Shown in pieces: positions 1-64,000 of a DNA stretch of 64,000 nt. This DNA is from Acidimicrobiaceae bacterium (GTDB lineage: Bacteria > Actinomycetota > Acidimicrobiia > Acidimicrobiales > Aldehydirespiratoraceae). Position numbers and translations under genes: made by a program. The stretch's first letter is position 1; the number at the start of each line of letters is the position of its first letter. The notes below the pieces were generated by a model, which had not been told where the DNA came from, searched no databases, and was given only the letters and a program-made list of their open reading frames with translations. The DNA lies in NCBI GenBank assembly GCA_026706815.1, contig JAPOYA010000041.1, positions 102,500 through 166,499 of the forward strand, given 5' to 3'.

Positions 1-3000
1 CTGGGATGAGCGAACCTCGCGGGCGATTGCGGCATCTGGCCTCGGCGTTGGAAGCGCGCTCTTCGGGGTGGCTGCCGATGGCCGAGTCTTTGCTGCCGAC
101 TGGTTGGGGTGGTCGCCTCTTGAACCGTTCTCGTTCAATGACGCATCGGTGGATTTGGCGATCGTTGCGCTGCTGCTTCCGGCCGCGGTCGGCGCGCTTG
201 TCTGGTCTGCTGTGGCTTCGGTTGAGCGTTGGCGAGCCGCCATCACTGCGGGCGCGGTTGTCGCGACGATTCTGGCCGTTCCGATTCCGTACGGCGTGGC
301 CATGAAGTTGGTCGTGATCGCGGGAATCGTTGCACTTCCGGTTTCGGCTTATGTTGCTGGGCGTTTGGGCGGTTTGGCATTTCCGGGGCCCGCGCTGCTG
401 TCGTTGATGACACTGCCGTTTATTTTCGACCGCTCGTTCAACATCTACGGCGGGAATCTGATGTCGACGATGGCCGGCGAGTTCGCTTACAGCCTCGCCT
501 TGGCGGTTGCTCTGCTGTTCATCGGGTTCGCGGCGCGGGGACTGGGCAGTGGTCGAGACCGCGGTGTGGCCGCGGTGTTGCTGGCATTGACTGGTCTTCT
601 GCACTTGTTCGCAGCGTTTTTCGCTCTGGTCGCGTTGTTCGCGATGCTGCTGGTACGGGTCGGCCGGAGCGACATCGCCTGGACGGCGGTCGTGGGCCCT
701 CTCGCCGCGTTGCTGTCGGCGTTCTGGGTGTTGCCCTTTGCGTGGAATGTCCCGTACCTCAACGACATGGGCTGGGGCAAGGAACGCCGCTATGCCGCGG
801 CTCTCTGGCATCGTGGCGACAACCTCGGCAATCAGGATTTTCTTGTCAACGACCTGCCGTTGCAAGTGTTCGTTGTTCTCGCGGTCGCCGGTGCGGTGAT
901 CTGCGCGGTGCGCCGGGTTCGCTTCGGACTCGTGGTGAGCGTCGTGGCGGCGATCTTCGCGGTTGCTTTTGTTCTGCTTCCCGAGAGTCGGCTCTGGAAC
1001 GTGCGGATTCTGCCGTTCTATTACTTGTCTGTCTACCTGATGGCCGGTATTGCCGTCGCAGAATTCAGTCGACTCGGAGTTCGCATGCTCCTGGGAGGGC
1101 GCGCCGATTCTCCGGCGGCTCCAGCGCTTGCAGCATCTGGGGAGTCCGGGCTGGTCGAGGGGTCTGAGGAGGTTGGGCGGGTCGGGGATTCCGACCCCGC
1201 GGTTTGGGCTGCGGTTCCTGCGGGGCTGTTCACGGCGTTGATCCTGATAGTCCTGGCGTTCCCGCTCAGGTCCGTGCCTTTCGCCACGAGCTTTCAGAGA
1301 GTCGATGCCGCTGGCGAGGTCAAGAATCTCTACGGTTTTTCGAGCGTTTTCGGGATTGAGTCCGTGGGCGGGTGGGACGGATTCGCCACTGACCAGTTCA
1401 ACCATGGTCCCGGTTGGGTGAGGTACAACTTCACGGGTTACGAACAGAAGTCGGGAACTGTCGAATACAACGAGTTGGTGTCGACCATGGCCGGGGTCGG
1501 TGAGGAGTTCGGGTGCGGGCGCTCGCTCTGGGAGTTCGAGCGCGACCGTCTCGGGACCTATGGCACGACGATGGCGCCGATGCTGCTGCCTCACTGGACC
1601 GACGGTTGCATCGGCTCGATGGAGGGTCTCTATTTCGAGGCGTCAGCTACCACCCCCTACCACTTCCTGCTCCAGTCAGAGCTTTCTGCCAGACCGTCGC
1701 GAGCCCAACGTGATCTGCCCTATTCAGGTCTCGACGTCGAGAGAGGCTTGGCTGGGCTGCAGACGTTGGGTGTGCGCTACTACCTCGCTGTGTCGGAGTC
1801 GGCGATTGCGCAGGCTCGTGAAATCGAAGCGTTCGAGGAGATCGCCATCAGCGGGCCTTGGGTCGTGTTCCTGGTTGAAGGCCAACAGACCGCGGTCGGC
1901 CTTGAGCAATCGCCGGTTGTGATCGAGGGGTTGGACGCGGGGGGCGAGGAGTGGCTCGTGCCGACCGCCGCGGCTTGGGAAGCCGCCGAGGACATCCCCT
2001 TGATCGCTGCGGACGGGCCTGATGGCTGGCCGCGCATGTCGCTTGATGATCTGGCTCGTGAAAACGTTGGTTTCGCGTCTGCTGCAGAGAGCGGCGACCG
2101 GGTGTCGGAGATGCGCGCGCTGGCGGCGGCATTGCCTGATTGGTTGCCGCGTGAGCCGGTCGAGCCGGCACAAGTCGCCGACCTTGCCGTCGACAACGAT
2201 TCGATCAGCTTCACTGTCGACAGGATTGGAACTCCGGTGCTGGTGCGAGCCAGTTATTTCCCGAACTGGACGGCGGCGGGCGCCGATGGGCCGTTCCGGG
2301 TGGCTCCCAATCTGATGGTCGTCGTACCAGCAGAGTCGTCGGTGGAGTTGAGCTACACTCGCTCGCCGGTGGAATGGGTCGGGCTGTTCGCGACCCTGCT
2401 CGGGGTCGCTCTGCTTGTGGTTGCGACCCACCGGAGGCGGGAAGGCTCTGGCGTCGGCTCGGCGCCTTTCTGGGATTTCGGCGGGCCTCGTGCGGCAGGA
2501 TCCACCGCGCCGAGCACCTGCGATGATGCGGTCGATCAGGCGGGTATGCCGGCGGCTGTTGAAGCAGCTGCTGCCAGTGATTCGAGGTTGTCGGTTGTGG
2601 TGCCTGCGTTCTGCGAAGCGCACCGGATCGCAACGACGATCTCAGAGATACGCGCTCAGCTGGCCCCTCTTGACGAGGCTGGAGATCTGGAGATAGTGGT
2701 GGTTGACGACGGGTCGACCGACGAGACTGCCCGTGTCGCTCGTGATGGCGGCGCTGATCTTGTCGTCGAATTGCCGATGAATCGAGGCAAAGGCGCGGCG
2801 GTGAGGGCAGGGGTGCTGGCGAGCAGGGGCCGCACGGTGGCTTTCACCGACGCGGATCTCGCTTACTCACCCGATCATCTGCTGCTGATGCTCGTCACGG
2901 TGGAGGCCGGTTGTGACGTTGTGATCGGCAATCGCTACGCCGAGGACTCCGTCGCCCATGGCAGGGTTTCGGGTGTGCGCCGTCTGGGCAGCCGAATGGT

Positions 3001-3355
3001 GAACTTGTTTGCCCGGATGCTGTTGTCGGTCAGTTATCGAGACACCCAGTGCGGTTGCAAGGCGTTCCGCTCCAGCGCGGCCAAGACTCTGATGAGATCC
3101 GGGCAGATCGACGGCTTCGCATTCGACATCGAAGTGCTCTTTCTCGCCGAGCGCCGCGGATTCTCCATCGCTGAAGTCCCCGTAACGGTCGTGAACAGCG
3201 AGTCCTCGACAGTTCGGACGTGGAGCGACGGAATCCGGGTCGCGCGTGATGTCGCCTCGATCCGACGACTCGGCAGAAGCGGGCATTACGCGCCCGTCGC
3301 CGAAGATCTGTCACCTCCTGTCGAGCAGTCGTCGACTGAAGGCCCTCATGCGTAG
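1..3355 (+). CDS. Multi-pass membrane protein (PTPS-related / GT-C-like) fused to a C-terminal GT2 polyprenol-phosphate glycosyltransferase; 5' end probably outside the window
   Basis: Frame is open from position 2. About 12 hydrophobic segments, then an extracytoplasmic domain. C-terminal GT2 motifs VVVPAF, VVVDDGSTD, NRGKGAAVRAG, FTDADL, DTQCGCKAF, GFAFDIE. Confidence 0.8.
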   Translation, partial: WDERTSRAIAASGLGVGSALFGVAADGRVFAADWLGWSPLEPFSFNDASVDLAIVALLLPAAVGALVWSAVASVERWRAAITAGAVVATILAVPIPYGVAMKLVVIAGIVALPVSAYVAGRLGGLAFPGPALLSLMTLPFIFDRSFNIYGGNLMSTMAGEFAYSLALAVALLFIGFAARGLGSGRDRGVAAVLLALTGLLHLFAAFFALVALFAMLLVRVGRSDIAWTAVVGPLAALLSAFWVLPFAWNVPYLNDMGWGKERRYAAALWHRGDNLGNQDFLVNDLPLQVFVVLAVAGAVICAVRRVRFGLVVSVVAAIFAVAFVLLPESRLWNVRILPFYYLSVYLMAGIAVAEFSRLGVRMLLGGRADSPAAPALAASGESGLVEGSEEVGRVGDSDPAVWAAVPAGLFTALILIVLAFPLRSVPFATSFQRVDAAGEVKNLYGFSSVFGIESVGGWDGFATDQFNHGPGWVRYNFTGYEQKSGTVEYNELVSTMAGVGEEFGCGRSLWEFERDRLGTYGTTMAPMLLPHWTDGCIGSMEGLYFEASATTPYHFLLQSELSARPSRAQRDLPYSGLDVERGLAGLQTLGVRYYLAVSESAIAQAREIEAFEEIAISGPWVVFLVEGQQTAVGLEQSPVVIEGLDAGGEEWLVPTAAAWEAAEDIPLIAADGPDGWPRMSLDDLARENVGFASAAESGDRVSEMRALAAALPDWLPREPVEPAQVADLAVDNDSISFTVDRIGTPVLVRASYFPNWTAAGADGPFRVAPNLMVVVPAESSVELSYTRSPVEWVGLFATLLGVALLVVATHRRREGSGVGSAPFWDFGGPRAAGSTAPSTCDDAVDQAGMPAAVEAAAASDSRLSVVVPAFCEAHRIATTISEIRAQLAPLDEAGDLEIVVVDDGSTDETARVARDGGADLVVELPMNRGKGAAVRAGVLASRGRTVAFTDADLAYSPDHLLLMLVTVEAGCDVVIGNRYAEDSVAHGRVSGVRRLGSRMVNLFARMLLSVSYRDTQCGCKAFRSSAAKTLMRSGQIDGFAFDIEVLFLAERRGFSIAEVPVTVVNSESSTVRTWSDGIRVARDVASIRRLGRSGHYAPVAEDLSPPVEQSSTEGPHA

Positions 3356-3364
3356 ACTCTCCAC

Positions 3365-4291
3365 ATGGCAGATGATGATGTTCCCGAAGGAGCCGCTGAG
3401 GATCCCGCCGATTCCGAAGCCGGCAACGATGGTGCTGTTGGGGGCGGCAATGGCGCTGACCGAGTGGATATTCCGCCCCAATCAGAGGAGCCGGCACAGA
3501 AGAATGACGACGGCAACGATCCGCTGACTCCTCACCGCGCAGCCAAGGTGGCCGGAATCGTTGTCGCCGCTGTGCTTGTTTGCGCAGCGGTTGTGGTCGC
3601 TGCTGTGTGGGCCGTCTCCGCGATCGTCGATGAGGACGACGACGATCCTCGGCCTGAACGCGCCTCTCCCGCTGCCCTCACCGGCGACTATTACGACGAC
3701 GGCAATGATGACGGCAGCGAAGGCGACGATCACCGGCGCGGCCACAAAGGTCGACGAACCGATGACGATCGATGGGAGTGGCACAGGAAGGAACGCTTCT
3801 CGGACTCGGATTCTTGGAGTGGCCCCCAGTGTGATGACGCCGCCTGCAAGGTGCCTGGATTCGGAGCGCACCGCGGGCCGATCGTGGTTCTGGTAGTTCC
3901 CGGGATCGGTTCGGGATTATGGGGCGCCGACGGCGGTTTTGGCTTCGGTGAACTTGGAGGCAGCCTGCCCGGCCTGCTGCCGGAAGCACTCCCGTTCTTG
4001 GAACGGGAAGGTCGGTTCGGCGAGCAGCGATGGCCGAGGGAGCCGTGGTTCGGCGGGCAGCAATGGCCGGGCTTCGATGAGCAGCAATGGCCGAGCGAGT
4101 CGGAATTCGAGGGATTCTTCGGAGGGATCGCGCCTGAGAGTCTGGGTGAGGGGTTCTTAGAGGACCCTGCGAGCCTCTTGGAGGGCCTTCTTGAAGGAAT
4201 GAACCTTGAAGTTCCAGAGTTGAACGAGTCGGACAACACGGCGTATCACGACGAAGCACCTCGAGCAGCCGAGAATCTGCTCTCAACTTGA
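3365..4291 (+). CDS. Hypothetical single-pass membrane protein, acidic and low-complexity
   Basis: 308-aa ORF with one TM segment (VAGIVVAAVLVCAAVVVAAVWAV); TAGACT -10 box 6 nt before ATG. Confidence 0.6.
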   Translation: MADDDVPEGAAEDPADSEAGNDGAVGGGNGADRVDIPPQSEEPAQKNDDGNDPLTPHRAAKVAGIVVAAVLVCAAVVVAAVWAVSAIVDEDDDDPRPERASPAALTGDYYDDGNDDGSEGDDHRRGHKGRRTDDDRWEWHRKERFSDSDSWSGPQCDDAACKVPGFGAHRGPIVVLVVPGIGSGLWGADGGFGFGELGGSLPGLLPEALPFLEREGRFGEQRWPREPWFGGQQWPGFDEQQWPSESEFEGFFGGIAPESLGEGFLEDPASLLEGLLEGMNLEVPELNESDNTAYHDEAPRAAENLLST

Positions 4292-4392
4292 CCGTTCACC
4301 TCTGACCGGTGAGTTCACCGGACGGCGACTCCACCGGGCGCGTTTGCTTCTCGTCGTGACGGAGCTTTCAGCCTCGGCTAGTGTCGAGCACT

Positions 4393-5229
4393 ATGGATGA
4401 GCTGCTGACTCCTATTGAGTCAGAATCCTCAGAGCAGGCGTTCGCAAAGCCCAAGAAGATGAAGACGAAGGAATACAACCGCGAGTTGGCCCGTCTGCAA
4501 GAGGAACTAGTGCGGCTGCAGCGCTGGATCCGCCACAAGGGCCTCAAGGTGGTGGTCGTCTTCGAAGGTCGTGACGCGGCCGGCAAGGGAGGGGTTATCA
4601 AGCGGATCACCGAACGCCTCAACCCCCGGGTGGCTCGGGTTGTCGCCCTCGGCACGCCGAGCGACCGCGAGAAGACCCAGTGGTGGTTCCAGCGGTACGT
4701 GGCGGAGCTGCCCGCCGCGGGGGAGATGGTGCTGTTCGATCGCAGTTGGTACAACCGCGGTCTTGTCGAGCCGGTCATGGGGTACTGCACCGATGAGGAG
4801 TACCGCGAGTTCCTTCGCTCATGCCCCGGGTTCGAGCGCATGTTGGTGAGGTCGGGCATCATCTTGATCAAGTACTGGTTCTCGGTGAGCGACGCCGAAC
4901 AGGAGCGTCGCTTTCAGAGTCGGATCTCTGATCCGGTCAGGCGCTGGAAGTTGTCACCGGTCGACTTGGAGGGCCGGTCACGCTGGGTCGACTTCTCAAA
5001 AGCCAAGGACACGTTGTTCGAGCACACCGATATCAAGCAGGCCCCCTGGTATGTGGTCAATGCCGACTCCAAGAAAAGGGCCCGGTTGAACTGCATCTCC
5101 CACTTGCTGTCGCAAATCCCCTACGAGACGGTCCCGTGGGAGGACGTCGAGCTGCCCGAGAGGCAGTCGGCGTCGGGTTATGTGAGACCGCCGATCTCGG
5201 ATCAGACGTTCGTTCCCGAGAGATACTGA
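4393..5229 (+). CDS. ppk2: Polyphosphate kinase 2
   Basis: EGRDAAGKGG Walker A, FDRSWYNR, RWKLSPVD. Start may instead be GTG 4381. Confidence 0.95.
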   Translation: MDELLTPIESESSEQAFAKPKKMKTKEYNRELARLQEELVRLQRWIRHKGLKVVVVFEGRDAAGKGGVIKRITERLNPRVARVVALGTPSDREKTQWWFQRYVAELPAAGEMVLFDRSWYNRGLVEPVMGYCTDEEYREFLRSCPGFERMLVRSGIILIKYWFSVSDAEQERRFQSRISDPVRRWKLSPVDLEGRSRWVDFSKAKDTLFEHTDIKQAPWYVVNADSKKRARLNCISHLLSQIPYETVPWEDVELPERQSASGYVRPPISDQTFVPERY

Positions 5230-5286
5230 GCGCAGCCTTTCACCCCAGTGCGCCCGTGTAGCTGCGCATGTTCTAAATTGCGCTGG

Positions 5287-6630
5287 GTGGGCACGGATTT
5301 CGACGCGATCTTCAAGGCTTATGACGTCCGCGGCACTGTCCCGGACCAGTTCGACGCGAACGGCGCGAAAGCTATTGGCGGGGCGTTTGCACGGTTCGTC
5401 CGGGCTAGGGGGAGCCGGTCGATTCTGGTCGGCCGTGACATGCGGCCCGAGGGGGAGGAGATGGCGGCGGCCTTCGCCGACGGAGCGTTGGACCACGGAA
5501 TCGATGTGGTTGACGTCGGGTTGTGCGCGACCGACATGATGTACTACGGGTCGGGGCACTTGGGCATTCCGGGGGCGGTTCTCACTGCCTCGCACAACCC
5601 GGCGGGCTACAACGGAATCAAGATGTGCCTCTCCCACGCCGTGCCCATCGGCGCTGGCGCCGGGCTCGGCGAGATCAAGCAGATAGCGATTTCCGGCCCT
5701 GATCCTATGGGCAAGCGGGGTTCTCTCACCCGACTCGACATCCTCGACGGCTATGTCGCCCATGTGCGCTCGTTCGTCGACGTCGATGCTCTTGAACCGC
5801 TGCGAGTGGTGGCCGACACGGCCAACGGGATGGGGGGGTTGACGGTCCCGCCGGTGTTCGCCGGGCTGCCCTTTGAACTCGACCACATGTATCCGGAGCT
5901 CGACGGCACATTCCCGAACCATCCGGCTGATCCCATCCAGCCTGAGAACTGCGAGGATCTCGCCGAAAGGGTGCTGCTCAACCGCGCGGACATCGGACTG
6001 GCCTTCGACGGCGACGCAGACCGGGTGTTCCTGATTGACGAGAACGCCCGGGCTGTGTCGGGGTCGTTGACGACCGCCATGGTCGCGCGCTCAATTCTGG
6101 CTCGTGAGCCGGGCGCAGTCATCGTCCACAACCTGATCTGCTCCAAGACCGTGCCGGAGGTGATCGCCGAGGGGAACGGCACGGCTGTGCGGACACGGGT
6201 CGGCCATTCGTTCATCAAGCAGGTGATGCTCGAGACTGGGGCGGTTTTCGGCGGTGAGCATTCAGGCCATTACTATTTCCGCGACAACTTCGGAGCCGAC
6301 AGCGGCCTGATTGCCGCATTGGTCGTGCTTGAAGCGTTGAGCAGGCATTCAGCAGGTCTTTCCGACCTCGTTTCGGCACTTGACCGTTATGCCGTCTCGG
6401 GTGAGATCAACACGAAGGCAGATGATCCGGCCGCGGTGATCGACAGGGTGGCCGCTGCTTTCGCCGGGGCCGAGCAGGATCGCATGGACGGCCTCACTGT
6501 CGACCTCGGAGACTGGTGGTTCAACCTGCGTCCGTCCAACACTGAGCCGCTGCTTCGCCTCAACCTCGAAGCAGGAGCCCAGGACGAAGTAGATCTCCGG
6601 GTGCAAGAAGTCCTGGCCCTGTTCGCCTAG
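5287..6630 (+). CDS. manB: Phosphomannomutase/phosphoglucomutase
   Basis: FKAYDVRG, TASHNP, FDGDADR, GGEHSGHYY, RPSNTEP; TAAATT -10 box 7 nt before GTG 5287. Confidence 0.93.
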   Translation: MGTDFDAIFKAYDVRGTVPDQFDANGAKAIGGAFARFVRARGSRSILVGRDMRPEGEEMAAAFADGALDHGIDVVDVGLCATDMMYYGSGHLGIPGAVLTASHNPAGYNGIKMCLSHAVPIGAGAGLGEIKQIAISGPDPMGKRGSLTRLDILDGYVAHVRSFVDVDALEPLRVVADTANGMGGLTVPPVFAGLPFELDHMYPELDGTFPNHPADPIQPENCEDLAERVLLNRADIGLAFDGDADRVFLIDENARAVSGSLTTAMVARSILAREPGAVIVHNLICSKTVPEVIAEGNGTAVRTRVGHSFIKQVMLETGAVFGGEHSGHYYFRDNFGADSGLIAALVVLEALSRHSAGLSDLVSALDRYAVSGEINTKADDPAAVIDRVAAAFAGAEQDRMDGLTVDLGDWWFNLRPSNTEPLLRLNLEAGAQDEVDLRVQEVLALFA

Positions 6631-6675
6631 CGCCCAAGCGTCTGTCAGCGCCCGGTTTCTGGTTGACTGGGAAAC

Positions 6676-6915
6676 ATGACCCTCGACATTCGCCTCCTTG
6701 AGATTCTGGCCTGCCCGATCGACCGCGGCCCGCTGCTCTATTTCGCCGACGAGGAAATGCTGTACAACCCGCGTCTTCAGAAGCGATATCGCATTCATGA
6801 AGGCGACATACCGGTGATGCTGCCCGAGGAGGCGAGCGATGTGGACGCTGAGGAGCATTCACGCCTGATGGCTGAAGCCGAAGCCGGGGGCGTCGCTTCG
6901 ACTTCTGGGGACTGA
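6676..6915 (+). CDS. Trm112-family protein
   Basis: LLEILACP...YRIHEGDIPVML pattern; usual position after manB in Actinobacteria. Confidence 0.9.
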   Translation: MTLDIRLLEILACPIDRGPLLYFADEEMLYNPRLQKRYRIHEGDIPVMLPEEASDVDAEEHSRLMAEAEAGGVASTSGD

Positions 6916-6927
6916 CTGCCTGGTGGC

Positions 6928-8100
6928 ATGGTGCTGATCGACGGCGTGGTCAAGAACTACGACTGGGGTTCGCTCACAGCGATCCCCGAGTTGCTGGGCA
7001 GACGCGCCACCGGTGAGCCTGTGGCGGAGTTGTGGTTCGGGGCTCACCCCTCGGGACCGGCAGTGCTGCGCGAGTCGAGCACTCCGCTCGATGAGCACAT
7101 AGGGGTCGACCCGGTCGCCGCCCTCGGCGCCGCGGTTGCCGATGAATTCGGTTCGCTTCCCTTCTTGCTGAAGGTGTTGGCTGCGGGGTCCCCGCTCTCA
7201 CTGCAAGTGCATCCGTCCACCGCGCAGGCTCGCGCGGGTTTCGAGCGGGAAGAGTCCCTGGGCATCGACCGCGACGGCGAGAACCGCTGTTTCCGTGATA
7301 GGCGGCACAAACCGGAGTTGATCTGCGCTCTGAGCGAGTTCAGCGCTCTTTGCGGTTTCCGCGAGCCGGCAGAGTCCCTTGAGCTGCTCGCCACGATCCC
7401 GACCGAGGCCCTTGATCCTGTCAGGGCCCGACTCGCTGCTGAGCCGTCGCCTGAGGGCGTCCGCGGCCTCCTGCAGTGGTTGCTGTCACAGAACGGGGAG
7501 TCCGCAGCTGCTCTGGTGGGGCCGGTGGTTGCGGCTTGCCGACGGGAGTCTTCGCTGCCGTTCGCGGCTGAGCGGGAGATGGTGGCGGAACTGGGCCGTC
7601 GGTATCGCCGTGACCCGGCGGTGGTGGTCGCACTGCTGTTGAACCTCGTGACGCTGCATCCGGGCGAGGCGATCTTCTTCGGGCCGGGCAGCCTGCACGC
7701 CTACCTGCGGGGAACGGGCGTGGAGCTGATGGCCAATTCCGACAATGTCGTGCGCGCCGGTTTGACGGCCAAGCACGTGGATGCGGTGACTCTTCTCGAC
7801 ATCGTCGACACGACGCCGATGACCGTTGATGTGCAGCGCCCGTCGGCCGTCGACGGCGTGGTCAGCTATCGAAGCCCTGTCCCGGAGTTCTCACTTCAGC
7901 GGTTTGACCTGAACGGCGAGATCCGGATCGAGCCGGGCCCCGCGATCCTGCTGTGCACATGGGGCCAAGCGCATGTTGAGGGCCGAGCCTCCCGACACCC
8001 CTTGGCGCGCGGCGAGGCAGTGTGGATGTCGGCCTGCGATGGGCCAGCCCGGTTGAACGGCGCCGCGACTGTGTTCCGCGCGGGCCTAGGTTGTTCATAA
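6928..8100 (+). CDS. manA: Mannose-6-phosphate isomerase, class I
   Basis: YDWGS, AELWFGAHP, LSLQVHP, HKPEL, HAYLRG, ANSDNVVRAGLT. Confidence 0.95.
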   Translation: MVLIDGVVKNYDWGSLTAIPELLGRRATGEPVAELWFGAHPSGPAVLRESSTPLDEHIGVDPVAALGAAVADEFGSLPFLLKVLAAGSPLSLQVHPSTAQARAGFEREESLGIDRDGENRCFRDRRHKPELICALSEFSALCGFREPAESLELLATIPTEALDPVRARLAAEPSPEGVRGLLQWLLSQNGESAAALVGPVVAACRRESSLPFAAEREMVAELGRRYRRDPAVVVALLLNLVTLHPGEAIFFGPGSLHAYLRGTGVELMANSDNVVRAGLTAKHVDAVTLLDIVDTTPMTVDVQRPSAVDGVVSYRSPVPEFSLQRFDLNGEIRIEPGPAILLCTWGQAHVEGRASRHPLARGEAVWMSACDGPARLNGAATVFRAGLGCS

Positions 8101-8155
8101 AATCTCGACCCGCGAGCCAGAAATTTTTTGTTGGTCCGGTACTTGCGCTGTTCTC

Positions 8156-9558
8156 GGGACTGTCAGTTTTTTTGTGTATCGGGCTGTGATGGTTTTCATT
8201 GGGTGTGGTCGGCGGTCCGGTCGCCGTGGTGGATAGTCGGGGTGTTGAGTGTGGTTTTCCAGCCGTTGGTCTTGCCGGTGGGGTTGGTGCGGTTCTTGTG
8301 TCGGGCGGTGGCGGCGGGGTAGAGGATCTTCATGGCTGCCTGCTCGTTGGGGAAGTGCCCTCGGTGCCGCACGGCTCTGCGGGGTCTGGCGTTGGGGCTC
8401 TCGACGGCGTTGGCAGTGCACGATCCGGCGAAGCTCCGATGGGAACTCCAGGAACGGTGTGAACTCGTGCCAGGCGTTGCGCCAGGCGCGGATCATAGCG
8501 GGGTAGGTGTGTTCCCGGTGCTGGGCGGACGCCTCGAGGGAGGCTTCGGCGGCCTCGACGGTGGGGGCTGTGCAGATCTCGCGCGTGGACTTCGTGGTCG
8601 GCCCCCGGTGCTTCTTGGACGCGTAGCGCAGGCTGTCGCGGGCCGTGTGCGCCACACAGGTCCGCGCCGTGGCTTGGGGCCAGGTGGCGCGTATCGACTC
8701 GGGCAGGCCCCGCAGCCCGTCGCAGCACACGATCAGCGCGTCGGCGAGGCCCCGGTCGCGCAGTTCTGTGAGCATCGTCGCCCGCTGCTTGGCGCCCTCG
8801 CCGCCAGACGGGCCCGGCCACAGCCCCAACACGTCCCGACCGCCGGCGGGATCGACGCCGACGGCGACGTAGACGGGCCGGTCGGCGACCTGGGCGTCGC
8901 GGGCCTTGACGGCGATCGCGTCGATCAACAACACCGGATAAACGGGCTCGGGGGGCCGGTTCTGCCACACCGCCATATCGGCTGTGGTCTCGTCGGCGGT
9001 CTTCGAGATCGTCTCGCGGCCCGCCGAGGTGTCATAGATCTCCGCTAGGCGCGCCTGGATCTCCCCGGTCGTGAGACCCTTCGCGTGCAGGCTGATCACA
9101 TTCCCTGTCAGCCCGTCGAGGCGGCGGCGGTGCTCGGGCGCCGTCACCGGCTCGAACGTGCCCGCCCGGTCACGAGGCGCCCGCAGACCGGCCTCGCCGA
9201 TCCCGGTGGCGGCCCGCTTGGGCGAAGAACCGTTGCGCGAGTTCGCCGTCCCGCGGCCCTCCACCGCGCGGCGCCCATAACCGAGATGCTCAGACATCTC
9301 GACCTCCGAACCACATTGGAGCACCTGGCGCACCAGCCCCGTCAACAGCCCGCCGTCGCCGGTGAGCTCAACGCCCCCGCTGCGCGCTCTAGCGACCAGC
9401 AGCTCAGCCCAGTCCCTCATCTCCGCCTCACCAACAGAGCCGTTCGCCGGCAACACCGGCAGATCATGACCAGCCACAGACATGACCCCTTCCCGGCCCA
9501 CAGCATCTGGCCGCGGACCCTCAGACCACGCCCGATACACAAAATTTCTGACAGGCCC
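8156..9558 (-). mobile_element. IS256-family insertion sequence, degenerate
   Basis: Imperfect 29-bp terminal inverted repeats: GGGACTGTCAGTTTTTTTGTGTATCGGGC (8156-8184) and reverse complement GGGCCTGTCAGAAATTTTGTGTATCGGGC (9530-9558). They enclose an IS256 transposase. No target duplication seen. Confidence 0.9.
8196..9483 (-). pseudogene. IS256-family transposase, frameshifted near 8417 and heavily substituted
   Basis: NSRNG, PRDRAGTFEP, LIDAI, CCDGLRGL and CxxH motifs. After RRIVH the family-like text continues in another frame (ANAVESPNARPRRAVRHRGHFPNEQAAMKILY...) to TGA at 8196-8198. Confidence 0.9.
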
Positions 9559-9654
9559 TATGACAACAGATGGACCAAACACAAGGGGACAGGCCAATGG
9601 CGCGAGTCGTCGCTTGACAAGGAACTGAACCGAGGGTCGAGAGGCTTCGGAAGG

Positions 9655-9959
9655 TTAGGACAGGATTGGCCAAGCTCGTACGGTCATTAAAGCCACGAGC
9701 GCCGCTAGCACGAATAGCGCGGGGGTCAGCCGAGGCAGCGGCGGCAGAAACCGATGCCGGTACACATACACACCAAGCTCCCCGAAAAAAACAATGCGAG
9801 GATCACCAGCACCCGAAGGCTAGTCACGGGCCCGTCTCCCCAAGCCAACAGCCCTCCCACGCAGTAAACGAGAATACCAGTGCCGCCCCAATCGTAGGCG
9901 TCGAAAAACCCTAGTTTTGGTTTCTCTGTCGTCGTACCGTGCGTGTCGTGATTTGCCAC
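9655..9959 (-). pseudogene. Small membrane protein, paralog of 14657-14980, frameshifted at a 7-nt homopolymer (9785-9791)
   Basis: GTG start at 9959. One extra T in the run gives a 101-aa protein containing EKPKL and GELGVYVYRHRFLPPLP, matching ERPRL and GDLAVYRIRHRVMPPRP of the 14657 protein. Confidence 0.75.
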
Positions 9960-9966
9960 AACGGTG

Positions 9967-9996
9967 AGGATACCGGCTGGTGTGGTCTGGATACAA
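9967..9996 (-). promoter_or_regulatory. Putative sigma-A promoter (leaderless) of the 9655-9959 gene
   Basis: On the minus strand: TTGTAT, 18 nt, TATCCT, 7 nt, then GTG. Confidence 0.55.
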
Positions 9997-9997
9997 G

Positions 9998-11329
9998 TGT
10001 CCCGTGTCAAGGGTTTGGGGCGGATTTCTGGTGTGGTGGTTTGGTGGTGGGGGTTTGTCGGTAGCGGTGGGGGGGCCGGGTCGTGTCGATGGCTTCGTGG
10101 GGGCGGATCTGGTTGTGGGTCGTTCGGTGGGAGCGGGCCTGGGCTGCGAGTTCGATGCCGTCGGCTGTGTCTGTGCGGTGGAGGTGCTCGTATTTGAGGG
10201 CTTCGAAGAACCGCTCGATCATTCCGTTGGTCTGCGGTGCCCGATTGCGGGTGCGGATGTGGGTGGTGTGGCGCTTGGAGGCTGCCCGGGCGGCGAACCG
10301 GGCTGGTTTGAAGCAGGGTCCGTTGTCGGTCGCCGGTTTCAGGGCGCCGGTCTCGCCGGTGTCGGGATCGGCGAGGTCGGCGACCCAGGTGATGCCCAGA
10401 GGGTTCTCGGCCTCTGCCAGGGCGCAGTCGAGGGATCTGATGGCGTCGGCGGTGGTTTTGGTGAGGCTGACCTCGCAGGCGGGGCTGGCCTTGGCCTAGC
10501 AGTCCACGACACCGCCCAGGTTCCAGGTCCCGGCGCCGTTGGTCTCGAACTCGGAGAAGTCGGCCTGCCACAGCCGGTTCCGGCGCGTCGGCGGGTCGAC
10601 GAAGGCCTGTTTGCGCGCGCCGGCTGCCTTGCGGATCTCGGCGGTGTAGTTCGCCCGCAGCGCGAGCCCGTTGCGGGCCGGCACCCGGTGCATGGTCGGG
10701 TCCGGCACCGGGCCCGCCTCCACAGAACCGATGCCGAACCCCTTGAGGGCGGCCAGCTTGCGGCGCCCCCAGCCCTCCCAGTCAGCGGCCAGCGTCTTGG
10801 CGTCGGCCTCGACGGCGTCCTGGGCTGGAGCGGGCCACGGCCCCTTTCGCTGCGCTGGACGCGGACCGCCACCGATACCAGGCCGCCCGCGGGATCCCCG
10901 CGATCTCGCAGAACCGGGCGACCGCTGCGCCCGCCTCGGCGCGGAGGGCGTCGAGCTCGCCGACCGCCCATACAGCGAGACCCCCCCTTTTTTCCACACC
11001 CGCAGCTCCATGCGCGCCTCGCCCAAAGCGGTGTTGAGCTGCTCGACCTCGCCGCCGACTGCTGCTCACGAGCCGACGGCCCGTGCCGAGCACCGGCCTC
11101 CAACGCTTGCCGTCCACCAGCGAGGAACTGATCGCGCCACTCCGAGACCGAGACCGACGACGCCCCCTCCCGACGGGCCGCCTCCGCAACCGAGACCCCC
11201 CCCCCCGCAACACAGCCAAAACGATCCTCGCCTTGCCCTCCACAGACCTCCCAGACCGACAGCCCATCCAGCCCCTCCCCCCAATCAGCACCAAACCACG
11301 ACCTGACTCAGAAATCTTGACACGGGATA
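9998..11329 (-). mobile_element. IS3-family insertion sequence, degenerate, with 4-bp target duplication CAAG
   Basis: Ends TGTCCCGTGTCAAG and reverse complement TATCCCGTGTCAAG. CAAG at 9994-9997 and 11330-11333. A6G slippery site at 10987-10993 on the minus strand. Confidence 0.85.
10007..11267 (-). pseudogene. IS3-family OrfA (HTH) and OrfB (DDE integrase-like) with frameshifts and an internal TAG
   Basis: OrfA fragments RIVLAVLRG...WRDQFLAGG...ELRVWKKGG. OrfB fragments NRLWQADFSEF, TDNGPCF, NGMIERFFEALKYE, NQIRPHEAI. Stop codon at VVDC*AK. Confidence 0.85.
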
Positions 11330-11399
11330 CAAGAAGCTTCGGCTTGTGGTCAGCTCGGTTCCGTCCAGACAGCGCGGTTCAAGTTTTCGGATGTTGGAC

Positions 11400-11429
11400 T
11401 TGACAGCGGGGGGGGGGGGGGTATTGAGT
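11400..11429 (+). promoter_or_regulatory. Putative promoter with a G14 homopolymer in the -35/-10 spacer (candidate phase-variable promoter)
   Basis: TTGACA at 11400-11405, GC, G14 at 11408-11421, then an imperfect -10 (TATTGA or TTGAGT); ATG at 11437. Confidence 0.65.
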
Positions 11430-11436
11430 AACGGCC

Positions 11437-14400
11437 ATGAAGAGCCGTTGTGTTTCCGCGTTCCGTTGTTTGAAGCTGTCACACGCTGGGAGGTGGCCCC
11501 ACAAGCGCCGCGGCCAAAGCGCTGGGGGCGGGGTTGGTCGCCGCGGCGAAGCGTTCGGCGCTGCCCGGTTTGTTGGGGTGGTTGTAGCGGTGTCGGTGTT
11601 GGCTTTGGGTTTGTCTGTGGACCCGGAGTCGGGCTCTTTGCTGTCCCCGGCGGCTGCTGATGAGCAGACCGAGGAATATAAAGTGAGGGTGGAGCCGTTC
11701 ACCCGCACGATACCGGTCTGGAACTACGAGGAGCGCACCAGCCGGGTCAGGGTCGCTCCTTACGTCAAGACCGTGGCCGCCTACAACTATGGGAACCGCA
11801 CCAGCCGGGTCAGGGTCGCGCCGTTCACCCGCACGATACCGGTCTGGAACTACGAGGAGCGCACCAGCCGGGTCAGGGTCGCTCCTTACGTCAAGACCGT
11901 GGCCGCCTACAACTACGGGAACCGGCGGTCGTGCCACCCGCTGCACGGCTGCTCGACAACCCGGGTCAGGGTCGCGCCGTTCACCCGCACGATACCGGTC
12001 TGGAACTACGAGGAGCGCACCAGCCGGGTCAGGGTCGCTCCCTACGCCAAGACCGTGGCCGCCCACAACTACGAAACCCGCACACGCCCCGTCCCTCACA
12101 CCCACCCCACCACAACAACCGAGGCTCCGACCACGACCGAAGCTCCGACTGAAGCTGAGGCTCCGACCACGACCGAGGCACCGACAACAACCGCAGCCCC
12201 AACCACCACTGTGGCTCCGACTGAGGTTCAGGCTCCGACAACGACTGCGGCTCCGACTACGACTACAACGACGACGGTTGCGCCGACAACGACAACAACG
12301 GTGCCGTCGACTACGGCGCCTGTTCAGGGGGACTGCCCCAGCGGCTACTACCAACTCGCCGATCCGTTGCCGAGGGCCTGGATCGATCTGTTTGATCGCA
12401 CCGTCAGTTTCGACCAGGCCACAGGGCTGCACCCTGAGCCTGTCGTGTGGGTGAAACAACCAAGCACGCCGCGCGCACAAGACAGGGGCTGTCACATCGC
12501 CCGTTTCAAGGTGACCGATGTGGGCGCGGTAAACGAAAACGAACTGCAACAAGCAGCACAAGCCGCGTTGGCGGTCGGCTCACAAGCATACAACACCATC
12601 TGCAGTGGCGAACTCTTGACCAACATCCCTCAGGCGAAACGAGCAGCGGAGAAGTCCAAGACCGTCGCCAGGATCGCTACGAGGCTGGGCACTACCAGCG
12701 CCAGAATCGTGCAGCGGGCTTCCATCGCGTTGAGCGTTGTCTGCCTGCCGGCCACCCTACAAGACGCACGCAGCGTCTTGAGATGGATCGGCGGTCTGTT
12801 ATCAACACGGCCGAAGCCGCCGTGCCCTGACCCTCCGACGAGGTTGGCCCTAGTCGGTACCGATGGGGCGATACAGGTGTCATGGACACCCCCAACCAAC
12901 GCACCCCAAGACAAGGCCAACGAACACGGCGGGCACAAATACTCTGTCCATTGGGGGGAAGGTGCGAGTTCGCTGGGCGCTCCGATCACGGGAATCAAGA
13001 CCATCTGGCGTTCGGGGCCTCGAGCGACGCACACAATTGCAGCAGAAAATGGGCACGAATACTGGGTTCAAGTCTTCTGGGGCACGAAGCACGGATGCGA
13101 TGGGCGAACACCAGTAGTAGAGGGAACAGTCACCCCAATCACCGCTCCTAGTGCGCCGACCGGGTTGGTCCTTGCGCCTGCTGGCGGGCAGATACGGGTT
13201 TCATGGCGAGCGGCGCCGCACAGCAGCGCCGCACCCGTGGAGGGATACGACATAACGTGGGGCGACAGCGGAGGTCGTATCAATAGCGCTCGCGTGGGCC
13301 AAGGCACCACAGTGTACCTGATCGGGGGTCTCACCAACGGGAGGACCTATCATGTCAGCGTGTCCGCGCACAATGTCTCGGGCCCCTCGACTGCAGTATC
13401 CGACACAGAAATCCCAGTCGCTGCTCCTAGTGCGCCGACCGGGTTGGTCCTTGCGCCTGCTGGCGGGCAGATACAGGTTTCATGGCAAGGACCGCCGCGC
13501 AGCAGCGCCGCACCTGTCGAGCGGTTCAAAATAACGTGGAGCGATGTCTTTGAATCCCGTGTCCGCGACGTTCACCTGCAACAAGATGCCAGAGAGTACA
13601 CGATCAAGGGCCTCACTAACGGGAGCGTCTATCGCGTCAGCGTGTCCGCGTACAATATCGTGGGTCACTCGGCTCCCGCTAGCGGCACAGCAATCCCCAG
13701 GTTCGCTGCTCCTAGTGCGCCGACCGGGTTGGTCCTTGCGCCTGCTGACGGGCAGATACAGGTTTCATGGCAAGCAGCGCCGCACAGCAGCGCCGCACCC
13801 GTGGAGGGATACGACATAACGTGGAGTGACAGCGGGGGCTATGTCAACAGCGCTAGTGTGCGTCGAGGCACCACAGCGTATCTGATCGGGGGCCTTGCCA
13901 ACGCGAGGGCCTACAGCGTCAAAGTGCATGCGTACAATACCAATGACTTGAACCGCGTGTCATACTCGGCTGCCATTAGCGGCACGGCGACCCCGAGCGC
14001 TGTCCCTAGTGCACCGACCGGGTTGGTCCTTGCGCCTGCTGACGGGCAGATACGGGTTTCATGGCGAGCAGCGTCGCACAGCAGCGCCGCGCCCGTTAAG
14101 GGGTACAACATAAACTGGTATACTGGCACCGGCGCAGGCCAGCAATCTAGCGCTCTCGTGTTGCGAGGCTACACAACATATACGATCAAGGGCCTTACCA
14201 ACGGGAGAGCCTACAGCGTCTTCGTGCGTGCGGTCAATGGCGCAGGCAAATCGGCTTACATCTGGGGCAAAGCAACCCCTAGGGCAACGACAACAACCAC
14301 GACGACACTGCCCGAGGCGGACGAGTCTGTTCCGACGGTACGGACGATCCCGGACTACGACAGAGGAAAGTATTTTCTGCTCCTCAGGACAATGGAGGCC

Positions 14401-14493
14401 AAGGTGTCTCGTCCGGGGTGCCGCCTGTGGGTGCTCTGGGAGCGCAGTTCTCGGGATGTGCATGTTTGGATTTGTAAAATATACGGGAACTGA
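11437..14493 (+). CDS. Large secreted protein: 21-aa tandem repeats, Thr-rich linker, unique central domain, five fibronectin type III domains
   Basis: Hydrophobic signal segment ending SPAAA. FN3 units APSAPTGLVL...VSW...Y...GLTNG..Y.V.V.A.N. TTTEAPTTT linker. Confidence 0.85.
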   Translation: MKSRCVSAFRCLKLSHAGRWPHKRRGQSAGGGVGRRGEAFGAARFVGVVVAVSVLALGLSVDPESGSLLSPAAADEQTEEYKVRVEPFTRTIPVWNYEERTSRVRVAPYVKTVAAYNYGNRTSRVRVAPFTRTIPVWNYEERTSRVRVAPYVKTVAAYNYGNRRSCHPLHGCSTTRVRVAPFTRTIPVWNYEERTSRVRVAPYAKTVAAHNYETRTRPVPHTHPTTTTEAPTTTEAPTEAEAPTTTEAPTTTAAPTTTVAPTEVQAPTTTAAPTTTTTTTVAPTTTTTVPSTTAPVQGDCPSGYYQLADPLPRAWIDLFDRTVSFDQATGLHPEPVVWVKQPSTPRAQDRGCHIARFKVTDVGAVNENELQQAAQAALAVGSQAYNTICSGELLTNIPQAKRAAEKSKTVARIATRLGTTSARIVQRASIALSVVCLPATLQDARSVLRWIGGLLSTRPKPPCPDPPTRLALVGTDGAIQVSWTPPTNAPQDKANEHGGHKYSVHWGEGASSLGAPITGIKTIWRSGPRATHTIAAENGHEYWVQVFWGTKHGCDGRTPVVEGTVTPITAPSAPTGLVLAPAGGQIRVSWRAAPHSSAAPVEGYDITWGDSGGRINSARVGQGTTVYLIGGLTNGRTYHVSVSAHNVSGPSTAVSDTEIPVAAPSAPTGLVLAPAGGQIQVSWQGPPRSSAAPVERFKITWSDVFESRVRDVHLQQDAREYTIKGLTNGSVYRVSVSAYNIVGHSAPASGTAIPRFAAPSAPTGLVLAPADGQIQVSWQAAPHSSAAPVEGYDITWSDSGGYVNSASVRRGTTAYLIGGLANARAYSVKVHAYNTNDLNRVSYSAAISGTATPSAVPSAPTGLVLAPADGQIRVSWRAASHSSAAPVKGYNINWYTGTGAGQQSSALVLRGYTTYTIKGLTNGRAYSVFVRAVNGAGKSAYIWGKATPRATTTTTTTLPEADESVPTVRTIPDYDRGKYFLLLRTMEAKVSRPGCRLWVLWERSSRDVHVWICKIYGN
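11680..12084 (+). repeat. Six alternating 63-bp coding repeats (RVRVAPFTRTIPVWNYEERTS / RVRVAPYVKTVAAYNYGNRTS)
   Basis: Near-identical DNA copies in A-B-A-B-A-B order; a short CHPLHGC insertion precedes the fifth unit. Confidence 0.95.
13144..14280 (+). repeat. Four ~280-295-bp FN3 coding repeats
   Basis: Shared start CCTAGTGCRCCGACCGGGTTGGTCCTTGCGCCTGCT in units beginning at about 13144, 13423, 13708 and 14002. Confidence 0.9.
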
Positions 14494-14617
14494 GAGCGCT
14501 CCATGGACCCGCGCCGACTGCTCCGCTGGTTAGGAAGGTCAAGTCATGCGCGTAGGCGACTCATCGCTGACACCAACGCCCGCTCAACACGAACATACAC
14601 ACCCGCAAACCGACTGG

Positions 14618-14647
14618 TTGACGCAAAGCCAGTAAGGTAGTTAGGAT
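14618..14647 (+). promoter_or_regulatory. Putative sigma-A promoter of the 14657 gene
   Basis: TTGACG, 18 nt, TAGGAT, then ATG 9 nt downstream. Confidence 0.6.
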
Positions 14648-14656
14648 GACAATCTG

Positions 14657-14980
14657 ATGGCAGAAATGGCGACATCCGAGGAAGCCACACAGACCGGACC
14701 GGTAGACGAAAGACCACGACTGCTCTCTGTCGATGTATTGACCTCGGGCTACCTCTTTGGTTTGCCTCTGCTGGTGTGGGCTTGGATAGCTGTGACTCAG
14801 TCCCCTCTACGGAACACCATATCGCTGGGGTTTTACGTAGTGTGGGTACTTGGCGATCTGGCGGTATATCGAATCAGACACCGTGTGATGCCTCCCCGTC
14901 CAACATGGGGCAGACACAACCGCTGGACAGTCCCATTGCTCTTCTTTGTCTTAATCGTAGGAACGACCCAAGGCATCTAA
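14657..14980 (+). CDS. Small hypothetical membrane protein (about 3 TM segments)
   Basis: 107-aa ORF with three hydrophobic stretches, its own promoter and a paralog at 9655-9959. Confidence 0.75.
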   Translation: MAEMATSEEATQTGPVDERPRLLSVDVLTSGYLFGLPLLVWAWIAVTQSPLRNTISLGFYVVWVLGDLAVYRIRHRVMPPRPTWGRHNRWTVPLLFFVLIVGTTQGI

Positions 14981-15228
14981 GGCCGGACAGGCCCGTAGTC
15001 ACGAAGCTCTCACGGCTTAAGCATCGAAATCAGCGCGTTCGCGTGACGATGTCCAGAAGCAGATCTTGTAGCAACCTCCACCATCGTCGGTTGACTGGGC
15101 CGACATCCTCTAGTTGGGTCGAGAGTGAGGGGAAGCGTTGTTGCCCGTAGGATGGGGCGCGGGCAGCAGGGATGGCGTCAGTCGATCTGTGCCCGTTCGG
15201 TTCCGTCGTTTCCTAGGAGTGTTGTTCG

Positions 15229-16671
15229 GTGTCCCATAGCCCTGACTACAAAGTCGCGGATCTGGACTCAGCAGAGTTCGGTCGCAAAGAGATCCGCTTG
15301 GCCGAGCACGAGATGCCGGGGCTCATGGCGCTGCGCGGCAAGTACGCAGACGAAGCCCCGCTGGCTGGAGCAAGGATCGCTGGCTCGTTGCACATGACCG
15401 TGCAGACAGCGGTGCTCATCGAGACGCTGACTGCCCTGGGTGCCGAGGTGCGCTGGGTGAGCTGCAACATCTTCTCCACCCAGGATCATGCTGCCGCGGC
15501 TGTCGTGGTGGGGCCTGACGGCACGCCCGACGACTGCCGCGGCACTCCCGTGTTCGCTTGGAAGGGAGAGACCCTCGAAGAGTATTGGTGGGCGACTGAG
15601 CAGCTGTTCGTGTGGCCCGACGGCGAGGGCCCCAACCTGGTTCTCGACGACGGCGGCGATGCCACCATGCTGGTTCACAAGGGTCTGGAGTTCGAGAACG
15701 CAGACGCGATTCCGGATGCATCCGAAGACGACTCAGAGGAATGGACGGTATTCCTGGATCGCCTTCGCGACATCGCCGCACGCGACCCGCGTTTCTTCTC
15801 CCGAATCGCCTCCGGCATTCGCGGCGTCTCCGAAGAGACGACCACCGGCGTCAACCGTCTGTACCAGATGCTGGAGAGGGGTGAACTGCTCTTCCCTGCG
15901 ATCAACGTCAACGATTCCGTCACAAAGTCCAAGTTCGACAATCTCTACGGCGTGCGCCACAGCTTGATCGACGGCATCAACCGAGCCACCGACGTGATGA
16001 TCGGCGGCAAGGTTGCGGTCGTCTGCGGATTCGGCGACGTGGGAAAGGGATGCGCCGAGTCGCTCGCCGGCCAGGGGGCGCGGGTGATCGTCACCGAAAT
16101 CGATCCCATCTGCGCCTTGCAGGCCGCCATGTCCGGCTACGAAGTCGACACCCTTGAGGCTGTGATCGAAAAAGGCGACATCTTCATCTCGGCGACCGGC
16201 AACAAGGACATCATCCTGGCCGGTCATATGGCGAGGATGAAACATCAGGCCATCGTCGGCAACATCGGGCACTTCGACAACGAGATCGACATCGCCGGAC
16301 TCAAGCGAATGTCGGACGTTCGCAAGGTCAACATCAAGCCCCAAGTCGACGAGTACCTGTTCCCAGACGGACACTCGGTCATCGTGTTGAGCGAGGGTCG
16401 GCTCTTGAACCTGGGCAACGCCACCGGCCATCCGAGCTTCGTGATGAGCTGCTCGTTCACGAATCAGGTGCTGGCTCAACTGGAACTGCATGCCAACGCC
16501 GACACCATCGAGCTGGGTGTGCATGTGCTGCCCAGGATGCTCGACGAGGAGGTGGCACGACTCCATCTCGACGCGCTGGGTGTGAAGCTGACAACGATCA
16601 GCCAGGACCAGGCCGACTATCTGGGAGTGCCGGTCGGCGGTCCCTACAAGCCCGACCACTACCGCTACTAG
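15229..16671 (+). CDS. ahcY: Adenosylhomocysteinase
   Basis: [58 protein letters not shown]. Confidence 0.98.
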
Positions 16672-16753
16672 CCAGCTGCCGGCCCGGCAGTCGCGGCGCC
16701 GCCGGTCGAACCGCCGATTCTGTCTGTGTGCGCACAGCGAGTAGATTCGCCGG

Positions 16754-17641
16754 ATGACTTCATGTGACAGAGGTGTCTGGTTCGCTCCCGAGGGATTGAC
16801 GGGTTCACAAGTGGCCGACTTCGGCCAGCGGGTCGAAGAGCTCGGCTACTCGACGCTCTGGGTGGGGGAGACTTTCGGGCGCGATCCGTTTGCGCAGCTG
16901 GCAGCGATCGGCGCGGCGACTTCGTCTTTGAACCTGGCCTCCGGCATCGCCAATGTCTACAACCGCCATCCGGGGGTGATGCTCCAGGGCGCCAACACGG
17001 TGGCCGAGCAGACCGGCGGTCGCATGGTCCTGGGACTGGGGGTTTCGAGTCCGGCGATTGTGCAGCGGGTCCGCGGCATCGAATACGGCAAGCCCCTGTC
17101 GTTCATGAGCGATTACCTCGATGCCATGGACTCAGCCCGCTACACCTCTGTGAGCCCGCCGCACGAGGTTCCTCGCGTGCTGGCGGCGCTCGGCCCGAAG
17201 ATGCTTGAACTCGCGGCCCGGCGATGTGCGGGAGTGCATCCCTACAACACCACGCCGGAGCACACCGCATGGGCCCGTGGAATCATCGGTCCGGAGTCGG
17301 GGCTCTATGTTGAGCAGAAGGTGATGCTCACCAGCGACCCGTCTGTCGCCCGTGAGACCGGCGCCAAGGTTCTGAAGTTCTATTCTCGGGCGCCGGGCTA
17401 CCGTAATGCCTGGTTGAAGATGGGTTTCTCAGAAGAGGACATCGACGGTCCCAGCGCCAGGCTTGTTGATGGTCTGGTGGCTTGGGGCGACGTTGCGGAC
17501 ATCGAGGCTCGTCTCGCCGAACATGCTGAGGCGGGCGCCTCCCACGTCTGCATTCATCCGCTTCATCCCGATTCCGGTCAGGGCGCCGTCGATGACGCCG
17601 TCTTGGCCGCGCTAGCGCCGTCGCCGGAGTCGCCGACCTGA
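16754..17641 (+). CDS. LLM-class, probably F420-dependent, oxidoreductase
   Basis: VEELGYSTLW, ASGIANVY, LGLGVSS, LAALGPKMLELA, TPEHTAWAR. Confidence 0.85.
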   Translation: MTSCDRGVWFAPEGLTGSQVADFGQRVEELGYSTLWVGETFGRDPFAQLAAIGAATSSLNLASGIANVYNRHPGVMLQGANTVAEQTGGRMVLGLGVSSPAIVQRVRGIEYGKPLSFMSDYLDAMDSARYTSVSPPHEVPRVLAALGPKMLELAARRCAGVHPYNTTPEHTAWARGIIGPESGLYVEQKVMLTSDPSVARETGAKVLKFYSRAPGYRNAWLKMGFSEEDIDGPSARLVDGLVAWGDVADIEARLAEHAEAGASHVCIHPLHPDSGQGAVDDAVLAALAPSPESPT

Positions 17642-17657
17642 AAGCGAGCACGGGGTC

Positions 17658-17830
17658 ATGGAAGAGTTGAGCGGAAAGGTTGCGGTGGTCACGGGCGGGG
17701 CCAGTTCTGGCTTTTCGCCGATGATCTGGCGGACGGTATGATCCGAGAACGCCACGCGGACATTGAACGCAAGGCAACGCCGAGGAAGCGTTCGCATCTT
17801 GTGGAGTTGATGCTCAAAGGAGACTCATGA
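17658..17830 (+). pseudogene. Internally deleted short-chain dehydrogenase (SDR) remnant
   Basis: MEELSGKVAVVTGGAS joins out of frame at about 17704 to a C-terminal-like tail (QFWLFADD...IRERHADIE...). Its TGA overlaps the next ATG (ATGA). Confidence 0.7.
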
Positions 17831-18849
17831 AGGTTCTTGTGACGGGAGCGACGGGTTATCTGGGAAGCCTCGTGACCCGGCATCTGGCGTCCGATGGTCA
17901 CGACGTGCGACTCTTGGTCAGAACTCCGGCCAAGGTTGAGCCGTTGATGGACAAGCTTGCTGTTGACGCCGCGGTTCTTGAGGTTGTGAAAGGTGACATA
18001 ACCGACGCCTCCTCTGTGAATGCCGCGGTGCAGGGTTGTGAGGCAGTTGTGCATTGTGCGGCCATCGTGGCGACCGACCCGGCGCAGGCGAAAGCGATGG
18101 ACGAGACCAATCTGGCCGGCGCAGAGAACGTTCTCGGGGCCGCGGTCGCAGCCGGCTGTGATCCGATCGTGCATATTTCGTCGGCTGCCGCGCTGTTCCC
18201 CTTCCAGACCGATCCGGTGACCGCGGAGCATCCGGTTATGGGCAACGACGAGGCATATGGCCGCAGCAAAGCCGCTTGCGAACGATATGCCCGCAGTCTT
18301 CAGGATGAGGGCAGGCCGGTTGTGACCGTGTATCCGTCGTCGATCGTCGGACCGGATGATTGGACTGAATCGATCAACCTGTCGTCTGCGATCATGTGGT
18401 TCGAGAAGGGCTTCCCGATCGTCAAGGGCCTGAGCGGCAACTACGTCGACGTGCGCGATGTGGCCGCGGTCGTATCGGCTTGTCTGCAACCCGGCCAGGG
18501 TCCCAAGCGGCTGCTGGCGTTCGGCGCCAATGTGAATGCCAGGGAACATGTTGCGGCGCTGACCGAGGCGACTGGGGCCAAGATCAAGACCTTCCCGGCG
18601 CCTCGCTGGTTCATGTGGACTTGGGGACGACTCGGCGACGTCACCAGGCGCTTCGGCAAGGACATCGTGTTGACCAGTGATGGTTACGACTATCTGTTCA
18701 ATTGCAGGCCCGGGGATGACTCGGCGACCGAAACCGCCACGGGCGTGACCTTCCGCCCTGTGGTGGAGACCTTTCGCGACATGGCTCGTTGGATGTATGA
18801 GTCCGGCCGCCTGAAGGACGAGAAAGCAGGCACTCTCGCAGACGACTGA
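17827..18849 (+). CDS. NAD-dependent epimerase/dehydratase (extended SDR)
   Basis: VTGATGYLG, KGDITD, YGRSK, YVDVRDVA. Confidence 0.9.
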   Translation: MKVLVTGATGYLGSLVTRHLASDGHDVRLLVRTPAKVEPLMDKLAVDAAVLEVVKGDITDASSVNAAVQGCEAVVHCAAIVATDPAQAKAMDETNLAGAENVLGAAVAAGCDPIVHISSAAALFPFQTDPVTAEHPVMGNDEAYGRSKAACERYARSLQDEGRPVVTVYPSSIVGPDDWTESINLSSAIMWFEKGFPIVKGLSGNYVDVRDVAAVVSACLQPGQGPKRLLAFGANVNAREHVAALTEATGAKIKTFPAPRWFMWTWGRLGDVTRRFGKDIVLTSDGYDYLFNCRPGDDSATETATGVTFRPVVETFRDMARWMYESGRLKDEKAGTLADD

Positions 18850-18963
18850 CACGTTTCGGCGTGCCTGTCCGCCCCGGCTGCGTTTTGCGGGGCTCCGGCA
18901 ACGCCCGGCGATAGCAGAGCGCCCGGCGACAGCACTGTCACAGGGCGTGCTTAAGGTGTGCCC

Positions 18964-19467
18964 ATGTCAGTCGACGATTCGTTGCACGAGCTGATTTCGG
19001 TGTGGCCGCATGAAGGCCGCGCCGCGGAGTTGGTGTGCAGGTTGAAATACGGCAGGGCTACCGCTGCGGTTTCCGAATTGGCCCAAGCGATGGCGGATGT
19101 GTCCCCAGAGGCAGACCTCGTGACCTGGATCCCGGCTTCCCCCTCGCGTCGTCGCCGGCGGGGGTTTGATCAGGGCGAGTTGCTGGCCCGCGCGTTGGCT
19201 CGTCGCCGGCGGGTTCGCATAAGGCGGTTGCTGAGGCGATCCGATGACGACCCTCAGACCGGCCGCGATCGCGATGGTCGAGTCGTGGGGCCCGCATTCA
19301 AATCGTGTGGTCCGGTGTTGCGGTCGAGTCCGACGGTTCTTGTCGTCGACGATGTCTCGACGACGGGCACGACTCTGCGGTGCGCTGCGGCGCTGCTTCG
19401 GAGCAGAGGCGCAGGCGCGGTGTACGGCCTGGTCGCAACGCGGTCCCTGTCGATGGAGTCGATGTGA
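18964..19467 (+). CDS. ComF-family phosphoribosyltransferase-like protein
   Basis: LKYG, RRRRGFDQGELLA, VVDDVSTTGTTL; lies upstream of hpf. Confidence 0.85.
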   Translation: MSVDDSLHELISVWPHEGRAAELVCRLKYGRATAAVSELAQAMADVSPEADLVTWIPASPSRRRRRGFDQGELLARALARRRRVRIRRLLRRSDDDPQTGRDRDGRVVGPAFKSCGPVLRSSPTVLVVDDVSTTGTTLRCAAALLRSRGAGAVYGLVATRSLSMESM

Positions 19468-19637
19468 GCGCGGCGCCGCGAGGACAGCACCACGAACAGT
19501 CCGGCTTCTCTGGGAGCCGGCTGGATTGTTTCCGTCTGAATGCCGCCCGTTCCTGGTTCCGTCTTCTAACATCGGTTTGCAACAGAGGTCCTCCGTCGAT
19601 CTACTATCGGAAGCACACCGCAATCAGGAGGTAGGGC

Positions 19638-20237
19638 ATGGATGTCTCCATCAGCGCTCGGCATGTGAATGTCACGCCGCGACTGGAGGAGGTGATCCAC
19701 GAGAAGATCGGCCAGCTAGATCGCTATCTTGACGCGCTCGACTATGCGACCGTTCATTTCGACGAAGCCCGAAATCCTCGGATCGCAGACAAGGAGTTCT
19801 GTGAGATTGTCTTGAAAGGCCGAGGTCATCACCTGCGTTGCAAGGTGCGGGCCCCTGATCCCTTCACGGCCATCGACCTGGCCGAAGACAAACTGCTGCG
19901 GCAGATTCGCAAGCTTCGGACGAAGCTCCACCGTCGGCATCATGGAACTGGAGCGACCATCCGCTCGGGCGTCGACACACAACTCGGCGACACACAACTC
20001 GGCAATGTCGCCATCGTCGACCAGATGGCGGACATCGACGAGGCCGAGGAGCGGATTCCCCAGATCGTCAAGACGAAACGGTTCCATCTCGGTCCGCTGA
20101 CCCCAGACGAAGCCGTGGAGAAGATGGAGAACATGGACCACGGTTTCTTTTTCTTCATCAACAGGGAAACCGCGCGCAGCGCCGTGGTCTACCGCCGCGA
20201 TGACGGCGATGTGGGCTTGATCGACGAAGCCGGATAG
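19638..20237 (+). CDS. hpf: Ribosome hibernation promoting factor, long form
   Basis: ISARHVNVT...AIDLAEDKLLRQIRK; C-terminal EAVEKME..DHGFFFF...VVYRRDDGDVGLI. Confidence 0.93.
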   Translation: MDVSISARHVNVTPRLEEVIHEKIGQLDRYLDALDYATVHFDEARNPRIADKEFCEIVLKGRGHHLRCKVRAPDPFTAIDLAEDKLLRQIRKLRTKLHRRHHGTGATIRSGVDTQLGDTQLGNVAIVDQMADIDEAEERIPQIVKTKRFHLGPLTPDEAVEKMENMDHGFFFFINRETARSAVVYRRDDGDVGLIDEAG

Positions 20238-20302
20238 CAGCCGCAAGTCTCGTGGCTCTGCCCCATTTGCGGGACTAGTCCTCGCTAGAGTCTTGGGTAG
20301 CT

Positions 20303-23035
20303 ATGAGTGTATTCAAGCGGGTTCTTCGCAGCGGCGAGGGCCGCAAACTCAAGGCCCTTGAGGCCTTGGTACCGGACATCAACGCCCTCGAGCCCTCCAC
20401 GGAGGTGTTGTCCGACGACGCGCTGAAAGCCAGGACAACGGAGTTTCGAACCAGGCTGGACAGCGGCGAGAGTCCTAATGACCTGCTGATCGAAGCCTTT
20501 GCCGTGGTGCGCGAGGCGGCGCGGCGGGTGTTGGGGCAGCGGCACTACGACGTGCAACTCGTAGGCGGCGCGGCACTGCATCTCGGCGGAGTGGCGGAAA
20601 TGAAGACCGGGGAGGGGAAGACCCTCACGTCGACGCTTCCCATCTATCTCAACGGGTTGACAGGACTGGGTGTTCATATTGTCACCGTCAACGATTATCT
20701 GGCCCGCCGCGACTCGGAGTGGATGGGGCAGATTTATCGTTGGCTGGGGCTCGAAGTCGGGCTTATCGTCCCCGGCAACCGTGATCCCGATTTCAAACGG
20801 ACTCAGTACGCGGCAGACGTCACCTACGGAACCAACAATGAGTTCGGCTTCGATTATCTGCGTGACAACATGGCCACGAGCCGAGCGCGTCAGGTTCAGC
20901 GGGGCCATCACTATTGCATCGTCGATGAGATCGACTCGATTCTGATCGACGAGGCACGCACCCCGCTCATCATCTCCGGTCGTGTGGCTGACGCAGCCAG
21001 GCTCTACACCAGGTTCGCCGCGATCGCCCGGGGCTTGCGGCGCGATCTCCACTACGAAGTGGACGAGGAGAAGCGCACGGTCGCCCCTCTCGAAGAGGGG
21101 GTTCATGCTGTCGAGAGGGCTTTGGGGATCGACAATCTCTACGACCAGGTGTCGGCCAACCTGGTGCATCAACTGCAGGCGGCACTGAGGGCCAAAGAGC
21201 TGTACAAGAGGGACAAGGAGTACATCGTCGAGAAGGGCGCGGTGAAGATCGTCGACGAGTTCACCGGCCGGATCCTCGACGGGCGCCGCTGGTCCGACGG
21301 CCTGCACCAGGCGGTCGAGGCGAAAGAAGGGGTCGCGATCAAAGAGGAGAACCAAACCCTCGCCACGATCACGCTTCAGAACTACTACAGGCTGTATGAG
21401 CGCCTCGCGGGAATGACCGGCACCGCCCAGACGGAGGCGGCTGAGTTCGTCAGCACCTACGGGCTGCAGGTAGTCCCGATCCCGACTCATCGCCCGGTCG
21501 CCCGAGACGATGAGGCCGATTTGATCTACAAGAGCGAAGACGGCAAATTCTCAGCCTGCGTCGAAGATCTGGCTGCTCGTTATGAGTCGGGTCAGCCTGT
21601 TCTGGTCGGCACGATCTCCGTCGAGAAGTCCGAGAAGCTATCCCGCGCGCTGTCCAAGCGCGGGATACCCCATGAGGTGCTCAACGCCAAGCAGCATGAC
21701 CGGGAGGCCGAAATCGTTGCTCAGGCGGGGCGGCTCGGCGCGATCACCGTCGCTACCAACATGGCTGGACGTGGCGTCGATGTGCTTCTGGGCGGCAATC
21801 CGGAGGGACTCGCCGACCGCGATACGAGGGCCAAGGGCTACGACCTCGGAACCGAGGAAGGCCAGGCCTTCTACGCCGAGCGCCTCGCGGTCCATACCGA
21901 AAAGACCGAACGCGAGCGTCAAGAGGTCGTCGATCTGGGCGGGCTCTACGTGCTGGGCACAGAGAGGCATGAGAGCCGACGCATCGACAATCAGCTTCGG
22001 GGCCGCTCAGGCCGCCAGGGGGATCCGGGCCAGAGCAGGTTCTACCTGTCGCTTGAAGACGATCTGATGCGTCTGTTCGCCACGGGAGCAATGAACTGGG
22101 TGATGGATCGTGCTCTTCCAGAGGACCAGCCGATCGAGGCCAACATGGTCACCAAAGCCATCGAGCGCGCCCAGAACACTGTGGAGCAGCGCAACGCCGA
22201 AACGCGCAAGAACGTTCTCAAATACGACGAGGTGATGAACGAGCAACGCAAGGTGGTCTACAAGCGCCGTTCGCAGATCCTCGACGGCGCCGATCTTCAC
22301 ACCGAGGCTCTTGAGTACATTCAACTGGCCGTTGAGGGCGTGGTCGACGCCTACTGTGAATCCGAACTCTTCGAAGAGTGGGATCTCGAAGGGCTGATCA
22401 CCGAAGTCTCCACACTGTGGCCGACCAAGATCACAAAGCTGTCCCTCAGCAGCGTCCGCGACGTCGATGAACTGTTCGAACTGGTCCACGACGACGCCAT
22501 TGAGATCTACGAAGCCCGGGAATCGGAGCTCACAGCAGAGGTTCTTCGCCAAGTAGAGAGGCAAGTGATGCTTCTGGTCATCGACCAACGTTGGCGTCAG
22601 CATCTCTCAGAGATGGATCTGCTGCGCGAAGGCATCCACCTGCGTGCCATGGGGCAGAAGGACCCGGCAATGGAGTGGCAGCGTGAAGGTTTCGAGATGT
22701 TCGCCAAAATGATGACGAGCATCTCGGTTGATTTCGTCAGGTACGTCATGCATGTGCAGATGGCCGAGCAGACCGACGGCCAAGCGTCCGAAGAATCCGA
22801 TGGGCAACAGCTCGCTGGTGTGACTGAGCAGAAGCAGGCCGCTGCCGCTGGAACCCCGACCGCCGAGATCCCGTCCGCGGCTGCGCCTCTCGTGAAACCG
22901 AACCGAGCTCCTTCGCGGACGCCTGTGGTCAAAAGCGAACTCGAGAAAGTCGGCCGCAATGAACCCTGTCCATGTGGCAGCGGCAAGAAGTTCAAGATGT
23001 GTCATGGCCGAACAGCGGCGAGGGCTACGCTGTAA
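20303..23035 (+). CDS. secA: Preprotein translocase subunit SecA
   Basis: EMKTGEGKT, DEIDSILIDEARTPLIIS, HESRRIDNQLRGRSGRQGDPG, C-terminal CPCGSGKKFKMCH. Confidence 0.99.
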   Translation: MSVFKRVLRSGEGRKLKALEALVPDINALEPSTEVLSDDALKARTTEFRTRLDSGESPNDLLIEAFAVVREAARRVLGQRHYDVQLVGGAALHLGGVAEMKTGEGKTLTSTLPIYLNGLTGLGVHIVTVNDYLARRDSEWMGQIYRWLGLEVGLIVPGNRDPDFKRTQYAADVTYGTNNEFGFDYLRDNMATSRARQVQRGHHYCIVDEIDSILIDEARTPLIISGRVADAARLYTRFAAIARGLRRDLHYEVDEEKRTVAPLEEGVHAVERALGIDNLYDQVSANLVHQLQAALRAKELYKRDKEYIVEKGAVKIVDEFTGRILDGRRWSDGLHQAVEAKEGVAIKEENQTLATITLQNYYRLYERLAGMTGTAQTEAAEFVSTYGLQVVPIPTHRPVARDDEADLIYKSEDGKFSACVEDLAARYESGQPVLVGTISVEKSEKLSRALSKRGIPHEVLNAKQHDREAEIVAQAGRLGAITVATNMAGRGVDVLLGGNPEGLADRDTRAKGYDLGTEEGQAFYAERLAVHTEKTERERQEVVDLGGLYVLGTERHESRRIDNQLRGRSGRQGDPGQSRFYLSLEDDLMRLFATGAMNWVMDRALPEDQPIEANMVTKAIERAQNTVEQRNAETRKNVLKYDEVMNEQRKVVYKRRSQILDGADLHTEALEYIQLAVEGVVDAYCESELFEEWDLEGLITEVSTLWPTKITKLSLSSVRDVDELFELVHDDAIEIYEARESELTAEVLRQVERQVMLLVIDQRWRQHLSEMDLLREGIHLRAMGQKDPAMEWQREGFEMFAKMMTSISVDFVRYVMHVQMAEQTDGQASEESDGQQLAGVTEQKQAAAAGTPTAEIPSAAAPLVKPNRAPSRTPVVKSELEKVGRNEPCPCGSGKKFKMCHGRTAARATL

Positions 23036-23060
23036 CGCCGGCGATGCAGGATTTGTAACG

Positions 23061-24173
23061 ATGCAGGACTTCACTGATCAACTTGCCGCGATCCGAAGTC
23101 GAGTCGAAGAAGCGTCGAGATACCTGAGAATCGCGGATCTTGAGGCTCGTCGACCCCAGCTCGAGGCGGAAGCGTCGCGTGCGGACCTCTGGGATGACCC
23201 GGATTTGGCTCGCAGGGTCACCTCGGAGCTCGCGGCCGTGAACGAAGACCTGACCCTTTTCAATCGCCTGTGCGCTGATCTTGACGACGTCGAGACACTG
23301 TACGAGCTTGCCCGCGAGGAGGGAGAGGACTTGCTCAGCGCTGAGATCGCGCAAGCGTCGTCGGTGCTTGTTGCCAAGCTCGACGACTTGGAGGTGCGCT
23401 CCCTGTTCACCGGTGATTTCGACGAGGGCGACGCTGTTTGCCAGATCAAGTCGGGGGAGGGGGGGACAGACGCCCAGGACTGGGCTGAGATGCTGATGCG
23501 GATGTACAACCGCTGGGCCGATCGGCGAGGATTCGAAGTCGAGGTCACTGCCGTTTCGGAAGGCACTGAGGCGGGTCTTTCCAGTGTCGAGTTCATTCTG
23601 AAGGGGCGTCATGCCTACGGACTGATGCAGGCTGAGCATGGGGTGCACCGGTTGGTTCGGATCTCGCCCTTCAACAACGAGGGCAAACGCCAGACCGCCT
23701 TTTCGGCTGTGCAGGTGGCTCCGTTTTTCGAGGAGGTGGCAAATGAGATCGACATCGATGAGAAGGAGCTTCGGATCGACACATATCGCTCGTCCGGTGC
23801 TGGCGGTCAACACGTCAATGTCACTGATTCGGCTGTGCGCATCACCCATCTGCCGACGGGTCTGGTGACGAGTTGCCAGAATGAGCGCAGCCAGCACCAG
23901 AACAAAGACCGTGCCATACAGATGATGGCAGCCAAACTTCTGGATCTTGAACGCAAGAAGCGCGAGGCCGAAATCGCCGGGATTACCGGCGCCCAGGACA
24001 ACGTGGGTTTCGGCAGCCAGATCCGCAGCTATGTGATGCAGCCGTACCAGATGGTCAAGGATTTGCGCACCGACCACGAGACTTCCCAGATTGAAGGAGT
24101 TCTCAACGGTGAGATCGAAGTGTTCATGGAAGCTTGGCTTCGTTGGACCAGAGCGCGGAACTCCGCGGATTGA
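23061..24173 (+). CDS. prfB: Peptide chain release factor 2 (no programmed frameshift)
   Basis: GGTDAQDWAEML, HRLVRISPF, GAGGQHVN, QIRSYV; continuous frame from ATG 23061. Confidence 0.97.
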   Translation: MQDFTDQLAAIRSRVEEASRYLRIADLEARRPQLEAEASRADLWDDPDLARRVTSELAAVNEDLTLFNRLCADLDDVETLYELAREEGEDLLSAEIAQASSVLVAKLDDLEVRSLFTGDFDEGDAVCQIKSGEGGTDAQDWAEMLMRMYNRWADRRGFEVEVTAVSEGTEAGLSSVEFILKGRHAYGLMQAEHGVHRLVRISPFNNEGKRQTAFSAVQVAPFFEEVANEIDIDEKELRIDTYRSSGAGGQHVNVTDSAVRITHLPTGLVTSCQNERSQHQNKDRAIQMMAAKLLDLERKKREAEIAGITGAQDNVGFGSQIRSYVMQPYQMVKDLRTDHETSQIEGVLNGEIEVFMEAWLRWTRARNSAD

Positions 24174-24274
24174 CTCGGATTGCCCCCCGCCCGCTGGTAG
24201 TGTCCCGCGGTCGGCTGATGTGGACTACGCATGAGGCACACTGACACGGCGGCAACGCTGAGGACAGGATCGGG

Positions 24275-24952
24275 ATGATCAAACTCAACAACGTGACCAA
24301 GGTGTACAAGGGCACCGTTGTTGCGGTCCGTGATGTCACCGTGGATATCGCCAAGGGCGAGTTCGTGTTCCTTGTCGGCCCTTCGGGATCGGGCAAGTCG
24401 ACGTTCATCCGACTGCTGAATCGTGAGGAACTCCCCGAACACGGGACGATTTATGTGGCTGGCAGAGATATCGGCACGCTCGGCGCGTGGAGGGTGCCCT
24501 TCCTGCGGCGCAATATCGGCTTTATTTTCCAAGACTTCAAACTGCTTCCCAAGAAGACCGTGGCCGAGAATGTTGCTTTCGCGCTCGAGGTGATCGGCAA
24601 GCCCCGCCATGTTGTGCGCAAGCAGGTTCCTGCAATCCTGGAACTCGTCGGCCTGGCCGCAAAGATGGACAATTTTCCCCATGAACTCTCGGGTGGCGAG
24701 CAGCAGCGGGTGTCGGTGGCGCGAGCGTTCGTCAATCGTCCCCCGATTCTGTTGGCAGACGAGCCCACGGGAAACCTCGACCCTCAAACCTCGGTCGGGA
24801 TCATGAAGCTGCTTGATCGGATCAATCGCACGGGAACTACGGTGGTGATGGCCACCCACGATCGCAGCATCGTCGACACGATGCGTCGCCGGGTCATTGA
24901 ACTCGATCAGGGTGTGGTTGTCCGCGATCAGGCTCGTGGCGTCTACGAGTAG
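24275..24952 (+). CDS. ftsE: Cell division ATP-binding protein FtsE
   Basis: [34 protein letters not shown]; context prfB-ftsE-ftsX. Confidence 0.95.
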
Positions 24953-24957
24953 GTTTT

Positions 24958-25854
24958 ATGGCGCTCAGTCCGAGGTATGTCCTTCGTGAAACCGGCCAGA
25001 ATCTGTGGCGCAACGTCTTGTCGTCGGCCGCGGCGATCATCACGATCGGCGTTTCGCTGTGGCTCTTCGGCGGCTTCTTTCTGTTCAACTACGCGGTCGA
25101 CAACGCGACTGCCAGATGGGAGGGAGGCATCGAGTTCGTGGTTTGGATGCAGCCCGAAGCGACTGCAGAACAGGACGCGAACATTCGCAACAGCATCGAG
25201 GGAAGTCCGGCGATCAAGGAATGGGTGTACGTCGACCAGAATCAGGCTTATGAAGAGTTCCGGGAGATTTTTTCAGACACTCCTGAATTGATCGAGGTTG
25301 TCTCCCCCGATGTTCTGCCTCCGTCGTATCGGGTAGTCCCGGAGAATCCCGATGCTGACGTCGTGTCTGAACTGTCTGATCAATTCGTTGGTCGCCCCGG
25401 CGTGGAAGAGGTTGTTTCAGCTGACCAGACGATTCGCGACATTCAGCGCCTTGCCGACAAGGTGACCAGGGTTTTCCTGGTGGGTTCGGTGATCCTGCTC
25501 ACCGCGGCGACGTTGCTGATCTTGACCAACATCGTGAGTGCGATCCGCAGTCGTGGCGCCGAAATCGAGATTATGAAGGTGGTTGGCGCAACCAACTGGT
25601 TCATTCGCGTGCCGTTCATGCTCGAGGGTCTGGTCCAGGCGGTTATGGGGGCCATGGGCGCCTGGGTCGGTTTGCGGATTCTCGACGACACGGTCATCAA
25701 GGGATTGAGTGAACCCGACAGCTTGCAACTCATGCAGGGCTTCCGGGTCGACCAGGGCGAGTTCTACTCCACCAGCCTGCTTGTGTTGGTGATCGCGATT
25801 GTTGTGTCGGGCATCGGTTCTGCCGTTGCTGTGACTCGCTATCTGGACGTCTGA
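24958..25854 (+). CDS. ftsX: Cell division permease-like protein FtsX
   Basis: EIEIMKVVGATNWFIRVPFMLEG; four TM segments. Confidence 0.93.
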   Translation: MALSPRYVLRETGQNLWRNVLSSAAAIITIGVSLWLFGGFFLFNYAVDNATARWEGGIEFVVWMQPEATAEQDANIRNSIEGSPAIKEWVYVDQNQAYEEFREIFSDTPELIEVVSPDVLPPSYRVVPENPDADVVSELSDQFVGRPGVEEVVSADQTIRDIQRLADKVTRVFLVGSVILLTAATLLILTNIVSAIRSRGAEIEIMKVVGATNWFIRVPFMLEGLVQAVMGAMGAWVGLRILDDTVIKGLSEPDSLQLMQGFRVDQGEFYSTSLLVLVIAIVVSGIGSAVAVTRYLDV

Positions 25855-25862
25855 GGGGCGCT

Positions 25863-27101
25863 GTGGCCATTGATTTCACTCTGAGCCCGGAGCACGAAGA
25901 GGTTCGCAGTCGGGTTCGCGAGTTCGTCAATGAGGTGGTGAGACCAGCGGAGGCTGAAATCGAAGGCCACGGTGATGCTCCGGCACTGGAGGGCAAGCAA
26001 CGGGTCGAACGGCTGATCAATTTGCGCAAGCAGGCGCAAGAGCAGGGTCTTTGGCTGCCGCACATGCCAGTCGAGTGGGGCGGTATGGGTCTGGGCCATG
26101 TGGCGTTGGCGATGGTGCAAGCCGAGGCGGCGAAGTCGTATTACGGCCCCTGGGTGCTCAATTGCCAGGCGCCTGATGAGGGCAACATGCACACTCTGCT
26201 GCATTGGGCCACTCCCGCTCAGGCGGAGGAATACTTGAAGCCGTTGTGTCAGGGAACCGTCTGGTCGTGTTTCGCGATGACCGAACCGGAGGTGGCCGGC
26301 TCTGACCCGACTTTGATTCGCAGCAACGGTTACCAAGACGGCGAGGAATGGGTTCTCAACGGCCACAAGTGGTTCATCTCGAACGCCCATCGTGCCAACT
26401 TCGCCATCCTCATCGTTCGGACCGAAGACGACCCGGATCTCCCTCAGGCGGCCAACACTGCGTTCATCGTCGACCTTCCCACCCCCGGTTGGACCGAGGT
26501 GCGACAGATCGAGACGATGCATGGCGGCACCGGACACTCTGAGATCCTCATCGAAGACCTGCGCTTGCATGAGAGCCGGATGCTCGGCGGCAGGGGCCAA
26601 GGCCATCTGCTCGGCCAGTACCGCCTGGGCCCGGCCCGGCTGGCCCATTGCATGCGTTGGATCGCTCAAGCCGAAACGGCGCTCGACATGATGGTGGCCC
26701 GCTCGCTTGATCGTTACAGCCACGGCTCGATTCTGGCCGAGAAGCAGGGTGTTCAGTGGATGATCGCCGATTCGGCCATGGAGTTGTATCAGTGCAAGTT
26801 GATGGTGCTGCACGCTGCTTCGAAGATCGACGCCAATGAAGACTTCAAGTCTGAAGTGTCGATGGCGAAGCACTTTGTGGCGAATTCGTTGAACCGGATC
26901 ATCGACCGCGCCATTCAGGTGCACGGTGCTCTGGGCTACTCGACCGACACGCCTCTGGCTCATATGTTCCAACACGCCCGCTGGGCGCGCTTTGCCGATG
27001 GGGCTGACGAGGTCCATCAGATGCGTATCGCACAGCGCACGATCGCCGCCTACAAGGACCACGGCACAACGAAGTCCGCTACGGGCGGCCTTCCAGTCTA
27101 G
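25863..27101 (+). CDS. Acyl-CoA dehydrogenase family protein
   Basis: APDEGNM, CFAMTEPEVAGSD, NGHKWFIS, IDRAIQVHGALG, DGADEVH. Confidence 0.93.
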   Translation: MAIDFTLSPEHEEVRSRVREFVNEVVRPAEAEIEGHGDAPALEGKQRVERLINLRKQAQEQGLWLPHMPVEWGGMGLGHVALAMVQAEAAKSYYGPWVLNCQAPDEGNMHTLLHWATPAQAEEYLKPLCQGTVWSCFAMTEPEVAGSDPTLIRSNGYQDGEEWVLNGHKWFISNAHRANFAILIVRTEDDPDLPQAANTAFIVDLPTPGWTEVRQIETMHGGTGHSEILIEDLRLHESRMLGGRGQGHLLGQYRLGPARLAHCMRWIAQAETALDMMVARSLDRYSHGSILAEKQGVQWMIADSAMELYQCKLMVLHAASKIDANEDFKSEVSMAKHFVANSLNRIIDRAIQVHGALGYSTDTPLAHMFQHARWARFADGADEVHQMRIAQRTIAAYKDHGTTKSATGGLPV

Positions 27102-27106
27102 CCAGT

Positions 27107-27213
27107 CTAGGACGCGGCAACTGTTCCGGCAGCTTCAGCGACCGTGGTGGAGGCGAAGAAGTCGGGGTTCTGAGCGGTGAAGAGCCTTGCCGGGTCCTCA
27201 AAGGTGAGCCTTC
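27107..27213 (-). pseudogene. Probable C-terminal remnant of an amidohydrolase-family gene
   Basis: Minus strand reads RRLTFEDPARLFTAQNPDFFASTTVAEAAGTVAAS*, resembling the F.NP.RL....NPDFF.GT.V tail I recall for such proteins. No upstream body. Confidence 0.5.
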
Positions 27214-27300
27214 GGTCGGCGCCCGGCGGATGCCGGCGCTCCCGTCGACTACTAGTAGAAGCGTTCGGCTGCGCCGTTTCCAGGTTCGGGCTATGCGGGG

Positions 27301-28533
27301 CTATGCGGGAGTTTGTTGCGTCCCCACTTTGAGGTCTTTGAACGGGACTCCTTTGTCGACGCTTATGTCGCGAGGCAGTCCCAGCACTCGGTCACCGATG
27401 ATGTTGCGCTGTATCTCGTTGGTTCCTCCGGCGATTCCGCCTTGCAGGCTCGTCAGGGCCCCGCGTTGCCAGCGACCATCGGATTCGTCTTCCCAGGCGA
27501 CGCCGCCGGCGCCGACTATCTCCATTGAGACGTCGCGTACCTGGTTCATGATGATGGTGGTGGCGAGTTTGCTGATGGAACCTCCGGGTCCAGGGGTTTT
27601 GCCGGCTTTCATCTCGGCCCGAGTGCGCATTGACACGAGTGACTGGCAGGTTTCCATGGTGTAGATCCGCATGAGCTTCTGGCGCAGCACAGGGTCGTTG
27701 ATGATCCCGCGTTCGGTGGCTTCTTCGATGAGCTGGTCGGCTCGATCATGGCGGACGCCTCCGGTGGAGCCGGTGCCGATGGCGACTCGTTCGTACATCA
27801 GCATGGCGGTAGCCATGTTCCAGCCGTTGTTGAGATCGCCTAGGAGGTGGTCTGCGGGGATCTCTGCATCGGTGAAGAACACTTCGTTGAAGTGCGTCCC
27901 GCCGTCGATTTGGTGGATGGGGCGCACCTCCACTCCGGGGGCGTCCATCGGTACGATGAACATGGAGATGCCGGCGTGTTTGGGAACGTTCGGATCCGTG
28001 CGGGCGATAATCACGCCGTAGTCGCTGACATGGGCGAGAGTGGTCCATACTTTCTGGCCGTTGATGATCCAGGCGTCGCCGTCTCGTTCTGCTCTGGTTT
28101 GAAGGCTGGCCACGTCGGACCCGGCCCCTGGTTCTGAGAACATCTGGCACCAGACGGTGCGCCCGCTGATGTTGTCCGCCAAGAATCTGGCCTTCTGTTC
28201 GCGGGTGCCGTATTCGGCCAGCATCGGTAGGCACATGCCGTGGGAGATTGTGAGCTCGAAGCTCATGTTCGGGTATTCGGCGTAGATGTCGCGCCAGACT
28301 CGGTCGTGTGCCCGGGTGAGTCCGGCCCCTCCGTATTCGGTCGGGTAAACGATGCCGGCGAGGCCCGCTTCGGCCAATGCCTGCTGGAACTCTTTATTGG
28401 CGGCGAGTCGCTTGACCCCGCGGGGATCGGGTGTGCCGTCGGAGTGCATTCCGACTGCGTGTTCGTCGAGGAATGCCCGGCAGCGCTCCGCGAACTGGGC
28501 TAGTTCATCTTCAGCGACGGCGTCTGTAGCCAT
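27301..28533 (-). CDS. Acyl-CoA dehydrogenase family protein
   Basis: WCQMFSEPGAGSDVASL, NGQKVWTT, FNEVFF, IAGGTNEIQRNIIGDRVLGLP. Confidence 0.95.
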   Translation of the reverse strand: MATDAVAEDELAQFAERCRAFLDEHAVGMHSDGTPDPRGVKRLAANKEFQQALAEAGLAGIVYPTEYGGAGLTRAHDRVWRDIYAEYPNMSFELTISHGMCLPMLAEYGTREQKARFLADNISGRTVWCQMFSEPGAGSDVASLQTRAERDGDAWIINGQKVWTTLAHVSDYGVIIARTDPNVPKHAGISMFIVPMDAPGVEVRPIHQIDGGTHFNEVFFTDAEIPADHLLGDLNNGWNMATAMLMYERVAIGTGSTGGVRHDRADQLIEEATERGIINDPVLRQKLMRIYTMETCQSLVSMRTRAEMKAGKTPGPGGSISKLATTIIMNQVRDVSMEIVGAGGVAWEDESDGRWQRGALTSLQGGIAGGTNEIQRNIIGDRVLGLPRDISVDKGVPFKDLKVGTQQTPA

Positions 28534-28691
28534 TTGGTTCTCCCCAAGTCAGCGATCGCGACAAAACTATCCGTGCATCGGCGTTCTCGGCGATTCGGCC
28601 GGTTGTCGGCTGCTCCAAGTTTAGGTATTTCCAGGTGTAGTGGACAGCGAATCCCGGGCTCGAGGTTTCAGCTCCGGTTATTCTTGATGCC

Positions 28692-29933
28692 GTGGATCCC
28701 CGCCACGTCCTGATAGCGCTTGCCTTCCTGTTTGCTGTTGGCTGCGCCTCGGGTGATGACGCCACGCCGTCAACGACCACGAGTGGTGCAGTGGCGACGT
28801 CCAGCACTCTGGTTTCTGAAACGAGTCAGCCAGGTTCAAGCAGTGTCGAGCAACCCGAGCCAGATGACGGCGAGCCGGATCCGGTTGAGCCTGTGCCGTC
28901 GTTGGCGCCGGGTCCGGTTCAGTCGACGTCTTCGTTGGCGCCGGATCCGGTTGTGGCGACGTTGCCCTTGGAGGGTCCGGTTGAGCCTGTGGCGACTACC
29001 ACCACCGCGTTGACCGTTGAAGGCCCCGAAGTTGTTGATTCTCCACCGAGTGCAGTTGAGGCGGTAGAAGGTGACAGCGGCAGCTCTGTGTCTGGCAGCC
29101 TTCAAGTCGCTGACCGGCCGGAATCCGCGGTCGCGGTGTTGCAGGGGCGACTGGAAGCGTTGGTCCTCCAACCGGAACGGCGCTCGGGTTATGACCGGGA
29201 CCTCTTCGACCACTGGGTTGATGCAGACGGGGACCGCTGCGATGCGCGCCGTGAGGTGCTGATTGCCGAAGCGGTGGTGGCCCCGCGGGTCGGAACTTCC
29301 TGTTCTCTGTCAGGCGGTCAGTGGTACAGCGTCTATGACGGAGCCGCCGAGCAGGGTTCGGGGCGAGGTTTCGATGTTGATCATCTGGTGCCGTTGGCTG
29401 AGGCTTGGGATTCAGGCGCTTATGGGTGGGACAGCGATACTCGTCGTCGTTATGCGAACGACTTGGGCTACGCGCATTCATTGGTGGCCGTGTCGAGTTC
29501 GTCGAATCGTCAGAAGGGTGCCGGGGACCCCGCTGATTGGCTGCCGCCGTTGGCCTCGGCGCGGTGCTGGTATGCCGAGGCGTGGATCGCGGTGAAGACC
29601 CGTTGGGGGCTGTCGATTGACACAGCCGAGTTGCAGGCGTTGCGCTCGGTGGTTTCGCAATGCCAGGACTGGCAACTTGGGAGTGCGCCTGTTCAGGCAA
29701 CGACGGTCGTGGCCGCGCCGACGACGGATTCGGGGCCGACGACTACAACGACTCTCGCGGTAGTGGAAGATCTGTGCCATCCGGCCTACATTCCGTGCCT
29801 GCCCAACTTGCCGGGTGATGCTTTGAACTGCGGCGACCTGTCGAGTTCCCAAAAGCCCGTTCAGGTGCGCACCATCGGTGTTGACCCCTACCGCCTCGAC
29901 CGCGACGGAAACGGCTTCGCCTGCACCAGCTGA
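28692..29933 (+). CDS. Lipoprotein with a DUF1524-type HNH nuclease domain and a Cys-rich excalibur-like C-terminal domain
   Basis: Lipobox FAVGC; Pro/Ser/Thr linker; YDRDLFDHW, DVDHLVPLAEAWDSGA, SNRQKG; terminal DPYRLDRDGNGFAC. Confidence 0.82.
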   Translation: MDPRHVLIALAFLFAVGCASGDDATPSTTTSGAVATSSTLVSETSQPGSSSVEQPEPDDGEPDPVEPVPSLAPGPVQSTSSLAPDPVVATLPLEGPVEPVATTTTALTVEGPEVVDSPPSAVEAVEGDSGSSVSGSLQVADRPESAVAVLQGRLEALVLQPERRSGYDRDLFDHWVDADGDRCDARREVLIAEAVVAPRVGTSCSLSGGQWYSVYDGAAEQGSGRGFDVDHLVPLAEAWDSGAYGWDSDTRRRYANDLGYAHSLVAVSSSSNRQKGAGDPADWLPPLASARCWYAEAWIAVKTRWGLSIDTAELQALRSVVSQCQDWQLGSAPVQATTVVAAPTTDSGPTTTTTLAVVEDLCHPAYIPCLPNLPGDALNCGDLSSSQKPVQVRTIGVDPYRLDRDGNGFACTS

Positions 29934-30352
29934 GGCAGGATCTCGTACCGCACTGTCGCGGAGCCCCCGGCCAGAGGATACAAAATCCTCTAGGCCGATT
30001 GTGCGGTGGCTTGGACAAAGAGCACCAGCGACACAAGCATTTTCCCTCTCCGTGGATACGGACGACTCTGTTTTGCGGGGCCGACGGGCCAGTGATGATG
30101 GACCGCTGCCTTGCAGAGAACGTGGAAGTCGTAGATCTCTGTCTCTCTCTGGAGTTTCCTGTCTGGTCGGGCAGACCTTACGCACAGGGTGTGACAGCCT
30201 CGGCAGGCCTCTCAAGTCTTGGTCAGAGGTTATTCGGCGCGTCGTTCGCCGGCGGTTCTCTTGCATCTTGGTGGAGAATGACGTTGGAGTCCATAGACAG
30301 TAGTCAGCCGCGCGCTGCAACCAGCGAGCAGCCTGAAGTCAATCGGAGATGA

Positions 30353-30922
30353 GTGATGGAATTATCGAAGTCTGGGCATCGACGAGTCCTGGCCGCAGAA
30401 GTGTTCTCCCGCTGCTATCTGGTCGGTGAGTTCACATTGAGGTCTGGGCGCACAGCCGACCGCTATTTCGACAAGTACCAATTCGAAAGCGATCCTGAGT
30501 TGCTTGCAGCGTTGGCCACCGAGATGGCGGCACTCGTTCCCGAGGACATTGATTTGCTGGCTGGTTTGGAGATGGGAGGCATCCCGGTTGTCACGGCGCT
30601 CGCTGCGGCGACAGGCATCCCCGCAGTCTTCGTCCGTAAGACCGCCAAAGAGTATGGGACGGCTCGACTGGCCGAAGGGCCGCCGGTTGCGGGCAAGCGA
30701 GTGTTGATTGTGGAGGATGTGGTGACATCGGGAGGTCAGATTCGGCTGTCGGCCTCCGATCTGCGGAACCTCGGCGCTGTCATTGTCGGGGCGATCTGTG
30801 TGATCGACCGCGAGGAGGGCGGTTCTGAGATTCTGGCTGAGGACGGAATTGAATTGTCGAGCTTGTTCGGGGGCGCGGAGTTGGAAGCCGCGGGCGCTGC
30901 GGGCCCACCTGCGTCGGGGTAG
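30353..30922 (+). CDS. pyrE: Orotate phosphoribosyltransferase
   Basis: GEFTLRSG, YFDKY, FVRKTAKEYGT, IVEDVVTSGG. Confidence 0.92.
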   Translation: MMELSKSGHRRVLAAEVFSRCYLVGEFTLRSGRTADRYFDKYQFESDPELLAALATEMAALVPEDIDLLAGLEMGGIPVVTALAAATGIPAVFVRKTAKEYGTARLAEGPPVAGKRVLIVEDVVTSGGQIRLSASDLRNLGAVIVGAICVIDREEGGSEILAEDGIELSSLFGGAELEAAGAAGPPASG

Positions 30923-30933
30923 GTTCATGGGCC

Positions 30934-31044
30934 ATGTCGGATGACTCAATTTCAGATGAATCAGACGCCGACCAGCCCATAGGCTTGACCGAGGCGTACT
31001 CGGTCCAGAGCCCCGACGACAATCGTGCCCTGTACGCGAAATGA
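30934..31044 (+). pseudogene. Truncated N-terminus of a probable class I SAM-dependent methyltransferase
   Basis: MSDD...GLTEAYSVQSPDDNRALYAK* resembles the AY....P.D...LY..WA..YD start of such enzymes; the stop falls at the expected Trp and I see no family-like continuation. Confidence 0.5.
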
Positions 31045-31259
31045 AGTGGCCCTCCAGATCGGTGGTCTACTCGCTGCCGAATGGCTCAAGAACGCGCGCA
31101 AATAGGTGAGAGCTTTCGAGCAGCAATGCGTTATCCCCCGCTCTTTGTTCGCTTCGCTCACAGGGCCGCTCGGGCCACGGCCCCGCAAATCAAGCTGCTG
31201 CGATTCAAAATCCTGTCGCCTATTTGCGGGGTCTCTAAGGCTGGTTGTCGTCGGCAGGC

Positions 31260-34200
31260 TCAGGCTGGCTCAAAGATCAGTTCGGGAACGACCACTTCCC
31301 ATCTGTCGCAATGGAGTTGGTCCTGATACTCCGGATCCGAGTGTCCGCGGCTCCAGGTTGCGATAGCCAGGACGCTTGCATGCACGCAAACCGTCCCTTC
31401 GGGGGGCTCGAAGCTTCGGGTCAGTCGCCCTACTACTAGTCCTGATTGGTCGAGCAACTCCCATCGGCCAGACCGCTGTCGAACCTGTAGCGGATCGTTC
31501 GCAGACAGAGCTGCGATGGCACGGTGCGTGCGGTGGTGGGACGGGTTTCGGCCGGCGAAGCTCAGGTATACGTCTTTGAGGTTGAGCAGGCGATAACGCC
31601 GGGCTGTCTCTGGTGGGGGCGGCGGCAGCGCGAGGGGCTCGCGCCAGAGGACAGCCGGGCTGTCCCGCAGTGCTGTTTGCATCGGGTTTGGCTTGTGGAG
31701 CCGTCCCAGAGTGAGGGTTTGGCGGGCGCGGGTCATGGACACGTAGTACAGACGGCGCGAAGCGTCTGGGTCCTCTTCGCTCCGGTCCCAAGCGCCGTCT
31801 AGCACGATCACATGGTCGAACTCCAGACCCTTGGCGCGATGAGCGGTCGACAGCAGCAGCTTTCGTTGTTGTTTGCGCACCTCTTGTCCCCACTCGGCCA
31901 GCCATTCGGTGAAGGTGTCCACAGGAGTCTCAGCGTGGCCGGTCTCAACCCCATGAGCCTCCAGTGCTTCTTGCAGGAGTTCGATCCAGGGGCCCTGTCT
32001 CTGTCTGGTCAGCCATTCGCGCAAGTCAGCGTTGCGGATCAGCTGGGAGTCGCGGTCGCGGAGCCAATCGAGCAGGGTCCGGGTCTCGCGCAGATGCCAG
32101 ATGCTGGGAAGGTTCTCGTTGGCCATCTGCACTGGGATGCCTTCGAGTTCGCAGACGCTGCGAACCGGCTCCAGGTATTTCCACTCTCTGGCGATAACCG
32201 CGCATCTCGACCAGTCCCATCTTGAGTCCAGTCTGCTCAGCCGTCGAAGCTCGGCCACTGCTGCTTGAGCTTGAGAGCTTGCGTCGCTCCCGGCCGGCAG
32301 GATTTGGACCTTGCCGCCGGCGACGGGGTCCAGATCAGCCCACGGACCTCCTGGTGGCTCCTTGGACCGCTGCTTGTCGATGTGGATCTCCTGGTCTGCC
32401 TTCATGCGCTGCCGCGCCGGTTGGATCACCGCATTGGAGGCCTCGATGATGTGGCGGGTCGACCGGTAGTTGTCGATCAAAAATGCTGGCTTGGCTTTGT
32501 AGTCCCGCTCGAAGCTGCGGATGAACTTCACCGAAGATCCCCTGAACGCGTAGATGTTCTGGTCGTCGTCGCCCACCGCGAACAGGGTCAGCTTGGAGTC
32601 CTCTTCTGACAGAGTCCGGCCTGCCAGCGCGGAGATGAGGTCGTACTCCTCTTGGCCTACATCCTGGTATTCGTCCACCAGAATCCATCGGAACCCGCCC
32701 AGAAGCCGTTCCCGGGTCTCCTCGGCCTCTTCGGGCTCGAGACCGTCGCCGCGCAGCAACGCGGTGGCCTGCTTGAGTATGTTCTGGAAGTACTCGTTGT
32801 CCAAGCGGTCGGTACGGTCTGAGAAACCGGCGCCCACGAGCCGCATCGCTATTGCATGACAGGTGAGCACCAGCACCCCTCGCGAGTCGTCCCCGACCAG
32901 ATCGACTAGCCGGCGACGTATCTCCATTGCGGCATGTCGGTTGTATGCGAGGGCGAGGATGCCCCGGGGGTCCTCGCGTCTGGCTCGTATCAGGTAGGCG
33001 ATGCGATGCACCAGGACTCTGGTCTTGCCCGAACCGGGTCCGGCGAGCACCAGCATGTTGACGTTCTCGCGGTCGTCGGCCACAAGGCTGCGTTGGGAGG
33101 TGTTGTTGAGGCTCTCCACGATGGCACGCCACGACTCCGGTGTGGTCTGCCGTGAGAGCTCTGCGCCGCGGCCGGACAGCCAGCGTTGCAGGAACTCGGA
33201 TTCCCCGAGCGTGAAGTAGTCGATTGCCAGTTGCAGGGCATCGGCCATGTTGCCGAATCCGCGCTGCGCGTATTCAGCCATGACATGTATCTGGCGGACA
33301 GTTTCGTCATAGTGGATCTGCAGAGACTGGAAGTCGGCCTGGCGGTACCCGCGTTTTTCCGGTGACAGGCGGATGGTCATCGCCGGACGGAAGACGGTCA
33401 GGCCCTTGTTGAGCCTGATGACCTCCTGTTCGTGCAACCACAGCAGCGAGCGCTCAGCGAGCCTGCGATAGTTCCTGACGTCCTGCGCGTCGAGGCTCAG
33501 GTCTTCTTTGGCCGCGTCCGTCAGCTTCCCCAATGTGGTCTCTGCCAAGAGGTCGGTACCGCGTCTTTTGGACGACACACACGACAGCAGGTGTTCAAGC
33601 AGTCGGGCAGCACCATCTCGCCGCCGCTGGGCTATCGCGTTTATCGAGTGCCATTCGCGTTTCAGCGTTATCCAGTAGCTTTCGGCGTCGTGTCTTCTCA
33701 TCGATATGCTTCCGCCGCCGATGCCCTCGCTGCGTCCGTCGCCGGCGATTCCCCGCAGCAGGCGGGCGATGCGATCAGGTCGGACGTCGTTGTTGTTGTT
33801 GTTGTCGGCGCCGTTCATACGCTGGCAGGCGACGCGCAGGTTCAGTTGCGTCTTGTCGCCGACTCCCATGTCCGGGGCCATTTCTTGCATGAGGTTCAAC
33901 AGCTCCTGTTCTGCACTGACTGCTGCTTCCAACCGCCGTTTCGAGCTGTCGGCAACACCGGCATGGACGAAGGCAGTCAGTGCGGTGTCGTTGCTGGCGA
34001 TACCGCATGTCTCCAAGTCGTGGAGCGCATGCCTCACTTGGTCGGGATTCAAGCCAACGGTGGCCATGAGCAGGTCGGTTGAGATTCCCTCGTCGGGGTC
34101 GGCTCCGACAAGCATCGTGACGATGGACAGCAACCGCTCGCGTGCGCTGTCTCCAAGCTCCCTGCCTTCGAGTTTTGTTCTCGCCTCCTCCTGTGAGTTC

Positions 34201-36422
34201 ACCCGCAGCGACGACGGGAATATCCGGACGCGGTTCTCCTCTCGGCTGAGCAAGTTTGACTCCTCGAGCCAGGCCAGTGCGGTCCTGCCCCGGGTGTCGT
34301 CAGTGACCGAATCCCGTCTGAAGTCGTTGTCCTCGTCCTTGAGGAGGATCTCCCCGACAGTGGCTTCGACTTCGTTGCTTTTGTTGCGTTTGCCCAACCG
34401 GCGCAGGGCCATGAGAACTGCGTGGATCTCGCGTCGGGTGAGCCGGGACCGTGCCGACATGCTGAACTGCCGCTCGACGTCGTCTTTGGCGTAGAGCAGG
34501 ACGCAAAGAGCTTGTTTCAGGTCCCTGCCGGCTCGGCCCGCCTCCTGCAGATAGTTCTCCAGCGATGACGGGATGTCGGCGTGTATCACCAGCCGCACGT
34601 CGGGCTTGTCGATCCCCATCCCGAAGGCGTTGGTGGCCGCGATCACCCTCAGATCACCGTCGATGAAGCCGCGCTGGACGGTCTTCTTCTCCTCGGGCTG
34701 CAACCCGGCGTGGAAGCGGTCGGCAGCGATCCCTTGCTCGCTCAGGAAGCTCGCCACCTTCTCGGTCTGCAGTCGAGTGGCGCAATACACGATCGCTCCG
34801 CCGTCTAGCTCAGGCCGTAGATGCTCGGTCAAGATCATGTGGATGTCATGGAACTTCATGGCGCTGCTGGTCTCCTGCACCGCGAACTCGAGATTGGAGC
34901 GCTCGCTGCCTCCGTCGATCACCCGCATCTCGAGGTTGAGTTTCTCGGCGAAGTACTCGACTATCTCCTCTTTCACCCCGGGCTTGGCCGTCGCGGTCAG
35001 GCACAGCACCGGGGGCACTGCACCGTCTTGGGCCTGTTCGCCGATGAAGCGCCCCACATAGCGGTAGTCGGGACGGAAATCGTGTCCCCACTTTGAAAGA
35101 CAGTGGGCTTCGTCGAGCACCCAGGCACCGATCTCACGCTGTCCCAGAGCTCGGCGAAACGAGACGCTCCGAAGCTGCTCGGGCGAGATCAGCACGATGG
35201 CGGCGTCTCCGAGCCTCAGTCTCTCCAGCGCTTCGGCGCGTTCGGGCATCGACAGCAGGCCGTTGACGGTGATGCAGGACGTGATGCCTCTGGTCTCGAG
35301 CCCTGTGACCTGATCGGCCATCAGGGCCACCAGCGGCGAGATGACCACGGTTACCGCCCCGGTCTTCTCATATCGCGACAGTGCCGGTATCTGGTAGCAC
35401 AGCGACTTGCCTGTGCCCGTCGGCAAGATCCCCAAGACAGGGTCACCTCCCATCGCCCCCTCAACGATGGCCTGCTGCAACGGGTGCCCATCCTCGGCGG
35501 CCGGTTTCGGCCTGAAGTCTTCGAAGCCGAACAACCGCTTCAACTCTTTGCGAGCACTGTGGCGCTCTTGACACCAAGGGCACTTTGGATCGTGGCATTT
35601 GCGGTCGCGCAGACGCCGCACCAGCCTTCCGGCTTCGGGGAACTGGTGCCGAACCCAAGGCGGCATAACCGAATTGCCCTCCGCCACCCACAGCCACGCC
35701 AACGCGTAGGCAAGCGACCAGCCATGCTCGTCGGCAGAATCGACGGCCTGGCGGGCATGAGTACGACAGCACGAACCGTCAACACGGGAGAAGATCGCCT
35801 TGCGGGCCTCACCGTCAGAGGGCCTCGGCGACCCACGCACGCACCGGAAGACCAAGTCAAAACCGGAGTTGTGTTGACCCCCCGTCAGCCAGTGCCAGGC
35901 GGCAAGCAAGTCTGATGGCGCTTCCAGCAGACTCTTCTGCTGGGCGGCGAAGACCTCCAAGGCGATCCAGGCGTCTTGTTTAGGGTCGTTCCTGCGCCCG
36001 GTGATGAGCCGGCCGTCCTGGTAGTGCTTGACGAGACGGTGATACGGGTTGCGCGGAAAGGCCAGAGGATTCAGCCAAAGAGTGTCCACCACCGGCATCT
36101 GAAGCAATCGCAACCCGGGATTCGCTGCCCGCAGATGCTGCATGTCGAATACGATGAAATTGTGGCCAAGCACGAAGTCGACGCTGTCGGCGAAGTCGTC
36201 CAACTGGGCCAATGCCCGCTCGAAGCCGACGCCTGACGACGGATAGACGAAAGGCTCGCCGGTGTCTGAGCGCACTCCGGCGAAGGCGTGGATGCGATTC
36301 GTCGTAGTCGACACTTCCAGGTCAATCGAAACGCAGTTGGACAGTCCAGCAAGCAACCCCGGGGTTGCTGTTCTTTTGTTGTCTCCTTTGTTGTCATCCT
36401 GTCCCGGAGTAACATTCGACAC
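31260..36422 (-). CDS. 1720-aa fusion: DEDD-like 3'-5' exonuclease, RecQ-type SF2 helicase and UvrD/Rep-type SF1 helicase
   Basis: Exonuclease: SIDLEV, GHNFIVFD, VDTL. RecQ: LPTGTGKS, DEAHCLSKWGHDFRPDY, AFGMGIDKPDVR, QEAGRAGRD. UvrD: AGPGSGKT, DEYQD, GDDDQNIYAFRG, NYRST, HRAKGLEFD, YVSMTRAR. Confidence 0.9.
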   Translation of the reverse strand: MSNVTPGQDDNKGDNKRTATPGLLAGLSNCVSIDLEVSTTTNRIHAFAGVRSDTGEPFVYPSSGVGFERALAQLDDFADSVDFVLGHNFIVFDMQHLRAANPGLRLLQMPVVDTLWLNPLAFPRNPYHRLVKHYQDGRLITGRRNDPKQDAWIALEVFAAQQKSLLEAPSDLLAAWHWLTGGQHNSGFDLVFRCVRGSPRPSDGEARKAIFSRVDGSCCRTHARQAVDSADEHGWSLAYALAWLWVAEGNSVMPPWVRHQFPEAGRLVRRLRDRKCHDPKCPWCQERHSARKELKRLFGFEDFRPKPAAEDGHPLQQAIVEGAMGGDPVLGILPTGTGKSLCYQIPALSRYEKTGAVTVVISPLVALMADQVTGLETRGITSCITVNGLLSMPERAEALERLRLGDAAIVLISPEQLRSVSFRRALGQREIGAWVLDEAHCLSKWGHDFRPDYRYVGRFIGEQAQDGAVPPVLCLTATAKPGVKEEIVEYFAEKLNLEMRVIDGGSERSNLEFAVQETSSAMKFHDIHMILTEHLRPELDGGAIVYCATRLQTEKVASFLSEQGIAADRFHAGLQPEEKKTVQRGFIDGDLRVIAATNAFGMGIDKPDVRLVIHADIPSSLENYLQEAGRAGRDLKQALCVLLYAKDDVERQFSMSARSRLTRREIHAVLMALRRLGKRNKSNEVEATVGEILLKDEDNDFRRDSVTDDTRGRTALAWLEESNLLSREENRVRIFPSSLRVNSQEEARTKLEGRELGDSARERLLSIVTMLVGADPDEGISTDLLMATVGLNPDQVRHALHDLETCGIASNDTALTAFVHAGVADSSKRRLEAAVSAEQELLNLMQEMAPDMGVGDKTQLNLRVACQRMNGADNNNNNDVRPDRIARLLRGIAGDGRSEGIGGGSISMRRHDAESYWITLKREWHSINAIAQRRRDGAARLLEHLLSCVSSKRRGTDLLAETTLGKLTDAAKEDLSLDAQDVRNYRRLAERSLLWLHEQEVIRLNKGLTVFRPAMTIRLSPEKRGYRQADFQSLQIHYDETVRQIHVMAEYAQRGFGNMADALQLAIDYFTLGESEFLQRWLSGRGAELSRQTTPESWRAIVESLNNTSQRSLVADDRENVNMLVLAGPGSGKTRVLVHRIAYLIRARREDPRGILALAYNRHAAMEIRRRLVDLVGDDSRGVLVLTCHAIAMRLVGAGFSDRTDRLDNEYFQNILKQATALLRGDGLEPEEAEETRERLLGGFRWILVDEYQDVGQEEYDLISALAGRTLSEEDSKLTLFAVGDDDQNIYAFRGSSVKFIRSFERDYKAKPAFLIDNYRSTRHIIEASNAVIQPARQRMKADQEIHIDKQRSKEPPGGPWADLDPVAGGKVQILPAGSDASSQAQAAVAELRRLSRLDSRWDWSRCAVIAREWKYLEPVRSVCELEGIPVQMANENLPSIWHLRETRTLLDWLRDRDSQLIRNADLREWLTRQRQGPWIELLQEALEAHGVETGHAETPVDTFTEWLAEWGQEVRKQQRKLLLSTAHRAKGLEFDHVIVLDGAWDRSEEDPDASRRLYYVSMTRARQTLTLGRLHKPNPMQTALRDSPAVLWREPLALPPPPPETARRYRLLNLKDVYLSFAGRNPSHHRTHRAIAALSANDPLQVRQRSGRWELLDQSGLVVGRLTRSFEPPEGTVCVHASVLAIATWSRGHSDPEYQDQLHCDRWEVVVPELIFEPA

Positions 36423-36472
36423 GGCCGGGATACTAAGTGTTCAGCCAGAGCGGTTGTGGACTTCTGCGGAGA

Positions 36473-36504
36473 CGCTGCCTGATCGGACCCGGAGGCGGGC
36501 AGCG
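36473..36504 (-). terminator. GC-rich hairpin just downstream of tmRNA
   Basis: CGCTGCC (36473-36479) pairs with GGCAGCG (36498-36504); no clear U tract. Confidence 0.35.
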
Positions 36505-36513
36505 AGGACTCCT

Positions 36514-36903
36514 TGGTGGAGCTGGAGGGAATCGAACCCTCGTCCGCCGGGTGGTTGCTCGCCGTGCTACGACCATTCCCGTGCTAGTGGCTCATGGCTG
36601 CCACGCTCCCGGGTGAGGTGGGCCTCAAGAACCCGCCACCGGAACTTTCTCCGGAGTCAGCGGTCTTTCCCGTCTGTCAGCGGTCTCTCCCTGCTGTCCA
36701 CCGTCGCTTCTGGTGCCAGGCTGCGGCGGTCAGGCCCCGCGTGCCATTGCTGGTCGCGATGATTCTCTGCCTACTGATGAATCAGGCGGCGAGAACGAGA
36801 TCGTCCGAATCGGCGTCTCTGTTGGTGCCCCGTTTTTGGAGTCTGAGCAACTCCGGTCGCACGTCGCAGCATCCTGGTTCCGACGTCGAAACCGATCAGC
36901 CCC
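36514..36903 (-). ncRNA. ssrA: tmRNA; tag reading frame probably (A)ADSDDLVLAA at 36782-36814
   Basis: 5' GGGGCTGATCGGTTTCGAC; 3' GAGGGTTCGATTCCCTCCAGCTCCACCA with G3:U acceptor pair; internal frame ending LAA-TGA. Confidence 0.96.
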
Positions 36904-37051
36904 TTTGTGCATGTCGTCGATTGTCAAAATGCGCTCCCCCAAGGGTAACCCGGTGTTGCGACGTCTGTCGGCCTGAATCGTCGCTGAATCGTCGGACAAA
37001 AGACTCGCGCCGGGTTCACCGAATGAGCGTTGGATGCGTTACCGTTTGCCC

Positions 37052-38287
37052 ATGTCCGAGCGCACACCAGTCACGGACTGGACCACCGACTACGACATCA
37101 GCGATCCCGCCTACATCGAAGATCCGGTACCGATCTGGCGTGAGATGCGCGAGAAGTGCCCGATCGCCCACACTGAACGGCTGGAGGGATCCTGGAACCC
37201 GACTCGCTTCGACGACATCCGGACACTGGCGAAAATGGTGCCTGAGTTGTCCTCGCGGGCGCCGTTGGTGATGCCGCCACCGCCGGATTTCCCGGAGCAG
37301 TCGCTCTACGAACAGCAGATCGCGGCGGCGCCGATAACAGCGGATCCGCCGATCCACACTTGGACCCGGCGGATGATCCTTCCCGCGTTCTCGCCCAAGA
37401 CGGTGAATCGTTACACGGACTACACCGAAGAGTTGGCGCACTCGTTGATAGACGGCTTCATCGCGAACGGCGAATGCGATGCCGCTGTGGACTACTCCCA
37501 GCAGATCCCGCCGCGGGTGATCGCCCATCTCTTGGGCGTGGACCCCGAAATGTCGGACACATTCGTGAGTTGGGTCAACGACCTTCTCGGCGAGGGCCTG
37601 TTGGATCCGGAGAAGAGAATGGCAGCCCGTGACGCACTGCTCACCTTTCTGGGCGTGGAGGTTCAGCAACGGATTCAGGACCCCCAAGATGATCTGCTGA
37701 CTGAGTTGCTCCACATGGAGCCGTTCGACGATGACGCCGAGATCACGCCGGAAGTGGTTGTGGGAATCGCCAACCTCTTGGTGGTGGCCGGCATCGACAC
37801 GACTTGGAGTTCCATCGGATCGGCCCTGTGGCACCTTGGCACCACCCCGGACGACTTGGCCCGTCTCAACGCGGAGCCTGATCTGCTCCCGACCGCAGTG
37901 GAGGAATTCCTGCGCTATTACGCACCGGTCACGATGGCCCGAATCGCCGACGAGGATGTGTCCTATGGCGGCGTCCGCATAGAGAAGGGCGACAAGGTTC
38001 TCATGAACTTCCCGGCGGCCTGCCATGACCCCGAGCACTTCGAGAACCCCGACGAGTTCATCATCGACCGCCGACGAAATCGCCATGTGGCGTTCGGCTC
38101 CGGCATCCACCGGTGCGCGGGCTCCAACCTGGCCCGTCTGGAGATGAACGTTGCTTTACGCGTTTGGCTCGAACGGATTCCAGAGTTCCGCGTGAGCGAT
38201 CCTGACTCCATGAAGTGGGCAGGCGGGCAGGTGCGGGGCCCGAGAATCATGAAAGTCTCGTTCCCGCCGGGTTCGCCACGCAGCTAG
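37052..38287 (+). CDS. Cytochrome P450
   Basis: DPPIHT, AGIDTT, EEFLR, HVAFGSGIHRCAGSNLARLE. Confidence 0.96.
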   Translation: MSERTPVTDWTTDYDISDPAYIEDPVPIWREMREKCPIAHTERLEGSWNPTRFDDIRTLAKMVPELSSRAPLVMPPPPDFPEQSLYEQQIAAAPITADPPIHTWTRRMILPAFSPKTVNRYTDYTEELAHSLIDGFIANGECDAAVDYSQQIPPRVIAHLLGVDPEMSDTFVSWVNDLLGEGLLDPEKRMAARDALLTFLGVEVQQRIQDPQDDLLTELLHMEPFDDDAEITPEVVVGIANLLVVAGIDTTWSSIGSALWHLGTTPDDLARLNAEPDLLPTAVEEFLRYYAPVTMARIADEDVSYGGVRIEKGDKVLMNFPAACHDPEHFENPDEFIIDRRRNRHVAFGSGIHRCAGSNLARLEMNVALRVWLERIPEFRVSDPDSMKWAGGQVRGPRIMKVSFPPGSPRS

Positions 38288-38349
38288 CTGGGCGGCGCGT
38301 AGTGGATCGACTGGCGCCATATCGATCGGAACCATAGGGAGAAGACCAG

Positions 38350-38919
38350 ATGGCCGAGACCTTCACCGTGAACTGGACGGAGATGGCTGACGGCTCCGCC
38401 GAGGACTACGCGCAGCTCGAGCAGCTGTACCGGGACCACACCACCGAGATGCTCGTCACGCATCTGCTGACCACGTTCAGACTGCTTGAAGGCCCGACAC
38501 TGGGTTATCAGATCGACCGGGCCCGCCACAGCCGCCAGTCCGCCACCAGAGCACTGCGCAACGGCGAATCCGACGAGTTTGTGGCCGCGGCGCTGCTCCA
38601 CGACATCGGCGATGTGATCGCTCCGGAGAATCACAGCCGGGTGGCTGCGGCAATCCTCGAGCCCTACGCGAGCGAGGAGACCGTCTGGGTTGTGCGCCAT
38701 CACGGCTTGTTCCAAGGGTACTACTACCAGCATCACCTCGGCGGTGACCGCGATGCGCGCGAACGCTACGCCGACTCGCCGTACTACGACCGCTGTGTCG
38801 ACTTCTGCGCTTCCTATGACCAGAACTGCTTCGACCCCGACTACGACGACCTGCCCCTCGAGGATTTTGTGCCGCTGCTCTCGGAGGTCCTCGCCCGACC
38901 TCCCCGACACTGGGCCTGA
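38350..38919 (+). CDS. HD-domain metalloprotein
   Basis: HSRQSATRA, ALLHDIGD, ENHSRVAA, VRHHGLFQGYYY. Confidence 0.88.
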   Translation: MAETFTVNWTEMADGSAEDYAQLEQLYRDHTTEMLVTHLLTTFRLLEGPTLGYQIDRARHSRQSATRALRNGESDEFVAAALLHDIGDVIAPENHSRVAAAILEPYASEETVWVVRHHGLFQGYYYQHHLGGDRDARERYADSPYYDRCVDFCASYDQNCFDPDYDDLPLEDFVPLLSEVLARPPRHWA

Positions 38920-38926
38920 GTCTCTG

Positions 38927-39439
38927 CTAGCTGTTCGGGTGGCGGCGGCTGCGGTGGCTGCGGCTCAGCGCGCGTTGGGCTTCCCGGTTTGCGTCGCGTT
39001 CGGCTATGTCCCGTCGACGATCGGCCTGGCTTCGACCACGGGCGAGGGCCAATTTGAGCTTGGCCCGGCCCTTGAGAAAGTAGATCGCCAAGGGCACCAG
39101 CGTGAGGCTCTCGCGCTCAACCCTTGATCCCCAACGGTCGATTTCGCTGCGGTGGGCGAGGAGCTTGCGCCGCCGGTCGGGTTCGTGCGCGAATGCGTTG
39201 GCGGAATGCGAGTAGGCCGAGATGTGCAGACCGATGAGCCAGAGTTCTCCCGCATAGACGATGGCGTAGCTCTCGGCGAGCTGTACTCTGCTCTCGCGAA
39301 GAGCCTTGACTTCGCTCCCGCGGAGCTGAATTCCGACCTCCAAGGAGTCCAGGATCATGTAATCGCGGCGCGCCACGCGGTTGGTGGCGACCGCCGTGGC
39401 TTCGGCGGGAATATCGCGCGGCTTGTTAGACTTCGCCAT
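38927..39439 (-). CDS. smpB: SsrA-binding protein SmpB
   Basis: NRVARRDY, GIQLRGSEVKALR, RRRKLLAHRSEI, TLVPLAIYF. Confidence 0.96.
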   Translation of the reverse strand: MAKSNKPRDIPAEATAVATNRVARRDYMILDSLEVGIQLRGSEVKALRESRVQLAESYAIVYAGELWLIGLHISAYSHSANAFAHEPDRRRKLLAHRSEIDRWGSRVERESLTLVPLAIYFLKGRAKLKLALARGRSQADRRRDIAERDANREAQRALSRSHRSRRHPNS

Positions 39440-39489
39440 TGGGGCAACGCTAATGCTGAGAAGTGCAGGTCGCGCTACCCTTGGCGCGC

Positions 39490-39921
39490 GTGCTGGAGAT
39501 CCCCGCCTCGGTTCATGCGCAGATGCTCGGCCATGCGATCGCGGGGCTGCCGAACGAGGCTTGCGGTCTTTTTGCCGGACAGTTCGGAGGTGATCGAGTT
39601 GAGCGGTTCTTCCCGATGGCCAATGCCGCCCGTTCGAGTCGGATCTATCAGCTCGACAGCGCCGAGATCATGAGCGTTGAGCGCGTTGCCGATGACAACG
39701 GCTCGGCAGTCATCGGGGTCATGCACTCCCATACCCATACGACCGACTATCCGTCGCCCACCGATGTCGCCGACGCCGCCCGGTTCGACCCGTTCGGGGT
39801 GTGGCGGTTCATCATTGTGTCTCTCAAGCACGCTGACCCGTCGATGCGCTGCTACAAGATCCTGGGCGACGCGGTCACCGAGGAGCCGATGGTCGTCATC
39901 GGCAGCGGAGTCGGCGGGTGA
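39490..39921 (+). CDS. M67/JAMM metallopeptidase (Mec-like)
   Basis: PNEACGL and HSHTHTTDYPSPTD JAMM motif; overlaps the cysteine synthase start. Confidence 0.9.
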   Translation: MLEIPASVHAQMLGHAIAGLPNEACGLFAGQFGGDRVERFFPMANAARSSRIYQLDSAEIMSVERVADDNGSAVIGVMHSHTHTTDYPSPTDVADAARFDPFGVWRFIIVSLKHADPSMRCYKILGDAVTEEPMVVIGSGVGG

Positions 39922-40865
39922 CGGTCTATCCGTCAGTGATCGACATGATCGGCAACACGCCGATCGTCGACGTCAGCGCGTTGAGCCCCAACGCACGTGC
40001 ACGGATCCTGCTCAAGCTCGAAGGCGAGAACCCCGGGGGATCGGTGAAGGACCGGATCGCTAGATCAATGGTGTTGGCCGCCGAGGCCGACGGCACTCTC
40101 GCCGAAGGGGCGACAATCATCGAGCCGTCTTCGGGGAACACCGGGATTGCCCTGGCGATGATCGCCCGTGCCCGTGGTTACCGGGTGAAGATCGTCCTGC
40201 CGGACAATGTGTCGGTTGAACGAAGGCAGATGCTCGGGGTTTTCGGTGCGGAGATCATTGACTCGCCTGGCGCACAGGGCAGCAACGGTGCGGTGGCTCT
40301 CGCTCAGGATCTGGCTCGGCAGCACACGGAGTGGGTCTTCCTCTATCAGTACGAGAACGAGGCCAACCCTCGTGCCCATTATGAGACGACCGGACCTGAA
40401 ATCTGGGCGGAGGTTCCCGAGGTCACTCATTTTGTTGCCGGGTTGGGTACCAGCGGCACGCTCATGGGGGTTGGACGTTTCCTCAAGGAGCAGAATCCCG
40501 ACATCGAGGTGCTCGCCGTGGAGCCGCCTGTGGGCGAACTCGTTGAGGGACTCCGCAATCTCGACGAAGGCTATATCCCGCCGGTCTTCGAACGATGGGG
40601 TGGCCTGGAACTGCTCGACGGCAAGCGCATCGTGCGCCCTCGTGAGTCTCTTGAGTGGACGCGTCGATTGGCCGACTTGGGTGTATTCTCGGGGATCTCC
40701 ACAGGAGCGGCGATGGCTGGAGCGATTCGTACCGCCGACAAGATCGACCGGGGCACGATTGTCGCGATCGCCGCCGATGGCGGCTGGAAGTACCTGTCGT
40801 TGGGAGCTTGGACCGATGATCTAGACGACGTGGTCGAGAAAGCCGAGCACACGATCTACTTCTGA
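39918..40865 (+). CDS. PLP-dependent cysteine synthase (CysM-like)
   Basis: IGNTP, KLEGENPGGSVKDR, PSSGNTG, GLGTSGT, ADGGWKYLS. Confidence 0.92.
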   Translation: MTVYPSVIDMIGNTPIVDVSALSPNARARILLKLEGENPGGSVKDRIARSMVLAAEADGTLAEGATIIEPSSGNTGIALAMIARARGYRVKIVLPDNVSVERRQMLGVFGAEIIDSPGAQGSNGAVALAQDLARQHTEWVFLYQYENEANPRAHYETTGPEIWAEVPEVTHFVAGLGTSGTLMGVGRFLKEQNPDIEVLAVEPPVGELVEGLRNLDEGYIPPVFERWGGLELLDGKRIVRPRESLEWTRRLADLGVFSGISTGAAMAGAIRTADKIDRGTIVAIAADGGWKYLSLGAWTDDLDDVVEKAEHTIYF

Positions 40866-40883
40866 TCCAGGCGGTCGTTGTCG

Positions 40884-41336
40884 TCAGGTGAGCACGATGG
40901 CTCTCTCGGTTCGTGTCAGCGTGACTTGCTTGAGGTTCCCCAGCGCGGGAGCCATCACCAACTCGATGTCGAGTCGCAGGGTCACGGCGATCTCGAATCC
41001 GTCGACGTCGACGTCGACCACCCGCGCGTCCGGGAGAGGACCGAGCGCTACCGCCGCAGCGACAATCCTGTGTGCGGCGCTCTCGTCGATCACCACGTCA
41101 CCGGTGTCTCTCAGCACCTCGATGTCGAGGGCGGCGAGGGAGTCGTTGGCTGCGGAGGCTGCCACTGCCCGCAATTCGCGCCCCCGGACCGTTGTGTAGC
41201 CGACATCGATGGCAATCGCGCCCAAGACGACCATGGCCAGCAACGCCGCGGGGAACATCAACAGCACGGTGCCTCGGCTGTCGCGGCGTCGTGGAGTCGT
41301 GCCGGACCACGTTGCGGTCTGTTGACAGTTCAGCAT
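40884..41336 (-). CDS. TadG/TadE-like minor pilin
   Basis: RDSRGTVLLMFP prepilin-like N-terminus with hydrophobic helix and AASAANDS. Confidence 0.75.
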   Translation of the reverse strand: MLNCQQTATWSGTTPRRRDSRGTVLLMFPAALLAMVVLGAIAIDVGYTTVRGRELRAVAASAANDSLAALDIEVLRDTGDVVIDESAAHRIVAAAVALGPLPDARVVDVDVDGFEIAVTLRLDIELVMAPALGNLKQVTLTRTERAIVLT

Positions 41337-41806
41337 CGGGCCTCATCGGCGAGGCGGTCACGATAGGGGTCGACGATCTCAGTGAACGAAGAGGCCACCT
41401 GTTGAGAACCTCCAAGACCTCCGAGGAACGGGATGGCGATTGCGGGGACCTCGTAGCCCACCGTGACCGTCACCCGAGCGCAGCGCCGAAAATCTGACAA
41501 GACCGGCACGTCGACGGAGGCGCGGTCACCACCCCGGCCGTACGCAGCGAGCGTCTCGGCGGCACGAGCGTTTGCGGCGAGTCGAGCGCTGGGCTCGTCG
41601 TCTGATTCGCTGTAGGCTCTCGCCGCTTCGCGCGCTGCTGAGGTCACTGCGAGTTTGGCGTCGACCACTCCCCAGACGTTGACCAACAGCAATGTGACGC
41701 TGACAAAGAGCAGGAAGCCGAAAGGCAGCACTTCGATACCGCCGACCTGTCCGGAATCGCCTCGCAAGCGCCTGGATGCCCGTGGTTCGGGAAGGGCCGC
41801 GCTCAT
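41330..41806 (-). CDS. TadE-like minor pilin
   Basis: GDSGQVGGIE, TM helix, AAREAAR. Confidence 0.8.
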   Translation of the reverse strand: MSAALPEPRASRRLRGDSGQVGGIEVLPFGFLLFVSVTLLLVNVWGVVDAKLAVTSAAREAARAYSESDDEPSARLAANARAAETLAAYGRGGDRASVDVPVLSDFRRCARVTVTVGYEVPAIAIPFLGGLGGSQQVASSFTEIVDPYRDRLADEARC

Positions 41807-42240
41807 CGGAGAGCCTCAGTTCGAATCTCGATCGTGCGGTCGAGGCGGGTCAGCGAAGCCAACGCCGCGAATCGTGCCGGCAGGACCGTCGGGTGTTCGG
41901 CCAAGACCCTGACCCTGACCACGTCGGGGTTGTCGCAGGTCCATTGCAATGTGGCATGTCCGGCTGTGCCGTATTCGCCCAGCGAACGGGTGAACGCCGC
42001 TTCAGCCGCGGCCACCGCCCCACAGCGATTACCCGAAGCGTCGGCAGCGTCGACACTCGCAACCTCACGAGCGGCGTCATGTGCCGCCGCTGTGACCATG
42101 GAAGTGGCATACAGGTTGAACAGGATCTGCACCGCCGCGAGCATCATCAACATGAACACCAAGAACGCGGCGCTGGTCCCGATCAGGCCGGTGCCCCGCT
42201 CCTTGTCTGTCAGTGGACCGTGCCCCCCGACCCGGTTCAA
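41803..42240 (-). CDS. TadE-like minor pilin
   Basis: ERGTGLI, TM helix, AAAHDAAR. Confidence 0.8.
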   Translation of the reverse strand: MNRVGGHGPLTDKERGTGLIGTSAAFLVFMLMMLAAVQILFNLYATSMVTAAAHDAAREVASVDAADASGNRCGAVAAAEAAFTRSLGEYGTAGHATLQWTCDNPDVVRVRVLAEHPTVLPARFAALASLTRLDRTIEIRTEALR

Positions 42241-42250
42241 CGTCCCCGCC

Positions 42251-42478
42251 TCAGGGATTTCCGATGTTGTTGACTTGATCGGTGATGTTGCTTTCCGCGC
42301 CTTTCCAGATGGTGTTGAAACCGACCCACATGGCGGCGCCCAGGAAAGCCGTTATCAAGACGGCGATGGCGGTGCTGATCACCCCTTCGCCGCGGTCTCC
42401 GACCAGCCGACCGGTGCGCCTGTTGGCGTGGCTGACAAGCATCTGGATCTGTATCCAGGCAAAGGCGTACATGTTCAT
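42251..42478 (-). CDS. Flp-like major pilin candidate
   Basis: 75 aa; DRGEGVISTAIAVLITAFLG hydrophobic pilin helix; lies between tadC and the tadE genes; AAGGA ribosome-binding site. Confidence 0.75.
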   Translation of the reverse strand: MNMYAFAWIQIQMLVSHANRRTGRLVGDRGEGVISTAIAVLITAFLGAAMWVGFNTIWKGAESNITDQVNNIGNP

Positions 42479-42601
42479 AGTTGTTGTTCCTTGGGTGTTG
42501 GCTGCAATCTGCAGTGCTGTTCGATAAACCTGCGATCAGGTCTGTTGACCAGAGGGGGGAAGTCTCCCTGCGGTGTGGTCACGACGCCCGCAGGGATCGG
42601 C

Positions 42602-43504
42602 TTAGGCGGCCGAGAAGAGGCTGAGCGCGTCCAGGAACGGGATGCCCATGAGCAGCAGTCCGGGGACGAGGGTGGCGGCGGTGACCGGGATCCACACCTG
42701 TTGCGTGCGCTTCTCGATCGCCTCGATCAGCTCACGCTGGTTCTCGCGGCGCATGGCGCGCGCTTCTTCGGAGATCAGGCGCCCGAGATCGGCGGTCTCG
42801 CGGTTCAAGGCCAGAATCGACGCCAAGCGGTCTAGGGCATCGACCTGGGCCAGATCGGTCCATTCCTGCAGAGCCTCAGCCTCGGTGAGGCCCTGCCGCA
42901 CCCGCTGGACCACTCGACTCAGGTCTTTGGAGCAATTTCCGCTGCCCCGTTCGGCAACCCGATTGAGGGCCGCGCTCAAAGACCATCCCGCCGACATCAG
43001 CATGCCGAGTTGCTCGGCTACGACTGGCAGCTCCAAGGACAACCGTCGCTGCCAGGCCGCCGAGGCGCCCACGACCTGCTGTTCAAGGAGCAGGAAGCTG
43101 AGGATCGGTGCGCCCAGCACCATCAGGACTGCGAACAGAGTGGGCAGGCCGAGTCCGACGGCCCCCAGCGTTCCGACCATGAAGGCCGCGCTCGCCCAGC
43201 CGACCTGGCGCACCCGGAAGGTAGTGGCGTCCAGAGGAGAATGGATGCGGCGCAACCGGATCCCGAGTTCTTCGCTGACCCCGAAGACGCGCGCTGTCCG
43301 TTCCCCGACAACTCGGGAAAGGGGTACCACGACTTCGCGGAACGACGCTGCTGACAGCAGGCTCACTTTGCCGACCGCAGCGAACCCGGGGGTGTATGGG
43401 GCCAGCCGATCGGTCAGCTTGGGCCGGTTGACCCAGCGCTGCTCCGACAGCAACAGGGCCAACCCGACGAATGCCAGCACAGACGCAACAGCAAGAGCGC
43501 GCAC
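42602..43504 (-). CDS. TadC-like (T2SS F family) protein
   Basis: ELPVVAEQLGMLMSAGWSLSAAL; cluster context. Confidence 0.85.
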   Translation of the reverse strand: MRALAVASVLAFVGLALLLSEQRWVNRPKLTDRLAPYTPGFAAVGKVSLLSAASFREVVVPLSRVVGERTARVFGVSEELGIRLRRIHSPLDATTFRVRQVGWASAAFMVGTLGAVGLGLPTLFAVLMVLGAPILSFLLLEQQVVGASAAWQRRLSLELPVVAEQLGMLMSAGWSLSAALNRVAERGSGNCSKDLSRVVQRVRQGLTEAEALQEWTDLAQVDALDRLASILALNRETADLGRLISEEARAMRRENQRELIEAIEKRTQQVWIPVTAATLVPGLLLMGIPFLDALSLFSAA

Positions 43505-43506
43505 AA

Positions 43507-44406
43507 TCAGTCCTTGAAGACCCGTTGCTGCTCCGGCAGGCGCATCACCCGGCCGGCCCAGATCCAGCAGCCGACGATCATGGCGATTGCGATCATGACA
43601 ATGAGCTGACCGGTGCTGCTGCGATAGGCCGCGCGTCCGTTGCCGATCGATATTCCCGCGAGGGTCATCCCGGCGGGCACCGCGAAGACGAACAGCCGAG
43701 CGAAACGAGCTCCTGCTTGGCGGCTGTGCGCGTCCTTGCGATCCTGAACATCGCTCTGACGGTCTTCGGCCAGCGCTTCGAGGCGGCCGTCAAGGTCGGC
43801 TCCGCCGAGTTCGTGCGCGGTGAGGAGAGTCTCGCAGGCCATATCGGCGGTCGGGTCGGCTAGTCGGTGTTTCAAGACTGCGATCGTGCGGGTCAGATCG
43901 GTGGTGAGCAGCCACTCGCGGTGGGCCGCTTCAAATCCGGGCCGTAGTTCTTCGGGACCGCGCCGCCCGACTTCAAACAGCGCCTGTGGTATGGAACGGC
44001 CCAGCGACGCGGTTTGGAGGCGTATCTCCTCGATCATTCGGGGCCATGCCTCCTGGGCCCTTTGCCGCCGGTTTTTTCTGCGCAATCGGTACGACGCGAT
44101 TGGAAACGATCCAACGAAGGCGCCGATCGCCAAAGCTGGAAGAAGACCGCCGAATGCTGCAAAGGAGAGCAGAAACCCCGAAACAGACAGCATGGCGACG
44201 ACTGCTGCGAATTCTCGTTTGTCGATCCCGTCGAGGCCGGCCTGCTGCAACCAGACGTCGATATCCATTGTCCCTAGACGCGCTCGGGTGCGATCCGAAG
44301 AAGCGACACGGGGTCCGAACCCCAGTCCGTTCCATTTCAGCGATAGAGCCGAAAAAAGATAAAACACCCCGGCGCCTGCGCTTATTGCCACGAGGAGCGG
44401 GATCAT
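43507..44406 (-). CDS. TadB-like (T2SS F family) protein
   Basis: AWPRMIEE, SIPQAL, LADPTAD, AAYRSSTGQL. Confidence 0.85.
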   Translation of the reverse strand: MIPLLVAISAGAGVFYLFSALSLKWNGLGFGPRVASSDRTRARLGTMDIDVWLQQAGLDGIDKREFAAVVAMLSVSGFLLSFAAFGGLLPALAIGAFVGSFPIASYRLRRKNRRQRAQEAWPRMIEEIRLQTASLGRSIPQALFEVGRRGPEELRPGFEAAHREWLLTTDLTRTIAVLKHRLADPTADMACETLLTAHELGGADLDGRLEALAEDRQSDVQDRKDAHSRQAGARFARLFVFAVPAGMTLAGISIGNGRAAYRSSTGQLIVMIAIAMIVGCWIWAGRVMRLPEQQRVFKD

Positions 44407-45704
44407 CGCGTGGTGCCCGTCGGGTTGAGCACCGAGCGCAGGTCGAGTCCGCTCGCTGCGAATGCCTGGTCCAGTCGGGTCGGCACGATCCCCGACCAGC
44501 GAAGGGGGCCATCAAGGTTCTCGCGAACAAAAACGTCAGTGGCGGTGAAGGCCGTGCCGTTGATCGTTGCGGCCAAGTCCTCGACCGCGATTATTGAGCC
44601 GATTCGGGGGCCTTCGCTGGTTCGGACACAGTGAACGACGAGATCGACGGCTTCGCTGACGAGACTGTTGAGGGCGCTCATCGGCAGTTCATTGCTGGTA
44701 TCGGCAAGCTGACAGATGAAGCGGAGGCGCGTGAGCGCCTGGCGTGCAGAACCGGCGTGAATTGTGGTGTAGCCCTTCACTCCCGAAGAGAGCGTCAACA
44801 GCAGGGGGAGCGCTTCCCGGTCGCGCACTTCGCCGACGATCGCAACATCGGGCGCCATGCGCAGGAAACCCGCTACAAGGCGGCGGAGGTCGACCTCAGG
44901 GCGATCTGCTCGAGCGGCTCGAGTCTGCATGCTGGCAACGTTGGGCAAGGGAATGTCGGCTTCGAACACCTCCTCGGCGACGACTACTCGAAGCGACGGG
45001 TCGAGTTCGGCCACGCAACAGTTGAGCATGGTGGTCTTGCCTGCTCCGGGTGCGCCCGCGAAGACCATTGTCTGCTTCGCTCCAACACAACAGCGAAGGA
45101 AATCGGCCACCGTGTCCGAGAGCACCTCCCGCGCCACGAGCTCGTCGAGGTTGCGGAAGGAAATGCCGGTGAATTTGCGGACGTTGACCATTGTGTGACC
45201 GCCGCGCGCCACATCACCGTGAACGATGTGAAGCCGGGCTCCGCTGTCGAGTTGGGCGTCCTGAAGGCCTTCACTGGGGTCGAGTTTGCGATGAGCGCTC
45301 GAAGCGTCGTCAAGCACTTTGGTGAGGGTGCGGGTGACGTGCTCGTCATTGTGGAACACCTCGTCGTGGTATCCGCTCGTACCACGATGCCGTTTCACGA
45401 AAATGGCGTCAGGCGCGTTGATCATGATCTCCCAGACGTCGTCGTCGTGCAGCAGTGGGCCCAGCGGGCCGTAGCCGGTGAGGTTGCGGAGCGCGCGTTC
45501 GGAGACAATCTCGGGATAGCTGAGCGGATAGGGGCGGATGCCACGGCGATGATCGTCGTTCCAGTGGAGGATCTCCTCAGCTACCAGCACGGAGAGGGCC
45601 TCGACGCTCTGAACCGCGTTCAGGTCCAGCGCCTCATTCTTGGCGCGCTCCTTGACTCTCATCTCGATCTCGGCCAGCGGCGTCAAGTCTTCGATGACGG
45701 TCAT
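44403..45704 (-). CDS. TadA/CpaF pilus assembly ATPase
   Basis: GYGPLGPLL, GAPGAGKTT, LRMAPD, VGEVRDRE, TTIHAGS. Confidence 0.93.
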   Translation of the reverse strand: MTVIEDLTPLAEIEMRVKERAKNEALDLNAVQSVEALSVLVAEEILHWNDDHRRGIRPYPLSYPEIVSERALRNLTGYGPLGPLLHDDDVWEIMINAPDAIFVKRHRGTSGYHDEVFHNDEHVTRTLTKVLDDASSAHRKLDPSEGLQDAQLDSGARLHIVHGDVARGGHTMVNVRKFTGISFRNLDELVAREVLSDTVADFLRCCVGAKQTMVFAGAPGAGKTTMLNCCVAELDPSLRVVVAEEVFEADIPLPNVASMQTRAARADRPEVDLRRLVAGFLRMAPDVAIVGEVRDREALPLLLTLSSGVKGYTTIHAGSARQALTRLRFICQLADTSNELPMSALNSLVSEAVDLVVHCVRTSEGPRIGSIIAVEDLAATINGTAFTATDVFVRENLDGPLRWSGIVPTRLDQAFAASGLDLRSVLNPTGTTR

Positions 45705-47011
45705 AGTGATTCGTCCCTCCAGTGTCCTAGCGATCCTGGCCGTAGCGGTACCGGCTCAACGGTGCGGAGGAGCGCGTCGCCGGATCCGCCGCGGCTCGAG
45801 TGTGAACCCAGTCGGTCTGTGAGTTGAGCGTGCAAAGACTTGCCGGCGTTGTTCGGCAGCCGAACGCCGTCGCGCAGGGCAACTTCGATGTCAGCTCGCT
45901 CGCTGACGAAGATCGGGTGTCCGATGTCGCCGACGCCTTGGTCTCGCGCCAGCAACGAAGCGAGGGCGTCTGCAGCGTCTGCCTGGCGACGAGGATTGCG
46001 AGTCGTTCGGTTCAGGACCGCGACGATTCGCTCCGATTCGACTTCAACGGCTGCCAGCTCGCGGATGGTGCGAGTCAGCGAGTGGATTCCCTTGGTTGTG
46101 GCGACGCCGACGACAACAACGATGTCAGCAGTGGCGGCAACCGTTCTGGCCATGTGGTTGCGATCCTGGACATCGCGTGAACCGGTGTCCCTCTCCCCCT
46201 CGAAGTCGTGGTCGATGTCAGCGACGACCAGGCGATATGAGCGGAGCATTCCGTCGAGCGACGTTTCGAAGGAGCGCGGGCGAATTGCAGTCCAGTCCCG
46301 ATGATGTCGAAGGCCCAAGAGCAGGTGATAGCCGCGGCCGACAGCCTCGAACACGAGCGAGCGCAACTGTTCGATCGGAACTCTCCCCAATCGATGCGCG
46401 TCGACGAACTCTTGTATTCCGGGAATCACCTCGCGTGCATCATGGAGCATTCCTTGTTCGGCGTTGAGGGCCAGGTCGGCCAGCAGCACCATCGAATTGT
46501 TGCTCGACTCGCTCGCAAACGATTGAGCCGTAGCCATCGCAACAACTGAAGATCCGGCTCCACCCGGCCCAGTAACGGCAATAAGTCGACCACGCCAAGT
46601 CGACTCGTGCTCGATCGTCGAGTCGCGGACCACCGCAGAAACTTGCGCGACGGGCGGGGCGTGGTCGGTGAGCGCACCCAACAGATCTGAACGCTCGAAC
46701 TCTTCAGGCAGGAGTGCGGCAACGCCGAGTTCGGTCCAGCTTCGCTCAACTGCCGAGCCAACGACGATGACTGTTGCGCCCGCGATGCGAACACTGTCGA
46801 TCAGGTCGCGGTCGAGTCCGGAGACGTCTCCGCCCACGAGCAATGCCGAGTATTGCCTCCCGCTGTTCAACCGGGCCAGCACCTCGTCCCTCGAAACGCA
46901 TTTGATGAAGTCCACTGGGATGGCTGCGGCCGTGGACCAGCGGGACAGCCTGCTGAACCATTCGACCCTTGGGTGGGCGAGCCCGAGGGCTACCCAACGA
47001 TCATCGCTCAT
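45701..47011 (-). CDS. CpaE/TadZ-like protein (receiver-like domain plus degenerate MinD/ParA ATPase)
   Basis: IAVTGPGGAGSS, VLLADL, VVADID; immediately upstream of tadA. Confidence 0.75.
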   Translation of the reverse strand: MSDDRWVALGLAHPRVEWFSRLSRWSTAAAIPVDFIKCVSRDEVLARLNSGRQYSALLVGGDVSGLDRDLIDSVRIAGATVIVVGSAVERSWTELGVAALLPEEFERSDLLGALTDHAPPVAQVSAVVRDSTIEHESTWRGRLIAVTGPGGAGSSVVAMATAQSFASESSNNSMVLLADLALNAEQGMLHDAREVIPGIQEFVDAHRLGRVPIEQLRSLVFEAVGRGYHLLLGLRHHRDWTAIRPRSFETSLDGMLRSYRLVVADIDHDFEGERDTGSRDVQDRNHMARTVAATADIVVVVGVATTKGIHSLTRTIRELAAVEVESERIVAVLNRTTRNPRRQADAADALASLLARDQGVGDIGHPIFVSERADIEVALRDGVRLPNNAGKSLHAQLTDRLGSHSSRGGSGDALLRTVEPVPLRPGSLGHWRDESL

Positions 47012-47777
47012 TGAAGATCTCTCCGGTTTCACTCAGGCGGTCGGGTTGAACCGGCCCGGCGTAGTGCTCGGGGAAGTCGTCATCAGCGGCTCGTGTCGTC
47101 AACACCACCGTCAGTTCGAGGAAAGACAGATGAGTGCCGCGCAGGACTTGCCTGGGATCGCTCAGCCCGAGCGTGAGGCGGCCTTCAGAACTCGCGCCTA
47201 TGCCGTCGCTTCCGGCATGGAACTCCAGCACCAAGACGTCCTCAAAGGCGACCCAGGTGTGTTCGTCGCGCGAGTTGTAGGCGAGAATCGTGACTCGATC
47301 GCCCCGAGCCAGGAGTTCAGGCGTTCGATCAAGGGGCACCGGCAGAGTCAGCTCATGAATATTGGTCGAGTCCGAACCGTCGATCGGGGCCGTGCCCCGC
47401 AGGTCGGGGGCCAGGAGCAATCCTCCGGCGTGCAGGAAACGCAATGCTGTGGCGCCATCGACAGCACGAGTCGAGCCGGCGCCGGCTGACTCAAAGGCGA
47501 TATCGGCCAACTGGGGGCTGAGGGTCATAGGTTCAAAGGCCAAATCCTCGGCGCTGATGGAGTCGCCGGCGTCGATGTCTCGTACCAGCACGAGATACCT
47601 GGTGTTCGGGCCGTTGTCGCCGCTGTTGGTGAACACGAATGCGCCGACAGCAGCCACCGTCACCAGCAGCGCGCCCACGACCGCTCGTCCGTTGGGGAGG
47701 CTGCGACGCGAGACGATAGAGCGTTTGGCCTCCGCCGCCCCGCCCGCGTCGAGGCCGTCGGTTCCTGTATTCGTCAT
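47001..47777 (-). CDS. SAF-domain CpaB/RcpC-like protein
   Basis: TM helix then LVLVRDIDAGDSISAEDL (SAF) and LARGDRVTIL; GGAGGA before ATG 47777. Confidence 0.8.
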   Translation of the reverse strand: MTNTGTDGLDAGGAAEAKRSIVSRRSLPNGRAVVGALLVTVAAVGAFVFTNSGDNGPNTRYLVLVRDIDAGDSISAEDLAFEPMTLSPQLADIAFESAGAGSTRAVDGATALRFLHAGGLLLAPDLRGTAPIDGSDSTNIHELTLPVPLDRTPELLARGDRVTILAYNSRDEHTWVAFEDVLVLEFHAGSDGIGASSEGRLTLGLSDPRQVLRGTHLSFLELTVVLTTRAADDDFPEHYAGPVQPDRLSETGEIFNER

Positions 47778-48006
47778 CGCCGTTGATCTCCTCCGCCGTG
47801 TCGCATGCGTCGCTGGGACGCTCGCCGTGTCGAGTCGACCAGACAATTCCCGCTCGTGGTCGACTTGCTCAGAGACCGTAACAGGAGAAGAATGAGACTT
47901 CCAGCACTAATTTCGGTGTTGATACCCCACAATCGATGTCATCGGCTCAAAAACCCTGTAAATTGGCGGGAACGACGAAGAGAAATCTCTTCCGAAGGGA
48001 GGTAGA

Positions 48007-48237
48007 ATGCCCGAGCAGCCAGCAGATGATGTGGTTTGGTTGTCGACGCCGGCGGCTGCTGACCGGCTGGGCATCACACCGCGGACTTTGTACCGGTTCA
48101 TTGATGAGGGTCAGATTCCGGCTTACAAGTTCGGTCGCGTGATTCGACTCAAACGGGACGACGTGGACAGCTTCATTGAGACCTGTCGGGTGGAACCCGG
48201 CACGATGGCGCATCTGTATCCGTCAACCGCCGGCTAG
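48007..48237 (+). CDS. Excisionase/BldC-like small HTH DNA-binding protein
   Basis: WLSTPAAADRLGITPRTLYRFIDEGQIPAYKFGRVIRLKRDDVDSF. Confidence 0.9.
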   Translation: MPEQPADDVVWLSTPAAADRLGITPRTLYRFIDEGQIPAYKFGRVIRLKRDDVDSFIETCRVEPGTMAHLYPSTAG

Positions 48238-48345
48238 CCGACAGATCTTCGAGACAACGAACCTGGGAGTTTGCCGCCCGCAGCTTCTGCCCGCACGGAA
48301 CTGAGTGGTCGCGGCCCGCGCCGACTGCCATGCGGATGCGAATCG

Positions 48346-48417
48346 AGCGGGTGAGGAGAATCGAACTCCCATCATCAGCTTGGAAGGCTGAGGTTCTGGC
48401 CGTTGAACTACACCCGC
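48346..48417 (-). tRNA. tRNA-Gly (TCC); CCA not encoded
   Basis: GCGGGTGTAGTTCAACGGCCAGAACCTCAGCCTTCCAAGCTGATGATGGGAGTTCGATTCTCCTCACCCGCT folds as a cloverleaf. Confidence 0.96.
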
Positions 48418-48540
48418 GGCGGACTCGAGGCTAGCGGCTGGTGCTGCAATTGAACCTCGTGGTCGGTTGAACTCGCTCTGCTCCGCTTTGGTCCGTTTTG
48501 GCCCTCTGCGTCGTTCGCCTGGACCGTTAGGCTTTGTCGA

Positions 48541-49935
48541 GTGAACAACAACGGCACCACGAGCAGTATCGAATTCCTTGACGACAACAAGGTCAAGCTG
48601 ACGGTCGAGGTTGACGAGAGAGAGTTCGACTCTGCGGTCGATGCGGCTTTCAAGCGCATCGCCGAACAGGTTCGAATACCTGGCTTTCGACCTGGACGGG
48701 TTCCTCGGCGAATCCTTGAGGTCCAGCTCGGCCATGAGTACGGTCGTGCCGAGGCACTCCGTGAAGCGCTTCCCGGCTACTACCAGCGTGCCGTTGTGCA
48801 ACACGACGTGGACGTGATCGACTCGCCTGACATCGAGATCTTGGAGGGCCGGCAAGAGGGTGCGGTGGTCTTCGACGCCACCGTCGAGATTCGACCGGTA
48901 ATAGAAGTGGCCGGCTACAACGGCCTGCGTATCGAGGTCCCCGACCCGGAGCCCTCAGATGACGACATTGACTCTGAGATCGATCGGCTGCGAGCTGAGC
49001 ACGCCGAGTTCCGGACGGTTGAGCGGCCGGCACAGGACGGCGATCAGGTCAATATCGACATCGTCGGAAGTCATGGCGGCGAGGAAGTGCCCGGACTGTC
49101 GGCCAACGATTACGACTACGAGGTGGGGACCGGCGCCGTGGTGGCGGAGATAGACGAGAATCTTCGGGGCGCCGGCGCAGGAGATGTGGTGGAATTCGAA
49201 GCCGGCCATCCCGACCCGGAATCAGAGGAGCCGCTTCACTTCGAAATCTCCGTCTTGGCTGTGAAGGAAGCGGTTCTGCCCGATCTGGACGACGCCTGGG
49301 CGGCCCAGGCGACGGAGTTCGAGACGCTCGACGAGCTGCGCGCCGACGTCGGCGAGCGTTTGGCTTCGATGAAGCTGTCAATGGCTCGTCGGGCCGCGGA
49401 TGCCAAGATCGCCGATGCCCTTGCCGCTCTGGTGACGCAGGAGATCCCAGAAGTCATGGTTGCCGACGAGGTCGACGGACGCCTCCATGAGGTGTTCGGG
49501 AATCTGCGGCAGTCAGGCATCGATCCGGGCGAGTACCTGGAGCAGACGGGTCAGGACATGGACGAACTGCGGGCCGGGCTCTCCGGAACAGCGGAGAACG
49601 CGGTCAAGGTTGATCTGGCACTGCGTGCCATTGCCGAGGCTGAGGGACTCAACCCCGATGACGACCAGCTCGCTGAGACGATCGGCGAAATGGCCGACCG
49701 CATGGGCGCCGACGGCGCTGAGCACATGGATCGTCTCAGAGAGTTGGGACAGCTCCCGTCGCTGCGCGCCGATCTCGCCAAGTCCAAGGCCCTGGAGTGG
49801 CTTCTCGACAACGTCGAGCTTGTCGACGAAGCCGGTGTCGCGGTTGATCTGAAAACACCGGAGTCATCCCAAGATGATCTCGGCGACCAAGATGATTCAG
49901 CAGCAGACGACTCAACCGATGGAGAGCCACAATGA
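48541..49935 (+). CDS. tig: Trigger factor
   Basis: [10 protein letters not shown] ribosome-binding motif; [15 protein letters not shown] region; upstream of clpP. Confidence 0.96.
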
Positions 49936-50573
49936 CCGATATCAACCCTCGCAACTATCTGGTGCCGACCGTTGTCGAGCAGACAAACCGCGGAGAGCGG
50001 GCGTTTGATCTCTACAGCCGCCTGCTGAAAGAGAACATCATCTTCATCGGCACACCGATCGACGACACCATCGCCAACTTGATCTGTGCCCAGCTTCTGC
50101 ACCTTGAGTCAGAGAACCCGGACAAGGACGTCAACCTCTACATCAATTCGCCGGGCGGCGACATCAATGCGTTGTTCGCCATCTACGACACGATGTGTTA
50201 CATCAAACCCGACATCACGACGATCTGTTTCGGTCAAGCGGCGTCGGCTGCTGCGGTCCTGCTGGCGGCAGGCGCCCCGGGCAAGCGCTTGGCGTTGCCG
50301 CATGCGCGGATTCTTATTCATCAGCCCTACGCGGGCGCGCGCGGGCAAGCCAGCGACATCGAGTTGATAGCCGCTGAGGTCCAACGAATGAAGAGTTCGC
50401 TGGAGCAAGTCCTGGCTCAGCACACCGGTCAAACAGTGGAGAAGATCGCGGCGGACACAGACCGAGACTTCGTGATGACCGCGCTTGCGGCCAAAGAGTA
50501 CGGCATAATCGATGAGGTTATCGAGACGCGCAATACTGTTGAGAGCAGTGGTGCGATCGCAGTGATTGGCTGA
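49932..50573 (+). CDS. clpP: Clp protease proteolytic subunit
   Basis: [35 protein letters not shown]. Confidence 0.97.
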
Positions 50574-50599
50574 AGCTCAAACAACAGGGAAGGAAACCA

Positions 50600-51853
50600 G
50601 TGGCCAAATTCGGCGAAGGCGGAGAGCTTCTGAAGTGTTCGTTCTGCGGCAAGTCGCAGAAGCAGGTCATGAAGCTGATTGCGGGTCCCGGGGTTTACAT
50701 TTGCGACGAGTGCATCGGTCTTTGCAACGAGATCATCAAAGAAGAACTGGCCGAAGGCTCAGAGAACAGCTTGGGCGTGCTGCCCTCGCCGCGCGAGATC
50801 TACGAGTTCCTCAACGACTATGTCGTCGGGCAGGAGAACGCCAAGCGGATTCTCTCGGTCGCGGTCTACAACCACTACAAGCGGGTCGAGTTGGGATCCC
50901 AACTCGATTCCGAAGTAGAGCTGTCGAAGTCCAACATCTTGTTGATCGGCCCGACGGGGTGCGGCAAGACGCTGATGGCGCAGACCTTGGCCCGCATGCT
51001 CAACGTGCCTTTCGCGATCGCCGATGCCACCGCTCTCACAGAGGCGGGATACGTCGGCGAGGATGTGGAGAACATCTTGTTGAAGCTGATCCAAGCAGCC
51101 GACTACGACATCAAGAAGGCTGAAACGGGAATCATCTACATAGACGAGATCGACAAGGTGGCCCGTAAGAGCGAGAATCCGTCAATAACCCGCGATGTGT
51201 CCGGCGAGGGGGTCCAGCAGGCGTTGTTGAAGATTCTTGAGGGAACCACCGCCGCGGTTCCACCTCAAGGAGGACGCAAGCATCCCCATCAAGAGTTCAT
51301 CCAGATCGACACTTCCAATGTGCTGTTCATCTGCGGGGGCGCTTTCGCCGGTATCGAGAAGATCGTCGAGAATCGGGTCGGCACCCGGGGCGTCGGCTTT
51401 GGTGCTGATATCCGGCGCCCCGAGGACAAAGATCTTGGGGCCATCTTCGACGAGGTGCTGCCGGAAGACCTTGTCAAGTTCGGTTTGATCCCAGAATTCA
51501 TCGGACGACTTCCGGTACAGGGCTCGGTCGGACATCTCGAGGTGGAAGCTCTGGTGGAGATTCTCACCGAGCCCCGCAACGCGCTCATCAAGCAGTACCA
51601 GAAGATTTTCGAATTCGAGAACGTCGGTCTGGAGTTCACGCCGTCGGCTTTGTTGGCTGTTGCCGAGGAGGCGATCAAGCGGTCGTCCGGGGCGCGTGGA
51701 CTGCGGGCGATCCTCGAAGAGGTGCTTCTCGACATCATGTACGATCTCCCTGGTCGCGATGACGTCGGCCATGTCGTCATCGACGGAGACACGGTCCTTG
51801 AGAAGGTTCCGCCGGTGTTGCTTGACCGTGCAGAGGACTTGCGCGCCAGTTGA
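50600..51853 (+). CDS. clpX: Clp protease ATP-binding subunit ClpX
   Basis: CSFCGK zinc finger, [33 protein letters not shown]. Confidence 0.98.
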
Positions 51854-51879
51854 GGGCCCGAGCCGCGGAATTCTGAGTC

Positions 51880-53289
51880 TTGGACTATCCCGAAGCCCTC
51901 GATCATCTTGATCGGTTGATCAACTACGAAGTCCAACCGCGTGCCGGCGCCATCGAGGGCTTGTCGCTGGACAAGATGCAGCAGGCCATGGAGATGCTCG
52001 GCGACCCGCAGCACGCCTGCCCGGCGATCCACATCACCGGAACCAACGGCAAGGGCTCTACTGCGCGGATGATTGAGTCATTGTTGACCTCGATGGGTTT
52101 GCGAGTCGGGCTCTACACGAGTCCTCATGTCTCTTCTCCGTGTGAGCGGATCCGGGTTGGTGCGGCCGAACTCGGCCAACCGGCTTTCGGCCGGGCCATC
52201 GGCGATATAGCGCGTCTTGTGGAGGCAGCGGAACTGAGCCCGCTCAGCTGGTTCGAGACGGTCACCGCGGCGGCTTTCCTGCATTTTGCCAATGAGGCTG
52301 TTGAGGTGGCGGTAGTTGAGGTCGGCATGCTCGGGCGGTTTGACGCGACCAATGTGGTTGATGGCCAGATCGCGGTGATCACCAATGTCGGGCGCGACCA
52401 TACTGATGGCGCGCCGGGTTGGTGGCGCCGGATTGCCGAGGAGAAGGTTGGGATTGTCAAACCCGGCGCGCGGGTCGTGTTGGGCGAGACGACTCCAGAT
52501 CTGTTGGAGTTGGTCGCGGCCCAGTCACCAGAAGTCATAAACACCCTCACAACCACCTCCGGGCCCGCCGCTTTGGGCTCTGCTGACTTCCCCGCGACCG
52601 CTGGTCGCGGCTCCGGTGACGCCCGGCAACAACACGGTGCCCGGCAACAACACGGCGCCCGGCGCGAGCACAGTCTGTTGGGCAACGAAGTGGCGGTTGG
52701 GGGTCGGCTGCTGAGTGTTCGAACGCCTCGCTCCGCCCATTCCGAAGTGTTTCTCGGGTTGCATGGCGCCCATCAGGGGCACAACGCCGCGGTCGCGATC
52801 GCAGCCGTGGAGGAGTTCTTCGACGCGCCGCTCCGCTCAGACGTGTTGCAGGAGGCGTTTGCCTCGGTCGAGGCCCCGGGCCGACTGGAGGTGGTCCATC
52901 GTTCGCCGCTGATGTTGCTCGATGCGGCTCACAACCCGCCCGGCGCTGAGGTGCTGGCGAGGTCGCTCGCCGAGGACTTCGCCGGGCTCAGCCGTCGTTT
53001 TCTGGTCTTCGGAATTCAGGACGGCCGAGATCCAGCGGAGGTTCTGGAAGCTCTCGACGCGGCTTCTTTCGACTTGGTGGTTGCCTGCACGGCGCCGACA
53101 GCGCGCGGCGTCGAAGCGACCGCACTATGTGATACGGCACTTTCGCTGGGTGCCCGCGCTGAGGCCATTGCAGATATCGCCACGGCTATCGACTATGTGC
53201 TCGACCAGGCCGATGACGAGGATCTGATTGCGGTGGCGGGTTCAGTGACGGTGCTTGAGGTGGCCCGGGAATTCGCCGCGGAACTGTAG
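51880..53289 (+). CDS. folC: Folylpolyglutamate/dihydrofolate synthase
   Basis: HITGTNGKGST, YTSPH, EVGMLGRFDATNV, PGRLE, LDAAHNP. Confidence 0.94.
   Translation: MDYPEALDHLDRLINYEVQPRAGAIEGLSLDKMQQAMEMLGDPQHACPAIHITGTNGKGSTARMIESLLTSMGLRVGLYTSPHVSSPCERIRVGAAELGQPAFGRAIGDIARLVEAAELSPLSWFETVTAAAFLHFANEAVEVAVVEVGMLGRFDATNVVDGQIAVITNVGRDHTDGAPGWWRRIAEEKVGIVKPGARVVLGETTPDLLELVAAQSPEVINTLTTTSGPAALGSADFPATAGRGSGDARQQHGARQQHGARREHSLLGNEVAVGGRLLSVRTPRSAHSEVFLGLHGAHQGHNAAVAIAAVEEFFDAPLRSDVLQEAFASVEAPGRLEVVHRSPLMLLDAAHNPPGAEVLARSLAEDFAGLSRRFLVFGIQDGRDPAEVLEALDAASFDLVVACTAPTARGVEATALCDTALSLGARAEAIADIATAIDYVLDQADDEDLIAVAGSVTVLEVAREFAAEL
52621..52671 (+). repeat. 18-bp tandem repeat (ARQQHG twice plus a degenerate copy) within folC
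   Basis: GCCCGGCAACAACACGGT, GCCCGGCAACAACACGGC, GCCCGGCGCGAGCAC. Confidence 0.9.
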
Positions 53290-53339
53290 AGAGTCAGTCG
53301 GAGCGTTGACGCGGCATCGAAACGGTAGCCTTCGTGCGC

Positions 53340-53765
53340 ATGGATAGGACTCTCATCATCTGCAAACCGGACGCGGTCGAACGCGGCCTTGTGGGAGAGA
53401 TAATCGGGCGGTTCGAGCGCAAAGGGTTGAAGCTCGCAGCCGCTGAGCTCAGGGTTCTCGACAAGGAGACTCTCGCCCGCCACTATGAGCAGCATCAGGG
53501 CAAGGCGTTCTATGACGACTTGGTCGAGTTCATGAGTCGAGGGCCGGCGCTGGTCGCGGTGATCGGGGGTGTGCCCGACACTTGGCGAGTCGTGCGTCAG
53601 ATGGTGGGCGCGACCGACCCGCTGCAAGCCGCGCCGGGAACTGTTCGAGGGGACCTGGGCAGCGAGCTCACAGAGAATCTGATTCACGGGAGTGACTCTG
53701 CCGAGTCGGCGGAGCGCGAAATTGGGATTTTCTTCCCCGATCTGAGACAGACTGACCAACCATGA
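53340..53765 (+). CDS. ndk: Nucleoside diphosphate kinase
   Basis: KPDAVERGLVGEI, PGTVRGD, NLIHGSDS. Confidence 0.97.
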   Translation: MDRTLIICKPDAVERGLVGEIIGRFERKGLKLAAAELRVLDKETLARHYEQHQGKAFYDDLVEFMSRGPALVAVIGGVPDTWRVVRQMVGATDPLQAAPGTVRGDLGSELTENLIHGSDSAESAEREIGIFFPDLRQTDQP

Positions 53766-53925
53766 CGAGGTCCCCGCGATTCTCTTGGGCCCATGCGCCC
53801 GCCGTTGTGCTTCATTCTTGGCATCGAGGCGGCATTTCTGCGTACACTGGGGCATGGGGGAGCAGCACCACGCGTGCTGTGCTCTCCTTGGCCCACTTCG
53901 CCAACCGGAACGAGGCATCTAGCTG

Positions 53926-54987
53926 ATGGCTGCAGACTCATTCATGAACATGCTGGGTGGTGGATTGCGGGCCGCTATGGGGCGGGACATGGCCGTTGAT
54001 CTCGGAACCGCGAACACCTTGGTCTATGTTCGGGGCGAAGGCGTCGTGCTCGACGAACCGTCGGTTGTCGCGATCGACACGACCGACAACCGCCCGCTGG
54101 CGGTTGGCTCCGAAGCGAAACGGATGATCGGGCGTACCCCTGCCAACATCCGCGCTATCCGCCCACTCAAAGACGGCGTTATCGCCGACTTCGAGATCTG
54201 CGAGAAGATGCTCCGCTATTTCATCCGCAAGGTGCATCAGCGCAAATTGGCCCGGCCGCGCATGGTTATCGCAGTTCCGTCGGGAATCACCGGTGTTGAG
54301 CAGCGGGCTGTCCAGGAGGCAGCCGAGTACGCCGGCGCGAGCAAGCCTGCGTACATCATCGAGGAGCCGATGGCTGCCGCAATCGGGGCAGGTCTCCCGG
54401 TGCAAGAACCCACCGGGAACATGATCGTCGATATCGGTGGCGGGACCACCGAAGTGGCGGTCATCTCGCTCGGCGGCGTCGTGGCGAGCCAATCGGTCCG
54501 CGTGGGCGGTGACGAACTCGACGATGCGATCGCGCAACATGTCAAGAAGGAACACGGTCTGGCTCTGGGTGAGCGCACCGCTGAGGAGGTGAAGGTTCAG
54601 ATCGGATCTGCTGCTCCCTTGAAGCGGGAACTCTGCGCTGAGATCCGTGGGCGGGACTTGGTGTCCGGTTTGCCTCGCAGCATTGTTGTGAGCACACAAG
54701 ATGTTCGCCTAGCGCTCGAAGAGCCGATTGTTGCGATTTGCGATGCGGTCAAGTCGACACTCGACCAGACCCCGCCAGACTTGGCCGCGGACATCATGGA
54801 GCGTGGAATCACGCTTGCGGGCGGGGGAGTCTTGTTGCGCAATATCGATCAGCGGCTGGCCGATGAGACCGGGATGCCCGTTCGGATCGCCAAAAACCCC
54901 CTCTATGCCGTTGCCATCGGGTCGGGCCAAGTTCTTGAGGAGTTCGAAGCCTTGAGGGATGTAGTCTTCAGCTCCGGCGAGCTGTAA
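53926..54987 (+). CDS. mreB: Rod shape-determining protein MreB
   Basis: DLGTANT, RPLKDGVIADF, EEPMAAAIGAG, DIGGGTTEVA. Start could be a downstream ATG. Confidence 0.97.
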   Translation: MAADSFMNMLGGGLRAAMGRDMAVDLGTANTLVYVRGEGVVLDEPSVVAIDTTDNRPLAVGSEAKRMIGRTPANIRAIRPLKDGVIADFEICEKMLRYFIRKVHQRKLARPRMVIAVPSGITGVEQRAVQEAAEYAGASKPAYIIEEPMAAAIGAGLPVQEPTGNMIVDIGGGTTEVAVISLGGVVASQSVRVGGDELDDAIAQHVKKEHGLALGERTAEEVKVQIGSAAPLKRELCAEIRGRDLVSGLPRSIVVSTQDVRLALEEPIVAICDAVKSTLDQTPPDLAADIMERGITLAGGGVLLRNIDQRLADETGMPVRIAKNPLYAVAIGSGQVLEEFEALRDVVFSSGEL

Positions 54988-55002
54988 ACCGCAAGTCGGT
55001 TC

Positions 55003-55971
55003 ATGGCGCCGGCTCAGAGGACAGGGCGGGCCAGGCACCGCCTGATCCTTCTCACGCTCGTCGCCATAACTCTGCTGACCGTTGATCTGCGCGGTTTCGA
55101 GGCAGCGAGGGTGGCCCAAGGCTATGTCCGAGACGTCCTTCATCCCGTTAACTCCCTGGCCTCGTCGATCTTCTCACCAGTTGGCGATATCTGGAATTCG
55201 GTGTTCCAGTACGACGAGCTTGAAGCGGAGAACGCGGCGCTGCAGCAGCAGTTGGATGCGTTGAGCGGCGCGGCGATTCAGGCTGAGGCCGACAGCTCCG
55301 CATACCGGCAACTCCTCGAGTCGCTGGAGTTGCCTTACGCTCCGGACCTTGAGACCGTGACCGCGCGCGTCGAGAGGGGTCCGGTAGGGAATTTCGCGAG
55401 TGATGTCGTCACTGTCAACAAGGGACACAGCCACGGTCTGACAGAGGGCATGACGGTGGTGACCGGGGCGGGCCTCGTCGGTCGTGTCGATCGGGTGGAC
55501 GGTGTGACATCGACGGTTCAGTTGCTCAGCGATCCCGGTCTGTTGGTCGGCGTTCGGCTTGTATCGACGAACGATGTGGGTCTGGGCCATGCGGTTCCGG
55601 GTGAGCCTGGTGTGTTCATCATCAATCAAGGGCCGAACTGGCCCCAGATCTCAGAGGCCGAACTGCTGCCGGAGATCGGCTCGGCTGTGGTCACCGATGC
55701 GGACTCGCGCTACACCTCCGATGTGCCGATTGGGCGGGTGATCGAGGTGCGCCCGGCGTCGGATGAACTGTCTTTGGAAGTTCTTGTGCAGTTGGCCAAC
55801 GATGTCGAGGATCTCGCTTTTGTGTCGGTCCTGATTACTGAACAGCGAGACGAGCCGCCGCTGCTGCCGGTTGTGCCGAGTACCAGCGTGCCTCTCGACT
55901 TGGACCCGGGCCTGCTCAACGATCTCAACGCCGGTGATTCGGGCGGTCCGGGCGGCGAGGCGGCTCAATGA
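55003..55971 (+). CDS. mreC: Rod shape-determining protein MreC
   Basis: TM helix, coiled coil (LEAENAAL), NKGHSHG, GLVGRV, VPIGRV. Confidence 0.9.
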   Translation: MAPAQRTGRARHRLILLTLVAITLLTVDLRGFEAARVAQGYVRDVLHPVNSLASSIFSPVGDIWNSVFQYDELEAENAALQQQLDALSGAAIQAEADSSAYRQLLESLELPYAPDLETVTARVERGPVGNFASDVVTVNKGHSHGLTEGMTVVTGAGLVGRVDRVDGVTSTVQLLSDPGLLVGVRLVSTNDVGLGHAVPGEPGVFIINQGPNWPQISEAELLPEIGSAVVTDADSRYTSDVPIGRVIEVRPASDELSLEVLVQLANDVEDLAFVSVLITEQRDEPPLLPVVPSTSVPLDLDPGLLNDLNAGDSGGPGGEAAQ

Positions 55972-56477
55972 GCGCTTTAAGGCTGGGTGCGCTGATCCTT
56001 GTCGCCCTCGTCGTGCAGGTCACGGTTTTCGCCGATGTCAGGATTTCGGGCGTGGCGCCGGAATTGCTGGTGCTGTTCGCGGTGATGCTCGGATATTGGG
56101 CCGGCCCCCGGAGCGGACCCACCGCCGCGTTCGTCATCGGCCTGCTTTGGGACGTCTATCTTCCGACTCCTTTGGGTTTGTCGGCGATCGTGTTCGCGTT
56201 GGTGGCCTTCGCCGTGGGTACTGGGGGGGGCGAACTGTTCCGGGATTCGAAGGTCCAGTTGGCCGCTGTTGCGGCCGTTGGGACGTTCGGCGCGGTGGCG
56301 GGCTATGCGCTGCTGGGAGAGGTGATGGGGCAACGTGGTTTGGTCGACCTGGAGATGCTGCGCGTGGCGCTGATCGCGGGTCTGGTCAACGCCCTGCTCG
56401 CACCGTTGTCCAGACCTCTAGTGGCCTGGGCGCTCGGACCCGCGTTCGGACTGAGCGGTGCGGGTGACATTCGATGA
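55968..56477 (+). CDS. mreD: Rod shape-determining protein MreD
   Basis: Hydrophobic 169 aa with GVAPELL and GLLWD...PLG; operon position. Confidence 0.88.
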   Translation: MSALRLGALILVALVVQVTVFADVRISGVAPELLVLFAVMLGYWAGPRSGPTAAFVIGLLWDVYLPTPLGLSAIVFALVAFAVGTGGGELFRDSKVQLAAVAAVGTFGAVAGYALLGEVMGQRGLVDLEMLRVALIAGLVNALLAPLSRPLVAWALGPAFGLSGAGDIR

Positions 56478-56495
56478 CTTATTCGGACTGAGACG

Positions 56496-58637
56496 ATGCC
56501 GATAGACGACGACCGAACGAAACTGCGGCTGAGGATTTTTGCTTTCGTGGCCCTGATTCTCTTCGGCGCTCTTGTCGCTCGCCTGTGGTTTCTGCAGGGG
56601 ATCGAGCACGAGGCACTGAGCGAGGAGGCTCTCGGAAACGTCCTGGAACCGGTGTACGAGGAGGCGCCGCGGGGACGCATCCTGGACCGCAACGGTCGAG
56701 TTCTTGTCGACAACAAGATCGTTCAGGTCGTGACGCTCGACCGCAGGGTGCTGGAGACCCTTGACGAAGAAGAGACACTCGAGGTCTTGGAGAACCTGGC
56801 TCTGGCGATCAGCCGCTCGGGTCGGCCGACGAAGGTCTCGACGATCTCGGCTGAGATCGCCGATCTTCGTTACGGGCCTTTCGATCGAATTCCCATTGCA
56901 GTGGATGTGAACTCCAAGCTCATGGTGTACCTGGGAGAGCGCCCAGACCAGTTCCACGGAGTCCGCGTGGAACAGCGCACGATCCGCAGTTATCCGTACG
57001 GCAATCTCGCGGCCCACCTGCTTGGTTACGTGGGTCCGGTCACGAGGGCCGAGCAAGAGCAAGCCAACGCGAGCCTCGCCCCCGATGCCGAAGACGACAA
57101 GACCTACCAACTCAACAGTCAGATAGGCAAAACCGGCATCGAACGGATTTTCGAGCGCGAGCTTCGAGGCGTGCCAGGTGTGCGCTGGTTGGAAGTCAAC
57201 AACCTTGGGGAGGTGATCCGCGAGCATTCGACCTCTGCTCCTCGACGCGGCAACGACGTGTGGCTGACCATTGACATCGATCTGCAGGCGCGAGCCGAGG
57301 AGCAGCTCGCCTCGGGGCTGGCCAGGACCCGTGCTGAGGCAGACGATCCCGATGTGCTGGCCCCGGCCGGTTCGGTGGTAGCCATCGATCCCCGCAACGG
57401 CGACGTCTTGGCGATGGCGTCATTCCCGACATATGACCCCTCGCAGTTCGCCAACGGGATCTCTGCCGAGGAGTTCGAGTTGTTGACTTCAGAGGACAAC
57501 TATTGGCCGATTCTGAACCGCGCTATCCAGGGTTCCTACGCCCCGGGCTCCACTTGGAAACTGGTCACTTCGGTGGCCGCTGTTCAGCACGGTGTGGTCG
57601 ACGAGCTCTACGGCGGGCCCGACGAGTTCATCATCGACGTGGGCAGCTACATCTATCCGAATTGCGAAACCGGGACTGAACTGGAAGGCACCTGCGCGTT
57701 CGACAGTCCCTTCGTGGGCTCTCGTCACGTCGACCTGGCCGACGCGTTGACCGTGTCGAGCGATGTCTACTTCTATCGGCTCGGCGGGGAGGGCTTCTTC
57801 GTCCGTGAGCGGGGTCCACAGGGGGATGAGGGGATTCAGACGACGGCGAAAGCCATGGGGCTCGGCTCCTCCACAGGGGTGCAGCTTCCCTACGAGCGCA
57901 CCGGGGTCGTCCCGGATCGTGACTACTTCGATCTCAAATTCTCGCAGGGCGTCTTCATTCGAGACGGGAATCAGTGGTTCGCCGGCGACACCATCTTGTT
58001 GTCGATCGGCCAGGGCGACCTCTTGGTGACGCCGATTCAGCTGGCCAATACATATGCCACGTTTGCCAACGGGGGGCTGCTCCACCAGCCGAACGTTGCG
58101 TTGAGAGTCACCGGAGCAGACGGTGGATCGATCATTGAGTTCGGACCGCGAGTGCTGCGCGACCTCGATTTCGCCCCCGAGGTCACTGAGCCGATAATCA
58201 GAGGTTTGTTGGGAGTTCCCCGATTCGGCGGTGTCAGGGGCACCGCAGCGGGGGCTTTCCAGGGCGGCTCTTTTCCTGTCGATCTATGGCCGATAGCAGG
58301 GAAGACCGGCACGGCAGAGGTGGATGACAAAGCCGACACCAGTCTGTTTGTGGCGTGGGGCCCCAACGATCACCCGGAACTCGGCGTTGACGTCCCGGGG
58401 CCTCCGGAGATCGCTGTTGCGGTGGTGATGGAGGAGTCTGGTTTTGGCAGCGTCGCGGCTGCGCCCGTCGCGGCTGCGATACTTGAACCCATCGCACGCA
58501 ACAACATGCCTCCGGCACTCACGCTCAATGAACGGGAACTCGAGCAAGTGGCGCGTATTGAGGCTTTGCTGGCGGCGCGAGATGCGAGAGGCGTTGAGGA
58601 CGAGGCAACGGCGCTCGGGGACGCAGAAACGCAATGA
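56496..58637 (+). CDS. mrdA: Penicillin-binding protein 2
   Basis: APRGRILDRNG, RSYPYG, PGSTWK (SxxK), SSD, GKTGTAE. Confidence 0.93.
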   Translation: MPIDDDRTKLRLRIFAFVALILFGALVARLWFLQGIEHEALSEEALGNVLEPVYEEAPRGRILDRNGRVLVDNKIVQVVTLDRRVLETLDEEETLEVLENLALAISRSGRPTKVSTISAEIADLRYGPFDRIPIAVDVNSKLMVYLGERPDQFHGVRVEQRTIRSYPYGNLAAHLLGYVGPVTRAEQEQANASLAPDAEDDKTYQLNSQIGKTGIERIFERELRGVPGVRWLEVNNLGEVIREHSTSAPRRGNDVWLTIDIDLQARAEEQLASGLARTRAEADDPDVLAPAGSVVAIDPRNGDVLAMASFPTYDPSQFANGISAEEFELLTSEDNYWPILNRAIQGSYAPGSTWKLVTSVAAVQHGVVDELYGGPDEFIIDVGSYIYPNCETGTELEGTCAFDSPFVGSRHVDLADALTVSSDVYFYRLGGEGFFVRERGPQGDEGIQTTAKAMGLGSSTGVQLPYERTGVVPDRDYFDLKFSQGVFIRDGNQWFAGDTILLSIGQGDLLVTPIQLANTYATFANGGLLHQPNVALRVTGADGGSIIEFGPRVLRDLDFAPEVTEPIIRGLLGVPRFGGVRGTAAGAFQGGSFPVDLWPIAGKTGTAEVDDKADTSLFVAWGPNDHPELGVDVPGPPEIAVAVVMEESGFGSVAAAPVAAAILEPIARNNMPPALTLNERELEQVARIEALLAARDARGVEDEATALGDAETQ

Positions 58638-59818
58638 CAGCCTCCAGCACGTTCGCATCGCGTCCCCCTCCCCTTACCGAAGACGACGATCAGCGCTGGT
58701 GGTTCGTCCTGGATCCCGCGCTGATTGTCTCGGTGGTCATGATCACCGCGTTGGGCGCGGTGCTCGTCTTTTCTGCAACCCGCGGCCCCGCATCGAGGTT
58801 CGGCCCGCTTGACTATTCGTTCCTTGAGCGCCAGGTCGTGTTTGCAGTGTTCGGCCTGATCCTCGCGGTGCTCGTCGCCCACGTCGATGTTCGACGAATT
58901 CGTCAGTGGTTGCCGGCGGCTTATCTCGGGCTTGTTGCCCTGCTGGGCGGTTTGCTGGTGTTCGGGGCCGACGTGAGGGGCGCCCGCGCCTGGTACACCG
59001 CCGGCGGGTTCAGTTTCCAGCCGTCGGAGCCCGGCAAGATCATATTGATCGTTGTTCTCGCAGCAGCCCTTTCCGTCGAGGAGGTGAGGACCAAGCGGCT
59101 GTTGGCGGCTCTGGGTCTGGCCGCTCTGCCGGTGCTGTTGATTCTGCGACAGCCCGACGTGGGGACGATCTTGGTTTACGTTGTCATTGTCGCGGCGATG
59201 ATCGCGATGAGCGGAGTTCGACTTCGGTATATCGCTGCCTTGGCTGTGATCGGCATCTTGGTTGTCGTCGGGATTTTCGAGTCCGATCTGCTCGCTGAGT
59301 ACCAGGAGGACCGGCTCCAGGTTTTCGTCTTGGACGAGGAAGCTCTTGTCGAACTCGGCCCGGAAGCAGCTCGCGCCGCATTCAATGTGGACCAGTCTCA
59401 GATTGCGATAGGCAACGGCGGGCTGTTCGGTCAGGGGCTGTTCGAAGGGACGCAGACCCGCTCTAATCTGGTTCCCGAGCAGCAGACCGACTTCATCTTC
59501 TCGGTCGCCGGCGAGGAGTTGGGGTTCCGCGGCGCGGGCGTGCTGTTGGCGCTCTATGCGCTGATGCTGTTCCGGATCTGGAGGATCGCGGTGCGGGCGA
59601 CTGACTCGTTCGATCGGCTGCTCACAATCGGGGTTATGGCAATGTTCCTGTTCCAAGTGTTCCAGAGCGCCGGGATGACTATGGGGATGATGCCAGTGAC
59701 AGGCATTCCGCTCCCGCTCGTCTCTTACGGTGGGTCTTCAATGCTCGCATCCATGGTTGCGCTTGGTCTGGTTATGGGGGTCTACCGGCGTCGATTCGAC
59801 TTCGCTGAGCGCAGTTGA
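58634..59818 (+). CDS. rodA: SEDS glycosyltransferase RodA
   Basis: FQPSEPGK, QPDVGT, PEQQTDFIFS, PVTGIPLPLVSYGGSS. Confidence 0.95.
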   Translation: MTASSTFASRPPPLTEDDDQRWWFVLDPALIVSVVMITALGAVLVFSATRGPASRFGPLDYSFLERQVVFAVFGLILAVLVAHVDVRRIRQWLPAAYLGLVALLGGLLVFGADVRGARAWYTAGGFSFQPSEPGKIILIVVLAAALSVEEVRTKRLLAALGLAALPVLLILRQPDVGTILVYVVIVAAMIAMSGVRLRYIAALAVIGILVVVGIFESDLLAEYQEDRLQVFVLDEEALVELGPEAARAAFNVDQSQIAIGNGGLFGQGLFEGTQTRSNLVPEQQTDFIFSVAGEELGFRGAGVLLALYALMLFRIWRIAVRATDSFDRLLTIGVMAMFLFQVFQSAGMTMGMMPVTGIPLPLVSYGGSSMLASMVALGLVMGVYRRRFDFAERS

Positions 59819-59886
59819 ACCGGCGGACTGTGGGCGGTCGAGCGCAGCCGGCAGCCAATAGGCGGCCGTGCGGGTAACCTCAATGA

Positions 59887-61884
59887 GTGTCCGTGTCGCT
59901 ATGGCCTCGCCTCGAGAACCTGCTCCCGCAGGTCCAGAAGCCGGCCCGTTACATCGGTTGTGAGCTGGGAGTGCAGTCTCCAGCTCACGGTGGCGGGATC
60001 GTCAGTTGGCTGTTGACGTATCCGGACGCCTACGAGATCGGTCTGCCGAATCAGGGTCTGCAGATTCTCTACGAGATTCTCAATGAGCGTGAGGATGCTG
60101 CAGCCGAACGCGCCTATTCGCCTTGGACTGACCTTGAAGCGTTGTTGCGACGAGAGAAGATCCAGCTGTTCTCGGTGGACACACATCGTCCTGCCGGCGA
60201 TTTCGATGTCATTGCCTTCAACCTCAGCGCTGAATTGACATACACGAACCTCCTCAACTGCATTGACCTCGCAGGCGTTCCGGTTCACTCGGCTGCCCGT
60301 GCAGACTCCGATCCGCTGATCGGCGTGGGTGGTCATTGCACCTACAACCCCGAACCCATCGCCGATTTCGTCGACTTTGTCGTGCTGGGCGACGGCGAGG
60401 AGGTCGTTGGCGAGATCACTGAGCTCGTGCGCGAATGGAAGGGCGCCGGTCGTTCCGATGGTTCTCGCAGAGAAGTGTTGAGGGAGTTGGCGAAGGTCGC
60501 CGGCGTCTATGTCCCTTCGATGTACCGAGTGGCATACGACGGTGCGTTCATTGCGGAGGTCGCACCTCGATTCGCCGATGTGCCGGCCACGGTGGAGAAG
60601 CGCACGGTCGCTGATCTTGCAGACTGGCCGTATCCCAAACGACAGCTCGTGCCCTTGACCGAGGTTGTGCATGACCGACTCTCAGTCGAGGTTTTTCGGG
60701 GGTGTACCCGCGGCTGCAGGTTCTGCCAAGCGGGGATGATCACCCGGCCTGTCCGGGAACGCCCTGCTGAACAGGTTCGCACCATGATCAGCGACGGTCT
60801 GGCCCGGACTGGATATGACGAAGTGGCGTTGACGTCGCTTTCGACCGCCGATTTCAGCGGGATCCAGCAGGTCATCGGCGAGACGATCTCCGACGCGGGT
60901 TGCGATCAGGTGAGCGTTGCACTGCCCAGTTTGCGGGTGGACGCGTTCACTGTCGGCATTGCGGCGGAGATTCAGCGGGCTCGTCGCACCGGCCTGACGT
61001 TTGCCCCGGAGGCCGGTTCATGGCGGATGCGCCGAGTCATAAACAAGCTCATTCGAGAAGAGGATCTATATGGGGCGGTAGAGAGTGCCTACAGCCAGGG
61101 TTGGCGGCGAATGAAGCTGTATTTCCTTACTGGTCTTCCCACTGAGACCGATGAGGACACGCTCGGAATCGCCGAACTCGCCCGAAATTGTGTTGAGCTC
61201 GGCAGGCGCCACCATTCCTCTCCGTCGGTGACTGTTTCTGTGGGAGGCTTCGTGCCGAAGCCGTTCACTCCGTTCCAGTGGTTCGGTCAGAACACGGTGG
61301 TGGAGCTTTCACGCAAGATCGGCTTGTTGCGTGATCACTTGCGGCGCGACAAGGGCGTGCAACTGAAATGGCACGATCCCGAAGCGACGCTGGTGGAGGG
61401 AATAACCAGTCGAGGGGATCGCCGTCTGGGTCCGGTCATCGAGTACGTCTGGCGCAAGGGCGGCACGTTCCAGGAGTGGTCGGAGCACTTCGACTACGAC
61501 CTCTGGCTTGAAGCAATGGCAGCGAGTGGTTGCGACGTCGACTGGTACGTTCACCGCCATCGCACCGAGGACGAAGCACTCCCGTGGGATCACCTGTCCG
61601 CGGGCCTGCACAAGGACTTCTTGTGGCAGGACTGGCGGGATTCGCTCAATGAGCTGGGACTTGAGGACTGCCGCTGGACCCCGTGCTATGACTGCGGGGC
61701 CTGCACCGGTTATGGAATCGAACATGTTGTGGCGTCGGCTTCGCCGCCCGCTGGCGGAAGTCAGGGCACGGGCGTCGATCTGTCCCGGGGCGGCGCGGTG
61801 CCCGTGGCGCTCGGCGAGCGGCCGCGCACTGCCTCCAGCGGCGATGATCCGCAGTCCCGTCCGTTGGTCGGGGTGGGGTCATGA
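59887..61884 (+). CDS. B12-binding radical SAM protein (TIGR03960-like)
   Basis: VQKPARYIG, YPDAYEIG, RGCTRGCRFCQAG, TFAPEAGS. Confidence 0.92.
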   Translation: MSVSLWPRLENLLPQVQKPARYIGCELGVQSPAHGGGIVSWLLTYPDAYEIGLPNQGLQILYEILNEREDAAAERAYSPWTDLEALLRREKIQLFSVDTHRPAGDFDVIAFNLSAELTYTNLLNCIDLAGVPVHSAARADSDPLIGVGGHCTYNPEPIADFVDFVVLGDGEEVVGEITELVREWKGAGRSDGSRREVLRELAKVAGVYVPSMYRVAYDGAFIAEVAPRFADVPATVEKRTVADLADWPYPKRQLVPLTEVVHDRLSVEVFRGCTRGCRFCQAGMITRPVRERPAEQVRTMISDGLARTGYDEVALTSLSTADFSGIQQVIGETISDAGCDQVSVALPSLRVDAFTVGIAAEIQRARRTGLTFAPEAGSWRMRRVINKLIREEDLYGAVESAYSQGWRRMKLYFLTGLPTETDEDTLGIAELARNCVELGRRHHSSPSVTVSVGGFVPKPFTPFQWFGQNTVVELSRKIGLLRDHLRRDKGVQLKWHDPEATLVEGITSRGDRRLGPVIEYVWRKGGTFQEWSEHFDYDLWLEAMAASGCDVDWYVHRHRTEDEALPWDHLSAGLHKDFLWQDWRDSLNELGLEDCRWTPCYDCGACTGYGIEHVVASASPPAGGSQGTGVDLSRGGAVPVALGERPRTASSGDDPQSRPLVGVGS

Positions 61885-62612
61885 GGATTCGGATTCGCTT
61901 CACGAAGCACGGCAAGGTGCGCTTCACCTCACATCGCGATGTTGCGCGGATATTCCAACGCGCTCTGAGGCGCGCCGGGCTCCCGGTTGCCTACAGCCAG
62001 GGGTTCTCGCCACGTCCGAAGATCGCCTTCGGTCTAGCTTTGTCGACAGGACATGAGTCCGAAGCGGAGTATCTTGATATAGATCTTGATCCCGAACGAA
62101 CCAATGGACTTGAAATGGGCGATCTGCCGGCCCGATTGTCAAATGAGCTTCCCGAGGGAATGGCAGTCACTGCTGCAGTGATCATCGATCGACGGACTGC
62201 GTCGTTGCAGCAAGCAGTCACCAGTTGCACCTGGCAGATAGACGTCGTCGACGTTGATGCCGATACCGTGGCCGGCGCCGTGGCCCGAGCGCTCGCCGCA
62301 GAATCTCTCGTCGTCACCAGAGAGCGCAAGGGACGCGAGGTCACCGACGACCTGCGCCCCGGCATCCTGAGTCTCGATGTTGAAGGGCCTGTCGAAGCTG
62401 AGGAACACGAGGGTTCTAGAGTGCGGCTCTTGGCTGAACTCGCCACGCAGCCTCGTGCGCTGAGAGTGTCTGAACTTCTGGGCGCGCTCGATCCACCGCT
62501 CGTCGAGCACCGGGTGCTAAGGCTTCACCAATGGACAACGAACGAAACCGACGCACAGCAGCGAGGCAACCCTCTGCACGCTGCCGCGTCCGCACTGGTG
62601 GGGGCGACATGA
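61881..62612 (+). CDS. Radical SAM-associated protein (TIGR03936/DUF2344-like)
   Basis: RIRFTKHGKVRFTSHRD, AYSQGFSPRPK. Confidence 0.92.
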   Translation: MRIRIRFTKHGKVRFTSHRDVARIFQRALRRAGLPVAYSQGFSPRPKIAFGLALSTGHESEAEYLDIDLDPERTNGLEMGDLPARLSNELPEGMAVTAAVIIDRRTASLQQAVTSCTWQIDVVDVDADTVAGAVARALAAESLVVTRERKGREVTDDLRPGILSLDVEGPVEAEEHEGSRVRLLAELATQPRALRVSELLGALDPPLVEHRVLRLHQWTTNETDAQQRGNPLHAAASALVGAT

Positions 62613-62651
62613 ACGTTCGCCCTCCAGTGCCATCAACGAAGGAACGAAACT

Positions 62652-64000
62652 ATGGCCGAATCACAGGCCGACAACCGCGACGCCTCTCGTCGCTCCCCCA
62701 AACCTCCTCACAGAGAGGCGAAAAAGCCAAAAATCGGTGACACGCGGCCGGCGCCGCCGCCGAACCAGGCTCCGCGCATAGGTGACACGCGGCCGGCGCC
62801 GCCCAGCAACGGCGGTGCCGAGTCACAAGGTCCCAGAAGCTCGACTCCGAAACAGGGCCAGGGCGCCCGACGCAGCCAGGGCGCGAAGCAGGACCAGCGT
62901 GCCAAGCAAGATCAGGGGGCCAAACAAGGCCAGGGCGCGAAGCGAGGCCAGGGCGCGAAGCAAGATCAGGGCGCGAAGCGAGGCCAGGGCGCCAAGCAAG
63001 GCGAACGGGGCGGCTCTTCGAGTTCGGATTCTTCAGGCCAGCGTCAGAACCAACGAGATTCCCAAGGCCGTGCGCAAAGCGAGGGTGGATCCAAGCGCCG
63101 CCGCCGCAGGCGCGGCGGACGGGGTCGAGGCACCCGGTCCGCAGTCGACCAGTCGGCGGTTGGCAATCGTCAACAGTCCACACGTTCCCAGAATCGTAGA
63201 GGCGCCAGTCGCGCCGACAGGTCACACCGCCCGGTCGAGTCGATCGTCGACGACGCGGTCGAACTTGACGAGAAGACGATGAGACGACGCCGGGGACGCA
63301 CCCGCAAGGGTCAGGCGGTGGGCCGTTACATGATGTGCGTTTCTGTAGGCCGGAGGGCGACGCAGATAGCCACACTCGAGGGGCGCAAACTCGTCGAGCA
63401 TCAGGTGTCACGCCCTGCTGACGATGTGAGCCAGATTCATGGGAACATCTACGTGGGCCGAGTACAGAACGTGCTGCCAGGCATGGAAGCCGCTTTCGTT
63501 GATATCGGCACACCGAAGAACGCGGTGCTGTACCGCGGCGATGTGCAGTACGACCCCGAAGACGTCGAAGGCGGACGTGCCGAACAGCCCCGTATCGAGG
63601 AACTTCTGAAGGCTCGCCAGACGATCGTGTGCCAGGTGACTAAGAATCCGATTGCCCACAAGGGCGCCCGCCTCACCCAGGAAGTGTCGCTGCCGGGTCG
63701 GTTCGTCGTGCTGGTGCCCAACACCTCCACGTACGGGATCTCGAAACGTCTTCCGGAGGGCGAACGCGCTCGGCTGCGCAACATACTCGACAAGGCGAAA
63801 CCAAAACGCCATGGCGTGATTGTGCGTACCGCAGCTGAGAGCGTCACAGCCGAAGAGATCGAGCGCGATGTGGCTCGACTCGTCGCGCAATGGAATGAGA
63901 TCGAAGCGCTTGCCAAGAAAACGAGCGCGCCGGCGCTCGTGTACCGCGAGCCTGAAGCTGCCGTGCGGATCATCCGCGAGGAGTTCACCAAGGACTTCCG
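62652..64000 (+). CDS. rne: Ribonuclease E/G family, runs off the window end (absent from the ORF track)
   Basis: Open frame from ATG 62652. Disordered N-terminus, then GNIYVGRVQNVLPGMEAAFVDIG and QVTKNPIAHKGARLT. Confidence 0.93.
   Translation, partial: MAESQADNRDASRRSPKPPHREAKKPKIGDTRPAPPPNQAPRIGDTRPAPPSNGGAESQGPRSSTPKQGQGARRSQGAKQDQRAKQDQGAKQGQGAKRGQGAKQDQGAKRGQGAKQGERGGSSSSDSSGQRQNQRDSQGRAQSEGGSKRRRRRRGGRGRGTRSAVDQSAVGNRQQSTRSQNRRGASRADRSHRPVESIVDDAVELDEKTMRRRRGRTRKGQAVGRYMMCVSVGRRATQIATLEGRKLVEHQVSRPADDVSQIHGNIYVGRVQNVLPGMEAAFVDIGTPKNAVLYRGDVQYDPEDVEGGRAEQPRIEELLKARQTIVCQVTKNPIAHKGARLTQEVSLPGRFVVLVPNTSTYGISKRLPEGERARLRNILDKAKPKRHGVIVRTAAESVTAEEIERDVARLVAQWNEIEALAKKTSAPALVYREPEAAVRIIREEFTKDF
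62859..63002 (+). repeat. Eight 18-bp coding repeats (QGAKQD/QGAKRG) in the Rne N-terminal extension
   Basis: Units such as CAGGGCGCGAAGCAAGAT and CAGGGCGCGAAGCGAGGC at 18-nt spacing. Confidence 0.9.

Follow-up and report, generated by a model that had tools for sequence, protein, structure and literature searches.

Polar A:T>G:C decay of a dead IS256-family element and other insertion sequence remnants in an Acidimicrobiia genome from sponge metagenomes

Introduction

Genome G000, an assembly of 3.04 Mb in 65 contigs, carries a transposase gene that seemed to have been rewritten almost exclusively by A:T>G:C changes, which raises the question of what process could do this and whether it is tied to insertion sequence (IS) DNA. 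An AT-ward drift is the expectation for dead bacterial DNA; the decay of IS elements in G000 runs in the opposite direction, at a rate set on each strand by the distance from the element ends. An earlier note on this DNA had proposed a process like the RIP of fungi, in which mobile repeats are inactivated by dense C>T transitions on both strands in a dinucleotide context. We analyzed the stretch of 64,000 nucleotides that holds the gene (contig C36:102500-166499, hereafter the window, from whose first base positions without a contig label are counted) together with the genomes of relatives (labelled G001, G002 and so on, G006 being the sister genome). The sequencing runs that contain the window are sponge metagenomes, with no RNA run among the matches listed. 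Homologues of the window transposase at 75% identity carry the label Candidatus Poriferisocius (Acidimicrobiia), and it is through these relatives that the host of the window was placed in its genus. In the counts below A:T>G:C changes are called upward and G:C>A:T changes downward.

A dead IS256-family element

The element lies at 8156..9558 on the minus strand (approximately 1403 bp, the ends being approximate) and encodes a Mutator-type DDE transposase (Pfam PF00872, E 5.3e-75), with 2071 homologues at E<=1e-100 among the 7998 scored. Inverted repeats of IS256-family type were found at both ends, at 9530..9558 (minus strand, the 5' end of the transposase strand) and at 8156..8184 (plus strand, the 3' end), with no 8-bp target-site duplication, the 8 bases flanking each side being different. 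The interval 8196..9483 had been taken for a single transposase gene; it is an IS256 transposase, but a 2-base deletion near 8420 (8418..8422, minus strand) had been missed. The resulting frameshift separates an in-frame part of 354 codons with many radical substitutions (8422..9483, minus strand) from an out-of-frame 3' part (8196..8420, minus strand) which is also mutated (L364P, F368P, L390P, L402P, L416P). The DDE and C/DxxH codons are not among the changes of this copy, but the frameshift precedes the third acidic, catalytic residue, and on that account we count the element, as judged from its sequence, as a dead member of the IS256 family. Near-identical ends of it occur on three other contigs of G000, and no intact IS256 transposase is assembled in this genome. 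Among the matching contigs of other runs, which were examined as contigs only, no end-to-end circle joint of the element was found.

IS256-related copies were present in 20 of the 31 genomes searched, G000 included. Sixteen long copies were aligned and, after three duplicates and one distant copy had been dropped, the remaining 12 copies from 8 genomes served as reference. The bias holds against these aligned copies: at columns identical in all 12 references, transitions had occurred in the window copy at 46 of 330 A/T sites and at 6 of 549 G/C sites. Non-synonymous changes were 58/354 upward and 1/375 downward, which bears out the claim that this transposase is hypermutated almost only from A:T to G:C, and non-synonymous transversions numbered 3-8 in each of the four classes. 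The ten differences that had been called at 8570-8670 were all recovered against real homologues (V273A, Q274R, V278A, M280T, V281A, N283D, W293R, I296T, Y304C, M300T), as were those in the other quoted motifs (Y133H, L178P, L212P, E215G, L223P, W234R, L364P, F368P). Nonsense changes were 0/112, again as the earlier note had it. As A:T>G:C cannot create a stop codon, long open frames survive in such pseudogenes; dead copies therefore enter annotations as transposases and distort what is estimated as the neutral spectrum.

At the protein level, 222 columns are shared by 90% or more of 119 homologues, and the window copy departs from them at 31; 26 of these departures were reachable only by A:T>G:C and 0 only by G:C>A:T. 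Radical changes at conserved transposase residues were 33/194 upward and 0/241 downward. A broken IS256 copy in G007 behaved normally (4/355 upward, 6/378 downward, four stops). Contigs of one sequencing run (X1) matched pieces of the window element exactly, and a run from a separate study (X2) covered 800 bp of it, differing at 7 letters and by 2 gaps, and a further 602 bp, differing at 4 letters and by 1 gap, so that it carries the element at 99%; exact pieces in the one and nearly the same letters in the other, independent run rule out assembly artefact as the source of the changes.

The bias in other IS remnants and other genomes

The load proved broader than first described. Radical changes at conserved transposase residues, the only changes entered in this count, were 161/1499 upward and 29/2098 downward (7.8-fold) when five groups of G000 remnants were pooled (IS256, the neighboring two-ORF element, two ISL3 groups and IS3), each transversion class lying below 1%, and the window copy is the tail of this distribution. 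The neighboring element (9993..11340, minus strand) is a second dead element of rve type, probably IS3-like, with two stop codons and with the same bias and polarity (non-synonymous changes 32/273 upward, 9/390 downward). One in-frame IS3 copy in G000 was balanced (5/153 and 7/228); the IS3 group on contig C41 was scored against two references from relatives. A:T>C:G was not raised in the remnants (6/1784, versus 9/2531 for G:C>T:A), and plain GC-biased conversion, which had also been suggested, therefore does not fit.

Remnants of the sister genome G006 had 21/257 upward and 3/362 downward changes and those of G002 had 4/108 and 1/123, whereas G005 (11/2568 upward versus 31/3927 downward) had no A:T>G:C excess; sequence covered for G005 was 2.0 of 3.5 Mb and for G006 0.39 of 3.1 Mb. 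None of the other 14 genomes had a ratio significantly different from 1, on small counts. Among the 119 protein homologues one more, P0062, together with its cluster mate P0235, had 12 upward and 0 downward changes each, and as read from the change list the A>G-type changes fell mostly before residue 165 and the T>C-type after 190. P0062, P0234 and P0235 represent another IS256 subfamily from other assemblies, and 6 of the 12 changes of P0235 are common to the window copy.

Mirror polarity along the element

Taken singly, remnants had strong but opposite strand biases, and these aligned once they were put in element coordinates. In a pool of the G000 remnants and two IS256 pieces of G006, coding-strand A>G fell from 26% to 6% over the four quarters of the element (84/321, 56/302, 28/321, 38/594) and coding-strand T>C rose from 6% to 23% (33/539, 35/312, 49/276, 71/313). 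A>G is thus maximal at the element's 5' end on each strand, a mirror pattern that is present in each of the five IS groups. In a model fit, position gave 2dLL 150, to which local G+T skew added 0.5 and coding strand 0.1. At radical sites only, in four groups of G000 (the IS3 remnant being left out), A>G went from 48/230 in the first half to 8/249 in the second and T>C from 24/422 to 50/342 (p 9e-10 and 4e-5). The window copy alone is polar (28/133 versus 17/181, p 0.005): in the quarter adjoining the 9530..9558 repeat the transposase strand has A>G at 9/39 and T>C at 4/54, and in the quarter adjoining the 8156..8184 repeat the coding strand has T>C at 11/35 and A>G at 6/79. The earlier note had placed the changes on both strands; both are affected, but not evenly, since there is strong polarity along each. 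No tie of the remnant bias to leading or lagging strand was seen when the remnants were pooled.

Referred to the strand whose 5' end is nearer, four classes were polar: A>G 201/1018 versus T>C 99/1458, C>T 77/1648 versus G>A 55/2872, C>G 63/1648 versus G>C 47/2872, and A>T 13/1018 versus T>A 4/1458. A>C versus T>G had no polarity (p 0.41) and C>A was slightly lower. In the other genomes the polar classes were C>T (148/5906 versus 98/9676) and G>T (97/9676 versus 22/5906 for C>A), A>G being weak there (p 0.08); the one class to reach p 0.04 in G005 was A>G, on 15 versus 9 events. Neighboring bases had little effect, only an A at -2 lowering the rate (2dLL 25 versus 150 for position), which rules out neighbor context as the cause. 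A RIP-like process would make a single base change in a fixed dinucleotide context, evenly along the repeat; here context was weak, there were four polar classes, and the changes were uneven along the element.

Two further ideas were set aside. Selection for C-rich, terminator-like 3' ends is disfavored by radical A>C changes in the 3' half, which were 0/395 versus the 50/342 of T>C, and C-to-U RNA editing would be unable to revert A>G.

Intact elements of this genus have a matching silent skew, G+T-rich at the 5' side and C+A-rich at the 3' side, with a slope of +0.63 for a live IS256; one of eight ISL3 copies is without it, and a silent-skew slope above 0.5 was found in 0 of 548 core genes. 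The IS256 slopes of six unrelated bacteria (nine elements were fetched and three without an annotated full gene left out) were +0.37, +0.24, +0.17, +0.16, +0.12 and -0.28, which are weaker, so that the footprint is strongest in this genus. Steep silent slopes from 5' G+T to 3' C+A occur as well in non-IS genes of G000 (C6:101670-102821, C36:225653-226921, C41:16664-17902, C48:229-3678), accessory genes which we take to be HNH/DUF222-like and restriction-like.

The rest of the genome as control

As the alternative to a process aimed at IS DNA, a mutator had been proposed that drives A:T>G:C throughout the genome and shows only under relaxed selection. Part of this idea held up. Radical changes in 53 core genes were 168/12325 upward versus 148/15474 downward in G000 (1.4-fold), 151/12208 versus 80/15220 in G006 (2.4-fold) and 95/12208 versus 110/15280 in G005 (1.1-fold), an upward tilt, so that there is a weak component that acts lineage-wide. 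At another locus, two of the three genes had 6 upward versus 0 downward changes, and GC-ward mutation spectra have been described in Actinomycetota (PMC4938668, PMC7015689). However, a mutator has no way to give a gradient in element coordinates, and the polarity refutes it as sole cause. Nor did the comparison with four-fold sites reveal a net GC gain in core genes: four-fold GC was 0.768 in G000 versus 0.765 in G006 and 0.773 in G000 versus 0.789 in G005, and a three-taxon Markov fit over the 53 genes put the four-fold transition ratio of the G000 branch at 3.25 (2.85-3.72), below the 5.75 of G005. The ratio at intergenic sites of G000 was 1.8. Variants of 18 core proteins at identities of at least 97% comprised 11 upward, 8 downward and 11 other changes (strain-level core variation was taken from protein variants, as a metagenome scan for core genes gave only distant organisms, the best at 79% over a short stretch), and the mismatch repair gene nucS is intact in 18/18 genomes. 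We therefore regard the mutator as extremely unlikely.

Core genes had no A>G gradient between their halves. Those adjoining the element (4381..8100, plus strand), which from their motifs we take to be ppk2-like, phosphomannomutase-like and manA-like, are free of hypermutation, in agreement with the earlier observation that neighboring core genes were spared. Non-IS duplicates had 19 upward and 42 downward changes in the 10 of 27 pairs that could be counted (14 were without outgroup and 3 lay in or beside IS remnants), most of the pairs being probably under selection. Among 39 disruption candidates there was no single-copy non-IS pseudogene old enough for comparison, which makes the genomic control an indirect one. 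The link of the process to IS DNA draws support from these duplicates, by the rate following element position and by the lack of gradient and of silent GC gain in core genes, and we are highly confident that it is anchored on the element.

A small HhH-GPD repair gene of G000 (C20:4532-5140) has a W-to-R change with 6 upward and 0 downward non-synonymous changes and falls below the HMM threshold in G000, G002, G005 and G006. The loss of a second HhH-GPD gene, seemingly missing in 4/18 genomes, was ruled out for G000, where the gene is present at 81% identity. Across 18 genomes of one genus the four-fold GC of three genes ranged from 0.43 to 0.83 (loci L031-L060).

Deaminases and repair genes

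Could a dedicated anti-IS adenine deaminase, a RIP-like defence loaded at IS ends or at transposition intermediates, have written these changes? The load is confined to IS, lineage-specific and inactivating, the radical changes of the window copy (33/194 versus 0/241) are near-pure A>G, and an enzyme brought to the ends would fit with a gradient starting from them. We nevertheless consider this reading very unlikely. The search for extra TadA-like deaminases that the earlier note had proposed found none in the two families covered, with the same three PF00383 and two PF14437 matches in 5/5 genomes each, biased and unbiased alike. Context is weak, non-IS repeats are spared, and C>T, C>G and A>T are as polar as A>G.

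In the 18 genomes, nucS was present in all and full-length and conserved in the 10 that were read, and endonuclease V was found in 0/18, whether biased or not. Mpg was present in 17/18 and RNase H in 18/18; two UDGs and HAM1 were each present in 5/5 genomes, and an IEE-type primase-polymerase in 0/5. The only repair-gene difference found between biased and unbiased genomes was the loss of dnaE2/imuAB. In G000, dnaE2 has been lost by deletion from contig C22, inside which its flanks are still colinear, and a search for imuA/B gave no match; the colinear positions of the missing genes are C22:11955-13533 and C22:26450-26573, where G005 has imuA/imuB-like genes and dnaE2. The dnaE2 and imuB names come from Pfam matches and position, and imuA is the name we presume for the remaining gene missing from G000. 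A single Pol III alpha (no dnaE2 found) and a broken ImuB-like piece are present in G006, DnaE2 is present in G005, G002 and G015, and G001, G003 and G008 are also without an ImuB-like match, with remnant ratios of 1.5, 1.7 and 0.6.

Damage to a transiently single-stranded IS strand is a close rival of the explanation preferred below, although we think it unlikely. The 5' part would be exposed longest, through early displacement in copy-out, through R-loops from untranslated read-in transcripts or through resection at internal breaks; A and C would deaminate, and hypoxanthine would stay, fixing A>G. That A>G and C>T lie on the same strand in the same gradient agrees with this, as do the absence of endonuclease V from all 18 genomes and the C>T and G>T changes of other genomes on that strand; the A>G and C>T gradient of vertebrate mitochondrial DNA has been linked to time spent single-stranded (PMC9561281). 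Against it, the lack of endonuclease V and the Mpg, UDG and HAM1 set are the same in biased and unbiased genomes, so that damage leaves the lineage shift unexplained. The orientation of flanking genes did not track the affected end (14 remnants, judged by eye), and the last 340 bp of an adjacent gene had no A>G excess (0/21, of low power).

Possible exchange between copies

Mismatch-filtered gene conversion between copies is the other close rival. Heteroduplexes would form between copies, in which NucS cuts G/T, G/G and T/T and not A/C, C/C or A/A, so that G and T alleles would be kept or imported on the invading strand at the sides of a homology block; a mildly GC-ward supply of mutations would then ratchet A>G into dead copies, with the polarity set by the element ends. 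It predicts the same four polar classes, and the copies are indeed mosaic. A>G alleles are common across subfamilies, a copy on contig C10 sharing 5 A>G-type changes and 1 other; silent transversions lie between the changes that copies share; the variant at one site differs between two strains; and a target duplication is lacking at the window copy. The site in question is at G000 C10:325-757, the flank of an 81% IS256 variant; in run X2 this flank is joined to a 5' end that matches the window copy at 99%. Conversion would, however, move alleles and not create them, and 17-24% is reached in remnants that have no close partner. Non-IS duplicates run the other way, as counted above, and the mosaic ISL3 family of G005 has no A:T>G:C excess by the pooled count of that genome. 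We judge this reading distinctly unlikely, a little more so than damage.

The ISL3 family of G005 (contig C1, e.g. 570544-571973) has 46 matches, and its 14 long copies are 86-93% identical to one reference; these copies are star-like, mosaic and decaying without A>G excess. An intact rve-type element stands at the same site in G000 C18 (L368) and G002 C4 (L369), at 91% identity and with approximately 8% silent transitions, which suggests a recent exchange between species.

A proposed origin in error-prone synthesis during copy-out transposition

The explanation we favor, tentatively and at somewhat less than an even chance, is that the polar A>G load arises in copy-out transposition, through error-prone synthesis that is primed at the ends of the IS, every step from pattern to enzyme being one that we infer. 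In copy-out, one IS strand is joined end to end and the host 3'-OH that is left primes synthesis through the element; circle formation is known for IS3, IS256, ISL3 and IS110, which presumably share copy-out and its priming 3'-OH (bioRxiv 2023.06.07.543989). Either IS end can act as donor, and circular intermediates are known for IS256 (PMC7780238). All five biased groups belong to, or resemble, circle-forming families.

The host 3'-OH adjoining the 5' start of one IS strand would prime synthesis from either end and so rewrite the resident copy on one strand, starting at the 5' end of that strand. Both the new donor strand and the one displaced would then be 5'-first, in the geometry that is observed. 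The tract would be started by a polymerase of low fidelity, probably DinB, which bypasses damage and is what remains once DnaE2 is lost; it would place G opposite template T and, at lower frequency, T or G opposite G and T opposite T. Such errors would escape clamp-coupled NucS repair, and fidelity would improve further in. Read as errors of the new strand, the four polar classes give G/T, T/G, G/G and T/T, the set cut by EndoMS/NucS, whose cleavage of G/T, G/G and T/T mismatches is described as clamp-dependent and as taking place at the fork (PMC6159521). Dead copies with intact ends would be rewritten repeatedly by transposase from live relatives and accumulate radical changes; live copies would retain only the silent part, which offers a possible cause for the skew from 5' G+T to 3' C+A in the intact elements of this genus. 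Overexpression of mycobacterial DinB1 is reported to produce A>G/T>C at one selected rpoB codon (PMC9346131). The lineage shift to A>G appears to coincide with DnaE2 loss, as seen in two genomes that may share one loss.

Several observations speak against this explanation. G002 keeps DnaE2 yet has the 4/108 versus 1/123 given above; G001, G003 and G008 are without an ImuB-like match yet have ratios of only 1.5, 1.7 and 0.6; and G000 has no intact IS256 transposase assembled. The DinB1 signature comes from a single rpoB codon under overexpression. The polar C>T and G>T of other genomes look like damage to an exposed strand and not like mispairing. About half of the A>G changes are common to the G006 copy and interleaved with silent differences, and X2 has a window-like 5' end where G000 holds a different variant, which together point to exchange between copies. 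There are the steep skew slopes in some non-IS accessory genes, and hundreds of rewriting cycles would be required.

More speculatively, copy-out itself may be mutagenic to the element and the lineage may use it as a brake on IS, through the loss of DnaE2/ImuAB or through an adenine-deaminating activity at the intermediate, A>G being written inward from the ends at each attempt at mobilization until the family dies. We hold this to be doubtful; if true, such a brake would be a bacterial counterpart of RIP without repeat recognition.

Relation to known systems

Fungal RIP is like the IS decay in its dense inactivating transitions on both strands of mobile repeats and differs in almost everything else: here the change is A>G and not C>T, dinucleotide context is lacking, the load is polar, non-IS duplicates are spared and no enzyme was found. 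In an M. smegmatis nucS knockout 1429 versus 959 transitions are reported, approximately 3-fold per site by our arithmetic (with GC taken to be 67%), genome-wide and tied to replichore. NucS/EndoMS-deficient mutators of Actinomycetota are likewise transition-rich and led by A:T>G:C, and the polar classes of the IS remnants are the mismatches that EndoMS cuts (PMC6159521); unlike these mutators, G000 has an intact nucS and a bias that is IS-anchored, 8-10-fold and without tie to replichore. The heavy strand of vertebrate mitochondrial DNA also has A>G and C>T on one strand along a gradient, leaving a G+T-rich strand, with the A>G part varying between lineages (PMC9561281). In the bacterial IS the gradient, by contrast, is mirrored on both strands over approximately 1.4 kb, takes the IS ends as its anchor and extends to C>G and A>T. 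Wolbachia resembles the present case as a host-associated bacterium with many decayed IS copies, but in the part of that report available to us their decay is treated as random substitution, with no mention of direction or polarity (PMC3205602). Copy-out/paste-in transposition (IS3, IS256, ISL3, IS30, IS110) shares the primer at the element end and the use of either end (PMC7780238, bioRxiv 2023.06.07.543989), and a mutagenic footprint of the copy-out step was not found in the accessible parts of the literature on it.

A literature search by title and abstract opening, with most subscription papers outside its reach, found no description of polar or A>G hypermutation of bacterial IS. What appears new is a decay that is mirror-polar, IS-anchored, lineage-amplified and A>G, and that is neither RIP nor a plain mutator. 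In the commonest transposition pathway the least understood step is the copying out of the element, and the pattern could be read as its footprint, showing which host polymerase does this work and with what fidelity.

Other features of the window

Beyond the second dead element the window holds a gene for a large secreted-looking protein (11437-14493) that combines peptide repeats in tandem, a linker rich in Thr and repeated domains that we take to be fibronectin-like; it is 75% identical to a protein of G005, and paralogues lie on other contigs. A repeat at 14639-14970 is 82% identical to G000 C10:1-332 and occurs also on contig C46, in both places beside IS256 ends.
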